Assembly (NCBI GenBank): GCA_964593215.1
Contig: CAZQIA010000002.1
Location: forward strand, 1-45,871
DNA: 45,871 nucleotides
Reading direction: 5' to 3'
Origin: an uncultured Gammaproteobacteria bacterium
GTDB lineage: Bacteria > Patescibacteriota > Microgenomatia > Levybacterales > GWA1-39-11
Under the pieces are notes generated by a model. The model had not been told where the DNA came from and made no database searches. It saw only the letters and a list, made by a program, of their open reading frames with translations. Both the position numbers and the translations under genes were made by a program. Each line of letters opens with the position of its first letter. Within the stretch, counting starts at the first letter, position 1. Shown here piece after piece: positions 1-45,871 of the stretch.

Positions 1-1
1 T

Positions 2-124
2 GTAAAATTGTATAAATTAGAAAAACATCCCACGCCTAAAGAAGCAGAGGAAATTACAAAAAAATGGTCCCCCTTTAGAACATATGGAAGTAGGATTTTG
101 TGGATGAGTTTGGACCAAAAGTAA
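2..124 (+). CDS. 3' end of an HhH-GPD DNA glycosylase (AlkA / 3-methyladenine glycosylase II-like); 5' part outside the window
   Basis: Frame is open from the window edge to TAA at 122-124. My translation ...KEAEEITKKWSPFRTYGSRILWMSLDQK carries the W-x-P-[FW]-R-[ST]-Y-x4-LW tail typical of AlkA-type glycosylases. Confidence 0.4.
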   Translation, partial: VKLYKLEKHPTPKEAEEITKKWSPFRTYGSRILWMSLDQK

Positions 125-174
125 TCGCTAGCACTCTTGGGGTACTAGATTGTTTTACCTCTTCGATTCTAAAT

Positions 175-1266
175 TTAATTTCCGTCATCCAGAAGTCCAA
201 GTCCTTTAATTTCTGGTAAAGAATTTCCCATAATTCCTTTTAAATCTCCCTGCATGCCATATGTGTTATCTATTACTTGTCTAATATTTTTTTCATCCCT
301 TGACCATTTATTTGCAAAATATCTTTTTTCTTTTTCTATCTCGTCCTGCATGCTGGTAAATGCTTCTACTATTGCTTCAATTCGTTGTCTAAACTCAGTT
401 CCAGAAAGGTAGGTATATAAGATATCCATTTTATCCTGTTTTCCTTCAGAAGCGCGTTTTGCCATGGCGATCTGAATTATTGAAAGACGTAAAGAGTAGG
501 CAAGTCCTAAAACAAAATTTCGTTTTACAACCCAAATGTTTTTATAAAATTTGGCACTTTCTATCTCATCCGGAACCACTTCAGAAATTATGACCGCGTA
601 TTCTGCAGTAATTCCTCTTTGGTCTGATTTTAGTTTATCAACCCACAACTCGCTCCATGCTTTAGTGTTTTTTAACTCCCACAATATTTTTCCGCATGTA
701 TTTCCATTTCTATCCACTACTTCCTGCACTATGTCTCCTCCGCGTGTTCCTTTTGCAACTTCTGAGATTATGTCATTAGGAAATTCACGTTTTAAAATTT
801 CCTCAAACTCCAGCTCAAAGGCTTCCCCCTGAGTTTGTTGGGATCCTTGGTTTGCTTTTCTTTGTGCATCATCTAAGGCTTTTTTCAAGTCTTCTATAAC
901 TTTTTCTTTTTCTAAATCTTTTAGGTGATGTTTTTCTTCCTCCTCTTTTACTACTTTTTCTTCAATTTTCTTCTTCTCGGAATCTACTTGTCTTGCGATT
1001 TTTAAATCTATCTCTTTCTCTTTTTCTTCAAGAAGTCGTTTTTCCTCGCGCAGTTTTAATTCTTCTTTCAAAAATTCGTCATTTTTCTTCTTCTGGTCAT
1101 CAAGTTGTTTTTGCAAATCTAAGAGTTCAGATTTATTTTTTTCTTCAAACTTTGCTTGAAGCTCTTTTTCTGTTTGTTTTTTTATTTCTTCTTCAACTTG
1201 ATGTCTAAACACTTCATCTATTTGAAAATCTTTATTGCAGTGGGGACATGTTATAGAGTTTTGCAT
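175..1266 (-). CDS. DUF2130-like protein: N-terminal zinc ribbon, long K/E-rich coiled coil, C-terminal PD-(D/E)xK-like nuclease core (RmuC-like architecture)
   Basis: 363-aa ORF. CPHC ribbon at the N-terminus, ~150 aa of K/E/L heptad-like sequence, then GGDIVQEV...ILWELKNTK (D...ExK pattern). Confidence 0.6.
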   Translation of the reverse strand: MQNSITCPHCNKDFQIDEVFRHQVEEEIKKQTEKELQAKFEEKNKSELLDLQKQLDDQKKKNDEFLKEELKLREEKRLLEEKEKEIDLKIARQVDSEKKKIEEKVVKEEEEKHHLKDLEKEKVIEDLKKALDDAQRKANQGSQQTQGEAFELEFEEILKREFPNDIISEVAKGTRGGDIVQEVVDRNGNTCGKILWELKNTKAWSELWVDKLKSDQRGITAEYAVIISEVVPDEIESAKFYKNIWVVKRNFVLGLAYSLRLSIIQIAMAKRASEGKQDKMDILYTYLSGTEFRQRIEAIVEAFTSMQDEIEKEKRYFANKWSRDEKNIRQVIDNTYGMQGDLKGIMGNSLPEIKGLGLLDDGN

Positions 1267-1278
1267 GGTGGGAGTAAT

Positions 1279-2574
1279 TTATACCACATTTTTAACCAAT
1301 TTGTACCCGCGCGTTTTCACAGTGATAATTTCTATGTCGGAATTTTGAGATTTTAATTTAGAGCGTAATCTTGCAACTAATCTGTCAATTGCCCAGTCAG
1401 AAACACCTATAGATTCTGCTTCCTGCCATACGTGTTCAATTATTTCTTCGCGCTCGCATACGTCATTTGTATATTTTTCCAAAATTTCTAAAAGAGCATG
1501 TTCTTTTTTACTAAGCTCTATATTCTGTCCATTTTTTTTCTTTACGTGTTTCTTATCTTCTAAAAACTTTTCAAAAAGAATGCTAAAAAAATTATTGGTT
1601 TCTGTAATAAGGCCTGTATTAAAAAGATATTCAGTATTGTTTCTGTCTTCCGGGGAAAAAACTTCTCCTGTTATTATTTTTTCCACAGCTGCCTTTTCTT
1701 CTCCGGTTAAACTTTCATACAGCTCTTCAGACTGTAAATTAATCCTTTCATCTGAAAGAAGCGTTTCCAGAAGATTTTCAGCTGAAAGTTTTTTATTTTC
1801 TTCATGAAGAGAAATAAGTGCAAACTGTAAATACTGGTTGTATCCATCCACGAGTGATAAAAGTTTTTTCTTAATGTCTTCTGGCAGTGTGAGGTTATAT
1901 TGTTTTGCTGCAGAATGAAAAATAGTCTCAACATCCTCAGATTTTGCCGGTTTTACATATAATGTGTCTGCAAAAACTGAGAGCGCGTGTTTTGTAAATA
2001 CCTCAGAGGAAAGCGTATCAAGAGGTCTTACACTGGTAAAAACAAAAGCTAGTTTATTTTGGGTTGCATCAATAAGACCCTGAAAGTTTCCAAAAAAAGC
2101 ATGGGTTGCATACTCAATGATTCTGTCAAATCTGATAAAAAAAATTGTAGGGCTGTATCCGTTTTCTGATAAGAGAACTAAACTTTTTCTAATGCCATCT
2201 ATGGTGAGAAAAAGGTCTTGGGATTGAATACTTTCCAGAAATAACTGCGCAACCCTTTTTTTAATATGCTCATCCTTTATATTTTCCTCTATATAATCTG
2301 AAATCCTTTTTAAAGTTAAAATCCAAAAAGGGAAAATATCTCTTTCTACTAAATCATTTAGGTCTACAGGTATAAAAATATGCCTTTCAGATTTGAGGTA
2401 TGTTTGGCCGATTTTTTCGTGGTAGAGGAAAAATCTTAAAAAATTACTGATTCCAACCCGTTTCATTCCTACCAGAACCACTGATCTCCTGTTTCTTAGT
2501 AATGTACCCAGCTTCTCAGCTTCCTCGTTTCTAAAGGTGGTAGGGTATTCTTGCTCAATAACATGCCTAAGCAT
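1279..2574 (-). CDS. STAND/AAA-like NTPase with degenerate P-loop fused to an OmpR/PhoB-type winged-helix DNA-binding domain
   Basis: 431-aa ORF. GMKRVGIS sits where GxxxxGK[ST] is expected (Lys replaced by Ile), and IFFIRFD is Walker-B-like. C-terminal ...VWQEAESIGVSDWAIDRLVARLRSKL...ITVKTRGYKLV matches the Trans_reg_C pattern. Confidence 0.55.
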   Translation of the reverse strand: MLRHVIEQEYPTTFRNEEAEKLGTLLRNRRSVVLVGMKRVGISNFLRFFLYHEKIGQTYLKSERHIFIPVDLNDLVERDIFPFWILTLKRISDYIEENIKDEHIKKRVAQLFLESIQSQDLFLTIDGIRKSLVLLSENGYSPTIFFIRFDRIIEYATHAFFGNFQGLIDATQNKLAFVFTSVRPLDTLSSEVFTKHALSVFADTLYVKPAKSEDVETIFHSAAKQYNLTLPEDIKKKLLSLVDGYNQYLQFALISLHEENKKLSAENLLETLLSDERINLQSEELYESLTGEEKAAVEKIITGEVFSPEDRNNTEYLFNTGLITETNNFFSILFEKFLEDKKHVKKKNGQNIELSKKEHALLEILEKYTNDVCEREEIIEHVWQEAESIGVSDWAIDRLVARLRSKLKSQNSDIEIITVKTRGYKLVKNVV

Positions 2575-2580
2575 GAAGGT

Positions 2581-2609
2581 ATTGTACTTCTTGCCGTGAC
2601 TTTTCGCAA
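2581..2609 (-). promoter_or_regulatory. Sigma70-type promoter TTGCGA-17-TACAAT ending 6 nt before the ATG at 2574 (leaderless-type geometry)
   Basis: Reverse complement of 2581-2609 reads TTGCGA aaagtcacggcaagaag TACAAT. There is no purine-rich SD before the start. An inverted repeat CCTGA-N6-TCAGG (2611-2626) sits just upstream of the -35. Confidence 0.4.
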
Positions 2610-2688
2610 ACCTGAAAATTGTCAGGATTTTGTTTGTAAATTGTTTTAAAAAAAGTTGAATTACGTCAAGCGTAAGCTAAAATTGGAC

Positions 2689-2696
2689 TGTATTAT
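2689..2696 (+). promoter_or_regulatory. TG-TATTAT -10 element 8 nt upstream of the ATG at 2705
   Basis: ctgTATTATagaaaaatATG, with no SD. Same geometry as several other starts in the window. Confidence 0.3.
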
Positions 2697-2704
2697 AGAA
2701 AAAT

Positions 2705-2908
2705 ATGGCAAGTTCTGAAAGACAACCTAGACAAGTAACCGTACATGAGATTTTACAAAGAGCTCGTTTCGCAAAACCTTCTGTTAGGGAAGAGAATTGG
2801 GGTGGGCACAAAGTTAGAATTGCATCTCTTGAGGGAAAATCTTACAATCCAGCCCCTCCGCCTGAATCAAGCTCAATCCAAGCGGGCGTGAAGTATACAT
2901 TAAGGTAG
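2705..2908 (+). CDS. Hypothetical small protein (67 aa), divergent from the NTPase-wHTH gene
   Basis: ORF with a leaderless-type -10 just upstream. Locally more GC-rich than its surroundings. I recognise no family. Confidence 0.3.
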   Translation: MASSERQPRQVTVHEILQRARFAKPSVREENWGGHKVRIASLEGKSYNPAPPPESSSIQAGVKYTLR

Positions 2909-2922
2909 GAAGGCTTAGATAC

Positions 2923-3543
2923 TTAAGGACGCAGCCCTTCATATACGTAATATTCTCCATATTTTTCTATACAAACATATGGAGTATTTTTTCTCATATT
3001 CTCAGCATGCCCAGGAGATTTTATCCATTCTGAAACTACATCATTTGAGTTTGAGTTCATTGCAATATTTTCTGTTACCTCATGGTATGAGTATGGGAGT
3101 GTGTGATTGTTCACTCTGTTTGTGAAGCCCGCATGGGAAAAATCTGCTGAAATTTCTTGCGCACGCAACCTTGCAAAAGAACAAGTATCTGAATTTGACA
3201 CAACAGGAGAAAGACCTTGGGATTTTCTGTAGTCATTTACTTGAGACAAGAGGTCTGACATTCCTCCAGAGAAATTTGTTTGGATAGGTGCTCTAGTCGG
3301 AAGCGGTTTTTTAGTAGGAGTGGGAATAGGAGAAGGTGTGGGAGTTGGGGTTGGAGAGGGGGTTTTTGTAGGAGTGGGAACTGGGGTTTTTGTAGGTGTT
3401 AGGGGGACAGGGGTTTCTAAATTGCTTTGAATATGCTGCGTTCTTTTTTCTGAGAATACATACGTTTTTGCTGTAAGAAAGAGTAGAAGAAAAAGAAACG
3501 TTGAAACAAATAAAAATAATAGCAAAATCCTGCCTTTTTGCAT
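2923..3543 (-). CDS. Secreted/anchored CAP (SCP/YkwD-like) domain protein with Pro/Thr-rich linker
   Basis: N-terminal hydrophobic anchor (ILLLFLFVSTFLFLLLFL) and a PT-rich linker. The CAP pattern is YRKSQGLSP...FSHAGF...ENIA...WIKSPGHAENM. Confidence 0.7.
   Translation of the reverse strand: MQKGRILLLFLFVSTFLFLLLFLTAKTYVFSEKRTQHIQSNLETPVPLTPTKTPVPTPTKTPSPTPTPTPSPIPTPTKKPLPTRAPIQTNFSGGMSDLLSQVNDYRKSQGLSPVVSNSDTCSFARLRAQEISADFSHAGFTNRVNNHTLPYSYHEVTENIAMNSNSNDVVSEWIKSPGHAENMRKNTPYVCIEKYGEYYVYEGLRP
3285..3420 (-). repeat. Low-complexity tandem repeat encoding the (T/S)P(T/V/I)P(T)K linker of the CAP protein
   Basis: Plus strand shows reiterated gtaggagtgggaa / ggtgtgggagttgggg units. They translate as TPTKTPVPTPTKTPSPTPTPTPSPIPTPTKKP. 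Confidence 0.7.
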
Positions 3544-3572
3544 TATCCATTTAATGTACGGAGATATGGGAA

Positions 3573-4376
3573 TTAAGTCAAGTAAGAATTGGGTTTTATT
3601 TCAATTTTGTCATTAGTTTGCACAAGAAAACCTTCATTTTCCAGTTGAGCCAAGGCTTTTTTGAAATGCACTGAATTTATTTGTTTCTCAAGTCTATGTA
3701 TTGAAATATTTTTTTCATGAAGGAGAATTTTTAAAATCTTTCCCCGCGATTGCCGAAGGCTTCCCTCAAATTTTGATTGTTTTATATAATGTTTACTTTT
3801 TCGGTTTGGATTTATCTCGGCCTTTCCCAAATAAGCGCCGAAATCCATTAATGCATAGTACCAATTCCTAGGGTTTTTTTGATCAAGCGTAATCTCGATT
3901 AATCTTGAGATGTCTTTGTCTGAAACATTTTCTTGATTCTTGAAAAATTCGTGGATAAATACGCGTCTAATATTGGTTTCAATAAAAACATAAGGATTGT
4001 TGGTTGAAAAAACATATATCGCACCAGCTGTGTTTTCTCCAATTCCTTTTAACGTTTTGAGATGTGAAGGGTGAAAGTCTGGATTTTGAGAAAGTTTTTC
4101 TGCTGCGGCTTTAAGATATAATGCGCGTCTGTTATATCCTAAACCGGACCATATTTTTAAAACATTTTCATTTGATGCTTCCGCCAGTTTATGAATAGTA
4201 GCAAATGTTTTTAAAAACATTTCATATTTTGGAAGAACTCTGGAAGCTTGGGTTTGCTGCAGCATCATTTCCGAAACAAGAATTTTATATGGGTCAGTGG
4301 TTTCTCTCCATGGAAAATCTCTTTTGCTCTTTTTGTAGAAGTCCCAAATCTTCTTCTGAAATAGAGGTGTGCTCAC
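3573..4376 (-). CDS. MutY/Nth-like HhH-GPD DNA glycosylase lacking the Fe-S cluster loop and the NUDIX-like C-domain
   Basis: FPWRETTDPYKILVSEMMLQQTQASRV...WSGLGYNRRALYLKAAA...LKGIGENTAG follows the MutY N-terminal pattern. The whole 267-aa protein contains no Cys. Confidence 0.6.
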   Translation of the reverse strand: MSTPLFQKKIWDFYKKSKRDFPWRETTDPYKILVSEMMLQQTQASRVLPKYEMFLKTFATIHKLAEASNENVLKIWSGLGYNRRALYLKAAAEKLSQNPDFHPSHLKTLKGIGENTAGAIYVFSTNNPYVFIETNIRRVFIHEFFKNQENVSDKDISRLIEITLDQKNPRNWYYALMDFGAYLGKAEINPNRKSKHYIKQSKFEGSLRQSRGKILKILLHEKNISIHRLEKQINSVHFKKALAQLENEGFLVQTNDKIEIKPNSYLT

Positions 4377-4383
4377 ACAAGCA

Positions 4384-7300
4384 TTATACCAGTCTCTTTA
4401 AACGTTTATATTCAGACTGATAGATAATGTAGTACATTACTGGTATGAAAAACAACATGATTATTCCTGAAAATGTAAGCCCTGCAATAATTGCTCCTCC
4501 TAGACCACGCCACAACGGGTTTGATAATGAGATTGGAATAAGTCCTATGATGGTTGTAAATGATCCTATGAAAACTGGCTCAAGTCTACTGGCAGCGCCG
4601 TCTGAGAGCGCTTCAACCAGTGTCATTCCGGATGAAAGGTTGCGGTTTATTTTATCTACAAGCATCATGGCGTGAGTTACCACAATTCCAAAAAGGGACA
4701 AAACACCTATAAGAGCTGGAAGTGAAAGAGGAGTTCCTGTTAGTGCAAAAACTACAAATACTCCTGAAATAGCAATTGGAATAACAAGCATAACTATTAG
4801 AGATTGGCGGTAGGATCTAAACTGGATCACCATAGTTGCTAAAATTAGAACAAACGCTAAAAGCATAGCTTCTAAAATAGACGTAACTGATTTTTGATTT
4901 TCTTCGTTTACCCCACCTGTCTGATAAGAATATCCGCTATCAAGCTTTAAATTTTGTTTCACGTAGTCTAAAAACTTCTGGTTCAGGGTGCTTACCGAGT
5001 AACCTTTTGCAACACCAGCTGAAACAGAAATACTTCTTTTGCTGTTGTGTCTTGTTATGGTGGTGGGATTGTTTTCTAGGCGTAATGATCCTAATGACAA
5101 GAGCGGGATTTGTTCTCCTGACTGAGTGGGAATCATAATTCTTCCTAGGTCACCAGGACTTGAAATATCAGAGTTAACTCTAAAAGTAATGTCTTGTTCA
5201 TCGTTTCCATTAAACTTTACTTTATCCACGGTATTTCCGGTTGCAAAAGTTCTCAAAAATAAACCAACTGAGGCAACATCTAGATTATTTTTGGCAAGCT
5301 CTTGCCTGTTTGGGACAAATGTGAGCTTAGACGCGCCAGGCGTAATAGACTTTTTGGCGTTTACAATGCCCGGTTGTTTTTTCAAAAATGATACAGCTTG
5401 ATCAGCATAAGAATCAAGCTTACTAAGATCATCCCCCAGTAAAAGTACCTGTACATCAGCTCCCGCCGGTGGTCCTCCGCTTTGTTCCATAACGGAGAGC
5501 GTTGCAGTTGATTTGTATGTTTTAAATTCTTTTCTGAGTTTATCTGCAATTTCTAAAGAGTTTATAGATCTTTTCTCTTTTACAGGCAGGTTAAGAGTGA
5601 AAAGTGATTGTGTATCAGTACTTGTTAAATTTCCGCTTGAGGTGTCAATTCCACGCCCTACCTCTCCTGTTACCGAAATTATTCCAGGGGTTTTTCTTAA
5701 GTCTTCTAAAACGCGTACTGTTTCTTGAGTAGTTGTTTTGAGATTGGATCCCGCAGGCATTTCAAGCGCAACATAGATGAAATCCTGATCAATTTTAGGG
5801 AAAAATTCATTTACTACAAAGCCTAACGGTAAAAGAAAATATGCAAAAACGGTAAATAACGCAACAGTAATCAAAACATTTCTTCTTCCGGTTTTTGAAA
5901 GAATAACTTTTTTTATTACAGTTTTATATCTAATCGCAAAATGCTCTATATCTATAAGTCTTTCGTTAAATCTAGCTAAAAACCTTCCTGTATCTTTAAA
6001 GATATTTCTTCCTGTTTTTTCCTGTAGAAAACCGGAAAATGCACGCCTTGTTCTATAGGTTATGAAAAGAAGAAATATAAATAATAGCAGAATGAGTAGA
6101 GCAAACGGATTTCCCTTGACTAAAGTAAAGAACACAAAAAGACCCAGTGTTATTCCGAGAATTTTTAAAAGAATTTTAACTCTTTTTGGAATTTCCGGTT
6201 TTAGGATAATCATCATAAGAGGAAGCGTTATAAAAACTGCAATCGCGGTGGACGCGTATAGTGTGGTGGATACAATAATTGGAAGGGTTTTTAAAAATTC
6301 TCCTATAATTCCCGTGGCAAGTAAAAGCGGTACAAATGCCCATACGGTGGTAATAGTTGTACTCCAAATAGGAACTATAAAGTCTCTCCACACTAAAAGT
6401 CCGGACTGTGTGGTTGTGAATTTTTTAGTTCTATAGTAAGAGGTCATTCCGGTGACTATAACAATCGTGTCATCAACCAATAACCCAAGAGATAAAAGAA
6501 GGGAAAAAAGAGTTAAGAAATTAAGAGAAAGACCCGCCGCGTTTGCAACCGTAAAGGAGACCAAAAATGTTAACGGGATGGTAAGAATTGCAATAAGAGC
6601 CTGCCGTACTCCTAAAAAGATTAAAAATGTTATGAAAACCAGAATAAGCGTGTCCCTGAAGCTGTCTGTTAAATTTCCAAATTCTTTTCCAATGTCATCT
6701 GTTACATCTGATATGGTGTGGATTTTAAACTGATTATTATATTCTTTTACCATTTCTTCCACTGTGTTTTTTGCGGCTTTATTTCCTGCATCTATAGTTG
6801 ATGCTGTAGTTTTAAAGACATACAGAGTTATAACAGGAGTTCCTTTTTCCGTTGCAGATGCAAGATAGGAAGAGGTTTGGTTTGGTTTTGAGCGTTCCAT
6901 AACAGTTGCAATATCAGAGATTGCTACCTGTTCTCCGTTAACGTTTAAAATGGTGTTTCTGATATCATCAACTGAAGTAATTGGTGCATCTATTCCTATG
7001 GAAATTGATGAATTTTCCGTATCCACATTTCCTGCCGGAAATGAATTAAGTGAATTTCTAACAGCTTGAGAGAGCAAAAGCGGATTTAAATTATTTGTAG
7101 AGATTTTTTCAGGATCTGCAATAATTGCAAACTCCTGTTCTTCAAGTCCAGTTATGGTAACACGGTCAATGTTGGAAGTATTTTCCAGTTTTTTCTTGAG
7201 TGCTTTTGTAAATCTTCCTAAAGATGCAGGATCTCTTCCGCGTACTGCAAACACCCAGATCGGCTGATCTTCAAAATCAAACTTTCTTACAGTAGGAGTT

Positions 7301-7728
7301 AGTGCATCAGTAGGAAGACTGTTTACTTTAGTAACCGCTGCTTGTACGTCATCCCGTGCTTTGTCTGCATTTATGCTGGATGAAAACTGGATTGTAATAC
7401 TTGAAAAAGATTCATTTGAAACAGAGTCTATATCTGTAATCCCCTTAATGCTTTTAATAGAGTCCTCTAATGGAATTGTCACTAAAGATTCAACGTCTTT
7501 AGGAGATGCTCCGGGAAGTACAGTAGAAACTCCCACGATTGGAATTTTAATTTCCGGATTGAGACGCCTGGGGAGAACATAAAAACTTGTAGTTCCTACC
7601 GCAATGATAATTAAAACTAAAAGAATTACAACCCTTATGTTAGTTAAATACTTGGCTTTAAAAGACCGTAAAAGTGAAGGGTCAAACTTTAACTTAGAAA
7701 GATATGAAGATCCTTTTTGATTTTCCAT
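4384..7728 (-). CDS. RND-superfamily efflux transporter (AcrB/HAE-like)
   Basis: 1114 aa with two repeats of one TM segment, a large loop and a TM bundle. Contains the GLLVDDTIVIV-type motif. Confidence 0.85.
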   Translation of the reverse strand: MENQKGSSYLSKLKFDPSLLRSFKAKYLTNIRVVILLVLIIIAVGTTSFYVLPRRLNPEIKIPIVGVSTVLPGASPKDVESLVTIPLEDSIKSIKGITDIDSVSNESFSSITIQFSSSINADKARDDVQAAVTKVNSLPTDALTPTVRKFDFEDQPIWVFAVRGRDPASLGRFTKALKKKLENTSNIDRVTITGLEEQEFAIIADPEKISTNNLNPLLLSQAVRNSLNSFPAGNVDTENSSISIGIDAPITSVDDIRNTILNVNGEQVAISDIATVMERSKPNQTSSYLASATEKGTPVITLYVFKTTASTIDAGNKAAKNTVEEMVKEYNNQFKIHTISDVTDDIGKEFGNLTDSFRDTLILVFITFLIFLGVRQALIAILTIPLTFLVSFTVANAAGLSLNFLTLFSLLLSLGLLVDDTIVIVTGMTSYYRTKKFTTTQSGLLVWRDFIVPIWSTTITTVWAFVPLLLATGIIGEFLKTLPIIVSTTLYASTAIAVFITLPLMMIILKPEIPKRVKILLKILGITLGLFVFFTLVKGNPFALLILLLFIFLLFITYRTRRAFSGFLQEKTGRNIFKDTGRFLARFNERLIDIEHFAIRYKTVIKKVILSKTGRRNVLITVALFTVFAYFLLPLGFVVNEFFPKIDQDFIYVALEMPAGSNLKTTTQETVRVLEDLRKTPGIISVTGEVGRGIDTSSGNLTSTDTQSLFTLNLPVKEKRSINSLEIADKLRKEFKTYKSTATLSVMEQSGGPPAGADVQVLLLGDDLSKLDSYADQAVSFLKKQPGIVNAKKSITPGASKLTFVPNRQELAKNNLDVASVGLFLRTFATGNTVDKVKFNGNDEQDITFRVNSDISSPGDLGRIMIPTQSGEQIPLLSLGSLRLENNPTTITRHNSKRSISVSAGVAKGYSVSTLNQKFLDYVKQNLKLDSGYSYQTGGVNEENQKSVTSILEAMLLAFVLILATMVIQFRSYRQSLIVMLVIPIAISGVFVVFALTGTPLSLPALIGVLSLFGIVVTHAMMLVDKINRNLSSGMTLVEALSDGAASRLEPVFIGSFTTIIGLIPISLSNPLWRGLGGAIIAGLTFSGIIMLFFIPVMYYIIYQSEYKRLKRLV

Positions 7729-7737
7729 GATTTAGAA

Positions 7738-9255
7738 TTACTGAATTTCATGCACATCATCTCCTGCAACAACGTTTCTGTCTAGAATAATTTTATCTCC
7801 ATTTGTTACGCCTGAAAGAATCTCTACATATTCACCGACAACATTTCCTAGTTGAACGGATTTTGCAGTAACCTTACCGTTATTTGAAACAAAAATATAT
7901 GAGGAAGATTGAGATTGATACACAGAATCAATTGGAATAAACGGGTCAGAGACGATAGTGTTTGGAACACCTACTGGAAGATCAATTTTAATATGTTCAT
8001 TGTTGGAAAGCATGTTTTGGAATTCTTCTGGCAGTGAGAAAATGACAGAATATAAATTTCCGTCTGTTGCTTCATTAGAGATATAAGATGGAACTTTTTT
8101 ATACGTTTTTCTCCCTATATGAATTGTTGCTTCTTCTGAATAACTTATTTTTCTTGCAATATCTGCCGGTACTTTTGCAATTGTCTTTAATGTTTGTGCA
8201 CCATGTAAAAGAGCAAGTGGGGTTCCTGGATTAACAGATTCCCCTATATGTACATAGACTCTTTCAACGGTTCCGGCAAAAGGAGCTGAAGGAAACATGG
8301 TTGCTTCTTGAATCTGCGCAAGCTGAAGCTGTAGCTTACTTGACTCAAGAGACATCTGAAGCGCGCGTTCCTGTATGTCCAGCTGTTTTTTTGTAATATC
8401 CTGGGTTAAGTTAGCAATTCCGTTAGGGGTTTTATCTGTGTCTGTTTGGTATTCAGCATTTTTAACTTGAGATCTCAGTTGGTTTACTCCAGCCTGAAAT
8501 TGAGAAATAAGCTGTTTAGTTTGCAGAATTGCTGAGTCATTTGCTCCGCCTACGTTCGTATTCTGAAGATTCTGAAGTGAAGAATTAAGCGAATCAACAA
8601 TTCCTTGGTTAAAATCTAAAAGTGATTTCGTGTCAGAAAGAGAATCTAAAGTTATCTGTCTTAACTGCTCCGTGTTGTCTCTGCTTTTATCAGCCAGCTC
8701 TCTTTGTTTTTGGATGATGTCTTTTTGCTGTTGGTATGTATCCTGCGCGCTTGAAAGAGCGTTTTGTGCAATCTGTCTTTGAACGTCTGCTGCATTTCCA
8801 CCACTGTAATTAGTAGAGAGTCCAATTAAAGTAGTGCCGGAAGATACCTCTTGACCCTCTTCAACATTTATTTGGCTAACAACTCCTGGTGTGAGGGCTA
8901 CAATTTTTACGACTCCGCTTTTTTCTACCTGGGCAGACACATTTACGGTTGGTGCTTTTCCAATAGAATAAACTCTAACATCTATAGGCTGTTTTTTTTC
9001 AGTTACTTCTTTCTCTGGACGCCTTAAAAATGAGCCAACCAATATAAGAACGAAAAGGATAGTCAAAACAGTAAAGAAGGAGAGAAATGGCCGTGATTCA
9101 ATTTTTTTCTCTATTTTTTTAAGCACGTTTTTCGCACTCTTTTTAAAGATAGTCAATTTAGCCTTGAATATTTCGGGTTTGCCAGCGCGTTGAAGAAGAG
9201 AGATCGGGGCAGATCTTCTTACAGCAGACAAACGTCTTATAGGACGTTTTACCAT
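7738..9255 (-). CDS. HlyD-family membrane fusion protein (adaptor of the RND pump)
   Basis: 505 aa. N-terminal TM anchor, lipoyl-like hairpin (VEEGQEVSSGTTLIGL), long Q/N-rich coiled coil and a beta-rich C-terminus. Only 9 nt upstream of the RND gene. Confidence 0.7.
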   Translation of the reverse strand: MVKRPIRRLSAVRRSAPISLLQRAGKPEIFKAKLTIFKKSAKNVLKKIEKKIESRPFLSFFTVLTILFVLILVGSFLRRPEKEVTEKKQPIDVRVYSIGKAPTVNVSAQVEKSGVVKIVALTPGVVSQINVEEGQEVSSGTTLIGLSTNYSGGNAADVQRQIAQNALSSAQDTYQQQKDIIQKQRELADKSRDNTEQLRQITLDSLSDTKSLLDFNQGIVDSLNSSLQNLQNTNVGGANDSAILQTKQLISQFQAGVNQLRSQVKNAEYQTDTDKTPNGIANLTQDITKKQLDIQERALQMSLESSKLQLQLAQIQEATMFPSAPFAGTVERVYVHIGESVNPGTPLALLHGAQTLKTIAKVPADIARKISYSEEATIHIGRKTYKKVPSYISNEATDGNLYSVIFSLPEEFQNMLSNNEHIKIDLPVGVPNTIVSDPFIPIDSVYQSQSSSYIFVSNNGKVTAKSVQLGNVVGEYVEILSGVTNGDKIILDRNVVAGDDVHEIQ

Positions 9256-9265
9256 AGAAGTTGTG

Positions 9266-9295
9266 ATTATACCATATGAACAATAAGGTAGACAA
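9266..9295 (-). promoter_or_regulatory. Promoter TTGTCT-18-(TGg)TATAAT ending 10 nt before the ATG at 9255
   Basis: Reverse complement reads TTGTCT accttattgttcatatgg TATAAT cacaacttct ATG. No SD. Confidence 0.4.
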
Positions 9296-9330
9296 GTAAA
9301 GATTTACTGATGTGGAAAGATAAAAATTAG

Positions 9331-12300
9331 TTAGTTTGAGTGAATTTTAGTTCCTCCAATTATTTTTGTACCTCCTCTGATGCTGGAGAGCGGTCTTTCC
9401 GAAGCAGCGGATGATAGGGAGAAGAAGGTGCTTGGAGAACTTTGATTGTTATATTCTGTAAGCGTCCATGCTGCACTTCTGGCAGTTGAGGAAATATGTA
9501 CTTCATCTATTGCTCCATCAAAAGCCATACTAGGTGCGGGGTTATTTGGGTCATTACCAAATTGCAGGTTGTTTGCAGAGGAATGTATAGAGGCAGGAAC
9601 AGTTCCTGATAGACTGCTGTCGTCTAGTGCCCCGTTAACATACATGTGTAATGTTTGTCCTGAAGCGCTATAAACACCTGTAACATAGTACCATGTACCC
9701 AGAGATCTTGTAGTATTACTGTAGCGCTGGATTGAGTCACTTCCTGTTCCTGAAATCTGTATTGCCCAGTTTTGAGGACCTAAGTCTTTTGATGACTTGA
9801 GGATGTATCCTCTATCAGTTCCCGTATGGCTTTGTGAAATAATGTGGCCATCGTCATTCCCCGAAGGGTTGTTAACAGCCTTAACCCAAGCGCTTAGCGT
9901 AAGGTCGCCTGTGATTCTCAGTGAAGAATTATTGCCTGCATCTATTTTATCTGATGTAGCGTTAAAAAGAGCTCCTCCGTCAATTTGTCCCGTTGTTGCA
10001 TCAACACTAGTTATGGTTCCGTCATTTGGGTTACTTGTTGAATCTACTGCAGTAAGCGTTGTGCCATTAGGAAAATGCCAGACACCTTTATAGCTACTAT
10101 CCCAGACATTTGTTGCATCACTTTGATCTGAGGCTGCGGCATTTCCATAATACATATAAATAGTCGTATTAACGGTGCTTGACAACGCAGGAATTTTTAC
10201 CCACGCCTCAAGCGCACCTGTAGAGTTATTATATTTCTCAATCTCGTGAGGAATTTTAGTGGTTCCATCCCCTGAGGTAAACAAAATGTCATTTCCAGTG
10301 GAAAGTGCATTAGTTGATAGATCGGAATCTGATGCAAGCTTAATAAGCATAGGAAAATCTGTTAAGTCCCCGCCAACTTTTGTATGGTCTATTATTATAG
10401 TTCTTCTTTTTGTCCATGAGTTGTTATACCATCCAGTATAGTATCCGGTAATAGTCCAACAGCTGTTGTTGCTGATATTTAATGATCCTGTTGCAGTAAG
10501 GGGACTATTTGATCCTCCGCAAGCGTTTGAGTCTCTAACGCTTAAGAGAGAGAGGTTTGCAGTTCCATTTACAGTTAAATTCCACTGAGAAGTTGGAGTA
10601 GTGCTCGCAAGCGTAAGAATTGCTTCAGATGAACCTCTTAATGTGAGCGTATTTGTAACTGTTGTAGTGGTGCCATTTGTAAAGTTTATAGTTTTTCCAG
10701 GAGTTGTTGAAGTCAAATTATAAAAAGAAGTGGATCCAGATATAACACTAGTAGTGCCGGAATCATTTAAAGTAAGCGTGCCTGATCCTGCTACAAAAGA
10801 ACCGCCGGATCTTGCAAAGTTTCCTGCAAGCGTAATACTGCTTGGTGCGTTAAACGTTCCCGCACTTTGAGAATAGTTACTTGTTACAGTAAGGCTTGAC
10901 GGCGGGGAAAACGTTCCCGATCCGCTAATAGTCAAATTTGAATACGTATAGCCCGCAGGAAGTGTGGTATAGGTACCGCTTCCGCTATACTCAACCGTGC
11001 TGCCTGAAGAGAGAGTGTTAATAGTGGGTATAGTTTCTCCACCCTGAAGCTTAAATGTTGCGGACGCGCCTATGGTAAACTGGTCGTCCACAGTAAGATT
11101 GTGCCCTGCTAAGTCCAGTGTTCCTGAGGTTAAGATAAGGTCTTGACCAGTTCCGTCAAAAGCAATGTCATTTGCTAGACTAACCGTCCCTGATGGTTTA
11201 TTTATAGTAATAGTGCCGGTAGGAAAGCCTGCGGTACCCGTGTAGGTGATAACCTGGTTATTAGTTCCATTAAGAGTAATAGCAACATCACCTGTTCCTC
11301 CATGTGCTGCTGCATTTGTTATGTTTCCCTGGGCGTTAATTGTTCCTGGTCCGCTGATAATGTTTCCACACCCGTCATCCATAGTCCAAGTGTGTGCAAT
11401 AGTGATGGTTGTTCCAGACGCTATAGATGTACTTGGACAATTTCCTCCTTGGTAAAGATCATAAAATGTAGTGTTTCCTGTTAGGGTTGTATTAGTATTT
11501 CCCTCACCAATTATGACCTCACTAGAATATGTAGTTGCATCTACTGATCCTTGGACTACTTCCCAGCTTGTTGCAACGCCTTGACTGTCTTTTATGACAA
11601 ATGTTCCGGATGATTTATTAATTTTTAAGGATGGCAGAGAGCCTCCGCTACCCCCGCTCCATGTCTGAGTTCCAGTGCCGTTTACCGTAATAAGAGCGTT
11701 ACCTGTAAGACCGTTGTCAGCATCATGAGTAATATCTCCTTGCACGGTGATGTCTCCTGGTCCGTTAAGCGAAGAGTTTATCGCATTAACGTTAAGTGTT
11801 CCCCCAATCCTAAACGTTTTTCCAGAGCCAATACTGTATGTTTTTCCATTACCGGCAAAGGTTACATTGTTGTAGGTTTCAGAACTAGTAGATATTGTTG
11901 AATTACAATTACCAAAGTTTAGGGTTCCTCCGTTGGCGTTAAACGTTCCTCCGCTTACGTTCCAGGTAGTGCACAGATCCATTGTTCCAGATGTTGCAGT
12001 GAAGGTTCCATTTGACTGGGTGAATGCTGTGTTTGCCACCGTAGTTAGGGATATGTCTTGAGAACCTCCTGAAAAAACAGAGCTAGCCGCAGATTGAATA
12101 TAGCCTGTTGCTGTTGTAATGCTAAGTGAACGAGATTGGGTTATGGTATTTGCGTATGTTAAGATTTTAAGCGATTGAATGTTTCCACCAAAGGTGGCGT
12201 CAATTGTTGATGCGTTTGCGGTGGAATTTGATGAACAGGTGGTGGTACTACTGTCAAACACCGCAATATCTGTAGAGGCAATAGTTGCATTTGCACCCGC

Positions 12301-13848
12301 TGTTGTAACCCAGTTATTTGCTGTGCTCCAGTTGGCGTTTACTGTTCCTTTCCAACATTTAGTTGCATCTGAGGCTATCTGCCATTGTCTTACTTCAAAA
12401 AATTTGATGCCTTGGTCTTTTTCAAGTGTTTCATTATTCATGACTACCGCCTTGGAATAATCTTGAGGTTTATCAGATTGACCGTAAGGATTTCCTCCCA
12501 CAATAAATGGTCCAAGTAAATAAAATTCCGGAGATACATTAGGGAAATTGACCGTGTAGGAAAGCGTATAAGTTTCTCCTTTTTTCCAGTCTACACCCCA
12601 CACAATAGGCATGGGCTTATGATTGTTGCTCGAATTTAATGTACTTGGATCCTGCCAAAGAAGTTTGGAAAGTTTTGGAATATCTTTCTTGAAGACGTTA
12701 AGGTCGTGTTCTACAATTTCTTCTGAAGGTGTTTTTATTTGAACATCTGTATTTTGTATTGGCGCTATACCACCATCTGAAATTTCTGATACCACAAAAG
12801 ATTGTGGTACTGTATCATAGACATTGCCTGAATAATCTTCATTTGCAGTTATTTTAAGTTCTACCGGGTATCCACTAGGAGGGTAAATACGAGTAGGAAA
12901 ATCAACCCGTTCTATGCTAAACGGTACTTCTTTTTTAACATCAAAAAAATCTGTGATACTATGACTTCCTGCCGTAGTTGTTGCAGTAACATGCATAAAG
13001 TATCTTCCTTCTTTTCCTGTTTTATACTCTGTAAAGTAATCAGGCAGGCTTGAGAAATTGTTACCGCACTCAGGACTGTTATGAATAGTGCCTTTTTTTG
13101 TAGAAAGTGTTTCCTCTTTTTTATCCGGATCTCCAATAGTTATCTCAATTTGGGCGTTACAGATAGTGTCCCCGTTTTTATTTAATACTCCAAAAGCAAG
13201 TTTTGCAGTTTCTCCTGGTGTATATACAGATTTATTTGTATTAACCGCAACTACTCCCCACGTAAAATCTTGAGTCAAACTTCTTTCATACAGAAAAGAT
13301 TCTTTAGCAACAACAGTTAACGTAAACATTCCTCTATCGTAGTCATTAGGATCTGACAAAGAAATGTTAAATTTACCAGCAGAATCTTTTTGGATAAAGG
13401 CGGCATGCAGTTTTCCTGAATTTTTATTTCTAATCTCGATCTGTATTTGTTCATCTTTATATTTCCATGAATTTTTCTTTTCTGTGCCTATATTAATTGT
13501 ATTTTTGTAAGGAATTGTAAGTGAAAAATGAGGAACCTCATGATTAGAAAAGTCTTTCTTAACGCTCGTAATTCTAACAGGATTATTAAATGTAATAATT
13601 ATTGAGGTAATGTTTTTTCCGTAGGAAAGGCCTTTTTCTGCATAAGCTTCAATCGTTTTCGTATTGCCTTTGACTATATTTAAAAGAATAGATAAGGTAA
13701 GTAACATTCCTAAAAACCCAATTGCCTTAACAAGTCCTAAAAATATTTCCCTACGTTTTTGTTCTCCGGTAGTTGGAATAAGTACTATCTTTGTCTTGAC
13801 GGCTTGTCCTCCTACTATAACTAAAAATCCTGTAAGTATGGTTTTCAT
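9331..13848 (-). CDS. Giant (1505 aa) surface protein: N-terminal anchor/signal, Ig/MG-like domains, ~600 aa of T/S/G/N-rich parallel beta-helix-type repeats, C-terminal DUF2341 + LamG (concanavalin A-like) module
   Basis: Hydrophobic N-terminus and an MG2-like VYTPGETAKLAFGVLNKNGD. KCWKGTVNANWSTANNW marks entry into the repeat region (12301-12360). WTKRRTIIIDHTKVGGDLTDFPMLI...IYMYYGN matches DUF2341 (from 10416), then LTLSAWVK...WYYVTGVY...LHMYVNG...IDEVHIS is LamG-like. The C-terminus ends RGGTKIIGGTKIHSN. Confidence 0.75.
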   Translation of the reverse strand: MKTILTGFLVIVGGQAVKTKIVLIPTTGEQKRREIFLGLVKAIGFLGMLLTLSILLNIVKGNTKTIEAYAEKGLSYGKNITSIIITFNNPVRITSVKKDFSNHEVPHFSLTIPYKNTINIGTEKKNSWKYKDEQIQIEIRNKNSGKLHAAFIQKDSAGKFNISLSDPNDYDRGMFTLTVVAKESFLYERSLTQDFTWGVVAVNTNKSVYTPGETAKLAFGVLNKNGDTICNAQIEITIGDPDKKEETLSTKKGTIHNSPECGNNFSSLPDYFTEYKTGKEGRYFMHVTATTTAGSHSITDFFDVKKEVPFSIERVDFPTRIYPPSGYPVELKITANEDYSGNVYDTVPQSFVVSEISDGGIAPIQNTDVQIKTPSEEIVEHDLNVFKKDIPKLSKLLWQDPSTLNSSNNHKPMPIVWGVDWKKGETYTLSYTVNFPNVSPEFYLLGPFIVGGNPYGQSDKPQDYSKAVVMNNETLEKDQGIKFFEVRQWQIASDATKCWKGTVNANWSTANNWVTTAGANATIASTDIAVFDSSTTTCSSNSTANASTIDATFGGNIQSLKILTYANTITQSRSLSITTATGYIQSAASSVFSGGSQDISLTTVANTAFTQSNGTFTATSGTMDLCTTWNVSGGTFNANGGTLNFGNCNSTISTSSETYNNVTFAGNGKTYSIGSGKTFRIGGTLNVNAINSSLNGPGDITVQGDITHDADNGLTGNALITVNGTGTQTWSGGSGGSLPSLKINKSSGTFVIKDSQGVATSWEVVQGSVDATTYSSEVIIGEGNTNTTLTGNTTFYDLYQGGNCPSTSIASGTTITIAHTWTMDDGCGNIISGPGTINAQGNITNAAAHGGTGDVAITLNGTNNQVITYTGTAGFPTGTITINKPSGTVSLANDIAFDGTGQDLILTSGTLDLAGHNLTVDDQFTIGASATFKLQGGETIPTINTLSSGSTVEYSGSGTYTTLPAGYTYSNLTISGSGTFSPPSSLTVTSNYSQSAGTFNAPSSITLAGNFARSGGSFVAGSGTLTLNDSGTTSVISGSTSFYNLTSTTPGKTINFTNGTTTTVTNTLTLRGSSEAILTLASTTPTSQWNLTVNGTANLSLLSVRDSNACGGSNSPLTATGSLNISNNSCWTITGYYTGWYNNSWTKRRTIIIDHTKVGGDLTDFPMLIKLASDSDLSTNALSTGNDILFTSGDGTTKIPHEIEKYNNSTGALEAWVKIPALSSTVNTTIYMYYGNAAASDQSDATNVWDSSYKGVWHFPNGTTLTAVDSTSNPNDGTITSVDATTGQIDGGALFNATSDKIDAGNNSSLRITGDLTLSAWVKAVNNPSGNDDGHIISQSHTGTDRGYILKSSKDLGPQNWAIQISGTGSDSIQRYSNTTRSLGTWYYVTGVYSASGQTLHMYVNGALDDSSLSGTVPASIHSSANNLQFGNDPNNPAPSMAFDGAIDEVHISSTARSAAWTLTEYNNQSSPSTFFSLSSAASERPLSSIRGGTKIIGGTKIHSN

Positions 13849-13852
13849 ATTT

Positions 13853-14245
13853 TTAATTGTGAGAAAGATATTCGTATAAACTTACTTTACTAATGTCTCT
13901 AATGGTTTTTGTAGATGGATCAAATATAACCGTCTGATCTTCTGTAGTTATGATAACGTCTCCTTTATATGCACGTTTGAGAAATGGATATTTTTCCTGA
14001 AGAGGTGAGATATTATTAATCACTGCCGTAATTACAGGCTTTCCGTCTCCTATGTCATAGATTTTATTAGATTCTATAATTGTGAGATCATCTTTAACTT
14101 CTGTCTTACCAATCTTCTTAACCTCTTTGAAAAATGTGGCTGGGGATGTATTTTGAGTATTTGTTTTTTTGTTTATATAAAGGAGCCGGCCAATTATTAA
14201 TCCAATTATTGCTAAAACTACTATTCCGACAATAGCATTCTTCAT
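13853..14245 (-). CDS. Small N-terminally anchored extracytoplasmic protein (130 aa), unknown function
   Basis: Single N-terminal TM (IVGIVVLAIIGLIIGRLL). Its stop lies 4 nt upstream of the giant protein's start. Confidence 0.5.
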   Translation of the reverse strand: MKNAIVGIVVLAIIGLIIGRLLYINKKTNTQNTSPATFFKEVKKIGKTEVKDDLTIIESNKIYDIGDGKPVITAVINNISPLQEKYPFLKRAYKGDVIITTEDQTVIFDPSTKTIRDISKVSLYEYLSHN

Positions 14246-14276
14246 CTCACATTAATGATACTACATTTTTCTAGAG

Positions 14277-15488
14277 CTATTCATGTCTCAATGCATCAAT
14301 TGGAGATAAGCTTGCTGCTCTTCTTGCTGGATACAGTCCAAAAATAATTCCAATCAGGGTAGACACTCCAACTGCAATAATTATTGAAAAAACATTAATA
14401 ATGAAAGGAATGTTTACAATAAGAGAGATTATAAAGGCTAGAGTAATGCCAATAAAAATTCCAACACTTCCCCCTATTAAAGACATAACAACAGACTCAA
14501 CTAAAAATTGAATTAATATGTCTCTTTTTCTTGCGCCAATAGATTTTAACAGTCCTATTTCTTTTGTTCTTTCAGTAACTGAAACCAGCATTATGTTCAT
14601 GATTCCTACACCTCCTACTACTAGAGAAATGCCTGAAATTGCGGCAATAAGCGTAATTAATAGATTGGTTATAGTCTGTACTGTTGAGATAATATCCTTT
14701 GCAGAAGACATTTGGAAGTCATTCTTATCCCCTTCTTTTAGTCCATGTTTTTCCCGCAATAATTCTTCCACGTCTTTCATGGTTTGGTTTAACGCCTGTG
14801 TGTCTTTTACGCTTACGTCAATTTCCTGCAGTTTTTCCTCTCCCAAAATTTCATTTGTCATAACTTCATAAGGGATAAATATAGCGTTGTTAAAAAAACT
14901 TCCAGCAAGTACGCTTGAGGACTTAATTACTCCTATAACCCTAAATTTTTTACTTCTTATCTTGACAGTTTCTCCTATTGGAGATGTATTCTCTCCGAAA
15001 AAAGTTTTTGCTATGTCCTGTCCCATAACAACAACCCGTGCTTTTGAAGCTTCCTGTTCAGCGGTTATAAAATCTCCATACACAATTTCTGGTCTTAAAA
15101 TGCTTACTATATTTGAGGTAACTCCATAAACAAGCGGACTTTCTTCTACGTCATTAGCTGTAATTTTTTCAGCTGACATAGCGTTTGGAACTACCTCTTT
15201 AATATTTGTCAGAGAAGTATCAGTTTTAATTGCCTCAAGATCTTCCTGCGTTAATGTATCTGCTCCTGCAATAGTTGATATTTGACTAGTTCCTGGGTTT
15301 ATTTGAAAATAGTCAGTTCCAAAAGAAGTAAACTCATTTGTAATAAAAGAAACTGCCCCCTGTCCTAAGGAAACTATAAGAATTACAGCAGAGATTCCAA
15401 TGATCATCCCAAGCATGGTAAGAGAAGTTCTTAGTAAATTGCTGTAGAGCGCATCAATTGCTGAAAGAGTAAGTTCTTTTAATTCCAT
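14277..15488 (-). CDS. MacB-type ABC transporter permease (FtsX family with extracytoplasmic domain), triad 2
   Basis: 403 aa: TM1, ~230-aa extracytoplasmic domain, then an FtsX bundle with VGGVGIMNIMLVSVTERTKEIGLLKSIGA. Confidence 0.85.
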   Translation of the reverse strand: MELKELTLSAIDALYSNLLRTSLTMLGMIIGISAVILIVSLGQGAVSFITNEFTSFGTDYFQINPGTSQISTIAGADTLTQEDLEAIKTDTSLTNIKEVVPNAMSAEKITANDVEESPLVYGVTSNIVSILRPEIVYGDFITAEQEASKARVVVMGQDIAKTFFGENTSPIGETVKIRSKKFRVIGVIKSSSVLAGSFFNNAIFIPYEVMTNEILGEEKLQEIDVSVKDTQALNQTMKDVEELLREKHGLKEGDKNDFQMSSAKDIISTVQTITNLLITLIAAISGISLVVGGVGIMNIMLVSVTERTKEIGLLKSIGARKRDILIQFLVESVVMSLIGGSVGIFIGITLAFIISLIVNIPFIINVFSIIIAVGVSTLIGIIFGLYPARRAASLSPIDALRHE

Positions 15489-16183
15489 TATAAATGTGTA
15501 TCTTGGGTAATTTTCCCGTCAACTATTTTAATTGTGCGTTTTGTATAGGATGCAACATGATCTTGGTGTGTTATTACAATAATGGTGTGTCCTTCTTTAT
15601 TAAGGTTCTTCAAAAACGTCATAATCTCGCTTGACGTTTTCGTGTCTAAATTTCCAGTTGGTTCGTCAGCAAGAATAATTGACGGATCCATAACAAGGGC
15701 GCGTGCTATTGCAACCCGCTGTATTTCTCCTCCGGAGATGTGGTTTGCTTTGTTCTGCGCTTTTTCAGCAATATGTACTTGAGAGAGTGTTTCAATTGCC
15801 CGTTTTTTGCGTTCAGATGAAGGTATTCCTGCGTACATCATGGGACGCTCAACATTTTTTAGCACAGATATTTTAGGAAGTAAGTTAAAACTTTGAAATA
15901 CAAACCCAATTTCTTTATTTCTAATTTTTGCAAGTTCATCATCCGTATAAGTTGAAATATCTTGTCCTTTAAAAAAATACTTGCCAGAGGTAGGTGTATC
16001 AAGCGCTCCCATGATATGCATGGTTGTTGATTTTCCGCTTCCCGAGGGTCCCATTATGGAGACAAATTCTCCTTCATAAATCTTAAGAGAAATACCGTTT
16101 AATGCTTGATAAAACGTTCCTCCTTCAAGCGGATACTGTTTTGCTACATTCCTGAACTCAATAACAGGTTTCTTTGATGGCAT
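15488..16183 (-). CDS. ABC transporter ATP-binding protein (MacB/LolD type), triad 2
   Basis: Walker [10 protein letters not shown], signature [15 protein letters not shown], Walker [12 protein letters not shown]. Overlaps the permease gene by 1 nt. Confidence 0.9.
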
Positions 16184-16199
16184 AATGTCAATTGCGGAC

Positions 16200-17444
16200 T
16201 TACAAAGATAGAAATCCTGACCGTTTTAACTGTTCGTTTGGTAGCGCTACGATTACCTCCTGGCCCTCTTGTACTCCTTTTAATATTTGCGTTCTCTCTT
16301 TTCCAATAATTCCTACTTCAATCGGAATATATACGACTTCATTATTTTTAAGAATTCTTACCGCCTTCCCTCCTTTATAAGGTTTTACAGAAGTATTTGG
16401 GACACTTATAACGTCTGGAAGTTTTTTTGTAATAATGTCAGCATCTAAGCTCATTCCTGGCCGTACATTCGTATTATCACCTTCCAAGGAAATGTACACA
16501 TTAAATGAAGTTACCCCCTGATTTTTTGTGCCAATGGTGTCAAGCCTAGAAACTGTTCCCCTGTATGTTTTATTAGGTATGGCGTCTAATGAAATTACAG
16601 CACTCTGTCCTTCTTTCACTTTTATAATGTCCTCTTCTCCCATTGGGATAACTACCTCGTACTTTGCGAATTTCAATATGGATAAAACCGGATTAAGAGT
16701 AGAGGTGGTGTGAGCAACAACAGAGTTTCCTGTAGCAACTGAAAGATTTGCTATTGTTCCATCTGCTGGTGAGGTGACTGTTGTATTCTGAGTTGCTTGG
16801 TATAAAATCCACGTTGATGAAGCTTGCGCATGCGCTTGCGCAACAACTGTTTCCTGGTCTTTAAATTTTTTTTCTGCAGAAAGCCAGTTGTCCTGAGCTA
16901 TTTGAAACTCAGCAGCTTTTCTGTTTTCTTCATTTGGGGTTTTATCACTTCTTTCATAGGTAGAAGTTGTAGACATGTCTGTAAAAATCTTCCATTTTGC
17001 ATACATCTCAGATCTCAGGAGATTTTTATTTGATTCAGCGCTGTCCAGAAGTGTTTTTGCCATAAGATAATTTGCGAGCGCAGATTCCTTCTCCTGTTCT
17101 GATGCCGAACTTTCTACAGAGAATAAATTTTCCCCTACGTATACTTGACTTCCATTTTTTACATACACATCTGTTATAAAACCTGTTGCTGGTGAATATA
17201 TTGGAACGGAATTGTCTGTGCTTATGTTTCCAGATTCGGAAACTGTTTCTGTAATGTCTGTTTTTTGCGCTTTCTCAAGAAGATAATTTGGTTTATTTGT
17301 TGCGCGCTGTACCTGAAAGATTATGACACCAACAATAATGAGAAAAACGAAAAGAGTGATCGCCTTTTTAGCAAGAGATGCTTGTTTGAAATAATACCAG
17401 AGAAAAAGATACTGTTTTTTTGCTTTTTTAGAGTTTTTTACCAC
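16200..17444 (-). CDS. HlyD-family membrane fusion protein, triad 2 (GTG start)
   Basis: 414 aa. TM anchor, lipoyl-like VKNGSQVYVGENLFSV, coiled coil and a beta-barrel C-terminus. Confidence 0.75.
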   Translation of the reverse strand: MVKNSKKAKKQYLFLWYYFKQASLAKKAITLFVFLIIVGVIIFQVQRATNKPNYLLEKAQKTDITETVSESGNISTDNSVPIYSPATGFITDVYVKNGSQVYVGENLFSVESSASEQEKESALANYLMAKTLLDSAESNKNLLRSEMYAKWKIFTDMSTTSTYERSDKTPNEENRKAAEFQIAQDNWLSAEKKFKDQETVVAQAHAQASSTWILYQATQNTTVTSPADGTIANLSVATGNSVVAHTTSTLNPVLSILKFAKYEVVIPMGEEDIIKVKEGQSAVISLDAIPNKTYRGTVSRLDTIGTKNQGVTSFNVYISLEGDNTNVRPGMSLDADIITKKLPDVISVPNTSVKPYKGGKAVRILKNNEVVYIPIEVGIIGKERTQILKGVQEGQEVIVALPNEQLKRSGFLSL

Positions 17445-17453
17445 TTCAAGCGT

Positions 17454-17481
17454 ATTATAGTATTTTATTTTGAATTATCAA
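17454..17481 (-). promoter_or_regulatory. Internal promoter TTGATA-16-TATAAT ending 9 nt before the GTG at 17444
   Basis: Reverse complement reads TTGATA attcaaaataaaatac TATAAT acgcttgaa GTG. It sits in the 66-nt gap between the two triads. Confidence 0.45.
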
Positions 17482-17510
17482 GTTTTTTAAGACTTTATTG
17501 GGAAGAAGTG

Positions 17511-18704
17511 TCACTCGTATCTTAAAGCTTCAATTGGGGAGAGTCGGGAGGCGCGTATTGCTGGTGCCATTCCAAATATTACGCCTACCAAAATAGAAAA
17601 CGCAAAAGCAAGAATTATAGACCATGGGGTAACGGCAGAAACCAAAAGCCTAGCAAGAATTAAGGATCCGCCAAGTCCTAAAGTAATTCCAATAAGTCCC
17701 CCAGAAAGTGAAAGAATTACTGCTTCTAATAAAAATTGTGCCAAAATATCTTTCCTTTTTGCGCCCAATGCTTTTCTCAGACCTATTTCGCGAGTGCGCT
17801 CTGTAACAGAAACAAGCATTATATTTGCGACTCCAATTCCTCCAACCAATAATGAAATTGCAGCAATCCCGCCTAAAGCCAAAGATAATATATTTGTAAT
17901 ATTAGAAATAATCTCAAGGCTGGACTGAGCAGATTGAACCGTAAAATCATCAGCTGTTAATCTTTTTAGAAGAATTTTTTTCATTTGGTCCTGAATAAAC
18001 GGTACTTGGCTGGCATTATTTACTGAAACGTAGATTGCATTAATTTGTGTTATTCCAAACTGCCTGCGGGACGCGCCTATAGGAACTATAATAGTGTTAT
18101 CTTGATCAATCCCAAAAATTGCACCCCTTGCTTTCATAGTTCCTATAACCGTATAAATATTATTTCCCACAAAAAACCGTTTTCCTATTGGATTTTCATT
18201 GGGGAATAAGTCTTTTATGGCTGTTTGTCCTAAGATTGCAACATTTGCACCCGTTCTTTCCTGTCCTTCAGAGAAGAAAATCCCTTTTTCAACTACAGCA
18301 TTTTTAACAGTTTGTGTATAGTTTGCGGTTGTGCCTAAAATTGCAACACCCTTATCAGTTTTATTTTTATACTTTGCAGTTGCTGCTTGTTGAACAACAG
18401 GTGCAACGCTTGCTAGATTTCTTAATCTTAAGCGTATGTTCTCAGCGTCTTGGGCAAGCAATTTATTTATAACAACTCCTCCTGGGGTTCTTGCTCCAGT
18501 TGAGCTACCGGGAATAACAAAAACTAGGTTTGATCCAAAACCCTGGATTTGATTTGTAATATAGCCTTGAAGACCAGTACCTACTGAAACAAGCATAATA
18601 ATTGCAAAAACCCCAATTATTATGCCAAGCATAGTAAGAAAACTTCTTAATTTATTTGCAACTAGAGCCTTCCAAGAAAGCCTAATTAATTCTCGTGTAT
18701 CCAT
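17511..18704 (-). CDS. MacB-type ABC transporter permease (FtsX family), triad 1
   Basis: 397 aa with the same architecture as 14277-15488. Contains VGGIGVANIMLVSVTERTREIGLRKALGA. Confidence 0.85.
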   Translation of the reverse strand: MDTRELIRLSWKALVANKLRSFLTMLGIIIGVFAIIMLVSVGTGLQGYITNQIQGFGSNLVFVIPGSSTGARTPGGVVINKLLAQDAENIRLRLRNLASVAPVVQQAATAKYKNKTDKGVAILGTTANYTQTVKNAVVEKGIFFSEGQERTGANVAILGQTAIKDLFPNENPIGKRFFVGNNIYTVIGTMKARGAIFGIDQDNTIIVPIGASRRQFGITQINAIYVSVNNASQVPFIQDQMKKILLKRLTADDFTVQSAQSSLEIISNITNILSLALGGIAAISLLVGGIGVANIMLVSVTERTREIGLRKALGAKRKDILAQFLLEAVILSLSGGLIGITLGLGGSLILARLLVSAVTPWSIILAFAFSILVGVIFGMAPAIRASRLSPIEALRYE

Positions 18705-18705
18705 A

Positions 18706-19380
18706 TTAACTTACAATAAGTCCATCTATGAGTTTAATAATTTTTTTTGCTTGTTTTGCGATATCCAACTCATGAGTTATTAAGATAATTGTTTTGCCTT
18801 TTTTATTTAAGTCTTTGAGAATTTTCATAACATCATTTCCTGAAGAGGTATCTAAATTACCTGTAGGTTCATCTGCAAGTATAATTTCTGGATCATTCAT
18901 TAATGCACGGGCTATTGCAACGCGCTGCTGTTGTCCTCCAGAGAGTTGATTGGGTCTATTATGGATTCTTTCTCCTAATCCAAGTGTAGTTAAGATTTCT
19001 TTCCCCCTCATTTCCCTTTCAGACCTACTCATTCCTGCATATATAGCTGGGAGTACTACATTTTCAAGCGTGGTTGATCTTGCAAGTAAATTAAATGATT
19101 GGAATACAAATCCTATTGTTTTATTTCTTAGACTTGAAAGGTGATCTTCAGAAAATTTCTCTACGCTGATCCCATTGAGATCATATTCTCCTGAGGTTGG
19201 GGTATCTAATAAACCCAGAATATTCATTAAAGTAGATTTTCCAGATCCGGAGCGTCCAGTAACTGCAATAAAATCCCCCTTTTTGATAGAAAATGAAATC
19301 CCTTTTAGGATAGGAGTAACCACATCTCCCGTAACGTATTCTTTTTTTATATTTTTGAGGCTGATTATTGTGTCTGCCAT
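18706..19380 (-). CDS. ABC transporter ATP-binding protein (MacB/LolD type), triad 1
   Basis: Walker [10 protein letters not shown], signature [15 protein letters not shown], Walker [12 protein letters not shown]. Confidence 0.9.
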
Positions 19381-19387
19381 GGAAGCG

Positions 19388-20455
19388 TTATTTGTTTTTA
19401 TATCCTGGAACTAGTGTTGGGTCGGATACTATCTGATCTCCTTCTGATAGGCCAGATAATACTTCTGAAGACGTGTCATTCTGAATCCCTAATTTGAGAG
19501 TTTTTTTCACAAATCCTTTTTTAGTTTTAATGTAGATCTTATTATCTTCAACTAAACTTGCCAGTGGAACTGCTAAGACGTTTTGTTTTTTAAGTAAAAT
19601 AATTTCCGCGTTTCCGTTCATTCCAACTCTGTAGCTAAGATTGTTGGATTGAGACATTGCCGCTTTCACATCATACGCGTTTCCTCCCGTAGAGGTTGTA
19701 TGAGTTACAAAATCAATAGATTGAACAGTCAGATAAAGTGTTTTATCCGGGTACGGATCTAGAGTTACTTTTACCTGTTGTCCTTCTTTTATCTTTGCAA
19801 TATCCGCCTCATCAACCTCCATCTTAAACTCTAAAGAGTTGGGATCCGTAATCGTAAAACCAGTAGTTCCTGCAATAGCTGTAACGCCGTTAGTTTTTGC
19901 ATCAGCTTTTGTAATAATTCCGGAAATTGGAGATGATAAGACAGACTGCTGTTTTGCCAGATCCTGAAGCTCCACAGAAACTATTGCCTTGTCTAAATTA
20001 AACTGGTTATCTTGTAGAATACGTTTCATTGAGTCGTTTAATGCTTGATCCGGGCGTCTATTCTGGTAGTTATCCTGAGTCTGGTCAAAAGTATCTCTTT
20101 GTAAACTGTAACTGATAAGCGTTGACTGTAGGTTTTTAAGTGCTGTGCGTTGGTCAAGCGTTGCAATAAGTGCTCCCTGTTTTACACTATCTCCTTTTTT
20201 CACTCCTACATAAGAAATAGTTCCTGAGATGGGAAACGTTAAATTCACCTCTTTTTCCGCGGTAATACTACCAGTTATAGCAAGAGACTCCACAAATTCT
20301 TTTCTGGAAACAGTTTCTAGAGGTACTGGTTTTCCTGGTTTAGGACGCAAGAAGTATATTCCTACCCCAATAAGAATTATAAGAATTAAGGAAATAATTT
20401 TATGTTTAAAGATGAATGATTTAATTCTGCTTGTTGTGTTCTTAATTTTTGTCAT
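19388..20455 (-). CDS. HlyD-family membrane fusion protein, triad 1
   Basis: 355 aa. TM anchor, lipoyl-like VKKGDSVKQGALIATLD and a beta-barrel C-terminus. Confidence 0.75.
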   Translation of the reverse strand: MTKIKNTTSRIKSFIFKHKIISLILIILIGVGIYFLRPKPGKPVPLETVSRKEFVESLAITGSITAEKEVNLTFPISGTISYVGVKKGDSVKQGALIATLDQRTALKNLQSTLISYSLQRDTFDQTQDNYQNRRPDQALNDSMKRILQDNQFNLDKAIVSVELQDLAKQQSVLSSPISGIITKADAKTNGVTAIAGTTGFTITDPNSLEFKMEVDEADIAKIKEGQQVKVTLDPYPDKTLYLTVQSIDFVTHTTSTGGNAYDVKAAMSQSNNLSYRVGMNGNAEIILLKKQNVLAVPLASLVEDNKIYIKTKKGFVKKTLKLGIQNDTSSEVLSGLSEGDQIVSDPTLVPGYKNK

Positions 20456-20526
20456 AGCAATAATACCCCTATTATATAAAAAAGTAATTTAACATTTTAG
20501 TCAACCGACAAACAACGAAAAAGTTA

Positions 20527-20535
20527 TGATACTAT
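20527..20535 (+). promoter_or_regulatory. Extended -10 TGaTACTAT ending 6 nt before the ATG at 20542
   Basis: ttaTGaTACTATttaaaaATG, with no SD. Confidence 0.35.
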
Positions 20536-20541
20536 TTAAAA

Positions 20542-21294
20542 ATGGCAGACGAAGAGTTTTCGTTAAAGCAGTATTTTGTTCCATTTACTAATGTCAAGGC
20601 TGTTTCATTTATTATATTGATCGGCTTTATAGTATTTGCAAATTCCTTAGTTAATAGTCCTGTATTAGATGATAACCGTTACATTTTTAATAACCCCGAT
20701 TTTCAATCTTTTAACATTCTCAATAATTTTGAGCCTAATATGTTCAATACAATAGGACAATACAGGGCTTTGACCTCATTATTTTTCAACATAGAATCCC
20801 AGTTGTTTCATGATTCAGTTTTTTTCTTCCATGTTCTACAAATCTCGCTACACATCTTGAATACTATTCTCGTATATTTTGTGTTTAGGAGATTTTTTAC
20901 ACAAAAATTCTTGGTGTTTTTATTGTCAATCCTTTTTCTGATACGTCCAGTTCAGACGGAATCCGTATCGTACATATCGTCTTCGGGAAGTGAATTGTTT
21001 TTTGTATTTGGTTTCTTAGCATTCTTGATAAGTATTCAAAAGACTGTAACTTTTAAGAAAATGCTCGCTTCCTGGCCATTTATGGGAACAGCAACAGCAA
21101 CTGCACTAATATCTAATAATCAAACAGGTACTGTAGATTTTGATGTAACTTCTGATGTCCAATCATTTATAAGTAATTCATCTGCAAATTATGGATGGTT
21201 AATTAAAAAGACAGATGAAGGTGCAAATGGCAGAGTACAGTTTGGCTCCAGACAATCCTCTTCAACCCCTCAGCTCATTATTACTCCGCAATAA
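20542..21294 (+). pseudogene. Chimeric ORF: N-terminal ~170 aa of a TMTC/PMT_2-like polytopic membrane protein fused in frame to the C-terminal ~70 aa of a secreted DNRLRE-like carbohydrate-binding-type domain
   Basis: The N-terminal pattern ANSLVNSPVLDDNRYIFNNP...YRALTSLFF...HVLQISLHILNTILVYFVF normally opens 500-700-aa TPR membrane proteins. After ~21050-21090 the sequence switches to ...GTVDFDVTSDVQSFISNSSANYGWLIKK...VQFGSRQSSSTPQLIITPQ and looks more GC-rich by eye. Confidence 0.4.
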
Positions 21295-21308
21295 ATTAAC
21301 ACCTTTCC

Positions 21309-21338
21309 TTGACGCGAGGGCCTGTATTCTGGTACAAT
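21309..21338 (+). promoter_or_regulatory. Strong sigma70-type promoter TTGACG-18-(TGg)TACAAT of the nusA operon leader
   Basis: cTTGACGcgagggcctgtattctggTACAATg. Both hexamers are near consensus, with a TG extension. Confidence 0.5.
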
Positions 21339-21366
21339 GATTCCTACAATAATAATGTAAGTAAAG

Positions 21367-21392
21367 AGATGGGACAAACCCATCTTTTTTTT
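21367..21392 (+). terminator. Canonical intrinsic terminator (7-bp stem AGATGGG/CCCATCT, 5-nt loop, T7-8 tail)
   Basis: agatgggacaaacccatcttttttttac. It lies downstream of the chimeric ORF and also ~22 nt downstream of the predicted start site of the 21309 promoter. Confidence 0.7.
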
Positions 21393-21411
21393 ACAAAAAG
21401 TAATAAGGTTA

Positions 21412-21469
21412 CCCTGCGTTGAATAACACAGGGTGACAGAAAAAATTGAGAAATTTTATTTTTTCTGTC
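21412..21469 (+). promoter_or_regulatory. Bipartite hairpin element, copy 1 (22-nt hairpin + T + 35-nt hairpin), 19 nt upstream of the nusA ATG
   Basis: CCCTGCG-ttgaataa-CACAGGG, then t, then GACAGAAAAAAT-tgagaaatttt-ATTTTTTCTGTC. Same geometry as 37648-37705. Confidence 0.6.
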
Positions 21470-21488
21470 AAACACAAGGAGATACAAA

Positions 21489-22553
21489 ATGGCTGTATTA
21501 CAAAGATCAGAATTTGCGCTCGCACTAAACCAAATTGCTTCTGAAAGAGGAGTGGATGCTTCTGTGATTATAGAGACTATGAAAGGGGCAATTCTTGCCG
21601 CGTATAGAAAAGATAATCCGTCTGAAGAAGAAGATTCAGTGTTTCAGGTTGACCTCAATGAAAACACCGGAGAAACAAGGATCTTAAAAGAAGGAAAAGA
21701 TATAACCCCTCCTGGATTTGGAAGAATTGCCGCACAAACCGCAAAACAGGTTTTGCTTCAAAAAATTAGAGAAAAAGAAAAAGATGCAATCATAGATGAA
21801 TATTCTAAAAGATTAGGAACCGTAGTTAATGGAATGATTTTGCGTTTTGCTGGACCTAATATCATTATGGATATTGGAAAAGCAGAGGCCATACTTCCAG
21901 CAAATCAGAAAATCCCTAATGAACAGTATTTCTTGAATAAAAAAATGCCTGTTTACATAATGGAAATCTCTGAAGAAAAGGGACGGGAAATTTTAGTTTC
22001 CAGAACCCACACAGGGCTTATAGAAGGTCTTTTAAAACGGGAAGTTCCAGAGGTTGCAGCAGGATCTGTTTTGGTAGATAAAATTGTGAGAGAGCCTGGG
22101 AGCAGAGCAAAAATTGCAGTTTCATCAAAGCAGTCAGGAATTGATCCCGTGGGTTCATGTGTAGGACAAAAAGGAGTAAGAATTCAAGCAGTTATTGATG
22201 CTCTGGATGGTCTTGAGAAGATCGATGTTATCCAGGGAAGTTCTGACCCAATTAAATTTATTACAAATGCGCTATCTCCAGCAAAAAACATAGAGGTTAA
22301 AGTAGATGAAAAAGAAAAAATTGCGCATGTTACCGCTCCAAAAGAAGAAATGCCTTTAGTAATTGGAAGAGATGGTCAGAATGTGAGACTTGCAGGAAAA
22401 TTAACCGGCTACAATATAGAAGTTAAAGATGGCGTTCCATCTGTTGTTGCTGAAGAAGTAGAAGAAACGCCAAAAGAAGAGTCCGAAACTCCAGTCTCTA
22501 AAGAAGAAACACCAGAAGTAAAAGAATCAGAACCTGAAAAAGCTTCAGAATAA
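21489..22553 (+). CDS. nusA: Transcription termination/antitermination factor NusA
   Basis: AAGGAG SD. NusA N-terminal domain, S1-like domain and two KH domains (DPVGSCVGQKGVRIQ, VIGRDGQNVRLAGKLTG), plus an acidic C-tail. Confidence 0.9.
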   Translation: MAVLQRSEFALALNQIASERGVDASVIIETMKGAILAAYRKDNPSEEEDSVFQVDLNENTGETRILKEGKDITPPGFGRIAAQTAKQVLLQKIREKEKDAIIDEYSKRLGTVVNGMILRFAGPNIIMDIGKAEAILPANQKIPNEQYFLNKKMPVYIMEISEEKGREILVSRTHTGLIEGLLKREVPEVAAGSVLVDKIVREPGSRAKIAVSSKQSGIDPVGSCVGQKGVRIQAVIDALDGLEKIDVIQGSSDPIKFITNALSPAKNIEVKVDEKEKIAHVTAPKEEMPLVIGRDGQNVRLAGKLTGYNIEVKDGVPSVVAEEVEETPKEESETPVSKEETPEVKESEPEKASE

Positions 22554-22579
22554 TAATACTATGAGAAGCGTTTTTAACT

Positions 22580-24061
22580 ATGAACAAAAATCAGCACAAC
22601 CAAGCCTCGACTCATTCGAATGATTTCCCCCCTGTAGTTTCTGTATTGGGACATGTAGATCATGGGAAAACCTCACTTTTAGACGCAATCAGAAAAACGG
22701 ACGTAGCAGGCGGAGAACACGGTGGAATTACCCAGAAAATTGGAACCTCTGAAATTGAAATCGAGCACGAAGGGAAAAAACGTAAGATTACTTTCATAGA
22801 CACCCCTGGTCACGAGGCTTTTTTTACCATGCGCTCTCAAGGGGTAAACGCATCTGACGTAGCGCTTCTCATTGTGGCAGCAGACGATGGGATTATGCCC
22901 CAGACAAAAGAGTCTATAGAAAAGATAAAAGAAGCAAAAATTCCATTCATTGTGGTTATTACAAAAATTGATCTGCCGTCTGCTCAGATAGAGAAAGTAA
23001 AGCAAATGATTATGGGAGAAGGAATACTTCTTGAGGGATTAGGGGGAGAGACACCTTTTATTGGAGTTTCTTCAAAGACCGGTGAAAACATTAAAGATTT
23101 ACTTGATTTGATAGTGTTAGTGTATGATCTTGCAAATATTGAAAAAACTGATTCTAAAGAGTTTATGGGAGTCGTAATTGACTCTAAGATGGATAAAAAA
23201 AGAGGAGCGGTTTCTACCGTTATTGTAAAGCAGGGAAAAATTTCCCAAGGACATAAACTTTACAAAGAAGAAAAAGAGTTAGGAAAAATAAGAGCTCTAT
23301 TTAACTCAGAAGGGAAAACGGTGAAAGAAGTTGGTCCCGGTCAAGGAGCTGAAATCTTAGGGTTGTCAGATGTGCTTTCAACTGGTGCAGTTCTTTTTGA
23401 TGCACCTCAAAAAAAGGTAGAGGTTGCAGAAGTTAAGAAAGCTATGCCTACATCTTCTGTAGACTTGCACGCATTTTTTGCTGAGCAGGAAGAAGAGGGT
23501 CTTTTAGTCTTTCTGAAAACTGAGACCAGCGGAGAAATGGATGCCATTAAAGCATCCTTACCTAAGGATATTAAAGTAGTTTCAGAGGGCCAGGGCGAAA
23601 TAGGAGTAAAAGACATTCTTCTTGCAAAGGATCTTAAAGCTTTAGTTTTAGGATTTAACGTAGGAATTTCTAAAGAAGCTGCATCTTTAGCCATAACTGA
23701 CGGTGTATTTTATAAAACCTACACTATCATATATAAGCTTTTAGAGGAGATGTCTGAGGCACTTTCCGGCTTAGGACAGGAAGAAGAAGTAAAAATCAGA
23801 GGAAGAGCTGAGATTTTAGCAGAGTTTCCCACTGAAGTGGGGAAGATTTTAGGCGTAAAAGTAACTGAAGGAAGATTGGCGGTAAATGATCCGGTTATTG
23901 TAACTAGAGATGATGTAGAAGTGGGACGTTCTAAAATAAGCCTTTTAAAGCGCGGCAAGGCAGAGGTAAAAGAAGTTGCAAAAGGACTTGAATGCGGAGC
24001 AACGTTAACCCCTTTTATTGACTTTCAGGTTGGGGATGTGTTATTATCCCATAGCAAATAA
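22580..24061 (+). CDS. infB: Translation initiation factor IF-2 (short form starting at the G domain)
   Basis: GHVDHGKTSLLD, DTPGHEAF, ITKIDL. Conserved position after nusA. Confidence 0.9.
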   Translation: MNKNQHNQASTHSNDFPPVVSVLGHVDHGKTSLLDAIRKTDVAGGEHGGITQKIGTSEIEIEHEGKKRKITFIDTPGHEAFFTMRSQGVNASDVALLIVAADDGIMPQTKESIEKIKEAKIPFIVVITKIDLPSAQIEKVKQMIMGEGILLEGLGGETPFIGVSSKTGENIKDLLDLIVLVYDLANIEKTDSKEFMGVVIDSKMDKKRGAVSTVIVKQGKISQGHKLYKEEKELGKIRALFNSEGKTVKEVGPGQGAEILGLSDVLSTGAVLFDAPQKKVEVAEVKKAMPTSSVDLHAFFAEQEEEGLLVFLKTETSGEMDAIKASLPKDIKVVSEGQGEIGVKDILLAKDLKALVLGFNVGISKEAASLAITDGVFYKTYTIIYKLLEEMSEALSGLGQEEEVKIRGRAEILAEFPTEVGKILGVKVTEGRLAVNDPVIVTRDDVEVGRSKISLLKRGKAEVKEVAKGLECGATLTPFIDFQVGDVLLSHSK

Positions 24062-24131
24062 TTTCGATATCAGATTTTGATAATCTTATTGGACTCTCCA
24101 TTTAGATTTCTTATATCGAAGCAAGGCAGGT

Positions 24132-25259
24132 ATGGATAGAATATTACAGCAAAAACAGGCTCTAGAAGCAATCCTTTCAGAAAATCCTTCTGTTGGGGTG
24201 GTTATCTCTTCACATCAGAATTTGGACGTGATTGCAGCGGGACTTTCTCTACAGCTTATCTTTCAGGACTCCGGTAAAAGTTCTCAAATTGTTTCAGGAA
24301 AAGAACCCATAGTTGAATATTCTTCTTTGGTAGGAATTGATCAAATAAGAAAAGATTTTTCCGGAGTTACAAAAACATTAACTGTTTCTTTTCCTTATAA
24401 AGAAGGAGAGATTGAGAAGGTTTCTTATAACATTGAAGGAGACAGGCTTAATGTGAACTTATTTGGTGAAGAATCCGGAATCTCTATTCAGGAAAAAGAC
24501 ATTAAATATATTAGGCAAGGATCTGCGCCAAATCTACTTTTTACTATTGGTGCTCGAGATCTTACCGAGATTCAAGATTATGCACAAACTGGTGCAAAAA
24601 TCGTAAACATTGACAATGATCCTGTAAATACTCTTTTTGGAGACGTAGTTTTAGTAGACAGCTCTTTTTCTTCAATTTCTGAAATTATTACAAAACTCGC
24701 TCAGATGCTTAATCTGCAAGTTGAGTTTGATGTAGCACAAAATTTACTAGACGGAATTTCTTTTGCAACTCAGAATTATTCATCTCCAAAAACATCTCCC
24801 ATAGCATTTGAGGCAGCAAGCATGCTCTTACAACGCGGTGCGGTAAGAAGAACCATGAAAGATATCCGTCCTGCAACTTCTGATACGTCACTAACTCAAT
24901 TAAATAAGGTACAAAACAGTAAGCAGTTTAACCAATCTTTTCAGAAACAATTTGGAAAACCTGCGGCACAGTTTTCACAAAAACCAACTCAGCCATTTTT
25001 TCAGCCACAGTCTCCTTATGATGTAATGCAGCCGCAAAATATGGCACAGGAAGAATTTGGAGATGAAGAAGTTTCAACACCTCCGGCTCGTTCAACTGCT
25101 CCCTCAACAACGCGTCCAAATGTTCCAGCGGTTGAAGAATTTCCTATGGATGAACAAGAGGATGCGGTTTCCCAGCCGGAAAATATTCCTACAGAAGAAG
25201 AGGCGCCATCTGATTGGTTTGTTCCAAAAGTCTTCAAATCCACCAAAAACCAGGGATAA
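24132..25259 (+). CDS. NrnA-like DHH-family protein with all catalytic motifs degenerate and a Q/P/E-rich disordered C-terminus instead of DHHA1
   Basis: Collinear with NrnA, but SSHQNLDVIAAG stands for HxxPDxDxxGS, IDNDP for IDHHP and GISFATQNY for GIxxDTGxF. Conserved nusA-infB-(rbfA)-nrnA-type position. Confidence 0.45.
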   Translation: MDRILQQKQALEAILSENPSVGVVISSHQNLDVIAAGLSLQLIFQDSGKSSQIVSGKEPIVEYSSLVGIDQIRKDFSGVTKTLTVSFPYKEGEIEKVSYNIEGDRLNVNLFGEESGISIQEKDIKYIRQGSAPNLLFTIGARDLTEIQDYAQTGAKIVNIDNDPVNTLFGDVVLVDSSFSSISEIITKLAQMLNLQVEFDVAQNLLDGISFATQNYSSPKTSPIAFEAASMLLQRGAVRRTMKDIRPATSDTSLTQLNKVQNSKQFNQSFQKQFGKPAAQFSQKPTQPFFQPQSPYDVMQPQNMAQEEFGDEEVSTPPARSTAPSTTRPNVPAVEEFPMDEQEDAVSQPENIPTEEEAPSDWFVPKVFKSTKNQG

Positions 25260-25262
25260 CCT

Positions 25263-25709
25263 ATGTCTTCATTTGAAACCGATCCTAGTATAAGAAGTAC
25301 TGCAACTTTTATGATGCAGGAATACGTGGATCCGCTTTTGAAACAACTTATTAAACAAGGTGTTGTTCCTATTGGTACTTCCGTGGAGATTAAATTTCCT
25401 GGAAAAACTTTATACACCCCTCATTTCTCATACAATCCAGATACAAGAATTATGGAGAGAAATAGTAATGAGATTAAAATAGCACCAAAGGATGGAAAAT
25501 TTTTAGCTTTACTAGTATCAAAAGCAGGAGAGATTGTAACTTTCGGAGAAATGACCGAATTATTTGAACGAAAAACAGTTGCAAAGAATAGTGACGTTGG
25601 GAAAGATTCAGTTTTTAGGCTCCGAGGTTCTATGAAAAAAATAGGGGTGGAAGAGCCAATGAGTGTAATAGTTCCCGTAGAGGGAATTGGTTACAGATTC
25701 AATCCTTAG
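25263..25709 (+). CDS. Stand-alone OmpR/PhoB-type winged-helix protein (no receiver domain)
   Basis: The C-terminal ~75 aa IKIAPKDGKFLALLVSKAGEIVTFGEMTELF...VFRLRGSMKKIG...VEGIGYRFNP follow the Trans_reg_C pattern. The N-terminal 70 aa are unassigned. Confidence 0.5.
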   Translation: MSSFETDPSIRSTATFMMQEYVDPLLKQLIKQGVVPIGTSVEIKFPGKTLYTPHFSYNPDTRIMERNSNEIKIAPKDGKFLALLVSKAGEIVTFGEMTELFERKTVAKNSDVGKDSVFRLRGSMKKIGVEEPMSVIVPVEGIGYRFNP

Positions 25710-25716
25710 TGAATTA

Positions 25717-25745
25717 TTGAAATTGTAAGAAGAACTTGATATAAT
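25717..25745 (+). promoter_or_regulatory. Promoter TTGAAA-17-(TGa)TATAAT for rpsO-pnp
   Basis: aTTGAAAttgtaagaagaacttgaTATAATacg. Confidence 0.5.
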
Positions 25746-25824
25746 ACGAATATAATATTTAAAGAAAGGGAAATTCAAGGCACATAACACTACTCTCAAA
25801 GAGCCTCGAATACAAATAATTTAA

Positions 25825-26091
25825 GTGGCATTAAATTCTGACGAAAAGAAAAAAATTATTGGTGAACACGCAACGGTTGATGGAGATACAGGATCTCCTG
25901 AGGTTCAGATTGCACTTTTGTCTCACAAGATTGAAAAGCTCGCAGAACACTTGAAAATTCACCAGAAAGATTCGCACAGCAGACGCGGACTCTTAAACAT
26001 GTTATCTAAAAGAAGAAGGCTCTTTAATTTTTTATTCAAAATGGATAAAAAAAGAGCTACAGGTATAGGTCAAAAATTTGGTCTTAATTAA
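25825..26091 (+). CDS. rpsO: 30S ribosomal protein S15 (GTG start)
   Basis: MALNSDEKKKIIGEH...GDTGSPEVQIALLSHKIEKLAEHLKIHQKDSHSRRGLL. Confidence 0.95.
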   Translation: MALNSDEKKKIIGEHATVDGDTGSPEVQIALLSHKIEKLAEHLKIHQKDSHSRRGLLNMLSKRRRLFNFLFKMDKKRATGIGQKFGLN

Positions 26092-26145
26092 TTCCTCAGA
26101 AATTTATATAATTAAAACATACCACGAAATTGACCACAGAAAGAA

Positions 26146-28464
26146 ATGAAAGCAATTAAAAAATCAGCAGAGATTAACGGAAGAGTGATTACCCTTGAAA
26201 CGGGAGTTTTAGCTCAGCAAGCAACATCAGCGGTTCTAGGACGTATGGGGGATACCATGGTTTTAGCAACCATAGTTATGGGTGCAAACGACACCTCTTT
26301 AGATTATTTTCCATTAAGCGTTGAATATGTTGAAAGACTTTATGCCGGAGGAAGAATAAAGGGAAGCAGATGGGTTAAGCGTGAGGGAAGACCATCAGAC
26401 GATGCCGTTTTAACTGCTCGTCTTATAGACAGATCCATTAGACCTCTATTTCCTAAAGAACTTAAAAAAGACGTTCAGGTGGTAGTAACTGTTTTGTCAG
26501 TTGACGGAGAACATGACCCGGATGTTTTATCTATTGTTACTGTTTCAGCTGCACTTGCTATATCAAAGATCCCATGGAATGGGCCAATTGGTGCTTCCCG
26601 CGTTGGATTACTTCGCGAAAACGGAAACGAAGAATTAGTTATAAACCCTCATGTAACTGAGTATCCATTTTCTGATTTAGACCTAGTAGTTTCATCTCTA
26701 AATAATAAGTCCGTTATGATAGAGGCTGGAGCAAGACAGGTGGAAGAGAAATATGTTTCTGATGGAATTAAAAAAGCAAAAGAGTTTAACGCACAGGTTA
26801 TAGATTTTATTAATGAACTCGTAAAAGAAGTTGGAGAGAAAAAAATTACAGTTGAAAAAGATGAAAAGCTTGAAGAGGTGAAGCTTTTAGTTGAAAAATC
26901 ATACAAGGATAAAATGCACACGCTTATTGCAAATGGAGTTAATAAAGAAGTGGGTGGGGAATTAGGAAAAATAGTGGATGAGATTTATGAGATTGAAAAA
27001 GAAACAATAGATGATAAGAAGAAAATTGCAGCAGCAGTAGACTACATCTTTAAGAAGACAATTAGAGAAATGATTGTTTTAGAGTCAAAAAGACCAGATG
27101 GACGCGGGATAAAAGAGATTAGAAAAATTTCAGCTCAGGTTGGAATCTTACCTAGAACTCACGGTTCAGCAGTTTTTTCACGTGGAGAATCCCAGTCATT
27201 ATCTGTTGCAACATTAGGATCTTCTTCAATGGAGCAACTTATTGAAGGACCAGAAGGAGAAGAAACAAAGCGCTACATGCACCACTACTCAATGCCTCCA
27301 TATTCTGTAGGAGAAACTGGGAGAATGGGAACTCCAAACAGACGTGAAATTGGGCACGGAGCACTTGCTGAAAGAGCACTTTTTGCTGTTATTCCTGATG
27401 AGTCTAAATTTCCGTATGCAATAAGAGTGGTTTCAGAAATCATGTCTTCAAACGGTTCCACGTCTCAAGCGGCAATCTGCGGATCCACACTTTCCTTAAT
27501 GGATGCAGGAGTGCCATTAGAAGCGCCTGTTGCGGGAATTGCTATTGGGCTTATGACACTAAATGATAAGTCTATAGTTCTTACAGATATCATAGGCCTT
27601 GAAGATTTTTCAGGAGATATGGATTTTAAAGTAGCAGGAACAGAAAAAGGAATAACAGCCATTCAAATGGATACAAAAATAGCAGGCCTTTCTGATGAAG
27701 TTGTTGAAGAAACTTTAGCAGATGCACGTAAAGCTCGTCTTGAAGTTTTGAAGGTTATGCTTTCAGTTATTCCGGAATCCCGTAAAGATGTTTCTAAATA
27801 TGCTCCTAAGATTAAGACTGTTAAGATTAATCCTGAAAAAATTGGAGAAGTTATTGGATCAGGCGGAAAAACCATTAGAAATATTTCAGCAACAACTGGT
27901 GCAACGGTAGACGTAGAGGAGGATGGAACAGTTTCAGTAGCTGCTGTTGATGAAGAAGCAGTAGAGAAAGCAGCACATTGGATTGATCTTATAACCCGCG
28001 AGCTTACTCCGGGAGAAATATTTGAAGGAAAAGTAAAAAGAATTGTTGGGTTTGGTGCTTTTGTTGAGATAGTTCCTGGAAAAGAAGGTTTAGTCCATGT
28101 TTCCGAAATGTCACCTGAGTACGTTTCTAATCCTGAAGATGTTGTAAAAATGGGACAGGAAGTAAAGGTAAGAGTTAAGGAAGTAGACGAACACGGAAGA
28201 ATTAATCTTTCTATGCTTTTTGGAGAAGATGCAGAGAAGAAAAAGGAAAATGGCGGAGGGGATCGTGGTGGAGATAGAGGATCTAGGGACGACCGTCCAA
28301 GAGGAGAAGTAAGAGAAAGAAGAAGTTTTGGTCATGGTGGAAGATCTGGTGGGCATCGCTCACAAGGTGGAGGAGGATCCCGTTCTAGATCTGATCAAGG
28401 ACAGGGTGGAATCAGAAATGAGTTTGGAAGTTCTTACTCCGGTAATAGAAGACCCCGAAGATAA
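26146..28464 (+). CDS. pnp: Polynucleotide phosphorylase with a ~75-aa RGG/RS-rich C-terminal tail
   Basis: Two RNase PH domains, a KH domain (GSGGKTIRNI) and an S1 domain (GKVKRIVGFGAFVEI). The tail GGGDRGGDRGSRDDRPRG...GGRSGGHRSQGGGGSRSRS is encoded at ~28221-28461. Confidence 0.95.
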   Translation: MKAIKKSAEINGRVITLETGVLAQQATSAVLGRMGDTMVLATIVMGANDTSLDYFPLSVEYVERLYAGGRIKGSRWVKREGRPSDDAVLTARLIDRSIRPLFPKELKKDVQVVVTVLSVDGEHDPDVLSIVTVSAALAISKIPWNGPIGASRVGLLRENGNEELVINPHVTEYPFSDLDLVVSSLNNKSVMIEAGARQVEEKYVSDGIKKAKEFNAQVIDFINELVKEVGEKKITVEKDEKLEEVKLLVEKSYKDKMHTLIANGVNKEVGGELGKIVDEIYEIEKETIDDKKKIAAAVDYIFKKTIREMIVLESKRPDGRGIKEIRKISAQVGILPRTHGSAVFSRGESQSLSVATLGSSSMEQLIEGPEGEETKRYMHHYSMPPYSVGETGRMGTPNRREIGHGALAERALFAVIPDESKFPYAIRVVSEIMSSNGSTSQAAICGSTLSLMDAGVPLEAPVAGIAIGLMTLNDKSIVLTDIIGLEDFSGDMDFKVAGTEKGITAIQMDTKIAGLSDEVVEETLADARKARLEVLKVMLSVIPESRKDVSKYAPKIKTVKINPEKIGEVIGSGGKTIRNISATTGATVDVEEDGTVSVAAVDEEAVEKAAHWIDLITRELTPGEIFEGKVKRIVGFGAFVEIVPGKEGLVHVSEMSPEYVSNPEDVVKMGQEVKVRVKEVDEHGRINLSMLFGEDAEKKKENGGGDRGGDRGSRDDRPRGEVRERRSFGHGGRSGGHRSQGGGGSRSRSDQGQGGIRNEFGSSYSGNRRPRR

Positions 28465-28515
28465 ACAAAAGTTTGCGGTGCTCGTTTCACTGCGCTTCTA
28501 AATCTTTAGATTGTA

Positions 28516-28544
28516 TTGTTCAGCTTTTCAAATAATGCTACACT
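28516..28544 (+). promoter_or_regulatory. Promoter TTGTTC-17-(TGc)TACACT for the Lon-like gene
   Basis: aTTGTTCagcttttcaaataatgcTACACTgg. The ~60-nt leader contains a nested hairpin ATGGGC...CGTC...GACG...GCCCAT (28554-28603). Confidence 0.4.
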
Positions 28545-28613
28545 GGATACATTATGGGCGAACTGTTCGTCTGTATTTAATATGGACGGAGCGTACTGCC
28601 CATTCGTAAACTT

Positions 28614-29846
28614 ATGGATAAAGGATATCCGTTAAATCAAAACACAAATAAAGCAACTATGCCTCAAGGAGGAAATCCTAACGCAGCCTTAGACAGTAGA
28701 GTTTCTTTGTTGTCCAATAATACGTATATAAATAACTCGCCCGTTGCAGGTAATGAGTCGGCTCATCCAAATACTATTACGGCGGCTCTTTCAAGTAGTA
28801 CGCCGCAAATTGCAAAACTTGAGAATGTGCTTTCAGCAGCACAGATTCCTCAAGACCTGCATGAAAAAGCAGCTGCTATGATAGAACGTTTGAAGCTTAT
28901 CCAGCATCAGGAAAGCTTCTTTATGGAGCTAGATCACATTGGGCGGTATATAGAATGGATTACTTCTCTTCCCTGGATGACTCAATCTAAAGACGTTTTG
29001 GATCTAAATCACGCAAGGCAGGTTTTAGATAAAAATCATTATGGCTTAACACAGGTAAAAGAGCAGATTTTACAATATCTTTCTGTCATGATATTAAAGT
29101 CTCAGCAAGGAGGAACAGATCATTTCTCAAGAGCTCCTATTATTTCTCTTGTGGGGCTTGCGGGAGTAGGAAAAACTACCATAGCATATTCAATTGCCGA
29201 AACGTTAGGTAGAAAAATTGTCAGGATTCCATTTGGAGGTATGGGCGCTGCGTCCATTTTAAGAGGAGAATCCAGATTTTCTCCGGATGCAGAGCCAGGA
29301 GCTGTTATAAAATCCTTAAGACGTGCAGGAACAAATAATCCCGTCATTCTACTGGACGAAATTGACCGCGTTTCAGCTGAAGCCAGAGGAGACGTGATGG
29401 GGGTTTTAGTAGAGCTTTTAGATCCGGAACAAAATAAAGCATTTACGGATCATTTTGTAGATTACCCTTTTAACTTAGGAAATGTTTTATTTGTTGCAAC
29501 AAGTAATAACACGAAAGATATTTCAACAGCAGTTTTAGATAGACTTGAGGTGATACAAATGCCGTCTTATTCTGATCAAGAAAAAATAGTAATTGCAAAA
29601 ACATATTTGCTTCCAAAAGTACTGGATGAGTCCGGATTTAAAAAAACTGATATTACCGTTCCGGACAATGTATGGGCTGAGGTTGTGCGTCCTTTAGGAT
29701 TTGATCCTGGAATAAGAAGCTTGCAAAGAACAGTTCAGGATTTAGTAAGAAAGGTGGCATTGTTCCAGCTTGATGGAAAGCTACCAAAGGGTCAGCCGTT
29801 TATTTTGTCAGATCAAAACTTACGGCAATTTATACCACAGTGGTAA
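28614..29846 (+). CDS. Lon-type AAA+ ATPase module without LON N-domain and without protease domain
   Basis: YIEWITSLPW...LDKNHYGLTQVKEQILQYLSV...GLAGVGKTT...ILLDEIDR...LLDPEQNKAFTDHF...LDRLEVIQM...IRSLQRTV is collinear with the Lon A ATPase core. The ORF stops right after it, and rnj starts 32 nt later. Confidence 0.7.
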   Translation: MDKGYPLNQNTNKATMPQGGNPNAALDSRVSLLSNNTYINNSPVAGNESAHPNTITAALSSSTPQIAKLENVLSAAQIPQDLHEKAAAMIERLKLIQHQESFFMELDHIGRYIEWITSLPWMTQSKDVLDLNHARQVLDKNHYGLTQVKEQILQYLSVMILKSQQGGTDHFSRAPIISLVGLAGVGKTTIAYSIAETLGRKIVRIPFGGMGAASILRGESRFSPDAEPGAVIKSLRRAGTNNPVILLDEIDRVSAEARGDVMGVLVELLDPEQNKAFTDHFVDYPFNLGNVLFVATSNNTKDISTAVLDRLEVIQMPSYSDQEKIVIAKTYLLPKVLDESGFKKTDITVPDNVWAEVVRPLGFDPGIRSLQRTVQDLVRKVALFQLDGKLPKGQPFILSDQNLRQFIPQW

Positions 29847-29878
29847 ATAAATATTTAGAATAGAAAGGAGATTAAAAA

Positions 29879-31537
29879 ATGGATCAATTAACTTTTATAT
29901 CAATAGGTGGAATAGGGGAGGTTACAAGAAACCTTTATGCCTATATTTATGGAGATGAAATTCTTTTGGTTGACTGTGGGATAGGGTTTGCAGAAAGCAA
30001 TCTTCCCGGAGTTGACCTTATGATTCCAGACATTACGTATATCAAAAATGCTCTCAAAAACGGGAAAAGAATTGTTGGAATGGTTTTGTCTCATGGACAC
30101 GAAGATCATATTGGAGCGCTTCCCTTTATTCTTCCGCAGCTTCCTCAGATTCCAATTTATGGCTCTACATTAACGGCAGCTCTTGCAAACGATAAGCTTT
30201 CCGAATTTGGTCTTTCTAAATCTGTTTCCACCGTGCAATTTTCTGATCCGCCATTAAAATTAGGGTCTTTTACCTGTACTTTTATAAGAATGACGCATTC
30301 TATTATTGATGCAGCAAACATCTTAATACAAACTCCTGTGGGTTCTTTTTTTTTTTTTTCGTATTTTAAGTTTGATTTTACGCCGTTTGACGAAAAACCA
30401 TCAGAGCTTCAGAAAATTGCAAAAGCAGGAGAAGAAGGGATTTTATGTCTTATGTCTGATGCGTTAGGCGCAGAGAGGCGCGGACATTCATCCTCTGAGA
30501 AAAAAATTAAAGAAGCATTTGAAGATGCCTTTAGAAAAACCAAAGGAAAAGTATTTTTAACTACTTATTCCTCCAATATTTCCAGGCTTAATCAGGCTAT
30601 TGAAGTTGCCATATCTCAAGGAAGACGTATCTGTTTTATGGGTCGTTCTCTTCTAAAATCCAGAGACATAGGAAGAACTTTAAATTACATGAAATTTCCT
30701 AAGAAGTTTGAGATAAACCCGCATGAAGTAAAAAACTTTAAGCCTTCAGAGGTGTTAATCTTAGTTGCGGGTTCTCAAGCCCAGGAAAGTTCCGCTCTTA
30801 CTAGAATTGCAAATAATGACGACAGGGATCTATTTATAGAACGCGGAGACTCAGTTATATTTTCTTCAGACCCTATTCCTGGTAATGAAGAGAACATATA
30901 TTCACTCATAGATTTATTGACGCGTAGAGGAGCGCATGTTATTTATTCGGATATTACCTCAGAATTTCATGTTTCAGGACACGGTTCTGAAAATGATTTA
31001 AAACTTCTTATCTCATTAACTAAGCCTAAATACTTTGTGCCTATTTCAGCTACCTACAGACAAATGAGTGCGTACAGAAACATAGTTTCTTCCATGAGCT
31101 ACCCCGAGGGAAACGTATTTTTGCTTGAAGGTAATCAGGAGTTGGTGTTTAGTAAAACCGGCGCACGTTATGGTAAAAAGTATCCTGCCTCAAGTATTTT
31201 CTTAGACCAGGTGACAGGGGAGGAAGTGGAGAATTATGTTGTTGTGGATAGAGTGAGAATTGCAAAAGAAGGAGTTATGGTAATTATGCTGGAAATGACA
31301 AAAAGTAATGGTCAGATAGAAGGACTTCCGGATATTTTAACGAAGGGTTTTTCATATGAAAAAAAAGAGGAATTTGCAAAGCAACTTTTTAATAACTTAT
31401 CAAAACGTTTTATGAATAAAAAAGACCCCATTACAAATGTTTCTTACTATAGAAAAACTGTTGAAAAAGCTGCCGAGGAAATTTTATACAGAGAAGGAAA
31501 ATCTCCGCTTGTGGTTCCTGTAATTATTGAGGTTTAA
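29879..31537 (+). CDS. rnj: Ribonuclease J (metallo-beta-lactamase / beta-CASP)
   Basis: GGAG SD. HGHEDHIGALPF, RMTHS, ...YFKFDFTP, HVSGHGS. The TGD motif is replaced (see findings). Confidence 0.85.
   Translation: MDQLTFISIGGIGEVTRNLYAYIYGDEILLVDCGIGFAESNLPGVDLMIPDITYIKNALKNGKRIVGMVLSHGHEDHIGALPFILPQLPQIPIYGSTLTAALANDKLSEFGLSKSVSTVQFSDPPLKLGSFTCTFIRMTHSIIDAANILIQTPVGSFFFFSYFKFDFTPFDEKPSELQKIAKAGEEGILCLMSDALGAERRGHSSSEKKIKEAFEDAFRKTKGKVFLTTYSSNISRLNQAIEVAISQGRRICFMGRSLLKSRDIGRTLNYMKFPKKFEINPHEVKNFKPSEVLILVAGSQAQESSALTRIANNDDRDLFIERGDSVIFSSDPIPGNEENIYSLIDLLTRRGAHVIYSDITSEFHVSGHGSENDLKLLISLTKPKYFVPISATYRQMSAYRNIVSSMSYPEGNVFLLEGNQELVFSKTGARYGKKYPASSIFLDQVTGEEVENYVVVDRVRIAKEGVMVIMLEMTKSNGQIEGLPDILTKGFSYEKKEEFAKQLFNNLSKRFMNKKDPITNVSYYRKTVEKAAEEILYREGKSPLVVPVIIEV
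30346..30359 (+). repeat. T14 homopolymer inside the rnj coding sequence
   Basis: ggttc + 14 T + cg, counted directly. It translates as S-F-F-F-F-S. Confidence 0.95.
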
Positions 31538-31538
31538 C

Positions 31539-32897
31539 ATGCTAAATGAGAAGGTTTTTAAAAACAGATCTGTAGTAGTGTACCTTTCATATGCACCTGC
31601 TGGATTTGGACATTTACGGGTTGCGGATGCTTTGTATCACGGTCTTCCTGAATATGTAACCCCTGTTTTATTAGGGACTCATGATTATTCCATTACGTTT
31701 TTACATAGGATTTCCAGTATTCATAGAGTTTTTAGAGCAATTTTTTTATGGTCTCAAAATGGAGCACCTGAGCGTTTATTTACCTTTTTCTACAGAAGGT
31801 ATCTTCATAGAACTGCAGGAACAGTAAAACGCCAAATAATTACCAGTATTCATCAGAGAATTGATCCGGTTGAAACTGTAGTGATAGTTGCAACACATTT
31901 TGGAATTGCCCATCAAGTTTCAGTGGTGAAAAAAGATATAGAAAAAAAACTGGGAGTAAAAATATTTCTGATAGTTCAGGTAACAGATGATAGTCCTCAG
32001 CTTTTATGGTATGTTCATCATGCAGATTTAATTTTTTGCCCTAGTGAACAAACAGCCGAAGCTCTTGCTGATTATGGAGGAAGACAGGCAAAAAACAAAA
32101 TGGCCGTAACTCCATACCCCCTCTCCCCTTATTTGGGGAGGAAATTAAAGGAAGCAGAATTTAAGGATAGAATAAGCCAAGTTCAATTTACGCACACAAG
32201 AGATATTCACATGGCAATTCCTTTGTCAGGTGCCGCAGTAGGAACTGAAACACTGAAAAATCTTATGTACTATCTTCACGAAGAAAACAAGCGTTTTTTC
32301 TTTCATGTAGTAGTTCAGACGGCTCCATACACAGCGCTTTTTTTGCAAAAAATAAAAAATCTTCCATACATAAAGTTGTACACCTCTATTCAAGATAAAG
32401 TAGTTATAAATTCTTATGAGCAGATGTATATGGATGAGGTAATTTCTTTAGAAATTACAAAGCCGTCTGAGCAAGCGTTTAAAGCTCTTTACTATCCTTA
32501 TCAAAGAGGAGGGTCTATCTTATTATTTACTCCGCCAGTGGGAAGGCAAGAATTTGATAATTTAGATTTTTTACGCCGTCATCATCTTATTCCGTCCGCT
32601 GCTGAAACCGCTGCTTTATGGGAGATGTCTCAGGAGGAAAACTCTGAAACTTCAGGAATAAAAGGTGCTTTTGAACACATGTATAACAAATGGAGAGGAA
32701 TAGTCTTACCTGAAGACAGTAAGAAAGCGGCAGATTTTATTCTATGGTGTCTAAAAGAAGGGGTATTTTATAAGATGATGAGGCATGAAAAACCGGCACA
32801 ATTATTGCCTCATACCCCGCATGAAATTTCTTCAGATGGGGTAAAGGATTTCTGGGAAAAAGTCTCAGAATTTGTGGCTAAAAGGATAGAAAAATGA
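31539..32897 (+). CDS. GT-B glycosyltransferase resembling MGDG synthase/UgtP (GT28-like)
   Basis: VVYLSYAPAGFGHLRVADAL, IVQVTDDSPQLLWYVHHADLIFCPSE and VTPYPLSPY follow the MGDG_synth pattern. The ATG at 31539 with GAGG 6 nt upstream is preferred over the TTG at 31527 in the ORF track. Confidence 0.45.
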   Translation: MLNEKVFKNRSVVVYLSYAPAGFGHLRVADALYHGLPEYVTPVLLGTHDYSITFLHRISSIHRVFRAIFLWSQNGAPERLFTFFYRRYLHRTAGTVKRQIITSIHQRIDPVETVVIVATHFGIAHQVSVVKKDIEKKLGVKIFLIVQVTDDSPQLLWYVHHADLIFCPSEQTAEALADYGGRQAKNKMAVTPYPLSPYLGRKLKEAEFKDRISQVQFTHTRDIHMAIPLSGAAVGTETLKNLMYYLHEENKRFFFHVVVQTAPYTALFLQKIKNLPYIKLYTSIQDKVVINSYEQMYMDEVISLEITKPSEQAFKALYYPYQRGGSILLFTPPVGRQEFDNLDFLRRHHLIPSAAETAALWEMSQEENSETSGIKGAFEHMYNKWRGIVLPEDSKKAADFILWCLKEGVFYKMMRHEKPAQLLPHTPHEISSDGVKDFWEKVSEFVAKRIEK

Positions 32898-32928
32898 GCC
32901 TGCGTTGATTTAAAAATATCCCATAGTC

Positions 32929-32957
32929 TTGACATGCTGTGTTTTTTGTGCTACAGT
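32929..32957 (+). promoter_or_regulatory. Promoter TTGACA-17-(TGc)TACAGT upstream of ftsK
   Basis: cTTGACAtgctgtgttttttgtgcTACAGTatt. This gives a ~85-nt leader. A second, leaderless-type TATACT (33035-33040) lies 8 nt before the ATG. Confidence 0.5.
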
Positions 32958-33048
32958 ATTACCACTTCTTACTTATGCTCAATTTTATTACTGAACTAAT
33001 TTTAGAGAATATTGAGTATAGCCTCAATAGTTAGTATACTGTTCTGAT

Positions 33049-35217
33049 ATGCCAAGAAAAAGAAAGTACAAGAAAAGAGCAAAGAAAAGATCTTCACTGG
33101 GACTCTCATCTGGCGCAATTATCACGCTTTTTTCATTAAGTCTTCTGGTTTCCTCAGGAGTTTTATTTTTTTCGTTTGCTCAAAGCGGAGATACCCTTAC
33201 AGAGGTTAACAGATATTTGTTAGGATATTTTGGAATTCTTGCACTGGGAGCACCTATTAGTTTATTTCTTCTTGCCTTATTCTTTAGCAGAATAAAGCTT
33301 CCCATCACACGTCCAAATTTCTCAATAGGTTTTCTGGTTTTTTATGTGGGACTTCTAGGAATACTAAAATCAGGAGTTGTAGGCCAAGAACTTTTTCTTC
33401 AGTTGGCAAGCCTTTTGGGAACAGCGCTTTCCTATATTATTTTTATCTCTTCAGTAATTTTGGGAATAATAGTTTTTTTCAATATCTCCATCCCTGACTT
33501 TTTCAATTTTGTATTAAAGCTTGTTATGGGGGTATTCATAAGTCTTCCGGAAAAAATTGCACCTCTTTTAAAAAGTAGAAAATCACAGGAACTTTCTAAT
33601 ATGAAAGAAATAACCATAAAAGGAATGAAAGAGCAAAGAGAATTGCCCTCACCTGTATCTCCGGTGGTAGCTTCCACGGCTCCAAAACAGATCCCCAAAA
33701 AAGAAGGATCTTCTGGCAGTGATGAATTAATATTAAATAAACCATTGGAGTTAGGCATGTGGGAATATCCGCCTGTTTCACTTCTTACTGACCACCATAG
33801 CAAGGCAGAGCGGGGAGATGTTAAAAAAACTGCGGCTCTTATAGAAAAAACACTTCAGAGTTTTGGGGTTCAATCAAGAGTTGCAGAGATAAATGTAGGC
33901 CCATCCGTTACCCAGTATGCAATTGAAATTGCGTTAGGAACTAAGCTTTCTAAAATTACTGGGCTTGCAAATGATTTAGCGCTTGCAACAGAGGCTCCTA
34001 CAGGACAAGTTAGAATTGAAGCTCCTATTCCTGGACGTAATTTAGTAGGAATTGAAATACCTAATAGGTCTTTAGAATTAGTTTCGTTAAAAACCATGCT
34101 TTCTTCTTCTCAAATCCAAAAAGCAAAGTCCAAACTTACCGTTCCTCTCGGACTTGATGTTTCCGGGGTTCCGGTTGTAGCGGATATTGCAAAAATGCCT
34201 CACGTTTTAATAGCTGGAACTACAGGTTCTGGAAAATCAGTGCTAATTAACGCTTGGGTTTCATCCCTTCTTTTTAGAGCGTCTCCTTCTGAAGTAAAAT
34301 TTATCATGATTGATCCTAAAAGAGTGGAGCTGACCGGGTACAATAACATTCCTCATCTTCTTGTTCCTGTAGTTGTTGAGGCTGCGCAGTCTGTTTCTGC
34401 ACTTAAATGGGCAGTAAAAGAGATGGATAGACGTTATATAAAATTTGCAGAAAGCGGGGTAAAAAATATAGATTCGTATAATGAACTCGCAGGATTTCAA
34501 GCTATTCCTTACATAGTAATTTTCATAGACGAACTTGCAGACCTTATGGCGTTGGCACCAGTTGAGGTAGAGGATTCTATTGCGCGTTTAGCACAGATGG
34601 CGCGTGCTACAGGAATACATTTAATCCTGTCAACCCAGCGTCCATCAGTAGATGTTCTAACAGGGCTTATTAAGGCAAATGTTCCAACCCGTCTTTCCTT
34701 TTCCGTGTCCTCAATGATAGACTCAAAAGTTATCATAGATACGCCGGGAGCAGAAAAACTTTTAGGACGAGGAGACATGTTGTATATTCCACCAGATCAA
34801 GCAAAACCCATGCGTATTCAGGGAGCATTTGTTTCAGAGCAGGATGTTAAAAGGCTTACAAACTTTATTAAGTCTAGGGGTGTTCCGGTGGAGTATACTA
34901 CTGAGGTAGTTGAGCAACAGGTAAATCTTAAAGGAGGAAGAGGTGGGGGAGGAGTTCAGGCAACAATGGAAGATGGTGGTTCCGGAAAGGATGAATTTTT
35001 TGAGCAGGCAGTTCGTTTAGTATGTCAATATAACAGAGCATCTTCTTCAATGCTTCAGAGACGTCTTCAGGTGGGGTTTAATCGAGCTGCCAGAATTCTT
35101 GAGCAGCTTGAGGAGGCAGGAGTTGTAGGTCCAGGTGATGGATCTAAGCCTAGAGAAGTGTTAGTAACTGACCCTGATACATTTTTAGCAAATATGGGTA
35201 GTGCTGATGCAAGCTAA
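33049..35217 (+). CDS. ftsK: DNA translocase FtsK/SpoIIIE
   Basis: N-terminal TM segments, Walker A GTTGSGKS, Walker B VIFIDELAD, and a gamma winged helix MLQRRLQVGFNRAARILEQLEEAGVVG. Confidence 0.9.
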   Translation: MPRKRKYKKRAKKRSSLGLSSGAIITLFSLSLLVSSGVLFFSFAQSGDTLTEVNRYLLGYFGILALGAPISLFLLALFFSRIKLPITRPNFSIGFLVFYVGLLGILKSGVVGQELFLQLASLLGTALSYIIFISSVILGIIVFFNISIPDFFNFVLKLVMGVFISLPEKIAPLLKSRKSQELSNMKEITIKGMKEQRELPSPVSPVVASTAPKQIPKKEGSSGSDELILNKPLELGMWEYPPVSLLTDHHSKAERGDVKKTAALIEKTLQSFGVQSRVAEINVGPSVTQYAIEIALGTKLSKITGLANDLALATEAPTGQVRIEAPIPGRNLVGIEIPNRSLELVSLKTMLSSSQIQKAKSKLTVPLGLDVSGVPVVADIAKMPHVLIAGTTGSGKSVLINAWVSSLLFRASPSEVKFIMIDPKRVELTGYNNIPHLLVPVVVEAAQSVSALKWAVKEMDRRYIKFAESGVKNIDSYNELAGFQAIPYIVIFIDELADLMALAPVEVEDSIARLAQMARATGIHLILSTQRPSVDVLTGLIKANVPTRLSFSVSSMIDSKVIIDTPGAEKLLGRGDMLYIPPDQAKPMRIQGAFVSEQDVKRLTNFIKSRGVPVEYTTEVVEQQVNLKGGRGGGGVQATMEDGGSGKDEFFEQAVRLVCQYNRASSSMLQRRLQVGFNRAARILEQLEEAGVVGPGDGSKPREVLVTDPDTFLANMGSADAS

Positions 35218-35258
35218 ATACTTCGAAGTGCTCCTAATTAATCATACTAATTAAAGTT

Positions 35259-35888
35259 ATGCGTCATATTTCAGAAATTTTAAAAGAAGAACGGGAAAAA
35301 AAAGGACTTACATACTCAGACATAGTCCATGCAATAAAAATAAAAAGAGACTATCTGGAGCACATTGAAAAGGGAGATTTTGAAAAACTTCCTTCAGAAT
35401 CATACGCATTAGGATTTGTAAAAAACTATGCAAAATTTTTAGGAATTCCAGAAGAGAGAGCTTCGGCTTTATTTAGACGTGAATTTGACAAAAGAAGAGA
35501 TGAGAATATTCCTAAATTTAAAAAAGCAGTTCAGATTCAGAATAGACGTTTTGCCTTTAATTCCCCCAGATTATACATAATTTTAGTGGTGGTTTTTGCA
35601 GTCTTTTTATATGTAATCTTTCAATTTAGCTTTTTATTTTTGGGACCCAAGCTTACTGTTATGGCTCCTCTTGAAAATTCCAGATTTTCTTCCAATATCA
35701 TTCAGGTGGAGGGGAAAACAGATCCCTATGCTACTGTCACGGTAAATGATGAAGAGGTATATGTTGATTTAACTGGAAGTTTTAGAAAAACATTATATAT
35801 TTATTCAGGAAATTCAAAAATTTCAATCTCTGCAAAAAATAGATATGGAAAAGAGACTAAAAAAGTTGTGAATATAAAAGTAGAGTAG
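35259..35888 (+). CDS. rodZ: RodZ-like protein (XRE-type HTH, single TM, extracytoplasmic beta domain)
   Basis: LKEEREKKGLTYSDIVHAIKIKRDYLEHIEKGDFEKLPSESYALGFVKNYAKFLGI, followed by a TM segment and an Ig-like C-terminus. Confidence 0.55.
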   Translation: MRHISEILKEEREKKGLTYSDIVHAIKIKRDYLEHIEKGDFEKLPSESYALGFVKNYAKFLGIPEERASALFRREFDKRRDENIPKFKKAVQIQNRRFAFNSPRLYIILVVVFAVFLYVIFQFSFLFLGPKLTVMAPLENSRFSSNIIQVEGKTDPYATVTVNDEEVYVDLTGSFRKTLYIYSGNSKISISAKNRYGKETKKVVNIKVE

Positions 35889-36006
35889 TGTACGTATTTG
35901 AACTAGTTAGATAGCCTTGATTTTAAAATTTTCACATGATATGTTAGGTTAACTTGTGCTTATCAGCCCTTATAAAAGTACAGTTTAGATTTTAGGCTGA
36001 GCTACT

Positions 36007-36264
36007 ATGATAGATACTGTCCAAGCTGTCCTCCTTTTTGTCATTATTCTTCTTTCGGTACTTTTTGTGGTTTTGGGTATCCAGGTCTTTTTCATTCTCA
36101 GAGAGCTACGGACTACATTAAAAAAAACAAATAAAATCTTAGATGAGGTAGATGAATTAACAGAAACTGTTTCGGAGCCCATTTCATTTATTACAGGATT
36201 TTTGTTTTCATCAAAAACATTAGGAATACTTGCAAAATTGTTTAAAAGAAAGGAAAAGGAATAG
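36007..36264 (+). CDS. DUF948-like small membrane protein
   Basis: N-terminal TM followed by the helical LRELRTTLKKTNKILDEVDELTETV. Confidence 0.5.
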   Translation: MIDTVQAVLLFVIILLSVLFVVLGIQVFFILRELRTTLKKTNKILDEVDELTETVSEPISFITGFLFSSKTLGILAKLFKRKEKE

Positions 36265-36265
36265 T

Positions 36266-36565
36266 ATGGAGAAAAAGAAAGAATCTAGATCTGGAAATGG
36301 TTTCATGTGGGGTGTTTTTATAGGTGCGGGGCTTGCCTATCTAGTTGGAACAGAAAAAGGAAGAGGGTTATTAAAAGAGCTTATGCAAGAAGGAGCAGAC
36401 TTTATAGCTGATATTTCTTCCCCTGAACCTGAAGAAAACCCCGGAGTTTACAACACATCCGAAGAATCTGCTTTATCTGATCCAGCTGAGGAAGATAAGG
36501 AGTCTCAAGAAGGTACACAATCACCCCCCAAAAAACGCTTTTTTAAAGCTAAGAAGTCTGCGTAA
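36266..36565 (+). CDS. YtxH-like protein
   Basis: GFMWGVFIGAGLAYLVGTEKGRGLLKEL. The ATG at 36266 (after aaaggaaaagga) is preferred to the overlapping upstream ATG at 36230. Confidence 0.5.
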   Translation: MEKKKESRSGNGFMWGVFIGAGLAYLVGTEKGRGLLKELMQEGADFIADISSPEPEENPGVYNTSEESALSDPAEEDKESQEGTQSPPKKRFFKAKKSA

Positions 36566-36590
36566 ATAATTGGTCTATTTGTCCAAATGT

Positions 36591-36619
36591 TTGATACAAG
36601 CATGGTTTTGTACTATAAT
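36591..36619 (+). promoter_or_regulatory. Promoter TTGATA-17-TATAAT for the yvcK-like gene
   Basis: tTTGATAcaagcatggttttgtacTATAATc. The ~60-nt leader has three small hairpins, the last overlapping the SD. Confidence 0.55.
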
Positions 36620-36685
36620 CACTAAAATGATTTCCCTTCGGGAATATCACTAACGTGATTACTCCTTCAAAATGAAGGAAAAGAT

Positions 36686-37639
36686 ATGTCTAAAAAAGTA
36701 GTCGTGATAGGCGGCGGGACAGGCGTTTTTACAGTTCTAACAGGACTTAAAAAATATCCGTATGAGTTATCAGCAATCGTGTCGATGGCTGATGATGGCG
36801 GATCCACAGGACTTTTAAGGGAAGAATTTGGAACACTTCCTCCAGGAGATATCAGGCGTGCATTGGTTGCTTTATCCAATACCGACAATAAAATTGTTTC
36901 AGATCTTTTTAATTACCGCTTTAAAGGAAAAGGTACCTTATCAGGGCATAGTTTAGGAAATTTACTCTTGACTGCTTTAGAAAAAATAACTGGAGGATTT
37001 GACACCGCAGTTCAGGAAGCAGTTAAAATACTTAACGTTCAAGGTAATGTTATTCCTGTAACTTTAAAATCTACTAAATTAGTTGCTGTTCTTGAGGATG
37101 GAAATGAAATAAGCGGGGAAACAAACATAGATATTCCCAAACACGACGGTAAAGTTCCAATAAATCATTTGTTTTTAAACCCGGAAGTTCCAGCAAATCC
37201 TGCAGCAATTCAGGCAATTAAAGAAGCTGATTTTGTGATTTTGGGTCCGGGTGATTTATACACGTCTATCCTTCCAAATTTAATAATAAAAGACATTGCA
37301 CAAGCAATTAACGAAACATCGGCAAAAGTAATTTACATAGTAAACATTATGACTAAATACGGTGAAACATATAATTTTAAAGCGCACGATTTTGTAAAGG
37401 TAATTCAGAATCATTTGGGCAAGACAGTAATAGATTACAGCATCATAAATACAGAGATGCCGACAGGTGAAATTCTTAAAAGATATGAAGAAGATAAAGA
37501 AGAACCGGTTTTGTATGATGAAAAGAATTTCAAAAATGGTGTAAAAGTTATTACCGGAGAATTTCTGAGAAAAGGAAAGTTCTTAAGGCATAATCCTCAA
37601 AAATTAGCAAAAGCTTTATCTGGAATTATAGATGGATAA
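36686..37639 (+). CDS. yvcK: YvcK/CofD-family protein (gluconeogenesis factor / UPF0052)
   Basis: VVVIGGGTGVFTVLTGLK...SMADDGGSTGLLREEFG..PPGDIRRALVALS. Confidence 0.8.
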   Translation: MSKKVVVIGGGTGVFTVLTGLKKYPYELSAIVSMADDGGSTGLLREEFGTLPPGDIRRALVALSNTDNKIVSDLFNYRFKGKGTLSGHSLGNLLLTALEKITGGFDTAVQEAVKILNVQGNVIPVTLKSTKLVAVLEDGNEISGETNIDIPKHDGKVPINHLFLNPEVPANPAAIQAIKEADFVILGPGDLYTSILPNLIIKDIAQAINETSAKVIYIVNIMTKYGETYNFKAHDFVKVIQNHLGKTVIDYSIINTEMPTGEILKRYEEDKEEPVLYDEKNFKNGVKVITGEFLRKGKFLRHNPQKLAKALSGIIDG

Positions 37640-37647
37640 GAGTGTAG

Positions 37648-37705
37648 CCCTGTGTGAAATAACACAGGGTGACAAAATGAATTTAAATATTGTATTCATT
37701 TTGTC
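37648..37705 (+). promoter_or_regulatory. Bipartite hairpin element, copy 2, between the yvcK-like stop and the nth start
   Basis: CCCTGTG-tgaaataa-CACAGGG, then t, then GACAAAATGAAT-ttaaatattgt-ATTCATTTTGTC. Confidence 0.6.
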
Positions 37706-37714
37706 AAAAATAGC

Positions 37715-38335
37715 ATGAATACAAACGACAAGGCTAAAAAAGTCGCCAATGAGTTAAAAAAACTATATCCTAACCCTAAAACCCCTCTTAATCATGGAAG
37801 TCCTTGGGAGCTCTACGTTGCGGTTGCGCTCTCCGCTCAGCAAACAGATGTTGGCGTAAACAAATTAACCCCGACTCTTTTTGCAAAGTATAAAAAAATT
37901 GAAGATTATAGAAAAGTTGCCCTTGAAGAATTTGAGAAAGATATAAAAAGCATAAATTTCTATAAAGGAAAAGCAAAAGCCATTAAAAAAGCAGCAGAAA
38001 TTGTGCTGGATCAATATAAAGGAAAACTTCCTGAAACTATGGAACAGCTTCTAGAACTCCCGTTTATAGGACGTAAAACTGCAAACGTTATTTTGCAGGA
38101 AGCGTTTGGAAAGACTGAAGGAATTGTGGTAGATACTCACGTAAAAAGGCTTTCAACTTTGTTTGGACTAACAAAAAATGCAGATCCGGTAAAGATTGAA
38201 AAAGATTTGATGGAACTTCTACCTAAAAGTTTATGGCATGATTTTGCCCTCGGATTAATCTACTACGGTCGTGAATACTGCAAGGCTTCATGCAACCACA
38301 CAGGATGTCCATTGCGAGAATACATTGAAAAATAA
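37715..38335 (+). CDS. nth: Endonuclease III (HhH-GPD) with an atypical 3-Cys C-terminus
   Basis: LPFIGRKTANVIL (HhH + catalytic Lys) and VDTHV. The C-terminus YCKASCNHTGCPLREY has only three Cys, and the protein contains no other Cys. Confidence 0.8.
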   Translation: MNTNDKAKKVANELKKLYPNPKTPLNHGSPWELYVAVALSAQQTDVGVNKLTPTLFAKYKKIEDYRKVALEEFEKDIKSINFYKGKAKAIKKAAEIVLDQYKGKLPETMEQLLELPFIGRKTANVILQEAFGKTEGIVVDTHVKRLSTLFGLTKNADPVKIEKDLMELLPKSLWHDFALGLIYYGREYCKASCNHTGCPLREYIEK

Positions 38336-38346
38336 TTATTCTTTTG

Positions 38347-38352
38347 TATAAT
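38347..38352 (+). promoter_or_regulatory. -10 box (TG)TATAAT ending 10 nt before the ATG at 38363
   Basis: ttttgTATAATactcaaacacATG, with no SD. Confidence 0.35.
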
Positions 38353-38362
38353 ACTCAAACAC

Positions 38363-39484
38363 ATGAACGACTTAGTCTCATTAATAAAACCTGCCGGGGA
38401 AGTTCCTTTTGTGAAACCTTCAGATAATTTAGGATCATCTTTGGAAAAAGTAAAAAGCAGTCATGATCCAGTCTTTGTTTTTAAAAATGGTGATCTTGAA
38501 GGGTTGTTAAGTGCTTCTCATGCACTTTTTAAAAAACGTTTTCCATTAAAAACAAAAGTGGGGAAAGTGTTGGTAAAGCCTCCTAAATTAACTTTTGAGA
38601 ATTCATTATTTGATGTTGCCAAACATATGTTGGCGCTTAATATATACACACTTCCTGTTTTTGACTCTGAGGATAAGCTAAAAGGAATTGTTTATGTTTC
38701 TGATATTATAAAGAGCTTAAAAAACGAAAAAGAACTTCTTAAAAAACTTGAGCCTCGAAAAGTCATTTTTGTTAATATGCATGATAAAGTTCGGAATGTA
38801 TATAGTTTGCTCAGAAAAGAAAAAACTTCAAGGATGATCGTTGTAGACAACAAGGGAAAGATGGTAGGAATTATCACAAGACATGATCTCCAGAAGGTTT
38901 TTACAGCCCCTCCTGGAAAAGGAAGATCTACAAGAAACAAAAACAACAGAACTTTTGTTATTGATGATAAGGATTTAAAAAAATTTGATTTTCCAGTTTC
39001 TGAGTACATGAATACAAACGTAGTTAGTCTTCCCGAACTATCAGATGGTACCTCCATAATCAATAAAATGGAGACTGAAAAAGTGAACAGTGTTGTTTTA
39101 GTAACTAAAAGAGGGAAACCAAAGGGGATAGTCTCAGTAAAGAATTTCCTGATTTTATTTGCTAATTCTCAGCCAGTGCAGAAAATAAAATTTTCGCTTA
39201 CGGATCACCATAAGGTTTTGTTAAAAGACGAAAAAGAGAAGATTAAAGAATTGGTGGAAAAATTTGCAGAAAAGATTGGAAGATCTAAACCTATAAATTC
39301 GATGGAGGCAGAAGTTTCGGCGTACTACAATAAAAAGAATAAGGTTACGGGATTTGAATTTCATTTTCATACGTTTTTTAAAAATGGTAAAAAAACGAGT
39401 GCAAAAGTTGAAGATAAGGTTCTTTGGAACGCTGTTAAAAAATCAATGGAAAAAGTACAGCATCAGTTAAAGCGTATAAGGTAA
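38363..39484 (+). CDS. Fusion protein: four CBS motifs (two Bateman modules) + C-terminal ribosome hibernation factor (RaiA/HPF, S30AE-like) domain
   Basis: CBS-like strands LEGLLSASHAL, LKGIVYVSDII, MVGIITRHDLQ and PKGIVSVKNFL. The last ~100 aa (from ~39184), IKFSLTDHHKV..KEKIKELVEKFAEKI..MEAEVSAYYNK..FEFHFHTFF..TSAKVEDKVLWNAVKKSMEKVQHQLKRIR, fit the beta-alpha-beta3-alpha HPF/YfiA pattern. Confidence 0.55.
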   Translation: MNDLVSLIKPAGEVPFVKPSDNLGSSLEKVKSSHDPVFVFKNGDLEGLLSASHALFKKRFPLKTKVGKVLVKPPKLTFENSLFDVAKHMLALNIYTLPVFDSEDKLKGIVYVSDIIKSLKNEKELLKKLEPRKVIFVNMHDKVRNVYSLLRKEKTSRMIVVDNKGKMVGIITRHDLQKVFTAPPGKGRSTRNKNNRTFVIDDKDLKKFDFPVSEYMNTNVVSLPELSDGTSIINKMETEKVNSVVLVTKRGKPKGIVSVKNFLILFANSQPVQKIKFSLTDHHKVLLKDEKEKIKELVEKFAEKIGRSKPINSMEAEVSAYYNKKNKVTGFEFHFHTFFKNGKKTSAKVEDKVLWNAVKKSMEKVQHQLKRIR

Positions 39485-39542
39485 AAGTTTTATAAAACGT
39501 ATCTATAAAAATACCTCCCTGTTTATGTAAAGATTGAATTTA

Positions 39543-39551
39543 TGGTACAAT
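39543..39551 (+). promoter_or_regulatory. Extended -10 TGgTACAAT ending 9 nt before the alaS ATG
   Basis: taTGgTACAATttgatatatATG, with no SD. Confidence 0.35.
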
Positions 39552-39560
39552 TTGATATAT

Positions 39561-41432
39561 ATGAAAGCAAAAGAAATCTTAGAAAAGTATATTTCTTTCT
39601 TTGAAAAACGCGGGCATACGCGTATAGAAAATTCGTCACTGGTTCCCCTGAACGATCCTACCACTTTATTTACATCTTCAGGAATGCAGCCCTTAGTTCC
39701 CTATCTTCTTGGAGAAAAACACCCATCCGGTACAAGATTAGTTAATGCGCAAAATTCTTTTAGAGCACAAGATATAGATGAAATTGGAGATAATCGTCAC
39801 ACTACATTTTTTAGGATGTTAGGAAACTGGTCGCTTGGAGATTATTTTAAAAATGAACAGATTCCTTGGTTTTTTGAGTTTTTAACGAAAGAACTAAAGT
39901 TGGATCCTCAAAAATTATATGTAACAGTGTTTGAAGGGTCTGAAACAATTCCTGAGGACAAAGATGCCATAGAAATTTGGAAAGAGGAGTTTATAAAAGT
40001 TGGAATTAAGGCAGAAATTGGAGAGAGAATTTTTAAATATGGAGTTTCTAAAAATTGGTGGAGTAGAGCTGGTGTTCCAGAAAACATGCCGGTGGGAGAG
40101 CCAGGCGGTCCGGATACAGAAGTATTTTATGATTTTGAAACACCGCATAAAAAAGAATTTGGTGAGAAATGTCATGTTAACTGTGATTGCGGAAGATATG
40201 TTGAGATTGGAAATTCAGTTTTTATGCAGTACATAAGAAAAGAAGACGGTTTTGAAGAACTTCCGCAAAAAAATGTAGATTTTGGAGGAGGATTAGAGCG
40301 TTTGGTTGCGGTTACTGAAGGGAAAACTGATATGTTTGAGACGTCACTTTTTGCTCCCATTGTTTCCTCAATAGAGAAAGTAACTTCTAAAAAATATGTA
40401 GACCATAAAAGAGAAATGAGAATTATTGTTGATCATATAACGGCAGCAGTTTTTATTACCTCAAACAATATTGCTCCATCTAATAAAGAGCAAGGATATA
40501 TTCTTAGGCGTTTAATTCGTCGGGCATTAGATCATCTACATGCTTTGGGAAGTCAAAATCCTGAAAATATTATTCAAGCGATTGTAGAATCTTATCAAGA
40601 TACGGATTCTCAGCTTGTAGAAAAATATGAGTATATAAAAAATACTATCTTGCAAGAAGTTGGTTCCTACAAGAAAGCTTTGGATGAAGGAAAACGAATG
40701 ATAGAAAAAGAGCTTTCCAAAGGTAAAAAGGTTGGAGATGAATTAATGGGAAGCAAAGAAATTTCAGCAGAACTTGCATTTAAAGCAATTACTTCTTTTG
40801 GATTGGGTCCCACTCAGCTTACAAGTTTAGGCTATACCTTTAATGAGCAAGAACTTGCAGAACAGATAAAGGCCCATCAGGATCTTTCAAGAAAAGGAGC
40901 AGAGCAAAAATTTAAGGGGGGACTTGCGGATCATTCTGAAAAAACGGTAATGGGACATACCGCTACTCATTTAATGCATCAAGCGCTACGTGATATGTTT
41001 GGAACAGATCTTCATCAGACAGGAAGCAATATTACATCTGAGCGCGTGAGATTTGATTTTAACTTTGATAGGAAGTTGACTCAGGAAGAACTGGAAAATC
41101 TTGAGAAAACAGTCAATAAAAAAATAAAAGATAATTTGCCCGTACATTTTGAAATGATTCCCACAGTAAAAGCTAAAGAAATGGGAGCTATTGGACTTTT
41201 TACAGATACATATGCAGAGGTTTCAAAAATTTATTTTATAGGAGGAGAAGATAGAAGTAACCCTTCGTCAAATCGATTCTCCTCAGATAGTCCTCGTACC
41301 AAAGATTGGTATTCGGTCGAATTCTGTGGTGGGCCCCATGTAAATTTTACAGGTGAGGTAAAAAAGTTTACAATAGTTAAGCAAGAATCTTTAGGACGAG
41401 GCCAACAGAGGATTTATTCCAAAGTTGGGTAA
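39561..41432 (+). CDS. alaS: Alanine--tRNA ligase, short form ending after the editing domain (no C-Ala domain)
   Basis: FTSSGMQ, HTTFFRMLGNWSLGDYFK, and editing motifs HTATHLMHQALR and CGGPHV. The ATG at 39561 is preferred to the TTG at 39534 in the ORF track. Confidence 0.85.
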   Translation: MKAKEILEKYISFFEKRGHTRIENSSLVPLNDPTTLFTSSGMQPLVPYLLGEKHPSGTRLVNAQNSFRAQDIDEIGDNRHTTFFRMLGNWSLGDYFKNEQIPWFFEFLTKELKLDPQKLYVTVFEGSETIPEDKDAIEIWKEEFIKVGIKAEIGERIFKYGVSKNWWSRAGVPENMPVGEPGGPDTEVFYDFETPHKKEFGEKCHVNCDCGRYVEIGNSVFMQYIRKEDGFEELPQKNVDFGGGLERLVAVTEGKTDMFETSLFAPIVSSIEKVTSKKYVDHKREMRIIVDHITAAVFITSNNIAPSNKEQGYILRRLIRRALDHLHALGSQNPENIIQAIVESYQDTDSQLVEKYEYIKNTILQEVGSYKKALDEGKRMIEKELSKGKKVGDELMGSKEISAELAFKAITSFGLGPTQLTSLGYTFNEQELAEQIKAHQDLSRKGAEQKFKGGLADHSEKTVMGHTATHLMHQALRDMFGTDLHQTGSNITSERVRFDFNFDRKLTQEELENLEKTVNKKIKDNLPVHFEMIPTVKAKEMGAIGLFTDTYAEVSKIYFIGGEDRSNPSSNRFSSDSPRTKDWYSVEFCGGPHVNFTGEVKKFTIVKQESLGRGQQRIYSKVG

Positions 41433-41473
41433 TCGATCCTACTTAATAAGTTGCTTGTTCAAAACTACTTCAT

Positions 41474-43723
41474 ATGAAGCTGCCGTTTCTTCAAAAAAAA
41501 CAAGACAGTAAAGAATTTTTTTTAGCCCTTATTTTGTCTTCCGGGAAGATTAGCTCTATCCTTTTTGAAAAAAATGGGGAGAGCCTGCTTATTGCCGGAT
41601 CACGTTCGGAAGAATTTGCAGAATCTTTAGAATCTATTTCATCTGAAAAACTTGTTGAACTTGCTGATATTGTAGTATCAGAGGTTGAAAAGACGGTTCC
41701 TGTTGGGTTCAACCTGGAAAAAACTATTTTTGCAGTTCCTGTTGATTGGGTTGAAGAAGGAAAAATTGTTAAGGACTATTTGTTAAAGCTTAAAAGTCTT
41801 TGTGAGTCTTTAAGTCTTACCCCCATAGGCTTTATAGTTTCTATTGAGGCAATTACTGCTTATCTGCAGAAAAAAGAAGGAGCGCCAGTTACCGCTATCT
41901 TTGCAGAATTGTCCCATAAACACGTTACAGTAAGCATTGCAAAAAATGGAGTTATACTTTCATCTAAGACAAGCGTTATTTCAGATACTGCTGTGTTAGC
42001 GGTAGAACATATTCTTTCAGAACAAGAAGATCTAGAGGTGCTTCCTTCTAAAATTATTCTTATTAACTATGAACATGCAAAAAAATCACAACAAGCTTTT
42101 CTTTCTCATAACTGGAGTAAAAGATTGCAGTTCTTGCATATTCCTCAAGTAGAGGTTTTAGATCCAGAGATTGAATCCCAATCTGTTGTGTCCGGAGTTG
42201 CCTTTGAGATGGGTTTTATGAATCTTACCTCAGTTAAGCTGCCTCCTGAGTCTTCACAAAAAGTTGTTGAGATAGCAACTGTTGAGGAATCAGAGCTACC
42301 AAAAGAAACAGATGAAGCAGAAGAAGAACACGAAGATGACAACGAAAAAAAAGAAATGTCTGAGAAAGAAGATGATAAAACTTCTGAAGAATTATTTTTT
42401 CACGGTGAGGAAGTTGGGTTTTTTAAAGGAGTTGATGTTCTTAATAGTAAAAATGAGGTAAAAGAATTAGGGGAAGAGCAAGATGAGGAGGTTTTGCACA
42501 TTGAAGGAGAAGAAGAGCGCGCATCAACCGTGTCTAAAATGAAATTACCTTCTATGCCTTCCTTAAGAATTCCGCGTGTTTCATTTGGCAATAGCTTTGG
42601 GAAGCACACCATCTTGTATCCTATTCTTGCAGTAATCCTTCTTCTTTTGGTAATTGTTGGATATTATTATTTTTTTGAGAAGGTAAGCGTTACCCTCTAT
42701 TTAGAAAAGAAAACACTTTCCAAAGATTTAGAGGTTACATTCTCTCCGGATAGCTCGACCTCCGCTTCTGATAAAACAGTCCATATAGATATTGCCTCAT
42801 CTCAGGCGGAGGGAGACAGTAGTACTGAGACAACGGGCAAGAAAGAAACAGGTGATAAAGCAAAGGGAGAGGTTGTTGTTTATAATAAAACCGAAGATCC
42901 TAAAACGTTTTCTAAGGGAGCTACAATAATAGGTCCTAATAGTTTGGAATTTAATTTGGCTGGAGATGTTCAGATAGCGTCTACTAGCTCTTTTTCAACA
43001 AGCTTTTCTTCATCAAAAGTAAAGGTTGAAGCGTCCAAGTTTGGAAAAGAATACAATCTTCCTTCTTCCTCAAATTTTCAACTTAAAGGTATATCAACTT
43101 CAGATGTTTTTGCAAAAAATGAATCCGCATTTTCAGGAGGAACAAAAAAAGAGTCTCAAGTGGTTTCAGCGGATGACATAGACTCTTTAACCTCTAAAAT
43201 TATTGATGATTTGTCTAAAAAGGCAAATGAAGGTGCGTCTAAAGACACTTCCCAAAAGATTATTTCTGTTCCAGTAGATTATACGTTTGACGAAAAGACG
43301 TTCTCTAAAAAAGAAGGCGAGGAAGCAAGCGCAGTTTCTTTATCTGCAAAAATTACCTTTAAATTTGGTTCGTATAAGATTTCTGATCTGGAAAATATAG
43401 CAAAAGAGCTTGATAAATCAGAAGTTCCTGAAGGATACCTGTATTCATCAAACAATTCAAAAATTACAGTAAGTGATATTTCAAAAGACAAAAATGGCTC
43501 CATAACTGGAAAGATCAACTTTTCATCTGTGTATCTTCCCGTGGTATCTACTTCCGATATTGTTGCAAAGCTAAATGGAAAAAATGCCTCCAAGGTTGAT
43601 GAGGTGATAAAGGTTAAGGGTGTAAATGATGATCTTGTGAACTTTACGAGGAGTCTTCCTCTTTTTCCAAAAATCTTTCCGTTCAACAAGAAAAACATTG
43701 AGGTGAACGTTTCTATCCAGTAG
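41474..43723 (+). CDS. Bitopic envelope protein: degenerate actin-like (FtsA/PilM-like) cytoplasmic domain, acidic linker, one TM, ~350-aa beta-rich extracytoplasmic domain
   Basis: N-terminal ~250 aa show an ASKHA-like alternation (IFAVPVDW...LSLTPIGFIVSIEAITAY...VTAIFAELSHKHVTVSIAKNG) but no DxG phosphate motif. The E/D-rich linker is followed by the TM ILYPILAVILLLLVIVGYYYFF. The outer domain has a GEVVVYNKTEDPKTFSKGATI motif that reminds me of proteins annotated baseplate-J-like. Confidence 0.4.
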   Translation: MKLPFLQKKQDSKEFFLALILSSGKISSILFEKNGESLLIAGSRSEEFAESLESISSEKLVELADIVVSEVEKTVPVGFNLEKTIFAVPVDWVEEGKIVKDYLLKLKSLCESLSLTPIGFIVSIEAITAYLQKKEGAPVTAIFAELSHKHVTVSIAKNGVILSSKTSVISDTAVLAVEHILSEQEDLEVLPSKIILINYEHAKKSQQAFLSHNWSKRLQFLHIPQVEVLDPEIESQSVVSGVAFEMGFMNLTSVKLPPESSQKVVEIATVEESELPKETDEAEEEHEDDNEKKEMSEKEDDKTSEELFFHGEEVGFFKGVDVLNSKNEVKELGEEQDEEVLHIEGEEERASTVSKMKLPSMPSLRIPRVSFGNSFGKHTILYPILAVILLLLVIVGYYYFFEKVSVTLYLEKKTLSKDLEVTFSPDSSTSASDKTVHIDIASSQAEGDSSTETTGKKETGDKAKGEVVVYNKTEDPKTFSKGATIIGPNSLEFNLAGDVQIASTSSFSTSFSSSKVKVEASKFGKEYNLPSSSNFQLKGISTSDVFAKNESAFSGGTKKESQVVSADDIDSLTSKIIDDLSKKANEGASKDTSQKIISVPVDYTFDEKTFSKKEGEEASAVSLSAKITFKFGSYKISDLENIAKELDKSEVPEGYLYSSNNSKITVSDISKDKNGSITGKINFSSVYLPVVSTSDIVAKLNGKNASKVDEVIKVKGVNDDLVNFTRSLPLFPKIFPFNKKNIEVNVSIQ

Positions 43724-43731
43724 ATTTTTAT

Positions 43732-44487
43732 ATGTCTGCCTATTATTTTAAGAAGCATAAAAAAGGAGTACTTCCAAAAAAACGAAAACTTCTAGGTATT
43801 TTGACAACAGTAACAGGATTAGGAATTTTTATATATTTTTTCTTCCCCATGCTGTTATATCAATTCTATTTTGGATTTTCTTCAGACTTAGTTGAAGTTC
43901 CAGTACCTAGGCATGAAATGGTTGGTGGAGGCTTTGGGAGTCTTTTTAAACAAGGCGTTTTAAATCTAACAAAAAATTACGATGATGCAAGAAGTTGGTA
44001 TCCTACTCTTCATCTATCAAACAACACTTCAGTTCCCACATATTCACTCTCAATTCCAAAACTCAAAATAGAAAATGCAGTAGTTTCAACCACAGATTAT
44101 GATTTAGCTAATCATTTAATACAATACGCTGGAACAGCAATTCCGGGACAGGAAGGAAACGCAATTATTTTTGGACACTCAACCCTGCCACAGTGGTTTG
44201 ATCCAAAAAACTACAAAACAATTTTTGCAACTCTCCACACTATTAAAAATGGAGACAAGATCATTGCAAAAGTAAATAACGTGGAATATTCATTTAAAAT
44301 ATTCTCCATCACTATTACATCTGCAGAAGATACTGGTATTTTTTCTCAAGCATACGACCATCCATATATAACTATAGTAACCTGTACTCCTCCTGGGACT
44401 ATTTGGAAACGGCTGGTTGTAAGGGCAAGTCTTGAGGAAGTAGGAAAAAATGCAAAGACAGGAGCAGTCCTGATTGCAAAAAAATAA
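43732..44487 (+). CDS. Sortase-family transpeptidase
   Basis: N-terminal TM, catalytic His in AIIFGHST, TLxTC-type ITIVTCTPPG, and Arg in RLVVRASL. Confidence 0.8.
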   Translation: MSAYYFKKHKKGVLPKKRKLLGILTTVTGLGIFIYFFFPMLLYQFYFGFSSDLVEVPVPRHEMVGGGFGSLFKQGVLNLTKNYDDARSWYPTLHLSNNTSVPTYSLSIPKLKIENAVVSTTDYDLANHLIQYAGTAIPGQEGNAIIFGHSTLPQWFDPKNYKTIFATLHTIKNGDKIIAKVNNVEYSFKIFSITITSAEDTGIFSQAYDHPYITIVTCTPPGTIWKRLVVRASLEEVGKNAKTGAVLIAKK

Positions 44488-44489
44488 TA

Positions 44490-44717
44490 ATGGATCCGCA
44501 AAATAGTCAGTCTGCTTATTTTTCTCAAACCCAATTTGATCCGACTAAAGATTCAGGAAGGAAAAAAATCCAGAATTTTTGGGACGGATTTATGTACAGG
44601 CTTAGACAAATTTGGCCATATATTTACCAATTGATTAACTTTTTGGTTTATGAAATTATTAAAGTTCTCAAAGGAATTGTGAGAATGGCAATGGAGCAAT
44701 TTAAGGGAGGAGGATAG
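44490..44717 (+). CDS. Hypothetical small protein (75 aa), amphipathic/hydrophobic centre, ends KGGG
   Basis: ORF tightly packed between the sortase gene (2-nt gap) and the phosphorylase gene (2-nt gap). I recognise no family. Confidence 0.35.
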   Translation: MDPQNSQSAYFSQTQFDPTKDSGRKKIQNFWDGFMYRLRQIWPYIYQLINFLVYEIIKVLKGIVRMAMEQFKGGG

Positions 44718-44719
44718 CT

Positions 44720-45871
44720 ATGGAAGAAAAAGATTTAGCACTTAAGGCAATTCAAAAAAAACTCATAGGAAAAAAATTATCCTACAGAGAGATCTACTCA
44801 ATCATGGACGAAATCGCAAAAGATAGATTGGGAGATATTCTTACTACGTATTTTGTTGCCTCAGGATACTCAAAGGGTTTTTCAAATGACGAAATTTACT
44901 ATCTTACTAAAGCAATGGTTGAGACAGGAGATAAGTTAGATTTTCCGGGAATTGTTGCGGACAAACATTCTATTGGTGGTACACCAGGAACTAGAGCAAC
45001 TATGATTGTTGTTCCTATAATTGCATCTGCAGGCTTTACTATACCTAAAAGTTCTTCCCGCGCTATCACAACTCCAGCTGGAACAGCAGATTGCATGGAA
45101 GTTTTGGCAAAGGTTACATTTACAAAAAAACAAATACAAAAAATTGTAGAAAAAACAGGCGGGTGTATTGTGTGGGGCGGAAGTTTTAAGATTGCGCCGG
45201 CAGATGATGAAATAATTCACGTTGAAGAACCTCTTGTTTTTGAGAGTTACGATAAAGTGTTAGTTTCTGTGATGGCAAAAAAAATTGCATTTGGTTCAAC
45301 TCATGTGATTATTGATTTGCCATATGGGAAAACGGTTAAGGTACATAGCAAAGAAGACGTTGAGCTTTTATCTAATAAATTTAAATATCTTGCAAAACGT
45401 TTTAAAGTTCACCTGGATACATACATTCATAAAGTTGAAGAGCCAGCCGGTCAGGGAGTAGGACCGCTTCTAGAGGCAAAGGATGCTTTAAAAGTTCTGG
45501 AAAGAACTGAAGATAGACCCATGGCACTAGAAGAGCGTTCAATTCTTCTTTCTTCCATGCTATTAGATTTATGCCTTGAAGGAAACAAACCAAAAGATTT
45601 TGAGAATTCTCAAAAATGGGCTCAATACATCTTAGACAGTGGACAAGCGCATGAAAAGATGAAGCAGATAATAGAGGCACAAGGCGGAGATTCATTTATT
45701 TCAGCACGTGATTTAGAGCCGGCAAAACATCATGGATTTATCAGGGCTGAAAAAAGCGGTGAGATAGAAGAAGTGGAAAATCGCAACATTACTACCATCG
45801 CAAAACTTTTAGGTGCACCCCAGGATAAAACCGCCGGTTTATTTCTTAAAAAAAGAATTGGAGATAAGGTT
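44720..45871 (+). CDS. Thymidine phosphorylase-family nucleoside/AMP phosphorylase, 3' end outside the window
   Basis: Absent from the ORF track because it runs off the window. My translation from the ATG at 44720 is MEEKDLALKAIQKKLIGKKLSYREIYSIMDEIA...ADKHSIGGTPGTRATMIVVPI...TTPAGTADCMEVL...GGCIVWGG...PADD, which matches glycosyltransferase family 3. It is open for all 384 codons. Confidence 0.75.
   Translation, partial: MEEKDLALKAIQKKLIGKKLSYREIYSIMDEIAKDRLGDILTTYFVASGYSKGFSNDEIYYLTKAMVETGDKLDFPGIVADKHSIGGTPGTRATMIVVPIIASAGFTIPKSSSRAITTPAGTADCMEVLAKVTFTKKQIQKIVEKTGGCIVWGGSFKIAPADDEIIHVEEPLVFESYDKVLVSVMAKKIAFGSTHVIIDLPYGKTVKVHSKEDVELLSNKFKYLAKRFKVHLDTYIHKVEEPAGQGVGPLLEAKDALKVLERTEDRPMALEERSILLSSMLLDLCLEGNKPKDFENSQKWAQYILDSGQAHEKMKQIIEAQGGDSFISARDLEPAKHHGFIRAEKSGEIEEVENRNITTIAKLLGAPQDKTAGLFLKKRIGDKV

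Follow-up and report, generated by a model that had tools for sequence, protein, structure and literature searches.

A twin-hairpin repeat at gene junctions of Candidatus Levybacteria, a candidate low-copy mobile element of REP/MITE-like type

Background

In the REP families, stems of 6-13 bp show complementary changes between sub-families and occasional G·T pairs, and the elements are co-transcribed (PMC3733652). They are found downstream of coding regions, between co-directional ORFs, and carry an unpaired GTAG tag (PMC3733652). The following REP criteria were used here: a GC-rich stem-loop of 20-40 bp, a GTAG tag (or GYAG, GYRG, GTRG, GTMG), usually more than 100 copies per genome, often clustered or arranged as inverted dimers, and a RAYT/Y1-transposase gene in the same genome with the repeats on its flanks.

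MITEs and other short structured repeats (Correia/NEMIS, RUP, ERIC and the Rickettsia palindromic elements) are another group to which the element described below is similar. Like it, they are non-coding, shorter than 100-200 nt and folded into stable hairpins; they are also present or absent in close relatives, inserted at gene boundaries and transcribed with their neighbours. The palindrome-associated elements derived from IS200/IS605 (PATEs) are hairpin-dependent and strand-specific and produce no target duplication. Stable helices between cistrons are also known from the phage T7-type intercistronic RNase III sites and from the malE-malF REP stabiliser.

Hardly any short structured repeats appear to have been described from the very small, densely coding genomes of CPR/Patescibacteria, and our search of the literature on this group returned none. 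Here we describe a non-coding twin-hairpin element of ~60-75 nt from Candidatus Levybacteria, which is, on balance, probably a low-copy, non-autonomous, REP/MITE-like mobile hairpin element. The window (the whole stretch of DNA that was analysed) is an entire contig of 45,871 bp. For the NusA homologues, the source names Candidatus Levybacteria/Levyibacteriota, a CPR/Patescibacteria group.

Structure of the two copies in the window

A sequence-only reading of the window had described two 58-nt intergenic segments of the same geometry, and both were found (21412-21469 and 37648-37705; Table 1). Direct counting returned the identities it had given for the copies (19/22 for the first hairpin, H1, and 25/35 for the second, H2) and the three stem differences in H2, all of which are double changes (positions 5/31, 8/28 and 9/27). 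Its geometry had to be corrected in two respects. The single T placed in front of a 12-bp stem pairs with the A after TGTC, so that H2 has 13 bp (TGACA...TGTCA) and no spacer to H1. H1 had also been given as a 7-bp stem in both copies, which is fully paired only in copy 2; in H1 of copy 1, CCCTGCG faces CACAGGG, and the resulting defect is C·A on the + strand and G·T on the - strand.

H1 (GC-rich, 7 bp) and H2 (AT-rich, 13 bp) are unrelated hairpins which directly abut and stack into a quasi-continuous helix of ~20 bp (7 + 13 bp). Whether folded as RNA or as DNA, and whichever strand is taken, the twin hairpins are the minimum-energy structure (z-scores -5.4 to -8.7). The similarity of the copies reaches ~72-75 nt (21401-21476 and 37637-37712). 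Although they reside in the same genome, they are only 75% identical to each other (direct repeat D3), and thus no recent burst is indicated. The element ends in ..GT[T/A][A/G]CCC.. on the left and in ..TGTCAA[A/G]A.. on the right, and 3' of H2 there are A-rich tails (AAACAC, AAAAAT or AAGAAC). The TGTC of H2 ends 19 nt 5' of the ATG of nusA in copy 1 and 9 nt 5' of that of nth in copy 2. When the window was searched with the pattern CCCTGYG-N6-10-CRCAGGG, the two H1 hairpins already reported (21412-21433 and 37648-37669) were the only matches, with 0.00 expected from 100 shuffles.

The alternative hairpin of copy 2 competes with H2 (-27.6 vs -31.9 kcal/mol) and is the minimum-energy structure in copy 2 of a JGI strain (see below). 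It has no counterpart in copy 1 or in the third copy (L145) and thus is not a family feature.

Table 1 Features of the two element copies in the window
Feature	Position	Strand	Description
Copy 1, whole element (flank + H1 + H2 + flank)	21402..21476	+	covariance-model match 91-100 bits; direct repeat D3
H1, copy 1	21412..21433	+	CCCTGCG / TTGAATAA / CACAGGG; 6/7 pairs, C·A mismatch at stem position 6
H2, copy 1	21434..21470	+	perfect 13-bp stem TGACAGAAAAAAT / ATTTTTTCTGTCA; loop 11 nt; abuts H1
Copy 2, whole element	37638..37712	+	covariance-model match 100-101 bits
H1, copy 2	37648..37669	+	perfect 7-bp stem CCCTGTG / TGAAATAA / CACAGGG; GTAG directly 5'
H2, copy 2	37670..37706	+	perfect 13-bp stem TGACAAAATGAAT / ATTCATTTTGTCA; loop 11 nt
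Alternative 10-bp hairpin, copy 2	37690..37724	+	TTGTATTCAT / ATGAATACAA; 3' half of H2 pairs with the nth start codon

Gene context and the nusA leader

The genes next to the copies are those that had been guessed: NusA (21489-22553) follows copy 1, with the IF2 gene 3' of it, and an HhH-GPD glycosylase (nth-like; 37715-38335) follows copy 2. A CofD/YvcK-like gene (36686-37639) precedes copy 2, which fills the 75-nt gap between the CofD stop codon (37637-37639) and the nth ATG (37715). Upstream of copy 1 we observed a promoter-like TTGACG-18-TACAAT with TG (21309-21338) and the nusA leader terminator, a canonical hairpin followed by T8 (21367-21393). Copy 1 is located between this terminator and the nusA Shine-Dalgarno sequence/ATG. 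The name "nusA leader", which copy 1 had been given, is therefore not appropriate, as the copy lies downstream of the leader terminator and is distinct from the leader.

Directly 5' of nusA, the window (21309-21393) and L124, L125, L126, L127 and L139 share an extended -10 promoter (TGnTAyAAT) together with a GC-rich short hairpin and a T-run. This arrangement is the actual nusA leader and is conserved across Levybacteria. It resembles the autoregulatory, NusA-dependent attenuator known from Bacillus subtilis.

Third copy, covariation and apparent drift

A third copy was found by structural scan on the + strand of L145 (MAG GCA_050255815.1) at 9347-9400. It consists of CCCAGTG-GGTA-CACTGGG followed directly by TGACAGAACGAGT-(10 nt)-ACTCGTTCTGTCA, and ends 6 nt 5' of the ATG of a small membrane-like ORF. 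A covariance model made from copies 1 and 2 alone recovered it with 64.2 bits (E 3.3e-12) in 356 kb. The window copies were also compared with a JGI strain: copy 1 is unchanged in L124 (JGI contig Ga0172278_1800; NusA 99% identical), and copy 2 is present in L149, the CofD-nth site of this strain. The known set comprises 3 loci, 5 sequences and 4 distinct sequences (alignment A2). At all three loci the element is in sense orientation with co-directional genes, with a stop codon or a terminator on its 5' side and the next start codon 6-19 nt 3' of H2.

In alignment A2 (4 distinct sequences), 97.4% of cells are paired and 5 stem pairs are changed on both sides. The L145 copy added one of the covarying pairs, a change from T-A to A-T in H1; further double changes are in H2. 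The observed pairing or covariation score was reached by 0/500 shuffles, and only 36-55% of cells were paired when partners were slid by 1-3 columns. The structural covariation evidence is stronger than the two copies of the sequence-only reading gave. That reading had argued for selection on structure rather than chance. The geometry is non-random, and the case for selection or templating for structure is strengthened by the third copy and the 5 covarying pairs.

Template switching is known to be able to create or maintain perfect hairpins and to mimic compensatory substitutions (PMC8794818). If such quasi-palindrome correction during replication had produced the perfect stems and the "compensatory" changes here, the covariation would be silent on function. 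The H2 arms, perfectly complementary in 3/4 distinct sequences, agree with this explanation, which we nevertheless regard as improbable: it leaves unexplained the H1 + TGACA...TGTCA architecture and the similar loops shared by three unrelated loci in two lineages, and the JGI copy retains an uncorrected T·T and G·T. Template switching is a way of keeping stems paired and not an alternative origin.

Loop lengths differ between the window copies and the L145 copy (8 vs 4 nt in H1, 11 vs 10 nt in H2). As the H1 loop varies in this manner, the stem matters and a fixed half-site spacing does not. This bears on the proposal of a duplex DNA operator for a dimeric transcription factor (CCCTGTG...CACAGGG, TGACA...TGTCA) or, alternatively, of an intrinsic terminator that has no U-tract. 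Both hairpins are palindromic, and there are a - strand TTGACA at the end of the element and weak promoter-like matches. However, the varying arm spacing is incompatible with fixed half-sites, the arms covary instead of keeping their sequence, and the -10-like hexamers differ between copies. As for a terminator, the tails are A-rich and not T-rich, and this genome uses a canonical hairpin with T8 just upstream. Operator and terminator together are thus given only the slightest probability. The sequence-only reading had also noted that the element lacks a U-tract and is not a standard terminator, and the terminator scan agrees with it, since the scan does not list the element; the nusA leader hairpin upstream, with its T8, is of canonical form. 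A promoter reading (GTGACA-N18-TATTTT on the + strand and TTGACA on the - strand) was rejected because the -10-like hexamers are not kept in other copies.

Compared with the window, copy 2 of the JGI strain has acquired T·T as a mismatch in H1, G·T in H2 and a change in a loop. The G·T is wobble-compatible only on the + strand, and in copy 1 the wobble is on the - strand; thus, wobble pairs do not pick a strand. The changes within the inserted copy 2 have the appearance of drift without constraint since insertion. Window and JGI strain show 0 differences in copy 1 and 6/75 nt in copy 2, as against 8-26% at four-fold sites, a contrast that would resemble purifying selection if the divergence were not mosaic, with identical stretches of 250-670 nt elsewhere. 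When window 37627-38335 was compared with L149, 0.5% of the bases differed in CofD and 11.4% in nth (26% at four-fold sites). This divergence step starts at the 3' end of CofD, at copy 2, and may be a coincidence, the divergence being mosaic throughout. A link between the copies and recombination breakpoints was considered and dropped, as breakpoints are too frequent to be meaningful.

Presence and absence at orthologous junctions

The nusA site is empty in 5 relative lineages with NusA 82-88% identical (L125, L126, L127, L139-141 and L142). In 4/5 of these, the promoter, the leader hairpin and the T-run are kept and lead straight to the nusA start; in the stretch of L142 that was read, the promoter alone was evident. 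At the CofD-nth site, L143/L144 (CofD 96% identical) carry no element and the two genes overlap by 14 nt, and in alignment A1 the 83-column gap of L143/L144 falls exactly at copy 2. The CofD-nth spacers of the more distant L145 and L146 (41 nt and 9 nt) have no element either. The third junction is empty in the window, L143, L146 and L149, where stop and start overlap or are a few nt apart. The occupied sites are mutually exclusive between the window lineage and the L145 lineage. Outgroups are empty at the nusA and CofD-nth junctions, and the empty sites of the third junction are those of the window lineage, L143 and L146.

Since the element is found at three junctions and is absent from the same sites in relatives, three independent insertions are indicated. 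Independent insertion explains the occupancy more simply than repeated precise loss. The presence/absence pattern that is used to recognise MITEs was found at all three loci, each being filled in one lineage and empty in others.

The same occupancy bears on the possibility that the element is a cis-regulatory leader (riboswitch, attenuator or thermosensor) of nusA and nth. The sequence-only reading had treated the two copies as possible cis-regulators and had itself named lack of conservation at orthologous loci as the observation against this. The element lies near both start codons (19 and 9 nt), its structure is strong, and copy 2 offers an alternative pairing with the nth ATG. However, it is absent 5' of nusA in 5/5 lineages examined and 5' of nth in three, the conserved nusA leader is the other, upstream hairpin with its T-run, there is no Rfam match, and the third copy precedes an unrelated small ORF. 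A leader function of this kind is considered very improbable.

Two further observations were made around nusA. In L125 (MAG GCA_050255815.1), an unrelated GC-rich long hairpin of ~70-80 nt (3445-3515) lies between the leader terminator and the nusA start, and the leader-start site seems to tolerate or attract structured insertions. There is also a strain-variable segment 5' of the nusA promoter (window 20542-21294 vs L124 6632-9805), which holds one 250-aa CBM96-like ORF in the window and a 583-aa TPR gene plus a 457-aa CBM96 gene in the JGI strain. Window and L124 do not align left of window position 21295.

Searches for further copies and for known families

A structural descriptor, in which a GC-rich stem of 7 bp directly adjoins a second stem of at least 12 bp, returned only the known copies from ~300 kb of Levybacteria sequence, and 0 matches in shuffles. 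Neither a relaxed descriptor (one mismatch per stem, both strands) nor the covariance model added any copies in these ~300 kb of Levybacteria loci. The density is ~1 copy per 30 kb (2 in ~66 kb of the window lineage and 1 in ~30 kb of GCA_050255815.1), with 0 copies in the loci of five other relatives. Both copies of the window lineage are single and in the same orientation within the ~66 kb.

Outside Levybacteria, pattern scan and blastn of viral contigs and phage genomes found nothing related. A 21-base bipartite pattern gave 11 loci and 0 true copies in metagenome contigs, a collection which apparently does not include this genome. With CCCTGNGN{7,9}CNCAGGGTGAC in genome contigs, the matches listed were mostly random GC-rich sequence and included no Levybacteria. 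The statement of the sequence-only reading that this is no named RNA family was confirmed by an Rfam scan of the window: no family reached its gathering score, and the best local hits (<=19-20 bits, E >=0.03) were far below the cut-offs.

Signs of mobility were looked for in the element and its surroundings. The ends are not inverted copies of each other, and inverted repeats occur in the element only as its two internal hairpins. When filled and empty sites were compared, no clean target-site duplication was found at copy 2 (A1) or at the L145 site. ATAAG...ACAAG flanks both window copies and is indistinguishable from chance in such A-rich sequence. No transposase gene was found in ~85 kb of this genome, and no RAYT/Y1-transposase is among the called genes of the window, L124, L147 and L149. 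The sequence-only reading had offered a REP/MITE-type repeat as the alternative to a cis-regulator. This alternative fits better than the cis-regulator, although neither the terminal repeats nor the target duplications it had mentioned turned up, and few copies were seen.

Several other identities were tried and rejected. A mini-ORF of 13 codons in copy 2, the stop of which overlaps the nth ATG, is kept in the JGI strain with a GTG start, but copy 1 and the L145 copy have no counterpart of it. Integron attC sites do not match, as the element is two separate hairpins, its ends misfit R''(RYYYAAC)/R'(GTTRRRY) in either orientation and no integrase gene is nearby. TIGR arrays and DGR hairpins do not match either: the element does not occur in tandem, and neither Tas nor a reverse transcriptase is encoded next to it. 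Homology to the CCCTGAG...CTCAGGGTGAC hairpins of other phyla was also rejected: the similarity is ~20 bits, covers H1 alone and was picked by the search pattern itself.

The hairpins of other phyla form a recurrent type of their own, (G)AGACCCTGAG-TAAAnACAy-CTCAGGGTGAC(A), which resembles H1 + TGACA, was selected by the search pattern itself and is often clustered or partly tandem. It was seen in L116 (818-1230), L101, L090, L096, L018 (4063-4134), L128, L130, L131 and L137. The hosts are a Caldisericaceae MAG (3' of rRNA and tmRNA genes), the unclassified MAG AMR_MDS_1075, an Elusimicrobia MAG and JGI metagenome contigs. The AGACCCTGAG/CTCAGGGTGAC hairpin has no match in Rfam. A second motif, CCCCGGG-ACAAG-CCCGGGG followed by TGACA, is near-identical among the high-GC IMG/VR contigs L158, L168, L172 (two copies), L189 and L250, and may be a phage regulatory or terminator motif.

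Comparison with known repeat systems

Like the REP/GTAG group (REP, SMAG and BIME units; RAYT, TnpA_REP), the element lies outside genes, downstream of coding regions and between co-directional ORFs, and shows complementary stem changes and G·T pairs. The location and the sub-family changes of REPs were both observed (three loci between co-directional genes, 5 covarying pairs). In size, H1 alone corresponds to a REP, having a 7-bp stem and a length of 22 nt (18 nt in L145), whereas the whole unit adds the 37-nt AT-rich H2. The element is bipartite, with H1 fused to an unrelated H2 without a spacer, and is not a dimer of one unit. The 5' tag is GTAG in copy 2 and in JGI copy 2, GTTA in copy 1 and GTAA in L145; the final G is lost at 2/3 loci. 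REPs number more than 100 copies per genome, in contrast to ~1 per 30 kb in the DNA seen here, and the host of the element is a small-genome CPR bacterium. The element is REP-like by its stem changes and its location; its unit size and its tag agree with REPs only in part, and membership in REP proper is not established.

Unlike MITEs, the element has no identified terminal inverted repeats or target-site duplications. Going by what is known of the family, it may be likened to PATEs in a presumed dependence on hairpins, a presumed strand-specificity and an apparent lack of target duplication. In IS200/IS605 elements, the left-end and right-end hairpins are alike and flank a longer body, whereas here two unrelated hairpins, H1 and H2, adjoin each other; nor can a conserved cleavage tetranucleotide be made out in the element. 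The likeness to the T7-type sites and to the malE-malF REP, a stable helix between cistrons, is a functional analogy only. It is drawn from predicted structure, and in contrast to those sites the element is not kept at orthologous junctions.

Proposed mobility and a possible RNA role

The reading as a low-copy mobile repeat accounts for these observations as follows. The element would have inserted independently at several tight gene junctions. The abutting GC-rich H1 and AT-rich H2 would be the features recognised in propagation, presumably as folded single-stranded DNA handled by a trans-acting enzyme, e.g. an HUH/Y1 transposase of RAYT or IS200/IS605 type. If the hairpin structure is needed for propagation, the stems would covary between copies while single copies gather stem-breaking changes. 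In a gene-dense genome, probably only sense-oriented, intergenic insertions survive. An inserted element would then be co-transcribed and would contribute at most a secondary intercistronic RNA structure, e.g. an exonuclease barrier or processing site. Such a secondary RNA role is possible, including the masking of the nth start codon by the predicted helix of copy 2.

The reverse order of importance was also considered, i.e. a selected intercistronic or 5'-UTR RNA module, the spread of which is secondary. Here, the stacked hairpins would bar RNase J/PNPase or allow RNase III-type processing, and so uncouple the stability or translation of neighbouring cistrons. Genes for RNase J and PNPase are present in the window, the element is in sense at 3/3 loci, within co-directional units and between stop/terminator and start, and its stems covary. 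In the JGI copy, one change would still allow G·U pairing on the sense strand; however, the mismatch of copy 1 is C·A there and becomes G·U only when the antisense strand is read, and the wobble evidence conflicts. Similarly, the alternative 10-bp helix which can sequester the nth start codon is confined to copy 2, and the strain changes include a pair-breaking one. The orthologous junctions are not conserved even in very close relatives, and the neighbours (nusA, nth and a small membrane-like ORF) have no common theme. We consider a selected RNA module unlikely. It overlaps in part with the mobile-repeat reading, as REPs do both.

A bolder version of the mobile-repeat reading would make the element a new structure-defined, strand-specific mobile cassette of CPR/Levybacteria, which prefers operon stop-start junctions, acts as an intercistronic switch or processing signal and is moved by an enzyme not yet linked to such repeats. 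The copy 2 helix, able to sequester the nth start codon, hints at the switch. This version is rather doubtful, and the low-copy REP/MITE-like repeat remains our preferred reading. Read in this way, the element adds a new and modest family to a well-known type of bacterial repeat, notable mainly for its CPR host and for its stop-start junctions.

The family implies that CPR genomes still harbour non-autonomous elements which are active or were so recently, and that operon junctions tolerate structured inserts of 75 nt even where genes overlap or are adjacent. It is also a caution to annotators, for such hairpins are not the same as conserved leaders or riboswitches. The covariance model (R1/R2) can be used for whole-genome surveys.

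Other features of the window

At ~20500 of the window, the coding strand switches: the long ORFs are all on the - strand to the left and all on the + strand to the right, and the AT skew changes sign. The switch could mark an origin or terminus of replication, or no more than divergent operons. Two tandem paralogous efflux modules (HlyD-like protein, MacB/FtsX-type permease and ABC ATPase) occupy 14277-20455, and their paralogy explains direct repeat D1 (15642-15766 and 18848-18972, 70% identical).
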